Below are positions 1 to 4,248 of a DNA stretch of 4,248 nucleotides, piece after piece. The position numbers and the translations under genes were made by a program. Origin of the DNA: a virus (taxonomy: Duplodnaviria; Heunggongvirae; Uroviricota; Caudoviricetes); the IMG/VR virus record IMGVR_UViG_2671180417_000009; one strand, given 5' to 3'. The notes under the pieces are model-generated. The model was given only the letters and a program-made list of their open reading frames with translations, did not search any database and was not told the origin of the DNA. Numbering within the stretch: position 1 is the stretch's first letter; the number at the start of each line of letters is the position of its first letter.

Positions 1-177
1 TGCTTTTTCCAGATTGGTGATATCCTGCTCCAGAGCGGACAGATTTTCAGCCTGCTTAGCCCTGGCTTCATTAGCCCATTTCAGATCCTGCGCTGCATTA
101 ATTTTCTGGCGCATCCACTCATAAAGTTCATCATCGGTATAGTCTGGCGCGATGATGACGGGTTCTCGTTTCTGCAT
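1..177 (-). CDS. ydfC: YdfC-like small prophage protein, 5' portion only (59 codons, runs off the left edge of the window)
   Basis: Minus-strand ATG at 177-175 preceded by GAGGAA about 5 nt upstream; frame stays open to position 1, reading MQKREPVIIAPDYTDDELYEWMRQKINAAQDLKWANEARAKQAENLSALEQDITNLEKA. Not in the supplied ORF track, presumably because it is partial. Position directly downstream of ydfB-like/ydfA-like matches the ydfABC arrangement next to dicA in Qin as I recall it; the ydfC assignment is from memory. Confidence 0.6.
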   Translation of the reverse strand, partial: MQKREPVIIAPDYTDDELYEWMRQKINAAQDLKWANEARAKQAENLSALEQDITNLEKA

Positions 178-206
178 ACTGATTCCTCGCGGTGCTGTTT
201 CGCTTA

Positions 207-335
207 TCAGCCGTTAGATTTTGCCGAACTGGAAAGCGCCTGTTTAAACTCACTGAAGCTGAGAGCTTCTTCGCCTTCGGCAAGGCCTTCGAAGTATTCT
301 TCGTAAGCCTTTTCCATGATTGTGTCGAAATCCAT
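207..335 (-). CDS. ydfB: YdfB-like small prophage protein (42 aa)
   Basis: Minus-strand ATG at 335-333, 1 nt after the ydfA-like stop, with GGTGA SD-like sequence upstream; translation MDFDTIMEKAYEEYFEGLAEGEEALSFSEFKQALSSSAKSNG, stop TGA at 209-207. It lies in a different frame from the 69-aa track ORF 131..340, which I consider an artefact. Length and sequence match my recollection of E. coli Qin YdfB. Confidence 0.65.
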   Translation of the reverse strand: MDFDTIMEKAYEEYFEGLAEGEEALSFSEFKQALSSSAKSNG

Positions 336-336
336 A

Positions 337-492
337 TCACTCACCTGAGTTTCTTTCCAGCCAGCGACGGGCACCATTTTCGGTTTTAAACGTTTTGCTT
401 CTGGTATACGTCATCGCGGTAAACGTGCCGTCCTGGTTGGGAAACACGCCGCATACCAGAGATTCGTTGTTGCCAAGATCGATAGTATCCAT
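337..492 (-). CDS. ydfA: YdfA-like small prophage protein (51 aa, DUF1391-type)
   Basis: Internal start of track ORF 337..546: minus-strand ATG at 492-490 with GAGGT 4 nt upstream; translation MDTIDLGNNESLVCGVFPNQDGTFTAMTYTRSKTFKTENGARRWLERNSGE. The 18 codons upstream in the track ORF have no RBS and look non-coding. Assignment to YdfA is from memory. Confidence 0.7.
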   Translation of the reverse strand: MDTIDLGNNESLVCGVFPNQDGTFTAMTYTRSKTFKTENGARRWLERNSGE

Positions 493-564
493 GCTGACCT
501 CATTTCCCCTTAACGCCAGGGTAGCGGAACTGTTTGCTGAGAACACCGTGCGGTGTCTTGATGA

Positions 565-630
565 GTAGAATTTAGAATAACCTAAGAATTGTGGTCAAGC
601 TTTTTGTGTAGAAAAACCTAAGTTTTTTGA
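565..630 (-). promoter_or_regulatory. Putative promoter/operator for the ydfA-B-C-like transcription unit
   Basis: On the minus strand: TTGACC (-35-like, plus 598-593), 17-18 nt spacer, then CTAAAT/TAAATT (-10-like). Two direct copies of CTTAGGTT(A/T)TTCTA (minus strand; plus 573-586 and 609-622), the same motif family found in the dicA-dicC intergenic region. Hexamers read by eye; no experimental support. Confidence 0.3.
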
Positions 631-633
631 TGT

Positions 634-667
634 AAAAAACACAAGCATTTGAAAGTTTGTGCTTTTT
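634..667. terminator. Putative bidirectional intrinsic terminator between dicA-like and ydfA-like
   Basis: Hairpin CACAAGC (640-646) / GTTTGTG (655-661) with 8-nt loop ATTTGAAA; 7-bp stem including one G-U pair. Flanked by A6 (634-639, a T-run on the minus strand) and CTTTTT (662-667, a T-run on the plus strand). Lies about 35 nt downstream of the dicA-like stop on the minus strand. The stem is AT-rich and weak. Confidence 0.4.
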
Positions 668-696
668 ATTACAGAGAGTGGCGAAAAAAGGGGGGG

Positions 697-1104
697 TTAT
701 TTATTTGCGCTTCTTTTGCGAGCTTTGAGTAGTTCTTCAAAAAGTTTGTTGAAATTCTCAACTCGAGCACGCATCTCTGACAACAGAGCCTTTTGCTCTG
801 ACTCAGGCAGTGCGTCGAACAGTTGAAGCAACTCTTTTTGATCTTCTGTCAGATTAACTGGCTGATTATCTGGGATCGGTTCGCCTGGTTGCTTATCTTC
901 ATCTCCAAAAAGAAGCCAAGTCGGCGAGCACTGAAGCGCCTGGCTCAGTGCGAATAATCTCTTCCCCGCTGGCTGTGTTTCATCTCTTTCCCATTGAGAA
1001 ATTGTTACGTGAGCCACTTTAACCAGCTTACCTAATGCGGCCTGAGACAGTTTTAATTTTTTACGCCTGTATAAGAGGCGAGCACCGAAGGTTTCGTTTT
1101 TCAT
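697..1104 (-). CDS. dicA: DicA-like prophage repressor (XRE-family HTH, CI-like, 135 aa)
   Basis: Track ORF 697..1104 (-). N-terminal HTH segment LSQAALGKLVKVAHVTISQWERDETQPAGKRLFALSQALQCSPTWLLFGDEDKQP and C-terminal ...PESEQ...EMRARVENFNKLFEELLKARKR closely match my recollection of E. coli Qin DicA (also 135 aa). Divergent from a cro-like gene, as in lambdoid immunity regions. No SD before the ATG. Confidence 0.9.
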   Translation of the reverse strand: MKNETFGARLLYRRKKLKLSQAALGKLVKVAHVTISQWERDETQPAGKRLFALSQALQCSPTWLLFGDEDKQPGEPIPDNQPVNLTEDQKELLQLFDALPESEQKALLSEMRARVENFNKLFEELLKARKRSANK

Positions 1105-1180
1105 ATTAGGTAATTCTAATTTTTCTTGACTTAGGTTTCTCTACGATCTAGTTTCCTTAGGAAAATCTAAGGAGTTCGAT
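1105..1180. promoter_or_regulatory. Divergent promoter/operator region between dicA-like and dicC-like
   Basis: Rightward promoter candidate: -35 TTGACT (1126-1131), 17-nt spacer, -10 TAGTTT (1149-1154), then SD AAGGAG (1169-1174) 6 nt before ATG 1181. Operator-like sites: TTAGGTAATTCTAA (1106-1119), CTTAGGTTTCTCTA (1130-1143) overlapping the -35, and the perfect inverted repeat CCTTAG-N6-CTAAGG (1155-1172) between the -10 and the SD. Leftward: TAGAAT (-10-like, minus strand over plus 1113-1118) about 8 nt from the dicA ATG. Confidence 0.6.
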
Positions 1181-1408
1181 ATGTTGAAAATTGATGCTAT
1201 AGCGTTTTTTGGCAGCAAAACAAAGCTTGCCAATGCCGCAGGAGTTAGGCTGGCAAGCGTTGCTGCATGGGGGAAACTGGTTCCTGAAGGTCGCGCGATG
1301 CGTCTACAGGAGGCATCTGGCGGTGAGCTTCAGTATGATCCCAAAGTTTATGACGAATATCGTAAGACGAAGCGGGCGGGGCGGTTGAACAATGAAAATC
1401 ACCCCTGA
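1181..1408 (+). CDS. dicC: DicC/Cro-like small DNA-binding regulator (75 aa)
   Basis: Track ORF 1181..1408 (+) with strong SD AAGGAG and ATG start. Divergent from the repressor gene. Sequence MLKIDAIAFFGSKTKLANAAGVRLASV...EGRAMRLQEASGGELQYDPKVYDEYRKTKRAGRLNNENHP matches my recollection of Qin DicC (about 76 aa, YdaS/Cro-like family). Confidence 0.85.
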   Translation: MLKIDAIAFFGSKTKLANAAGVRLASVAAWGKLVPEGRAMRLQEASGGELQYDPKVYDEYRKTKRAGRLNNENHP

Positions 1409-1943
1409 ACAGGTTTGTGAGGCTCTGGATGCCTGGGTATGCCGACCAGGAATGACACAGGAGCAGGCGACGATATTAATCACGGAAGCATTCTGGGCTC
1501 TGAAAGAACGCCCGAACATCGATGTTCAACGCGTCACGTTTAATGATGGCGAGGTTGATCAACGGGCGCTGGGCGTTAACCGGGTGAAGATATTCGAACG
1601 CTGGAAAGCTATCGACACCAGGGATAAGCGGGAAAAACTCACGGCGCTGATTCCGGCAATTATGGAGGCTATCCGAATTAGTGATTTCAGGTTGTATCGT
1701 GAGATCAGTGATGGAAAAAGCATTACGTACATGATCGCCGGATTAAACAAAGAATATGGCGATGTGGTGGAGTCCGGGCTGCTTTTTGCGGATCCAGCTG
1801 TTGTGGAACGTGAGACTGACGAGCTTATAGAAAAAGCTATTGCTTTCAAGCATGCGTATCGTCAGCAATATCTATATTACTTTGCAGATAAACAAATGTC
1901 TGCCAGGGGTTCGTATGAGTATCGATGCACTACGATGGGCTAA
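1392..1943 (+). CDS. YdaT-family protein (CII-like regulator / reported toxin family), 183 aa
   Basis: Track ORF 1392..1943 (+); ATG overlaps the dicC-like gene by 17 nt, with a G-rich stretch upstream. N-terminus MKITPEQVCEALDAW and the segment DKREKLTALIPAIMEAI resemble Rac YdaT (MKI..., ...REKIQKLIPAIL...) as I recall it. Third gene of the rightward operon, the position a cII analogue would occupy. Longer than Rac YdaT (about 140 aa) through a C-terminal extension. Confidence 0.8.
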   Translation: MKITPEQVCEALDAWVCRPGMTQEQATILITEAFWALKERPNIDVQRVTFNDGEVDQRALGVNRVKIFERWKAIDTRDKREKLTALIPAIMEAIRISDFRLYREISDGKSITYMIAGLNKEYGDVVESGLLFADPAVVERETDELIEKAIAFKHAYRQQYLYYFADKQMSARGSYEYRCTTMG

Positions 1944-2955
1944 AAAGGTGAAAACCGGCAGTTCATCCAGTAAGTCAGTATTGACCTGGCTTGCTGATAT
2001 GTGCGGTGCCGATTTGTGTGCATACCCGTCTGTATCTGCCCTGGCAGAAGTAACGGAACTGAACAAAAAGACAGTGCAGGACAGCTTACGACACCTGATG
2101 GAGATTGGGTTAATTGTTGATACCGGTGAGAGAAAAGGCAGAACAAAGCAAATTGTGGTGTACCGACTTATCGGTGTAGAAGAAAGTGTTGCCGAGCCTG
2201 AATACACCCAAAAACGGGAGTCTTTAAAGGTGGGTAAAATTGGTGCTGTTAATAAAAACAGTACCGAAAATGGTTATGTTTCAGCACAAAAGAGCCCCAA
2301 AAACGGAACTCTTAGCTGCATGGAAAATAACCAAAGACACCCAAATTTTCCATCAAAGACACCCAAAAACGGATCACGGAACCCAAAGGAACCCAAAGAT
2401 CTAAACACCACACATAACGCACGCGAGAGTGCTCCGACCAGTGAGCAGAAAGTTTTGTCGTTACAGGCTGCACCTCCTGTATTCCTGGATGGCCTGAGCG
2501 AACCCATCGGAAAATTTCCGATGACCGATAGCTGGCATCCGTCGCGGGATTTTCGACGACGGGCTGCGTTGTGGGGGATGGCTTTGCCGGAGACAGAATT
2601 TACGCCTGCTGAACTTGCCGCATTCCGGGATTACTGGAGTGATGAGGGGAAGGTTTTTACGCAGGTTCAGTGGGAGCAGAAATTCGCCCGTCACGTAAAT
2701 CACGTCAGGGCGCAGGTTAAACCAGTCAGCAAGGGGGTAAACCATGCAGCAGCACCAGGTGGCACCGCATCACGGGCAGTTCAGGAAATTCGGGCAGCAC
2801 GTGAGCAGTGGGAACGTGAAAACGGATTTATCAGCGACGGAAACGGTCTGGAAGCTGTGGGAACTCATGGGGGAGGTTTATTCGAACCGCTGGACCCAGA
2901 AGAACGGGGCCGCACCTTCGAAGCTCTGGATTGCACAGATTGGCGCGATGACTGA
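1915..2955 (+). CDS. Replication initiator, lambda O-like: N-terminal winged-helix domain plus DnaT-like C-terminal domain (about 347 aa)
   Basis: Same frame as track ORF 1840..2955, but the preferred start is ATG 1915 (AGGGG SD at 1905-1909, 5-nt spacer), giving MSIDALRWAKKVKTGSSSSKSVLTWLADMCGADLCAYPSVSALAEVTELNKKTVQDSLRHLMEIGLIVDTGERKGRTKQIVVYRL, a wHTH-like N-terminus. C-terminal region DSWHPSRDFRRRAALWGMALPETEFTPAELAAFRDYWSDEGKVFTQVQWEQKFARHV resembles the DnaT C-terminal / YdaU (DUF1376) family. The start choice is an inference; the TTG at 1840 and ATG at 1852 lack an SD. Confidence 0.8.
   Translation: MSIDALRWAKKVKTGSSSSKSVLTWLADMCGADLCAYPSVSALAEVTELNKKTVQDSLRHLMEIGLIVDTGERKGRTKQIVVYRLIGVEESVAEPEYTQKRESLKVGKIGAVNKNSTENGYVSAQKSPKNGTLSCMENNQRHPNFPSKTPKNGSRNPKEPKDLNTTHNARESAPTSEQKVLSLQAAPPVFLDGLSEPIGKFPMTDSWHPSRDFRRRAALWGMALPETEFTPAELAAFRDYWSDEGKVFTQVQWEQKFARHVNHVRAQVKPVSKGVNHAAAPGGTASRAVQEIRAAREQWERENGFISDGNGLEAVGTHGGGLFEPLDPEERGRTFEALDCTDWRDD
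2204..2398 (+). repeat. Cluster of short direct repeats inside the O-like gene (candidate origin iterons)
   Basis: CCCAAA cores start at 2207, 2296, 2340, 2362, 2382 and 2392. AAAGACACCCAAA occurs twice (2333-2345, 2355-2367); CCCAAAAACGG three times (from 2207, 2296, 2362); GGAACCCAAAG in tandem (2378-2388, 2388-2398). Spacings 89, 44, 22, 20 and 10 bp are near multiples of a helical turn. AT-rich stretch at about 2225-2290. The repeats fall in the interdomain linker-coding part of the gene, as the lambda ori does in O. Confidence 0.4.
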
Positions 2956-3409
2956 GCAGCAAATCCGACAGGTCTGCCGCCAGTGCATGGACCGCTGCCG
3001 GGCGGGTGAAACATGGCCTCCGGACCTGGCTGAGTTTGTGGCACTGATTTCGGAAAGCGGAGCCAATCCATTCGGTCTGACGGTGGATGCTGTGATGGAG
3101 GAGTACCGCCGCTGGCGCAATGAGTCCTGGCGATATGACGGAAGTGATAAGTACCTGTGGTCTCAGCCTGTGCTGTATCACATTTGCCTCGAGATGCGTT
3201 CAAAGGGGATTGAGCGCCAGATGACCGAAGGGGAATTAAAACGGCTTGCAGAACGGCAGCTGGCGAAATGGGCAAAGCATGTTAGTAACGGCCTGAGCGT
3301 TCCGCCAGTCCGGCGACAACTGGCGGCACCCAAACGCCCGTCGGGGCCAACGCCAATTGAGTTGCTGAAACAGGAATATGAACGCCGGAAAGCGGCTGGG
3401 TTTGTTTGA
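2744..3409 (+). CDS. Replication protein P-like (lambda P family helicase loader), 221 aa if started at 2744
   Basis: Track ORF 2744..3409 (+). Its C-terminal two-thirds align by eye with lambda P: WPPDLAEFVALI ~ LPSPGQFVAWC, VDAVMEEYRRWRN ~ LVDMVYEYCRKRG, GELKRLAERQLAKWAKHVSNG ~ AELRRKAADELVHMTARINRG. ATG 2744 has a strong SD (AAGGGGG at 2731-2737, 6-nt spacer) and gives a lambda-P-like length (lambda P is 233 aa). Alternative starts: ATG 2867, and ATG 2948, which overlaps the O-like stop as ATGACTGA; the start is uncertain. No Walker A motif, so not a DnaC-type loader. Confidence 0.75.
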   Translation: MQQHQVAPHHGQFRKFGQHVSSGNVKTDLSATETVWKLWELMGEVYSNRWTQKNGAAPSKLWIAQIGAMTEQQIRQVCRQCMDRCRAGETWPPDLAEFVALISESGANPFGLTVDAVMEEYRRWRNESWRYDGSDKYLWSQPVLYHICLEMRSKGIERQMTEGELKRLAERQLAKWAKHVSNGLSVPPVRRQLAAPKRPSGPTPIELLKQEYERRKAAGFV

Positions 3410-3527
3410 GTTGAGAAGTAATTTTTACCGGGAGGAAATTTATGGAGACTGTTTTTGACGCACTGAAAGCGATGGGAAAAGCCACGTCGGTAGAGCTGGC
3501 TGCGCGCTTGATATCAGTCGTGAAGAA

Positions 3528-4202
3528 GTGCTGAACGAACTATGGGAACTGAAAAAGGCTGGTTTCGTTGATAAAAGCGCGTACACCTGGCGTGTGGCTG
3601 ATAACAACGTTCAGCAGGAACAGCCAGCGCAGGCAGAACTGCCGGAAGAAATCACCACAGCAACAGTAGCGAAAATCTCAGAGTGCGATTTAACCGCGAC
3701 GATTGAACAACGAGGACCACAAACGGCTGATGAGCTGGCTACGTTTTTCGGCATCACATCACGCAAAGTGGCTTCAACGCTGGCAATGGCAATCAGCAAA
3801 GGTCGTCTGATTCGCGTAAATCAGGGCGGTAAATTTCGTTACTGCATACCGGGCGATAATTTACCAGCAGAGTCGAAAGCAGCATCGGTAGCGGAAACTG
3901 ATGGTAAGGCCTTTCCTCAGACCGCAGGTGTTGCGTTACCAGTACAGGAGGCTGCAACACAGGAAGATATTAAAACAGAAACTGTGGCGGACATTGTGCA
4001 GTCGTTGCCATCGTTTACCGAAACGCAAGCAGATGAGCTGATTTTTCCGTCCCTGCGCAGGACAAACCTGGCGCTGCGCAGGGCGAAAAGTGATGTTCAG
4101 AAGTGGGAGCGAGTCTGCGCCGCGCTGCGGGAGCTGAACAAGCACCGGGATATTGTTCGACAGATTACTGATTCTTCCCGCCATGTTGCATCGGAAAAGT
4201 GA
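3528..4202 (+). CDS. Hypothetical prophage protein with winged-helix-like N-terminus; longest ORF of an apparently frameshifted gene
   Basis: Track ORF 3528..4202 (+), which begins at GTG with a poor SD. The frame is open back to 3459 with no start codon, and reads ...[32 protein letters not shown]. Upstream ORF 3442..3534 (ATG, GGAGG SD 6 nt upstream) in another frame encodes [30 protein letters not shown]. Joining the two at about 3508-3512 gives one continuous wHTH-like N-terminus, so this is likely the 3' part of a gene disrupted by a 1-nt indel. Function not recognised. Confidence 0.55.
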
Positions 4203-4217
4203 TTGCCGGAGGCGCTT

Positions 4218-4248
4218 ATGGCAAAAGTATTTACACAAGAAGAGCGGG
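4218..4248 (+). CDS. Start of a further plus-strand gene (5' end only, MAKVFTQEER...)
   Basis: ATG 4218 preceded by GGAGG (4208-4212) with a 5-nt spacer; frame open to the end of the window. Only 10 codons are visible, so no product can be assigned. Confidence 0.35.
   Translation, partial: MAKVFTQEER

Follow-up and report, generated by a model that had tools for sequence, protein, structure and literature searches.

The window, by which we mean the whole 4,248-bp stretch of DNA that was analysed, carries a divergently transcribed repressor and Cro-type gene pair together with the start of a leftward operon, as follows.

337..492, minus strand: ydfA-like gene (DUF1391, 51 aa; Pfam DUF1391, E 7e-29), the first gene of its operon
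633..668, minus strand: hairpin with a T-run, likely the dicA terminator, between the dicA stop codon and the distal OL site
697..1104, minus strand: dicA-like repressor gene (135 aa) encoding an N-terminal helix-turn-helix
1181..1408, plus strand: dicC-like (Cro-type) gene (75 aa), with the Shine-Dalgarno sequence AAGGAG at 1169-1174

The initial annotation had guessed the genes to be dicA, dicC and ydfABC-like, and sequence identities, Pfam and PDB matches confirm this. The DicA-like protein shares 63% identity with K-12 DicA, and its residues 1-68 match the P22 C2 repressor's DNA-binding domain (E 1e-21) in the same residue numbering, with Val33, Ser36, Gln37 and Arg13/14 retained. The PDB match extends no further than residue 69; the C-terminal part is short and helical, and Pfam returns only helix-turn-helix families (HTH_3) for this protein, with no Peptidase_S24. 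It is not a repressor of the SOS-cleavable CI type, which bears a C-terminal, LexA-like S24 self-cleavage domain. The DicC-like protein is 85% identical to K-12 DicC and matches P22 Cro (Pfam P22_Cro, 2.5e-13; PDB 1rzs, 7e-7). To the left of the dicA-like gene, ydfB and ydfC open reading frames follow ydfA, and in the relative PPompW a dicB-type cell-division inhibitor lies further down the ydfABC operon. The right arm holds an intact Rac-like ydaT and replication module. The minus-strand RNA of the likely terminator folds with -11.2 kcal/mol (z = -4.2), and a terminator scan called the plus-strand version of the same hairpin. Sequence features of a Qin-type module are found here: a DicA-type repressor of ~135 aa, with a helix-turn-helix and a conserved C-terminal part of ~50 aa, that diverges from a DicC of ~75 aa; a ydfA-ydfB-ydfC operon directly downstream of dicA with its own putative promoter; and a TTAG-N6-CTAA core at the dicCp- and dicBp-type promoters.

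Five related sites of one motif family, TTAGG-N5/6-CTA, had been described in the two regulatory regions, and a direct reading of the window recovers all of them: TTAGGTAATTCTAA at 1106-1119, CTTAGGTTTCTCTA at 1130-1143, the perfect 6+6 inverted repeat CCTTAG-GAAAAT-CTAAGG at 1155-1172 and, on the minus strand, CTTAGGTTATTCTA at plus 573-586 and CTTAGGTTTTTCTA at plus 609-622. The pattern TTAGGNNNNNCTA has five matches on both strands of the 4248 bp, exactly these sites and none elsewhere. TTAGG-N5-CTA thus occurs five times, against 0.02 expected from 200 dinucleotide-preserving shuffles, none of which reaches five (0/200), and in the whole window it is confined to the two regulatory regions that flank the dicA-like gene. 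With the core TTAG-N6-CTAA at up to one mismatch, the same five sites and no others are found (1.27 expected; 3/200 shuffles reach five), and at up to two mismatches the signal drowns in the background (17 matches vs 15.5 expected). The motif family is therefore real, but it is better described as a set of P22-type 18-bp operators, CCTTAGG-N4-CCTAAGG, around the core TTAG-N6-CTAA. Each site is an 18-bp pseudo-palindrome of 7-bp half-sites, departing from that ideal sequence, on either side of an A/T-rich 4-bp centre (AAAA, TTTC, TAAT, TTTT and TTAT). Since every site combines one strong half (CTTAGG) with one weak half (TCTA[A/C]), the pattern first seen was TTAGG-N5-CTA. The sites and the promoters that they accompany are listed below.

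569..598, minus strand: putative ydfABC operon promoter, dicBp-like/PL-like, called by a promoter scan (-35 TTGACC at 598-593, 18-bp spacer, -10 TAAATT at 574-569)
570..587: proximal OL-like predicted operator, minus-strand reading TCTTAGG-TTAT-TCTAAAT, core at plus 572-585
606..623: distal OL-like predicted operator, minus-strand reading ACTTAGG-TTTT-TCTACAC, core at plus 608-621
1104..1121: O1, Oa-like predicted operator, TATTAGG-TAAT-TCTAATT, an exact match to the core TTAG-N6-CTAA at 1106-1119
1113..1118, minus strand: possible -10 TAGAAT of a PRM-like dicA promoter, inside O1
1126..1154, plus strand: putative dicC promoter, PR-like (-35 TTGACT at 1126-1131, 17-bp spacer, -10 TAGTTT at 1149-1154)
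1129..1146: O2, Om-like predicted operator, ACTTAGG-TTTC-TCTACGA, core at 1131-1144 with one mismatch
1155..1172: O3, Oc-like predicted operator, CCTTAGG-AAAA-TCTAAGG, a perfect 6+6 inverted repeat

Three of the sites lie in the 76-bp dicA-dicC spacer, with centres 25 bp (O1-O2) and 26 bp (O2-O3) apart. O1 abuts the start codon of dicA, 1104 being the A of the minus-strand ATG, and a distance of 0-2 nt from the ATG is kept in all 66 distinct loci compared; O1 is the positional counterpart of K-12 Oa, TTAGCATTAGCTAA. O2 does overlap the -35 element, as had been claimed: it covers the last two bases of TTGACT and fills the promoter spacer. As the one perfect dyad among the three, O3 extends from the -10 over the predicted dicC transcription start into the Shine-Dalgarno sequence. 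It had been placed between these two elements, which is not accurate, as it starts directly after TAGTTT and its right arm overlaps AAGGAG. Its position relative to the -10 equals that of K-12 Oc (TTGTTAGTCATAACTAACAA). The geometry of the putative dicC promoter agrees with that of K-12 dicCp (TTGACT-17-TATCTT), for which the start site was mapped by 5'RACE (PMC3441716). A simple promoter scan of the window did not call the dicC promoter because its -10 is weak. On the opposite strand, TAGAAT ends 8 nt ahead of the dicA ATG with no Shine-Dalgarno sequence, and TAGAAT, TAGCAT or TAGTAT is retained at dicA in all loci compared; the dicA promoter could thus be PRM-like and nearly leaderless, with its -10 inside O1. 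For K-12 dicA, Reg-Seq found no RNAP site.

The two left-hand sites are 36 bp apart and accompany a promoter homologous to K-12 TTGACC-17-TAATCT. They had been described as lying within or near TTGACC. They are near it, flanking this -35 on the minus strand, but neither overlaps it: the distal site ends 10 nt upstream of the -35, and the proximal site, at the position of K-12 GTTAGTCATGGCTAAT, fills the spacer between -35 and -10 and overlaps TAAATT by two bases. A review gives three operators at dicBp (PMC10448788); core scans at up to one and up to two mismatches yield only two in 480-700. A nearby TTCTAC repeat (565-570) was considered as an extra left-hand operator and rejected, as it is not conserved among relatives. 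Single-sequence folds of the 5'UTR downstream of the left promoter give a hairpin; RNAalifold returned only a weak 4-pair consensus, because MAFFT had misaligned the hairpin, and an Rfam scan of the window (E up to 1) found no RNA family. The left and right clusters, ~540 bp apart, are inverted copies of one another (inverted repeats I1-I3).

The arrangement is conserved well beyond this locus. The comparison took in 66 distinct DicA-like loci of seven genera (Pantoea, Enterobacter, Erwinia, Buttiauxella, Citrobacter, Yersinia and Escherichia). Their two regulatory regions hold 13.8 cores per kb, and 0.10 per kb are found elsewhere, a ~130-fold difference. K-12 Qin and all DicA-like loci examined share the three-plus-two layout at constant spacing (right-hand sites 25-26 bp, left-hand sites 35-36 bp), and the sites accompany the dicA/dicC cassette into different genera, where layout and spacing persist but the flanking sequence does not. 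Absence of the motif from near-identical immunity regions had been named as a ground for refutation, and this is not what is seen: 58 distinct loci of the same specificity class retain all five sites almost without exception. Phylogenetic footprinting of the dicA-dicC spacer did not single out the sites, since the whole spacer is highly conserved; only the left-hand region therefore gives a clean contrast. There, the operator cores are near-invariant and neighbouring spacer bases are free to vary: the mean column entropy of the distal core is 0.10 bit vs 0.94 bit in the next spacer (41 distinct sequences), and the proximal core has 0.12 bit, where the stretch from the -35 to this site has 1.17 bit.

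The loci differ at operator position 2, the outermost base predicted to be contacted, which is C here and G in Qin. This base tracks residue 22 of DicA and not DicC: Ala22 goes with C in 57/58 loci and Arg22 with G in 7/8, an association drawn from two or three deep lineages that does not amount to an independent statistical test. In the left-hand sites, position 2 is C in 45/57 and 52/57 of the class-C loci and G in 8/8 of the class-G loci, and within O2, ACTTAGGTTTCTCTAC is almost unchanged among class-C loci. The DicC recognition helix RLASVAAW occurs with both operator classes. In place of the Qin half-site TTG-TTAG, as in Oc, the window has CC-TTAGG, and the locus may be a heteroimmune variant relative to Qin.

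The literature on the K-12 homologues is consistent with control of both promoters by the DicA-like and/or DicC-like protein, as the initial annotation had suggested. The Qin operators Oa, Om and Oc and those at dicBp go back to earlier work (Bejar et al. 1988, as cited in PMC10448788; Yun et al. 2012, PMC3441716). In K-12, DicA binds Oc in vivo, represses dicC and is required for dicA expression, and a single A-to-C change in the genetically defined operator abolishes binding (PMC3441716). DicA also strongly represses dicBp (PMC10448788), where the Reg-Seq paper gives the position of its site as unknown. ChIP-seq of K-12 Qin DicC shows peaks on both sides of dicA and a motif TT(A/C/T)G...C(G/A/T)AA. 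Om and Oa cloned alone were not bound by DicA in the in vivo assay (PMC3441716), so some of the sites may not bind DicA by themselves. The exact site sequences of the window did not turn up in the searchable literature, where the only operator string found was that of K-12 Oc; the study of DicC in O157:H7 by Pan et al. 2019 contains no binding data, and a gSELEX survey gives target names only. In the P22 operators (ATTTAAG-ATAT-CTTAAAT), contacts are made at positions 2-7 and 12-17 but not in the 4-bp centre, and the sites of the window, judged from their sequence, fit this geometry and have similarly A/T-rich centres.

The five sites are most likely repressor-binding operators of an E. coli prophage lysis/lysogeny switch closely related to the well-studied ones of Qin (DicA/DicC) and phage P22, and we hold it very probable that this is a lambdoid, P22-type immunity switch with a DicA-like repressor and a DicC-like Cro. 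A different division of labour would make them mainly DicC operators, with the DicA-like protein using O3 only and perhaps one left-hand site, and the rest serving DicC or acting as cooperative helpers with no affinity of their own. Such a division would fit the binding of DicA to Oc but not to Om or Oa in K-12, the K-12 DicC ChIP motif, which is the shared core alone, and the flanks that track the DicA class, which are complete only in O3. We nonetheless think it improbable, as O2 here (one core mismatch, C at position 2, near-invariant) is a far better site than K-12 Om with its three mismatches, the class-specific base at position 2 is present in both left-hand sites, and K-12 DicA represses dicBp strongly.

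Host proteins might also be the chief readers of the sites, either YjdC, which can repress targets of DicA if DicA is missing, or the nucleoid proteins H-NS/Cnu, Fis or Hfq, and effects of host factors on the K-12 dic locus have been reported. This is very unlikely, given that the operator flank co-varies with the prophage's own repressor, that the 7+4+7 geometry is that of the homologous P22 C2 repressor, and that the sites move between genera with the cassette. Finally, the regions are A/T-rich and the two clusters are mutually inverted, which would fit repeats that bind no protein and are a by-product of A/T-rich promoters or the relic of an ancient inverted duplication. We find this scarcely credible: none of the 200 shuffles reaches five TTAGG-N5-CTA matches, near-identical loci vary in spacer bases only a few nucleotides from sites that stay unchanged, layout and spacing outlast the flanks across genera, and the homologous K-12 site is a genetically defined operator that loses binding on a single A-to-C change.

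If the five sites are operators of such a switch, DicA dimers in the prophage state would sit on O3, probably on O2 as well, and on both left-hand sites, shutting off both the dicC/ydaT/replication operon and the ydfABC operon. Inactivation of DicA would allow DicC to be made. Because DicA is without a self-cleavage domain, the trigger would presumably be an antirepressor like Rem of Qin. DicC would then bind the same sites, O1 likely being the key one, and turn dicA off. Within this scheme the present analysis shows the sites, where they lie relative to the promoters, how far they are conserved and the homologies of the proteins. Work by others on the K-12 homologues shows that DicA binds Oc and represses dicC and dicBp, and that DicC binds to either side of dicA; the order in which the sites are occupied, any cooperativity, the promoter of dicA and control by an antirepressor are what we infer.

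The finding of the operators is correct but ordinary, and adds no new principle. It does map the operators, at the level of sequence, of a prophage immunity type that is very common in E. coli, with a match to the region in 2521 of 5426 complete genomes, and it locates the probable DicA/DicC sites at a dicBp-type promoter, for which Reg-Seq left the K-12 position open. One operator position and one repressor residue emerge as candidate immunity determinants. The map could be of use in annotation, in predicting superinfection immunity and in understanding how dicB-type division inhibitors are controlled. A more speculative extension, which we regard as possible but rather doubtful, is that DicA forms heteroimmune classes defined by the position-2 base and helix-2 residue 22, while DicC, whose recognition helix RLASVAAW occurs with both, reads only the shared core and is interchangeable between them. 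If so, the DicC of one prophage could turn off dicA of a co-resident prophage of different immunity, and the ensuing release of its dicB/dicF division inhibitors would amount to cross-induction between the two.

Among known systems, Qin is close in layout, with the gene order dicC, dicA, ydfA, ydfB, ydfC, the promoter geometry and the positions of five sites with the TTAG-N6-CTAA core in common. The two differ in the half-site flank (CC-TTAGG here, TTG-TTAG in Qin), in the quality of O2 (good here, degenerate in Qin), in DicA helix 2 (SQAAL here, TQRSL in Qin) and in the right arm, where the Rac-like ydaT/replication module is intact here and the Qin arm has decayed. P22 immC, in which C2 and Cro act on OR1-3 and OL1-3, has a homologous repressor DNA-binding domain and a homologous Cro, and its 18-bp operators likewise have an A/T-rich 4-bp centre and share T3-T4-A5 and G7 of the half-site. 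However, P22 has the half-site TTTAAG where the window has CTTAGG, and the switch predicted here has a 135-aa repressor without an S24 domain and only two left-hand sites.

Lambda has three tandem operators over PR/PRM and, across the repressor gene from these, another cluster at the leftward early promoter; like the sites here, its operators are pseudo-symmetric, with one consensus and one non-consensus half. The three-plus-two resemblance to lambda OR/OL that had been proposed is borne out by tandem dyads over divergent promoters, by divergent repressor and cro genes and by right and left clusters that flank the repressor gene, except that there are two left-hand sites and not three, that the clusters are separated by only ~540 bp, that the repressor and Cro belong to the P22 sequence family, and that the repressor is without a RecA-cleavable domain. 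CP-933P of E. coli O157:H7 (PaaR2 with YdaS/YdaT) is similar in its Cro-like/YdaT (CII-like) right arm, its bistable divergent switch, its leaderless repressor gene and its repeats common to the PR/PRM region and PL, but has another repressor family and a different repeat, GTTTAGTAA, in four inverted repeats plus direct repeats (PMC8630535).

The five TTAGG-N5/6-CTA sites reported in the initial annotation are, judging from the sequence, very probably the operators of a DicA/DicC-type switch. By nucleotide identity, the window is of E. coli lambdoid prophage origin: positions 500-1420 share 98.9% identity with many E. coli chromosomes (2521 of the 5426 complete genomes have some match to this region), PPompW prophages of Shiga-toxin-producing strains show 95.6% identity over the entire window, and a repressor protein identical to the window's is also encoded on IMG/VR viral contigs. 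The layout is listed below, with O1, O2, and O3 denoting the right-hand sites, which resemble Oa, Om, and Oc of the K-12 prophage Qin.

Genes, promoters, and probable operators of the window
Left end, minus strand: ydfC, ydfB, and ydfA, in that order
337-492, minus strand: ydfA (DUF1391, E 7e-29)
Between ydfA and the hairpin with T-run: promoter region
570-587, minus strand: proximal left site, TCTTAGG-TTAT-TCTAAAT
598-569, minus strand: ydfABC promoter from a promoter scan (-35 TTGACC 598-593, 18-bp spacer, -10 TAAATT 574-569)
606-623, minus strand: distal left site, ACTTAGG-TTTT-TCTACAC
633-668: hairpin with T-run, between the dicA stop codon and the distal left site
697-1104, minus strand: dicA-like gene
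Between dicA and dicC: spacer of 76 bp
1104-1121: O1, TATTAGG-TAAT-TCTAATT
1126-1154, plus strand: dicC promoter (-35 TTGACT 1126-1131, 17-bp spacer, -10 TAGTTT 1149-1154)
1129-1146: O2, ACTTAGG-TTTC-TCTACGA
1155-1172: O3, CCTTAGG-AAAA-TCTAAGG
1181-1408, plus strand: dicC-like gene
1392-1943, after dicC: ydaT-like gene
Right part, after the ydaT-like gene: replication genes and a ydaW-like gene

All five sites lie where they were first reported. The pattern TTAGGNNNNNCTA matches exactly five times when both strands of the window are scanned (573-585(-), 609-621(-), 1106-1118(+), 1131-1143(+), and 1157-1169(+)), and nowhere else, compared with a mean of 0.02 matches in dinucleotide-preserving shuffles, none of which reached five (0/200). 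The symmetric core TTAG-N6-CTAA recovers the same five sites in the window, and nothing else, at up to one mismatch; at two mismatches, the pattern is not distinguishable there from background. Independently, a repeat finder linked the left cluster with the right one through inverted repeats I1-I3, I5, and I10. Every site pairs a strong half, CTTAGG, with a weaker one, TCTA[A/C], which explains why the asymmetric TTAGG-N5-CTA originally proposed fits so well, and in all five the strong half is upstream relative to the lytic-direction promoter under that site's control. In several relatives O3 is fully symmetric (CCTTAGG-TTTT-CCTAAGG). Right-hand centers lie 25 and 26 bp apart and left-hand ones 36 bp, with about 540 bp between the two clusters.

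An 18-bp P22-type frame seems a better description of the sites than that motif. The repressor's N-terminal 68 residues give an ungapped alignment with the P22 C2 repressor's DNA-binding domain (E 1e-21), with the same residue numbering and with Arg13, Arg14, Gln21, Val33, Ser36, Gln37, and Trp38 kept. P22 operators are 18 bp long (ATTTAAG-ATAT-CTTAAAT) and are contacted at positions 2-7 and 12-17, while readout of the four central bases is indirect and favors A/T-rich centers (PMC5175364, PMC4267663). Pfam finds no peptidase S24 domain in the window repressor, and induction would therefore be expected through an antirepressor, as with Rem of Qin, rather than through RecA-stimulated cleavage.

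The geometry of the dicC promoter is identical to that of K-12 dicCp (TTGACT-17-TATCTT, with Oc directly after), where 5'RACE has placed the start site (PMC3441716); thus, O2 fills the spacer, and O3 spans from just past the -10, across the predicted dicC start, into the Shine-Dalgarno sequence AAGGAG (1169-1174). With its right arm, CTAAGG, O3 also serves as this Shine-Dalgarno sequence, so that translation constrains the operator flank GG in the window's class as well; in K-12, the Shine-Dalgarno sequence lies apart from the operator. O1 abuts the dicA start codon, and no Shine-Dalgarno sequence is present upstream of dicA in the window. Inside O1, TAGAAT (minus strand, 1118-1113) ends 8 nt ahead of the dicA ATG, and TAGAAT, TAGCAT, or TAGTAT is present at that position in all relatives. 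From this, we infer a PRM-like, nearly leaderless dicA promoter within O1; leaderless arrangements have been reported for cI and paaR2 (PMC8630535). The 633-668 hairpin (-11.2 kcal/mol, z = -4.2) is likely the dicA terminator, and a run of seven G (688-694; C7 then T6 on the minus strand), not kept in relatives of other genera, lies shortly past the dicA stop codon.

On the left, where the promoter is homologous to TTGACC-17-TAATCT of K-12, the proximal site occupies the -35/-10 spacer and overlaps the -10, and the distal site stops 10 nt upstream of the -35. A hypervariable stretch of 7-8 bases (587-592 in the window, and the same place in loci L013-L066 of the comparative set) separates the -35 from the proximal operator; it reads ACAATTC, ATAACTC, ACCTACC, GCCCACC, ATATGCC, and others in E. 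coli prophages that are otherwise nearly identical and whose operators on either side do not vary. Downstream, the ydfA 5'UTR (about 493-562, minus strand) carries a conserved leader, CATCAAGACACCGCACGGTGTTCTCAG...GTTCCGCTACCCTGGCGTTAAGGGG. Its hairpin, with no match in Rfam, has an invariant CAC/GUG inner stem, a YGCACR-like loop, and an outer stem with compensating differences between genera (ACAC..GUGU, AAUCAC..GUGAUU, CCAAUCAC..GUGGUUGG), and could be a 5' stabilizer or a nut/put-like element.

DicA-like loci were gathered by protein-guided scan, 11 of them in reference genomes (Pantoea, Enterobacter, Erwinia, Escherichia ruysiae, E. albertii, Buttiauxella, Citrobacter, and Yersinia) and 80 in viral contigs; the DicA-like ORF is full-length in 89, and 66 differ from one another in regulatory sequence. 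The five positions, with their spacings, are found again across the set. Among the 66 distinct loci, hits to the core at up to one mismatch number 300 in the two regulatory regions (21.8 kb; 13.8 per kb) and 22 in the other 214 kb of locus sequence (0.10 per kb); the motif is thus not missing from near-identical immunity regions. Across 41 distinct sequences of the window's class, mean column entropy in the left-region operator cores is 0.10 and 0.12 bit, compared with 0.94 bit from the distal site to the -35 and 1.17 bit from the -35 to the proximal site. The dicA-dicC spacer is conserved along its whole length, and this contrast is therefore uninformative there. Together, the shuffle statistics and the conservation contrast rule out chance repeats and a duplication relic.

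The loci fall into two operator classes. In the window's class, position 2 of O3 is C in 57 of 58 distinct loci, position 7 is a conserved G, and DicA helix 2 reads S20-Q-A22-A/S; in the Qin class, position 2 is G (7/8 loci at O3, 8/8 at both left-hand sites), position 7 varies, and helix 2 reads T20-Q-R22-E/S. Residues 32-39 of the DicA recognition helix (HV, SQWE) are invariant in both. The DicC recognition helix is independent of class, with RLASVAAW found in both and several DicC types in each. Relative to K-12, the window's DicC is 85% identical and its DicA 63%. We hypothesize that DicA reads the class-specific outer base and DicC the shared core, in which case the window locus would be a heteroimmune relative of Qin; this association is put forward as a hypothesis because few deep lineages underlie it. 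It is possible that most sites are read by DicC only, but the base at position 2, which is class-specific at O2 and both left-hand sites, makes this less likely. Were the sites instead bound by a host factor, the joint change of the operator flank with the prophage repressor would be left unexplained. Two loci (L005, E. ruysiae, and L006, E. albertii; 2400-3100) have mosaic immunity regions, nearly window-like in DicC, O1, the strong half of O2, and the proximal left site, and of the Qin (TTG-TTAG) class in O3, the distal left site, and DicA helix 2, which suggests recombination within the operator region.

For a DicA/DicC switch, the lambda/P22 paradigm and the K-12 data would make O3 the primary DicA site, with O2 filled cooperatively, DicC turning dicA off via O1, and dicA transcribed from its nearly leaderless promoter. 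In K-12, DicA at Oc represses dicC and is needed for dicA expression; Oc (TTGTTAGTCATAACTAACAA) is genetically defined, single base changes permit cloning of the promoter fragment, DicA-dependent repression in vivo is lost with an A-to-C change, and Om and Oa cloned alone do not respond to DicA (PMC3441716). In K-12, DicC ChIP-seq peaks flank dicA on either side, and their MEME motif is TT(A/C/T)G...C(G/A/T)AA (PMC11430063).

Elsewhere in the window, the product of 1392-1943, whose gene overlaps dicC by 17 nt, belongs to the YdaT family (Pfam YdaT_toxin, E 8.4e-6). YdaT of CP-933P has been argued to be a CII-like activator and no toxin (PMC8630535), so a PRE-like promoter could be present. The ydaW-like (DUF1627) gene is broken into two ORFs (3442-3534 and 3528-4202, junction after 3506) by one missing base (gcgcg^cttgat vs gcgcgActtgat) relative to the intact 244-aa PPompW homologue, which makes it either a frameshift pseudogene or the product of a sequencing error.

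The searchable literature yielded no instance of the CC-TTAGG operator variant, and the Reg-Seq paper lists the DicA site at dicB as one whose position is not known (PMC7567609). Operators of this type have long been known: K-12 dicBp is repressed by DicA, with repression lifted by Rem, DicA and DicC act together as a bistable switch, and the Qin operators at dicCp and dicBp have been likened to those of lambda PR and PL (PMC10448788).

Follow-up and report, generated by a model that had tools for sequence, protein, structure and literature searches.

A candidate replication origin formed by same-orientation repeats inside a prophage gene for a DnaT-like initiator

The initiator gene and its repeat array

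The gene that carries the repeats in the window (the whole stretch of 4,248 nucleotides that was analysed) encodes a protein made of a winged-helix N-terminus, a repeat-encoded linker and a DnaT-like C-terminus (table 1). The protein matches the PHROG family phrog_1032, 'replication initiation protein' (E = 4e-88), and is described in RefSeq as a DnaT-like ssDNA-binding domain protein. A Pfam search returned DnaT (E = 1.4e-17) and HTH_36 (E = 3e-4), and the DnaT-like domain is also recognizable against the solved C-terminal domains of DnaT (PDB 6aep, E = 8.6e-19); by the NCBIfam equivalog model the protein does not rank as a full-length DnaT (score 92.5, cut-off 201). The N-terminus of the window's protein reaches 23.6 bits with HTH_36 (PF13730), just below the cut-off of 25, while 11/11 aligned N-terminal homologues match this family at E <= 0.01 (best value, 1.9e-13); the homologue from Acinetobacter (53% identical) reaches 46 bits. 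K-T-V and D-T-G-E-x-x-G-x-T are invariant motifs of the domain. When AlphaFold2 was run on the single sequence of the initiator, the resulting model gave no usable information (mean pLDDT 40.5). The adjoining helicase-loader gene, which lies beside the C-terminal half of the initiator, is called 'replication protein P' throughout E. coli annotation, and its counterpart in phage EPP-1 is a full-length P (E = 3.8e-58). Within the initiator gene no promoter or terminator was found above chance, and DnaA boxes were likewise at chance level (four one-mismatch matches against 2.9 expected, a count of four being reached in 67 of 200 shuffles).

Table 1. Genes, domains, repeat units and module junction at the locus (positions in the window).
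Feature	Position	Strand	Remarks
Replication initiator gene	1915-2955	+	ORF, 346 aa
Part coding for the N-terminal winged-helix (HTH_36-type) domain	1915-2199	+	presumed iteron-binding module
Iteron 1, GAATACACCCAAAAACGGGAGTCTTT	2200-2225	+	core 2207-2217; PWM 31.3 bits; read as T-Q-K-R-E
Decayed iteron unit, AAAGGTGGGTAAAATTGGTGCTGTTA	2226-2251	+	aligned counterpart in phage EPP-1, AAAGACACCCAAAAACGGTGCTGTTA, is a good copy; PWM -1.6
Degenerate iteron, AAACAGTACCGAAAATGGTTATGTTT	2256-2281	+	core 2263-2273; PWM 20.1 bits
Iteron, AAAGAGCCCCAAAAACGGAACTCTTA	2289-2314	+	core 2296-2306; PWM 33.3 bits; read as S-P-K-N-G
Conserved variant unit, AAAGACACCCAAATTTTCCAT	2333-2353	+	core 2340; read as H-P-N-F-P
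Last full iteron, AAAGACACCCAAAAACGGATCACGGA	2355-2380	+	core 2362-2372; PWM 28.5 bits; read as T-P-K-N-G
Terminal A-rich element, 2x GGAACCCAAA (2378-2397) then GATCTAAAC	2376-2410	+	candidate unwinding element by position
Module junction	2389-2422		from here on, the window is homologous to E. coli prophages that have another N-terminal half
DnaT-like ssDNA-binding domain	2515-2715	+	aa 201-267; Pfam PF17948, 63.6 bits, cut-off 25
Short lambda-P-like helicase-loader gene	2948-3409	+	overlaps the initiator stop codon; PF06992, E = 4.5e-15, profile positions 50-161

An earlier note on this DNA had pointed to six CCCAAA cores in longer repeated units within the linker-coding region. The six starts (2207, 2296, 2340, 2362, 2382 and 2392) are exact, and they do fall in the linker: the repeats occupy codons 96-162, downstream of the HTH match (aa 36-67) and upstream of the DnaT domain. 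In the window CCCAAA occurs eight times on the two strands against 3.2 expected, and six of these copies lie on the + strand within 191 bp, for which a simple Poisson estimate of at least six gives 2e-10. The two-copy, three-copy and tandem units are all present as well: CAAAGACACCCAAA starts at 2332 and 2354, CCCAAAAACGG has three exact copies, GGAACCCAAA forms a perfect 10-bp tandem, and a 19-nt repeat family has three members (2200, 2289 and 2355). What did not hold is the treatment of the six cores as one set. They are not equivalent, since three belong to full iterons (consensus AAAGACACCCAAAAACGG; cores 2207, 2296 and 2362), one to a conserved variant (2340) and two to a separate terminal element, and a degenerate iteron at 2263 had been missed.

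The repeat cluster is unique within the prophage. A position weight matrix (PWM) trained solely on relatives from outside E. coli, for which the simulated maximum is 17.8 bits, found only four sites in the window, at 20-33 bits with the next best at 7, and found the same four and none besides in a 44-kb prophage that is 97% identical. The variant unit receives no score from this full-iteron matrix; a unit of this kind is also the penultimate one in relatives (CACCCAATTTTGG in an Edwardsiella phage, TCCCAACAATTCC in Acinetobacter). Four copies supported by the matrix and the variant, all in one orientation, lie between 2200 and 2380 (codons 96-156). The position of iteron 1 (ORF offset 293) is kept in all enteric relatives.

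The proposal that the cores share one helical face is right only approximately. With 10.5 bp to the turn, the 89 bp from 2207 to 2296 amount to 8.5 turns, and these two therefore lie on opposite faces; the cores at 2263, 2296, 2340 and 2362 follow one another at 33, 44 and 22 bp, which are exact multiples of 11 bp. Such phasing is not conserved in relatives, where the repeats are spaced by 17, 18, 22, 24, 26, 30 or 33 bp.

Sequence conservation and the association with the N-terminal domain

The earlier note had suspected that constraint at the DNA level dominates in this region and had expected the repeats to be conserved as nucleotides in related genes. Alignment of the homologous genes bears out both points. 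In the codons of the N-terminal domain, amino acid identity with relatives is 68-77% and identical synonymous codons amount to just 36-49%, that is, synonymous sites in the flanking coding sequence are saturated, while the 17-mer of iteron 1 is 82-94% identical in seven of eight relatives (59% in the other, locus L006). The motif CCCAAA(AACGG) is read in three frames, as TQKRE, (S/T)PKNG and HPNFP. In P[KE]NG motifs, which were selected for the codon counts by their peptide, Pro is encoded by CCC in 25/25 cases as compared with 5/97 elsewhere (Fisher 2e-21, a value that overstates independence because the counted copies share descent, in codon and in consensus comparisons alike), Lys by AAA in 16/16 (68/147 elsewhere) and Asn by AAC in 25/25 (48/70 elsewhere), and GGC is never used. 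The A/T-rich motif persists even in a GC-rich Burkholderia phage. These comparisons show that the repeats are selected as DNA, whatever the reading frame.

Comparison of genomes also shows the repeats to be tied to the N-terminal domain and to be independent of the C-terminal one. The motif was found directly behind the N-terminal domain in 20 genome loci, and it is present as well in phiV10, Vibrio phage H20 and Bcep176. Besides phiV10, the phages in which it follows this domain are those of Edwardsiella, Serratia, Enterobacter, Acinetobacter, Vibrio and Burkholderia. Domain and motif are joined to at least three unrelated C-terminal partners, which are DnaT-like, Phg_2220_C (EPP-1) or the Acinetobacter C-terminus. 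Of 17 further representatives among viral contigs, 15 have at least three copies on the + strand, with 0-3 elsewhere in the locus. Conversely, a Rac-like E. coli gene whose C-terminal half is 92% identical at the DNA level has an unrelated N-terminus (BLASTP E = 45) and carries TGTCACGAC repeats instead. The module junction is visible in the alignment with this gene and in partial megablast matches, which begin at query positions 475-508. The genes near the initiator vary: YdaT-like in the window, Rha/Ash in Serratia, and in both EPP-1 and Acinetobacter ORFs that match no family.

Among 5,426 complete E. coli genomes, 907 contain sequence that matches the initiator gene over at least 80% of its length, and O157:H7 and further Shiga-toxin strains belong to these. 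A family-alignment scan of viral contigs gave, as the best 80 of at least 566 relatives, near-identical E. coli prophages only, and these served to count polymorphism rather than diversity. Across 58 E. coli haplotypes, iteron 1 and the last full iteron are invariant; positions 2304-2306 of the core at 2296 vary, CAG replacing CGG in 7/58. With 6/55 core positions variable in these haplotypes, the depletion of variation is weak and not clear. Many prophages of this type are decaying, with a 10-bp deletion in locus L024 and a frameshifted neighbouring gene in the window. In strain 2013C-3277 the loss of one 10-bp unit from the terminal element splits the initiator gene, and the 10-bp deletion variant cannot make the full initiator. 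Given this decay, the origin proposed below may no longer be in use.

The proposed origin, its melting site and the alternatives

With a probability of roughly three in four, the segment 2200-2410 is taken to be the prophage replication origin, resembling ori-lambda in its place inside the initiator gene; we infer initiator binding, a melting site, helicase recruitment and origin activity. The iterons share one orientation, measure about 18 bp and contain an A5 tract each; present as three full, one degenerate, one decayed and one conserved variant copies, they would be bound by the N-terminal winged-helix domain of the initiator that they help to encode, giving a complex similar to the O-some. 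The adjacent A-rich element of GAACC repeats would melt next, possibly along with the weakly paired decayed units at 2226-2281, and the DnaT-like C-terminal domain, together with the P-like protein, would then bring in the host DnaB helicase.

The earlier note had placed an AT-rich stretch at about 2225-2290, between the first and second repeats. Low GC content is indeed found there (37-38% across 2201-2350), and a distinct AT-rich spacer was rejected: judged from the alignment, 2225-2290 is made up of two decayed iteron units whose counterparts in relatives are good iterons. The window's counterpart of the AT-rich region of lambda is downstream, at about 2376-2410, where the cores at 2382 and 2392 form part of the tandem GAACC-type A-rich element. 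This element aligns with CGGAATCTACCAAGGAACCATAAAGATCT of relatives and holds the peak of AT skew (+0.68), and in 9/12 relatives no 30-mer of the gene is less stable than the homologous segment; the same method, applied to lambda as a control, correctly picked the known AT-rich region. In the window, stability over 30 nt is lowest for this gene at 2248-2277, inside the array, where the segment overlaps the degenerate iteron. The melting site is uncertain in the window because the segment that follows the array, although A-rich, is not AT-rich (GC 42-50%) and comes only fourth in instability within the gene.

A role of the same sites in control rather than in initiation would also account for binding of the initiator. 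Control roles are established for the iterons of plasmids and of Vibrio chromosome II, and the sites described here could likewise serve mainly for autoregulation or copy control, through a transcription roadblock or handcuffing, with initiation elsewhere in the prophage. The window's want of a clearly AT-rich segment adjoining the array would agree with this. Such a role is nevertheless improbable, since the 44-kb prophage contains no second cluster of the motif and the architecture is that of lambda, with the least stable segment behind the array in most relatives, and in lambda these sites are the origin. Binding of another protein (a repressor, host IHF or DnaA, a partition protein), or a recombination hotspot at the module boundary, is a good deal less probable still. 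The end of the array coincides exactly with a recombination junction, as these explanations would have it; a junction at the end of an origin-specificity module is, however, expected under the iteron model too, the genes adjacent to the array differ between relatives so that the N-terminal domain in cis is the only constant partner, and DnaA-box matches do not exceed chance.

Equally far down in likelihood is a repeat with no function as DNA, that is, a low-complexity peptide (xPKNGxV, often in units of 11 codons) in a disordered linker that expanded by in-frame tandem duplication. Spacings divisible by three (18, 24, 30 and 33 bp) are frequent and P-K-N-G recurs from E. coli to Acinetobacter, as such a history would predict. 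The codon data largely refute it, the synonymous positions of CCC, AAA and AAC being fixed in every copy counted and GGC being avoided; the same DNA motif is, moreover, translated in other frames into TQKRE, PQKRD, HPNFP, VPTTV and FQQF, and it stays A/T-rich against the composition of the Burkholderia phage. The distribution over frames also disposes of programmed ribosomal frameshifting at slippery C-CCA-AAA runs, which would yield a shorter initiator. CCCAAAA fits X-XXY-YYZ in two copies and another frame is open from 2240 to 2404; most copies are outside the slippery register because the motif is found in all three frames, no downstream structure and no conserved alternative ORF were found, and conservation reaches well past the heptamer. 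The chance that frameshifting explains the motif is negligible, and it was rejected.

Relation to known replicons and significance

The intragenic design of the lambda origin has been known for decades: four 18-bp iterons lie within O, 20-24 bp apart, and are followed by an AT-rich region. The candidate origin shares with ori-lambda and with the six-iteron origins of the Stx phages 933W and P27 the repeats of about 18 bp that have one orientation and sit midway along the gene, just behind the coding sequence for the DNA-binding N-terminal domain, and a copy number that differs among relatives. As in lambda, repeats in different frames give a K/N/P-rich linker (lambda, IPQNEGKSPKTRD), each repeat has an A-tract bordered by runs of C and of G (ATCCCTCAAAACGAGGGA in lambda, ACACCCAAAAACGGGA in the window), the initiator gene is followed by a P-type loader gene and, in the 9/12 relatives mentioned, the least stable segment is behind the array rather than inside it as in the window. 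The differences concern the DnaT-like C-terminal domain, the spacer between the C and G runs (6 nt instead of 9 nt), a weaker dyad, the wider and irregular spacing (22-56 bp as compared with 20-24 bp) and the A-rich character of the segment after the array. Homology to lambda O is not claimed, neither BLASTP (best E = 2.7) nor profile comparison being significant: no match to PF04492 was obtained at E <= 0.01, and hhalign gave a probability of 2%, though with the same helix-turn-helix stretch aligned. Matches to the PHROG profiles 678 and 345 are common to the two proteins and hint at no more than a remote relationship.

The Rac proteins YdaU/YdaV of the oriJ replicon of E. coli K-12 are related through the other half of the gene. 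The C-terminal half is about 86-92% identical in DNA, the P-like partner is the same and short direct repeats come right before the same junction; the N-terminal half is unrelated, and the repeats are TGTCACGAC, in about 11 copies arranged in two clusters. In the literature searched, papers name oriJ and give no sequence-level description of it. The N-terminal domain is instead homologous (34-58% identical) to that of the initiators of phiV10/epsilon15-like phages, Vibrio H20, Bcep176 and Acinetobacter (AP22), annotated as 'primosomal protein' or 'replication initiation protein'. Behind it are the same or slightly altered repeats (CCCAAAAACGGGA in phiV10, CCGAAAACGGTAC as a 24-bp tandem in H20, AACAGTCCCAAA in Bcep176) and then a tandem GAAC-type element, with differences in repeat number and spacing and, in Acinetobacter and Bcep176, in C-terminal domains or partner genes; the records examined for this group carry no origin or repeat annotation behind the domain. 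In iteron plasmids a winged-helix initiator (RepA of pPS10, pi of R6K, TrfA of RK2) binds direct repeats beside a melting region, and the principle of initiator and direct-repeat array is common to both. Plasmid iterons are outside the rep gene, usually beside DnaA boxes, whereas the present array is intragenic and DnaA-box matches are at chance level. Searches of the literature retrieved no description of the origin of this initiator family, the exact iteron motif was met only in unrelated primer lists, and the Eru paper, which deals with the replication regions of Stx phages, does not mention iterons.

A wider reading, which taken as a whole has an even chance of being correct, is that the winged-helix domain, together with its iteron of the CCCAAAAACGG type, constitutes an old, portable cassette for origin specificity, common to temperate phages of Enterobacterales, Vibrio, Acinetobacter and Burkholderia and repeatedly fused to different helicase-recruiting C-termini. 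The cassette shares its design of C-run, A-tract, CG and G-run with ori-lambda, of which it may be a distant sister, and the conserved 3' tandem of GAAC-type units may be the true site of melting or single-strand binding.

The design itself is ordinary, old from lambda, and will not surprise a specialist. The array would nonetheless be a clean natural case of dual coding, in which DNA-binding sites set the amino acids of a protein linker in three frames. The records examined call the gene DnaT-like, primosomal or a replication protein and give no origin. A candidate origin defined from sequence offers a target for studies of replication and induction, helps to judge which cryptic prophages can still replicate and would allow replication modules to be grouped by their origin specificity. 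If the portable cassette is real, the origins and replication-compatibility groups of a large share of proteobacterial prophages could be readable from their sequences.

Composition of the repeat array

The repeats in the initiator gene are best regarded as a putative lambda-type intragenic iteron origin, an interpretation in which the earlier note appears to have been essentially right. The six CCCAAA cores it had listed are all exact, the longer repeat units around them are real, and 6 copies occur within 191 bp of a single strand, where approximately 0.07 would be expected. Each of the gene's three reading frames contains some of the cores. A position weight matrix (PWM) built from 27 iteron copies of non-E. 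coli relatives and then scanned over the window yielded four sites only (table), with a next best score of 7 and a simulated maximum of 17.8 bits; scanned over a complete 44-kb prophage whose initiator is 97% identical, it again gave these four sites alone (29-32 and 21 bits; next best, 9). One of them, at 2263, is a degenerate copy that was missing from the earlier list, and a further decayed unit aligns with a perfect copy in the Edwardsiella phage EPP-1. Grouping the six cores into one repeat set holds for 2207, 2296 and 2362 and, as a variant that relatives also have at the penultimate place, for 2340, but not for 2382 and 2392, which are not iterons and lie in a 10-bp tandem aligning with a different conserved element, CGGAATCTACCAAGGAACCATAAAGATCT. 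Derived from 45 enteric copies, the extended iteron consensus reads aAA[G/C]ACA-CCCAAAAACGG-[G/T]A..[G/C]TTA, with AA at positions -6 and -5 in 45/45.

Features of the window and of related loci (window coordinates unless a locus is named)
Feature	Position	Sequence or reading frame	PWM score (bits)
DicA-like repressor gene	697-1104 (-)		
Cro-like gene	1181-1408		
YdaT-like gene	1392-1943		
Initiator gene, 346 aa	1915-2955 (+)		
Short lambda-P-like gene	2948-3409		
DUF1627 gene	from 3442		
Candidate operator half-sites	581, 617, 1130, 1156	CCTAAG/CTTAGG	
Core 2207	2207	ACC CAA AAA CGG (T-Q-K-R)	31
Decayed unit	2226-2251		
Degenerate iteron copy	2263	TACCGAAAATGG	20
Core 2296	2296	CCC AAA AAC GGA (P-K-N-G)	33
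Core 2340, variant unit	2340	CACCCAAATTTTCC; CAC CCA AAT (H-P-N)	
Core 2362	2362	CCC AAA AAC GGA (P-K-N-G)	28.5
Core 2382, tandem unit	2382	GGAACCCAAA x2 (with 2392); AAC CCA AAG	
Core 2392, tandem unit	2392	CCC AAA GAT	
GAAC-type tandem, phiV10	L027 1810-1845	AACCAGTCATAT x3	
GAAC-type tandem, Bcep176	L026 1942-1977	AGAACAGTAGGAACAGT x2	
GAAC-type tandem, related locus	L025 offset 481		

The spacings of copies 2263, 2296, 2340 and 2362 are exact multiples of 11 bp. The proposed placement on one helical face is only approximate, however, as 2207 lies half a turn from 2296 at 10.5 bp per turn. Nor is phasing conserved: in relatives the iterons are 17-33 bp apart, frequently by a multiple of three, and much of the regularity is explained by frame-preserving duplication of units.

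Association with the N-terminal domain and selection on the DNA

With the N-terminal 97 amino acids as query, and one genome scanned per species, 20 loci were obtained. In all enteric loci the motif follows the N-terminal domain in 5-7 copies, on the coding strand only, and the rest of each 3-kb locus holds almost none. The pair is found with three different C-terminal halves, namely a DnaT-like one (Enterobacter, Kluyvera, Scandinavium), Phg_2220_C with a full-length P behind it (Edwardsiella, including EPP-1, Plesiomonas, Serratia) and a third type in Acinetobacter, where the repeat differs slightly (AGTCCCAACAACGG, TCCCAACAATTCC) and likewise falls in three frames (VPTTV, SPNSG, FQQF, VPTIP). 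Among more distant homologues, phiV10 carries 6-7 copies of CCCAAAAACGGGA, Vibrio phage H20 a 24-bp tandem with CCGAAAACGGTAC, and Burkholderia phage Bcep176 7 copies of AACAGTCCCAAA, A/T-rich within a GC-rich genome; at least three motif copies were present in the linker in 15 of 17 further viral-contig representatives. Since the upstream genes vary among these contexts, the repeats have a single constant partner, the domain encoded just 5' of them.

Between the window and eight relatives, the N-terminal domain is 68-77% identical in amino acids and its synonymous codons only 36-49% identical, which indicates saturation. Despite this, the first iteron 17-mer is 82-94% identical in 7/8 relatives (59% in the remaining locus, L006), bearing out the expectation that the repeats are kept at the nucleotide level. 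Codon usage was also compared at sites chosen by peptide alone (P[KE]NG motifs in the linker, ten loci) and elsewhere in the same genes. Proline was encoded by CCC in 25/25 cases versus 5/97 (Fisher P = 2e-21), lysine by AAA in 16/16 versus 68/147 (P = 1.5e-5), asparagine by AAC in 25/25 versus 48/70 (P = 6e-4) and glycine by GGC in 0/25 versus 64/184 (P = 1e-4), these values being upper bounds on significance because the P[KE]NG copies share descent. The direction of the bias is nevertheless unambiguous. Selection on the repeats is, as judged from these comparisons, exerted at the DNA level. Among 58 E. coli haplotypes, variation in the iteron cores is only weakly depleted: no variation is seen in the first and the last full copy, but the 2296 copy varies. 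Beside the latter, the bases of the window are minority ones (G at 2292, C at 2295), and its A at 2407 is unique in this set.

The segment after the array and exchange of modules

A nearest-neighbour stability scan placed the least stable 30-mer of lambda O at its known AT-rich region, and that of 9/12 relatives directly 3' of the iteron array. In the window, the homologous segment (2389-2418) ranks fourth in instability, the least stable stretch being 2248-2277, inside the array; 3' of the array, the coding strand is markedly rich in A (AT skew +0.68). All relatives have a tandem of GAAC-type units in this place, in most of them where the gene is least stable, and this terminal element is the likeliest candidate for a melting or single-strand binding site. 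E. coli 2013C-3277 (L024) retains a single 10-bp GGAACCCAAA unit instead of two, the other being absent at the equivalent of window 2378-2387; the resulting frame shift leaves the initiator in two pieces, annotated as an HTH protein and a DnaT-like pseudogene. The tandem seems liable to slippage, and several prophages of the window's type are decaying.

Homology of the window to Rac-type E. coli prophages begins at 2389-2422, directly 3' of the repeats. The C-terminal half is 92% identical in DNA and the P gene is the same, whereas the N-terminal half is unrelated (BLASTP E=45) and approximately eleven TGTCACGAC repeats stand where the window has CCCAAAAACGG. Thus, the N-terminal domain together with the repeats makes up one exchangeable unit, and a second consists of the C-terminal domain and P. 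In lambda O, origin specificity is set by the N-terminus and the C-terminus interacts with P; by analogy, the split in the window initiator would correspond to this division of labour. In the Rac-like ydaU-type gene of E. coli URN1 (L002), the approximately eleven repeats, with 10-bp spacing, form two clusters (2153-2215 and 2435-2490), one inside the N-terminal coding part and the other just 5' of the junction between the modules. These repeats probably serve as iterons for the Rac-like initiator class, and are possibly related to oriJ.

Prophage setting and relation to lambda

The window comes from a lambdoid E. coli prophage, of which it forms the immunity and replication region. The initiator gene shares 97% identity with a 'phage replication protein' gene in PPompW prophages of Shiga-toxin E. 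coli, and at least 80% of its length is covered in 907 of 5,426 complete E. coli genomes. Residues 36-67 of the initiator give a weak HTH_36 match and residues 201-267 a clear DnaT C-terminal domain. At 153 aa the P-like protein is short, and its match to the lambda P profile is confined to positions 50-161; in EPP-1, of the same iteron class, P is full-length (245 aa). The repressor has HTH_3 as its only domain, without an S24 peptidase domain, and may, unlike lambda CI, escape cleavage in the SOS response; its EPP-1 counterpart is annotated as LexA-like. The four candidate operator half-sites (1.3 expected; four reached in 5/200 shuffles) are confined to the two AT-rich intergenic regions flanking the repressor gene. 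The DUF1627 gene (3442-4202) shows a 1-bp deletion near 3506 with respect to two relatives (GCGCG-CTTG versus GCGCGACTTG), so that the frame from ATG 3442 ends near 3532 and only a GTG-started ORF (3528-4202) is left; it is either a pseudogene or the product of a sequencing error.

Lambda carries four 18-bp iterons inside O (gene offsets 349-433; spacings 20, 24 and 23 bp), with an AT-rich region 3' of them. The lambda (ATCCCTCAAAACGAGGGA) and window (ACACCCAAAAACGGGA) iterons share a design of C-run, A-tract, CG and G-run, but the spacer is shorter in the window, and the likeness does not prove common descent. Homology of the window initiator to lambda O was not detectable by Pfam, BLASTP or hhalign; both proteins match PHROG profiles 678 and 345. 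A literature search, with older subscription literature outside its reach, found no published description of the motif or of the origin. The putative lambda-type origin belongs to an initiator family that is different from that of lambda and widespread.

Follow-up and report, generated by a model that had tools for sequence, protein, structure and literature searches.

A long, ancient and mis-annotated out-of-frame overlap between the initiator and helicase-loader genes of lambdoid prophages and Vibrio phages

Long same-strand overlaps between phage genes are read in two frames, with the ordered part of one product lying over the disordered part of the other. In the O-P replication module of phage lambda, the overlap between the genes O and P is 4 nt long (ATGA). 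The lambda P protein has an N-terminal lasso (residues 1-29), which is probably disordered in solution, and a domain II that begins at about residue 30 (PMC12661323). A minor product of lambda, O', arises when the O stop codon is read through and translation carries on in the O frame to a point 35 or 62 codons into P (PMC3640518). The paper on the VdhL loaders, to which the P-like proteins of some Vibrio phages may be related, makes no mention of an overlap (PMC11087808).

The locus described here is like the lambda O-P module in gene order and in the roles of its genes, and its P protein is a colinear member of the lambda P family. It differs from that module in that O and P overlap by 212 nt and in that the initiator, in which an HTH is combined with a DnaT-type domain, lies outside the lambda O family. 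It also differs from the long same-strand overlaps of phages in that there is no nesting: two essential partner genes interlock end to start. No description of a long O/P overlap was found in the literature searched. The overlap is real, ancient and mis-annotated, and it represents the known O/P module in a new form together with an annotation error, not a new kind of system.

The window (i.e., the whole stretch of 4,248 nucleotides that was analysed) corresponds to the region for immunity and replication in a lambdoid prophage of E. coli, and DNA at least 80% identical to its stretch 1900-3420 is held by 1257 of 5426 complete E. coli genomes. The genes of the region and the overlap are as follows:

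697-1104, minus strand: cI-like repressor
1181-1408: cro-like gene
1392-1943: YdaT-like gene
1915-2955, plus strand: O-like initiator or replisome-organizer gene (ORF in frame 1, 346 aa)
2744-3409, plus strand: P-like helicase-loader gene in its full form (ORF in frame 2, 221 aa)
2744-2955, plus strand: out-of-frame overlap of 212 nt, with P in the +1 frame relative to O
2953-2955, plus strand: TGA stop codon of O, made by the P codons ACT GAG
after the P-like ORF ending at 3409: DUF1627 gene

The TGA at 2953-2955 is the first stop codon of the O-like ORF. The P-like ORF has an in-frame TAA at 2738-2740 with ATG 2744 right after it and ends with a TGA at 3407-3409, and the other ATG codons in its frame are found at 2867 (Met42) and 2948 (Met69), the latter at the beginning of ATGACTGA (2948-2955). 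On re-check, the coordinates, frames, ATG codons and overlap length of the initial annotation were all correct.

The initiator consists of an N-terminal HTH, a DnaT-type domain, a linker, a helix and an acidic tail. In Pfam it matches DnaT with 63.6 bits (E = 1.4e-17), while its score of 20.9 bits for HTH_36 is under the cut-off of 25; it has no match to PF04492 (Phage_rep_O), for which lambda O scores 123 bits, and the label O-like refers to its position and presumed role only. Repeats of the ACCCAAAAACGG type, which are candidate origin iterons, are found inside the O gene at 2200-2397. The helix is predicted at 2773-2820 (RAVQEIRAAREQWERE, model residues 93-108), and the last ~42 residues, which are encoded past 2828, are predicted to be disordered (pLDDT below 50). 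A homologue search with the C-terminal half of O returned mostly partial proteins, from which little was gained.

The P-like loader is a member of PF06992 (58.3 bits with a cut-off of 26, E = 1.1e-15, residues 55-188), and the match begins at residue 55, corresponding to profile position 27 and lying 14 residues before Met69. A fold search was needed because a PDB profile search, which found lambda P at E = 1.7e-6, aligned it over P residues 66-186 only and was therefore uninformative on the N-terminus of P. In the AlphaFold2 model of the 221-aa protein, residues 1-27 are predicted to be disordered (pLDDT below 50) and residues 29-181 to be helical, including helices 29-46 (pLDDT about 84), 48-54, 60-67 and 71-86, and a terminal helix is predicted at 204-217. 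The predicted helix 29-46 agrees with the earlier impression that the N-terminal residues of P look structured. The top Foldseek match of the model is lambda P chain 9oa1_Z (E = 3.6e-6, 213 columns), which is the sole fully resolved lambda P chain. The model displays a four-part architecture of an N-terminal lasso, two helical domains and a C-terminal lasso helix, and a multiple alignment shows P to be colinear with lambda P from about lambda residue 8. A start at 2744 indeed gives the lambda-P-like length that had been noted for it, colinear with full-length lambda P, and the predicted architecture is then complete; a start at 2867 would cut the first predicted helix and a start at 2948 would drop three.

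For the E. coli relatives, PGAP/RefSeq reports O with the same coordinates (1915-2955) and "replication protein P" at 2948-3409 (153 aa), a loader that is 68 residues short of 221 aa. For relatives in Salmonella, Klebsiella, Citrobacter and Pectobacterium, PGAP predicts a loader of 180 aa that begins at the equivalent of 2867. The loader starts at 2948 or 2987 in phage records (153 or 140 aa), and other database entries of 221-223 aa or 179-181 aa match starts at 2744 and 2867, respectively. The evidence points to a true loader length of 221 aa and to a systematic annotation error in the RefSeq/PGAP entries. Gene callers generally limit same-strand overlaps to lengths far below 212 nt (about 60 nt in Prodigal), and overlaps like that of O and P are therefore systematically missed. 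The part absent from the annotated loader comprises the N-terminal lead-in and up to three domain II helices, and cloning the gene as annotated would yield a truncated protein.

The same layout is found in 34 loci of Enterobacterales and Vibrio phages, which form 21 clusters below 80% nucleotide identity: both frames are open and the third is rich in stops. Loci L004, L034, L038 and L122-L124 were missed by the anchor pattern KNG...WPP and were examined manually or with a less strict pattern. In 32 related loci, stops within the overlap are frequent in the third frame (0.055 per codon), nearly absent from the P frame (0.0009) and absent from the O frame (0), while the control values for the same loci are 0.042 for the P frame in O-only sequence and 0.054 for the O frame in P-only sequence. 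Both frames, and not the third, are thus open in divergent homologues. The initial annotation had proposed that O homologues terminating near 2740 would speak against the overlap; there are none among the 34 loci, in all of which O extends 19-91 nt beyond the first base of the KNG motif. Relative to KNG, the O stop of Vibrio phage D67 and of 14 enteric loci is placed exactly as in the window, and the stop comes 33-36 nt earlier in L022, L030 and L040. As a proof of coding, the openness of the P frame over codons 1-36 was considered and set aside as weak, this part being open in ~66% of resamplings in which the O protein was held fixed.

The signals for the start of P, and the other starts that have been assigned to it, are the following:

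2731-2737, plus strand: Shine-Dalgarno (SD) site AAGGGGG for the P start, within the O coding sequence and 6 nt before the ATG
2744-2746, plus strand: proposed start codon of P, an ATG kept in 34/34 loci, with a strong SD
2867-2869, plus strand: rejected alternative start, ATG for Met42, with a weak SD; its use would cut predicted helix 29-46
2948-2950, plus strand: rejected main start, ATG for Met69 (RefSeq/PGAP, 153 aa), not an ATG in 13/35 loci

Pairing of AAGGGGG with the 3' end of 16S rRNA amounts to -11.8 kcal/mol, which is reached by just 0.4% of the plus-strand positions of the window, where the values of the other gene starts range from -6.0 to -10.3 kcal/mol; this SD is among the strongest in the window. 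For the alternative P starts the values are -4.2 (2867), -3.1 (2948) and -3.2 kcal/mol (2987). An ATG is present 42-53 codons 5' of the KNG motif (K53 at nt 2900 in the window) in each of the 34 loci, and the SD before it has a median of -9.8 kcal/mol and is at or below -9 kcal/mol in 19 of them, compared with 1.6% of background positions inside the same O genes; it is weak in Vibrio phage D67 (-3.5 kcal/mol) and in a small number of enteric loci. The AT of this ATG comes from an O codon that is always NAT in the 34 loci while its residue varies among His, Asn, Tyr and Asp, which suggests that the bases, and not the O residue, are what selection acts on. Ten bases at the P start, GTAAACCATG, are identical in the window and in D67. 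In two orphan P genes, which have host genes as neighbours and no O upstream, the starts are found 43 and 27 codons before KNG. The P gene thus has the conserved start codon and the ribosome-binding site of an internal gene. Folding of 2690-2800 revealed no RNA structure masking the P ribosome site (z-score of 0.64, no better than shuffles). GTG codons at 2759, 2801 and 2816 of the P frame are all without an SD and, in the strict sense, are still conceivable as P starts.

Constraint on the two proteins divides the overlap into two parts:

2756-2827, plus strand: O-constrained part, encoding the O segment TASRAVQEIRAAREQWERENG; P reads residues 5-28 of its predicted disordered lead-in
2828-2955, plus strand: P-constrained part, encoding the predicted P helices 29-46, 48-54 and 60-67 (domain II); O reads the tail ...GLEAVGTHGGGLFEPLDPEERGRTFEALDCTDWRDD

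Over 2759-2809, the O frame has a pN/pS of 0.42 (vs 0.38 for the DnaT domain of O), while that of the P frame is 1.22; amino-acid constraint is absent from P codons 2-28 (0.8-1.2). Over 2828-2866 (P codons 29-41) pN/pS is 0.31 in the P frame and 1.51 in the O frame, and over 2867-2947 (P codons 42-68) it is 0.14 and 1.99, respectively, compared with 0.20 for P-only sequence. An out-of-frame reading of P-only sequence gives 2.04, which the O frame matches over 2828-2947, and the last ~42 O residues are not themselves constrained in amino-acid sequence. From codon 29 (nt 2828) on, amino-acid identity among 12 colinear enteric loci is 0.68-0.80 in the P frame and 0.36-0.40 in the O frame, while the synonymous divergence of the P frame over 2828-2947 is barely lowered (0.59 vs 0.67). 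Nowhere in the overlap was purifying selection found to act on O and P at once; constraint is instead partitioned. The earlier suggestion that about 70 codons are dual-coding therefore stands insofar as both frames are kept open, but the bases are not doubly constrained, as each stretch is constrained in one frame. Because the P frame is under selection from codon 29 on, P must start before nt 2828, and because the lead-in is not conserved, the case for 2744 is made up of the ATG, its SD and the need for a start before codon 29.

Among 28 homologues with 46-79% identity, W50, K53, N54, G55, P58 and W62 of P are invariant, and all of them precede Met69; the absence of P conservation upstream of 2948, which had been named as an observation that would count against the long form, is thus not what is seen. 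The lowered variation that was to be expected in the overlap from dual coding is also found. The density of polymorphic sites in 61 E. coli haplotypes is 0.275 per nt in O-only sequence (2500-2743) and 0.317 in P-only sequence (2956-3409), compared with 0.162 over 2744-2848 and 0.125 over 2849-2952, i.e., about half of the level of the flanks, and ATG 2744 and both frames are intact in 61/61 haplotypes.

In our view, a P start at 2744 with translation of the overlap in both frames is likely, and we infer that ATG 2744 is used in vivo. A start at ATG 2867, as predicted by PGAP in several genera, would give 180 aa and an 89-nt overlap; Met42 is at least 90% conserved, many database entries have 179-181 aa and some Vibrio phage records use the equivalent ATG as the P start, but selection on codons 29-41 acts in the P frame and is absent from the O frame, three lineages have CTG at this codon (L025, L026 and L003, the locus of Vibrio phage D67), the SD before it is weak (median of -6.1 kcal/mol), half of predicted helix 29-46 would be lost and the orphan P genes begin farther upstream, all of which makes this start improbable. 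The chance is slighter again for termination-reinitiation at ATGACTGA, which would start P at ATG 2948, give a product of 153 aa and make the open frame upstream accidental. Although the sequence has the classic coupling arrangement and this start is used by PGAP and in one phage record, the six invariant residues, three predicted helices and the first 14 residues of the Pfam match are upstream of it, the equivalent codon is CTA, CTG, CTC, TTG, TTC, TGC or TGT in 13/35 loci, and it lacks an SD. Neither 2867 nor 2948, both of which had been raised as possible starts, can accordingly be upheld as the only start of P. We give least credence to a programmed frameshift in the overlap that would yield an O-P fusion and leave P without an independent start. 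In its favour are the +1 position of P relative to O and the fusion-like appearance of a few proteins in the databases (P0083, P0107), but these form single-member clusters and are probably sequencing frameshifts. The P start is marked by a conserved ATG and SD, and a slip by -1 from O would lead into the third frame, with its many stops. Low nucleotide identity across 2744-2827 (0.52-0.76) also makes a conserved shift site unlikely.

As judged from the alignments, the frame of the O tail is maintained while its sequence is free. Its motifs are shifted readings of invariant P motifs, EPLDPEERG being read from SNRWTQKNG and LDCTDW from LWIAQIG. Selection for the Trp of the tail was considered and rejected, as Trp and Arg alternate via the synonymous P Ile codons ATT, ATC and ATA. 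It is possible, though we doubt it, that the working part of O ends near 2827 and that the last ~42 residues are a tolerated and functionless passenger, read until a chance stop. The O-frame pN/pS of 1.5-2.0 over 2828-2947, equal to that of out-of-frame P-only sequence, the scarcely reduced synonymous divergence of P, the alternation of Trp and Arg, the predicted disorder and the earlier stops of L022, L030 and L040 are all consistent with such a passenger. With the P proteins fixed, however, synonymous resampling leaves O open to KNG+19 in 10-46% of trials, while O is open in 21/21 clusters, for which the joint chance is about 1e-13, a value somewhat overstated by taking the clusters as independent; none of the loci has an O stop before KNG+19, and unrelated Vibrio initiators all bear the tail. 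An LD..(T/G)DW-like end is also found in lambda O and in the DnaT-type protein P0179, whose overlap with its P partner is 4 nt and not long, and this shared end may hint at a function of the tail. In our estimate, the chances of an independent function for the O tail are even or slightly better; any function of the P lead-in is likewise put forward conditionally. The possibility, raised in the initial annotation, that the tail is a non-conserved read-through extension holds only in part: its sequence is unconstrained, but the frame is kept open in 34/34 loci.

Lambda O' is the nearest precedent for the O extension, since both extensions of O are encoded by the 5' region of P in the other frame (PMC3640518). 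It differs in that O' needs read-through of a UGA, whereas the extension of the O protein described here would be constitutive and is acidic, with a frame that appears to be conserved in many lineages; the O' read-through peptide is basic and its sequence is unrelated to that of the O tail. The end of lambda O itself, LDLTNTDWIYGVDL, resembles the ...LDCTDWRDD of the window. The same two protein families, i.e., a DnaT-type initiator and P, are also found in phiv142-3 and in contig L128 with an overlap of 4 nt. There, O stops at the P start and the N-terminal 60-70 residues of P are encoded without overlap, while the O proteins have ends that are acidic or aromatic like that of the window (PEAWEDFL and LDFHNTDWIHAIRDGHV).

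In Vibrio phages, the loaders share with the P protein of the window the overlap arrangement and the first ~130 residues, and they adjoin O-like genes, but their C-terminal halves differ: they match P of the window over residues 1-132 only and have no Pfam hit. The initiators that bear the tail differ as well, with HTH and DnaT in the window, HTH_36 alone in Vibrio phages D67 and D173, and in 199E37-1 a DUF6291 followed by a C-terminal domain that resembles that of lambda O by eye and has no Pfam hit. The match between the O proteins of the window and of D67 is confined to the HTH and the tail. Between 199E37-1 and D173, whose O proteins are otherwise unrelated, O similarity is limited to the last 64 aa (56% identity) and begins at nt 1386 of L122, adjoining the P ATG at 1387. 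The sequences of this pair, which is the one that was compared among the Vibrio phages, place a module boundary at the P start, and the overlap segment therefore behaves as part of the P module. We propose that the segment moves with the P gene in module exchange between phages, so that any upstream initiator ends in a tail encoded by the loader gene. We tentatively suggest that the 5' end of the loader gene, read in its second frame, may provide a C-terminal adaptor tail for whichever initiator lies upstream, so that the contact would be inherited as one recombination-proof cassette, although we think this less likely than not to be the case. If true, it would explain why unrelated initiators end in the same tail, why initiator similarity starts at the P start codon, and why the cassette is common to lambda-P-type and Vibrio VdhL-like loaders with differing DnaB-binding halves.

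Based on the start at 2744, we propose that ribosomes may initiate P independently at this ATG, using the strong internal SD, while ribosomes translating O pass through. Over 2756-2827, the conserved O helix would set the sequence and P would read a disordered lead-in that is free in sequence, and over 2828-2955 the first three helices of P domain II would set the sequence and O would read a disordered acidic tail, whose sequence is dictated by the P codons and of which the open frame would be maintained. More speculatively, domain II of P may be contacted by the O tail or by the helix that immediately precedes it in O, and the overlap would then hold a matched initiator-loader pair together during mosaic exchange. 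The O/P overlap is a long and old same-strand overlap of partner replication genes in which folded and disordered constraint are cleanly split between the frames, and it offers a testable idea of how mosaic phages may keep their initiator-loader pair matched.

Two other pairs of neighbouring genes in the window overlap on the same strand, and both short overlaps are also present in the PGAP annotation of relatives. These overlaps are listed here together with the repeats of the O-like gene and the minus-strand ORFs of the P gene:

1392-1408, same strand, 17-nt overlap between the cro-like and YdaT-like genes
1915-1943, same strand, 29-nt overlap between the YdaT-like and O-like genes
2200-2397, ACCCAAAAACGG / CAAAGACACCCAAA-type direct repeats, located in the linker region of the O-like gene
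2831-3275, interval inside the P gene that holds three antisense ORFs (80-136 aa) on the minus strand

The three antisense ORFs are taken as accidental open frames in a G+C-rich coding sequence. The direct repeats encode the PKNG repeats of the O-like protein, and matching PKNG repeats are also found in the O-like protein of phage phiv142-3. In lambda, ori is situated inside O, and by analogy the repeats of the window could be origin iterons.

Downstream of P, the DUF1627 gene is one base shorter at 3506-3507 than in two close relatives (GCGCG-CTTG vs GCGCGACTTG). The missing base disrupts the frame that starts at ATG 3442, and the listed ORF begins anew at GTG 3528. Either the gene is a pseudogene, or the missing base is a sequencing error.

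P-like or loader-like genes in other contexts are as follows:

L003 (Vibrio phage D67), 2501-3160, loader-like gene
L122 (Vibrio phage), 1387-2028, loader-like gene
L123 (Vibrio phage), 1393-2034, loader-like gene
L031 (Erwinia genome), 2992-3618, P-like gene adjoined by ordinary host genes
L037 (Erwinia genome), 2974-3543, P-like gene adjoined by ordinary host genes

The three Vibrio phage proteins, for which no Pfam match was found, share only their first ~130 residues with the P protein of the window and may be VdhL-type loaders, i.e., those of Vibrio phages and Vibrionaceae. In D67, the annotated gene start (2834) lies deep within the conserved ORF. No initiator is found upstream of the two Erwinia genes, which may be remnants or domesticated loaders; by eye only, one neighbour resembles a tRNA-modification enzyme and the other a membrane transporter. 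The P protein of Actinobacillus phage vB_Apl-pPE4 (L126; PP818812.1) is 95.5% identical to that of the E. coli prophage of the window, the O-P layout is the same, and the Actinobacillus host assignment of this record looks doubtful.

A similar short motif is found at the C-termini of lambda O (LDLTNTDWIYGVDL; L127 87-986), the DnaT-type initiator P0179 (LDFHNTDWIHAIRDGHV) and the O-like protein of the window (LDCTDWRDD; 2926-2952). These initiators, each partnered with a P-type loader, belong to different families. The motif could be a common docking peptide or a coincidence.

Follow-up and report, generated by a model that had tools for sequence, protein, structure and literature searches.

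A one-nucleotide deletion splits a ydaW-type gene in the replication region of a lambdoid Escherichia coli prophage

The locus and its two-piece gene

The window (the whole stretch of DNA that was analysed, 4,248 bp) corresponds in full to contig CYEO01000103.1 from the draft E. coli assembly GCA_001285285.1, and it is the immunity and replication region of a lambdoid prophage. The genes were assigned by Pfam, and a matching order of genes has been annotated in chromosomes of E. coli and in Rac-like phages (Table 1). The gene under study lies 3' of the prophage replication genes and 5' of a DUF977/LygF gene, which is the synteny of a ydaW-type gene. The DUF977/LygF gene has a GGAGG at 4208-4212 and starts with ATG 4218, leaving 10 codons inside the window. 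The operon to which the ydaW-type gene belongs is the early-right one (replication to nin), and the prophage is of the Rac-like lambdoid kind.

Both ends of the contig fall within prophage genes, the left one in a minus-strand partial ORF (1-177) and the right one in the DUF977/LygF codons; such ends are typical of an assembly break in prophage DNA that is repeated within the genome. Elsewhere in the window, an A6G7 homopolymer pair (AAAAAAGGGGGGG) occupies the intergenic positions 674-686, just 3' of the stop of the cI-like repressor. The YdaT-family ORF encodes 183 amino acids in the window versus 141 in two related records (L001 and L007), and the DnaT-like gene begins within its 3' end.

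Table 1 Features of the window, with the basis of each assignment.
Feature	Position	Strand	Basis
DUF1391 gene	337-492	-	Pfam
cI-like HTH_3 repressor	697-1104	-	Pfam
Cro/YdaS-like gene	1181-1408	+	Pfam
YdaT-family gene	1392-1943	+	Pfam
DnaT-like replication gene	1915-2955	+	Pfam
Lambda-P-like replication gene (upstream neighbour, synteny marker)	2948-3409	+	PF06992; order shared with L001 and L004
Shine-Dalgarno GGAGG of the DUF1627/YdaW gene	3431-3435	+	read from the sequence; kept in intact alleles
Split DUF1627/YdaW gene	3442-4202	+	alignment, Pfam
5' stub ORF, 30 aa	3442-3534	+	ORF; alignment to intact alleles; deposited as CTZ25256.1
Heptamer G GGA AAA, in the X XXY YYZ register of frame 0, encoding M-G-K	3474-3480	+	113 of 127 alleles, intact ones included
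1-nt deletion, A (third base of Arg codon 22, CGA)	3506-3507	+	gap column in the alignment; junction also in L005-L012
EcoRV site GATATC, encoding D24-I25	3510-3515	+	invariant in intact alleles
3' remainder, 224-aa ORF from GTG 3528	3528-4202	+	PF07789, 318 bits; deposited as CTZ25293.1
Private substitution C>T, P145S (nearly invariant residue)	3873	+	absent from 80 intact alleles
Private substitution G>A, A208T (family-invariant residue)	4062	+	absent from 80 intact alleles
DUF977/LygF start (downstream neighbour, cut by the contig end)	4218-4248	+	synteny with L001-L004 and L007

The DUF1627/YdaW gene is present as two ORFs in different frames. The first is headed by the GGAGG, 6 nt and ATG 3442, and ends with TGA 3532-3534 after 30 codons. 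The second frame is open from 3459, directly behind TGA 3456-3458; GTG 3528 is the first start codon in it, and from there it runs for 224 codons to 4202. Re-reading of the sequence agrees with the preliminary description on each of these coordinates, as well as on the position of the EcoRV site. The stop of the stub is overlapped by the GTG (GTGCTGA). The remainder contains a winged-helix unit (wHTH2, ~3672-3851), the Pfam DUF1627 domain (~3702-4166) and a long C-terminal helix (~4020-4196).

The two ORFs had been read beforehand as a single winged-helix gene broken by a 1-nt frameshift, and the gap column of the DNA alignment, the common METVF start of the homologues and the match to phrog_630 all support this reading. 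The joined frames are identical to residues 1-46 of intact homologues, far beyond what chance would give. The repaired protein aligns end to end with phrog_630 (residues 1-249 to 1-252 of 253, E = 6.5e-128), and PF07789 scores 317.6-318.1 bits both on the repaired protein and on the 224-aa ORF (cut-off 28.1). Annotated relatives are single ORFs of 762 nt and 253 aa with the same RBS and ATG as in the window, and the 849 bases around the frameshift match DUF1627 genes in 2,784 of the 5,426 complete E. coli genomes and also Rac-like phages, in which it goes by the name ydaW.

The preliminary description had advised looking for single-ORF homologues of about 250 aa, and these proved to be the rule. 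When 5.8 billion protein clusters were searched with the repaired protein, 2,517 matched, and the best 120 of their representatives are 243-296 aa long and cover 96-100% of it. METVF is the start of 119 of these 120, and the one exception begins 4 residues in. Residues 1-50 are the best-conserved block among the same 120 representatives (mean major-allele frequency 0.97). Two outcomes had been set beforehand as evidence for two separate genes, and neither was seen: among the best 120 of the 2,517 representatives none starts at the equivalent of 3528, and the 30-aa ORF, whose own cluster has 2 sequences only, occurs as a separate small gene in none of the 5,426 complete E. coli genomes. This supports a single disrupted gene, and by its sequence the gene of the window is classed as a disrupted member of the DUF1627/YdaW family (PF07789, phrog_630). 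The N-terminal wHTH and DUF1627, which are to be expected in one ORF of ~250 aa, lie in different frames in the window. Protein clustering at 90% also grouped the 224-aa ORF with unrelated 93-aa "DNA-binding proteins"; we treated these as a clustering artefact.

A rare, inherited deletion in codon 22

When the window is aligned at the DNA level with four intact alleles, a single gap column appears. The aligned stretch reads GCGCGACTTGATATC in the intact alleles and GCGCG-CTTGATATC in the window, that is, the ancestral GCG CGA CTT GAT ATC (A R L D I) has become GCG CGC TTG ATA TCA (A R L I S). Arg22 and Leu23 survive the frameshift by coincidence, and the stub therefore carries 23 authentic residues followed by ISVVKKC. 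The deletion site is not in a homopolymer. Loss of a G shared between TTG and GAT, the mechanism put forward in the preliminary description, is ruled out by the gap column, which lies at the third base of CGA: the base lost is the A. The frameshift had likewise been placed at the EcoRV site; the site is there, at the coordinates then given, whereas the lesion is at 3506/3507 and the site is incidental and unrelated to it.

The deletion recurs in other assemblies. At least 9 contigs, representing ~22 sample records, encode exactly this 30-aa product, and each time a DUF1627 ORF follows; the carriers come from NCBI, from Logan assemblies of five SRA/ENA runs and from two ENA metagenome assemblies (with MEGAHIT-style contig names). 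Most carriers are 100% identical to the window, over up to 3,966 nt; in five of the contigs the identity is 99.96-100% across 2.2-4.0 kb, and one (L012) differs from the window at 4 positions. The exact repaired 253-aa protein is absent from ~15 billion proteins, so the window-type allele is always seen with the deletion.

These records bear on the possibility that the gene is intact and that the A is missing through an error of sequencing or of assembly, the short contig coming from a collapsed repeat. The contig is only 4.2 kb long with both ends in repeated prophage DNA, up to 8 places per E. coli genome match the query, which makes a collapse of paralogues conceivable, and the deletion is found in no complete genome. 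An artefact is nonetheless highly improbable: the identical deletion-bearing sequence is present in those ~22 sample records from different projects and assemblers, the site offers no homopolymer, and a repaired allele with the two private substitutions of the window was never seen. For the window-type allele, the recurrence in independent datasets effectively excludes a sequencing or assembly error. The gene thus carries a disabling lesion relative to its intact orthologues, and this lesion is inherited and is not an artefact, as is expected of a pseudogene. The preliminary description had left three readings side by side; that of a real mutation (pseudogene or null allele) is favoured, that of a sequencing or assembly error is effectively excluded for the window-type allele, and that of expression dependent on a frameshift finds no support (see below).

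The lesion is rare. BLAST with both common 5' haplotypes found the deletion in 0 of the 5,426 complete E. coli genomes, the best matches being always one base longer than the deletion query. An exact-pattern scan for the deletion allele returned nothing from the GTDB species representatives, IMG/VR and the JGI metagenomes, and the control pattern with the A present returned at least 120 IMG/VR contigs.

The same deletion is found on other backgrounds. L007, a 15-kb Logan contig from run SRR33956737 with the gene at 6001-6770, carries it in a different mosaic: the contig is identical to the window over 3411-3538 only (128 nt), and it is ~14% divergent over the aligned flanks and ~20% within the rest of the gene. 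When the A is restored in L007, the gene is identical over 771 of 771 nt to an intact IMG/VR allele (L058, 8499-9269). The frameshift peptide is also encoded on a contig of 10,031 nt (P0017, 30 aa) with the I17 5' haplotype that is typical of K-12, L002 and L003, and its sequence suggests a third background for the lesion. Short-patch conversion within the 128-nt tract, independent recurrence or a paralogue chimera are possible sources of the L007 and P0017 forms; the identical tract allows short-patch gene conversion or, for the single Logan contig, a chimera of paralogues.

Occurrence on several backgrounds could reflect selection for the split form or a mutational hotspot. The latter would mean that the A is lost recurrently on different alleles, for instance by template switching at a quasi-palindrome, and in its favour the deletion is present on the window-type allele, on the L058-type allele (in L007) and on the I17 5' haplotype; moreover, the sequence CGCGCTT that arises from the deletion is complementary to AAGCGCG at 3575-3581. 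We consider a hotspot distinctly unlikely. An arm of 7 nt is unremarkable, since 11.5% of the 1-nt deletions possible in the gene give one as good or better, and L007 and L058 have a broken partner arm. Template switching at the quasi-palindrome was rejected on these two counts. Nor is there a repeat for slippage, the deletion is missing from all of the IMG/VR contigs and complete genomes counted above, and the tract common to the window and L007 permits conversion or a chimera.

The age of the lesion can be judged from the rest of the gene. Nei-Gojobori dN/dS is 0.23-0.26 between the repaired window gene and intact alleles, and 0.18-0.28 among the intact alleles. Compared with 80 distinct intact DNA alleles, the window has two private nucleotides only, both nonsynonymous and at conserved residues (P145S and A208T). 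The unchanged dN/dS and the small number of private substitutions make the lesion look recent. Two private changes at conserved sites hint at relaxed constraint, two sites being too few to test.

Protein architecture and translation of the remainder

An intact homologue with 94% identity (P0033) was modelled with AlphaFold2 (mean pLDDT 63, 74-84 in the folded blocks). The N-terminal unit of the model (wHTH1) spans residues 1-52, with helices 4-11, 16-23 and 27-40 and a wing, and is connected by a disordered linker to wHTH2 (78-137), which has helices 81-91, 96-103 and 107-119 and a beta-hairpin at 124-135 (strands 124-128 and 131-135). A disordered stretch (140-193) and one long helix (194-252) follow, the latter probably mediating oligomerisation. 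The model, whose overall confidence is moderate, thus has the three-helix bundle, the recognition helix and the beta-hairpin wing of a winged helix. The intact product of ~253 aa would accordingly be ordered as wHTH1, linker, second winged helix, disordered stretch and long C-terminal helix. The frameshift had been located inside a single wHTH domain; it does fall inside a wHTH domain, although this is the first of two in the model and not the only one.

The Foldseek top 50 consists mostly of wHTH proteins (MarR, ArsR, FeoC, AspA, Z-alpha and the tandem-winged-helix ScpB). Each of the two N-terminal units superposes on wHTH proteins (MarR, ArsR, FeoC, AspA and Z-alpha) with TM values of up to 0.83, referred to the target, and an rmsd of 1-2 Å over ~56-60 columns, whereas the tandem winged helices and the long helix of the YdaW family are not the MarR/ArsR arrangement. 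Pfam HTH matches to residues 4-46 are sub-threshold (HTH_20 with 26.6 bits against a cut-off of 27, TrmB and MarR_2), and these matches are gone from the 224-aa ORF. A search of the PDB by sequence gave no significant match. On the strength of the model, the winged helices of the YdaW family are putative DNA-binding domains.

The frameshift comes after residue 23, between helix 2 and the recognition helix of wHTH1. Residues 1-23 of the stub are the authentic N-terminus (helices 1 and 2), and residues 24-30 are out of frame. GTG 3528 corresponds to V30, which lies within the recognition helix, and a complete wHTH1 is therefore present in neither piece. One A was lost from codon 22 (CGA to CG-) in the lineage of the window. 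Translation from the strong RBS and ATG 3442 would then give the 23 authentic residues and the ISVVKKC tail, ending at the stop at 3532-3534. This stub lacks the recognition helix, and the remaining 224 codons lack a ribosome-binding site of their own. At most, a little N-terminally truncated protein devoid of wHTH1 might be made by termination-reinitiation at GTGCTGA. A stub without a recognition helix and a remainder without an RBS make this a probable loss-of-function allele, and we infer that translation of the downstream part is absent or low.

Ribosomal frameshifting by -1, programmed or at a low spontaneous level, would be another way to express the downstream frame: -1 is the direction needed, and the frames would be joined by such a shift at any point in 3459-3531. 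The preliminary description stated that no slippery heptamer is present; this is not strictly correct, as G GGA AAA lies in the X XXY YYZ register inside the permissive zone. Its doubt about programmed frameshifting is shared here on other grounds: intact alleles, to which a shift would do harm, have the heptamer as well, no stimulatory structure follows it, and the two-frame layout is not conserved, all listed homologues being single-frame. Its coding of M-G-K accounts for the conservation of the heptamer, and synonymous variation is seen at its Gly codon (GGGGAAA in 9 alleles). Folding of 3490-3590 gave z = -0.75, with 48 of 200 shuffles doing equally well. A shift at the heptamer would also replace residues 14-23 and so scramble helix 2. 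Frameshifting by -1 is barely credible as a means of rejoining the frames; as to its programmed form, we reject it, the heptamer being apparently incidental. Transcriptional slippage was rejected too, there being no homopolymer of at least 6 bases in the overlap, where the sole run is T5 at 3452. No Rfam RNA family was found in the window.

Termination-reinitiation at GTGCTGA is the sole plausible route to a downstream product, as GTG 3528 overlaps the stop of the stub. It is expected to be weak at best, since no usable Shine-Dalgarno sequence stands ahead of the GTG. The split gene might still be functional, if reinitiation yielded a YdaW without residues 1-29, composed of wHTH2 and the C-terminal helix and with altered or retained activity, and if the allele had been passed between prophages as tolerated or advantageous. 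The stop/start overlap is an arrangement able to support reinitiation, the DUF1627 Pfam domain is wholly kept, and the downstream frame is open in all carriers, including two backgrounds that are ~20% divergent; an open downstream frame is, however, expected anyway of a young lesion. Besides the missing Shine-Dalgarno sequence, several findings make a functional split gene unlikely: the allele is very rare, both private substitutions are at conserved residues, of which A208 is invariant, the near-uniform METVF start of the best 120 representatives leaves no counterpart for a protein starting at V30, and the N-terminal wHTH that is lost is the best-conserved part of the family.

Decay of ydaW-type genes and its meaning

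The DUF1627 family decays often, by many independent lesions, as judged from its sequences. Among the IMG/VR contigs that are intact at the site of the deletion, three (L029, L108 and L128) are interrupted by a stop codon following codon 49, and other frameshifts affect at least four (L043, L065, L079 and L106); of the alleles collected with the intact-site pattern, ~7% carry a disruption at some other position. One 296-aa member from ENA (P0038) has an internal duplication of the segment comprising the recognition helix and wing of wHTH1 and seems to have arisen by unequal recombination of two alleles.

Intact DUF1627 proteins of Rac-like and Stx-associated prophages (WP_024244914.1, WP_000450667.1 and ALP46883.1 of Rac-SA53) share 93-94% amino acid identity with the repaired protein, as well as the RBS, the start and the neighbours, with a P or DnaC-like gene upstream and DUF977/LygF downstream. 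They are single 253-aa ORFs with CGA as codon 22, whereas the window lacks the A and has P145S and A208T. YdaW of the K-12 Rac prophage (b1361, PF07789) resembles the window gene in its family, in its position after the replication genes and in being a damaged allele, and over residues 1-150 it hardly differs from the repaired protein of the window. The damage differs. K-12 YdaW (L047; L133, 5753-6313) has 186 aa with a foreign C-terminal tail, which we infer to stem from the internal deletion of Rac; it keeps both winged-helix units and has lost the C-terminal part. The window allele, unlike that of K-12, has lost the N-terminal winged helix by frameshift and keeps the rest as an ORF without a head. 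K-12 YdaW is listed among uncharacterised putative transcription factors of strain-dependent length (PMC9308461), and K-12 ydaW was recovered in a screen as a plasmid-borne blocker of the toxicity of retron-Sen2 RcaT (bioRxiv 10.1101/2020.06.22.160242). DUF1627 genes have also been described as conserved neighbours of prophage Pas sRNAs (bioRxiv 10.64898/2026.05.13.724894).

Very probably, then, the locus holds a real, inherited 1-nt deletion in a single ydaW-type gene, a young pseudogene that arose by ordinary prophage gene decay. There is only a small chance that the split form is alive, with reinitiation at GTG 3528 producing a YdaW without the first winged helix, and that the lesion is spreading or recurrent. 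Should this be true, the split form would have spread by short-patch recombination under selection, or the site would be a specific deletion hotspot, and the consequence might be, for example, a changed regulatory or anti-defence activity of the prophage.

The young pseudogene has a consequence for the sequence databases. The deposited CTZ25256.1 ("DNA-binding protein", 30 aa) and CTZ25293.1 ("transcription regulatory protein", 224 aa) both derive from a single frameshifted ydaW-type gene, of which each is a fragment, and they should be flagged as a pseudogene; the value of the finding lies mainly in annotation. A natural allele devoid of just the first winged helix could serve as a separation-of-function variant, which is a convenience and not a discovery. 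Nothing here departs from ordinary prophage gene decay; the split ydaW-type gene is a small, clean example of the decay of accessory genes in lambdoid prophages, and of how one lesion can occur on different mosaic backgrounds.
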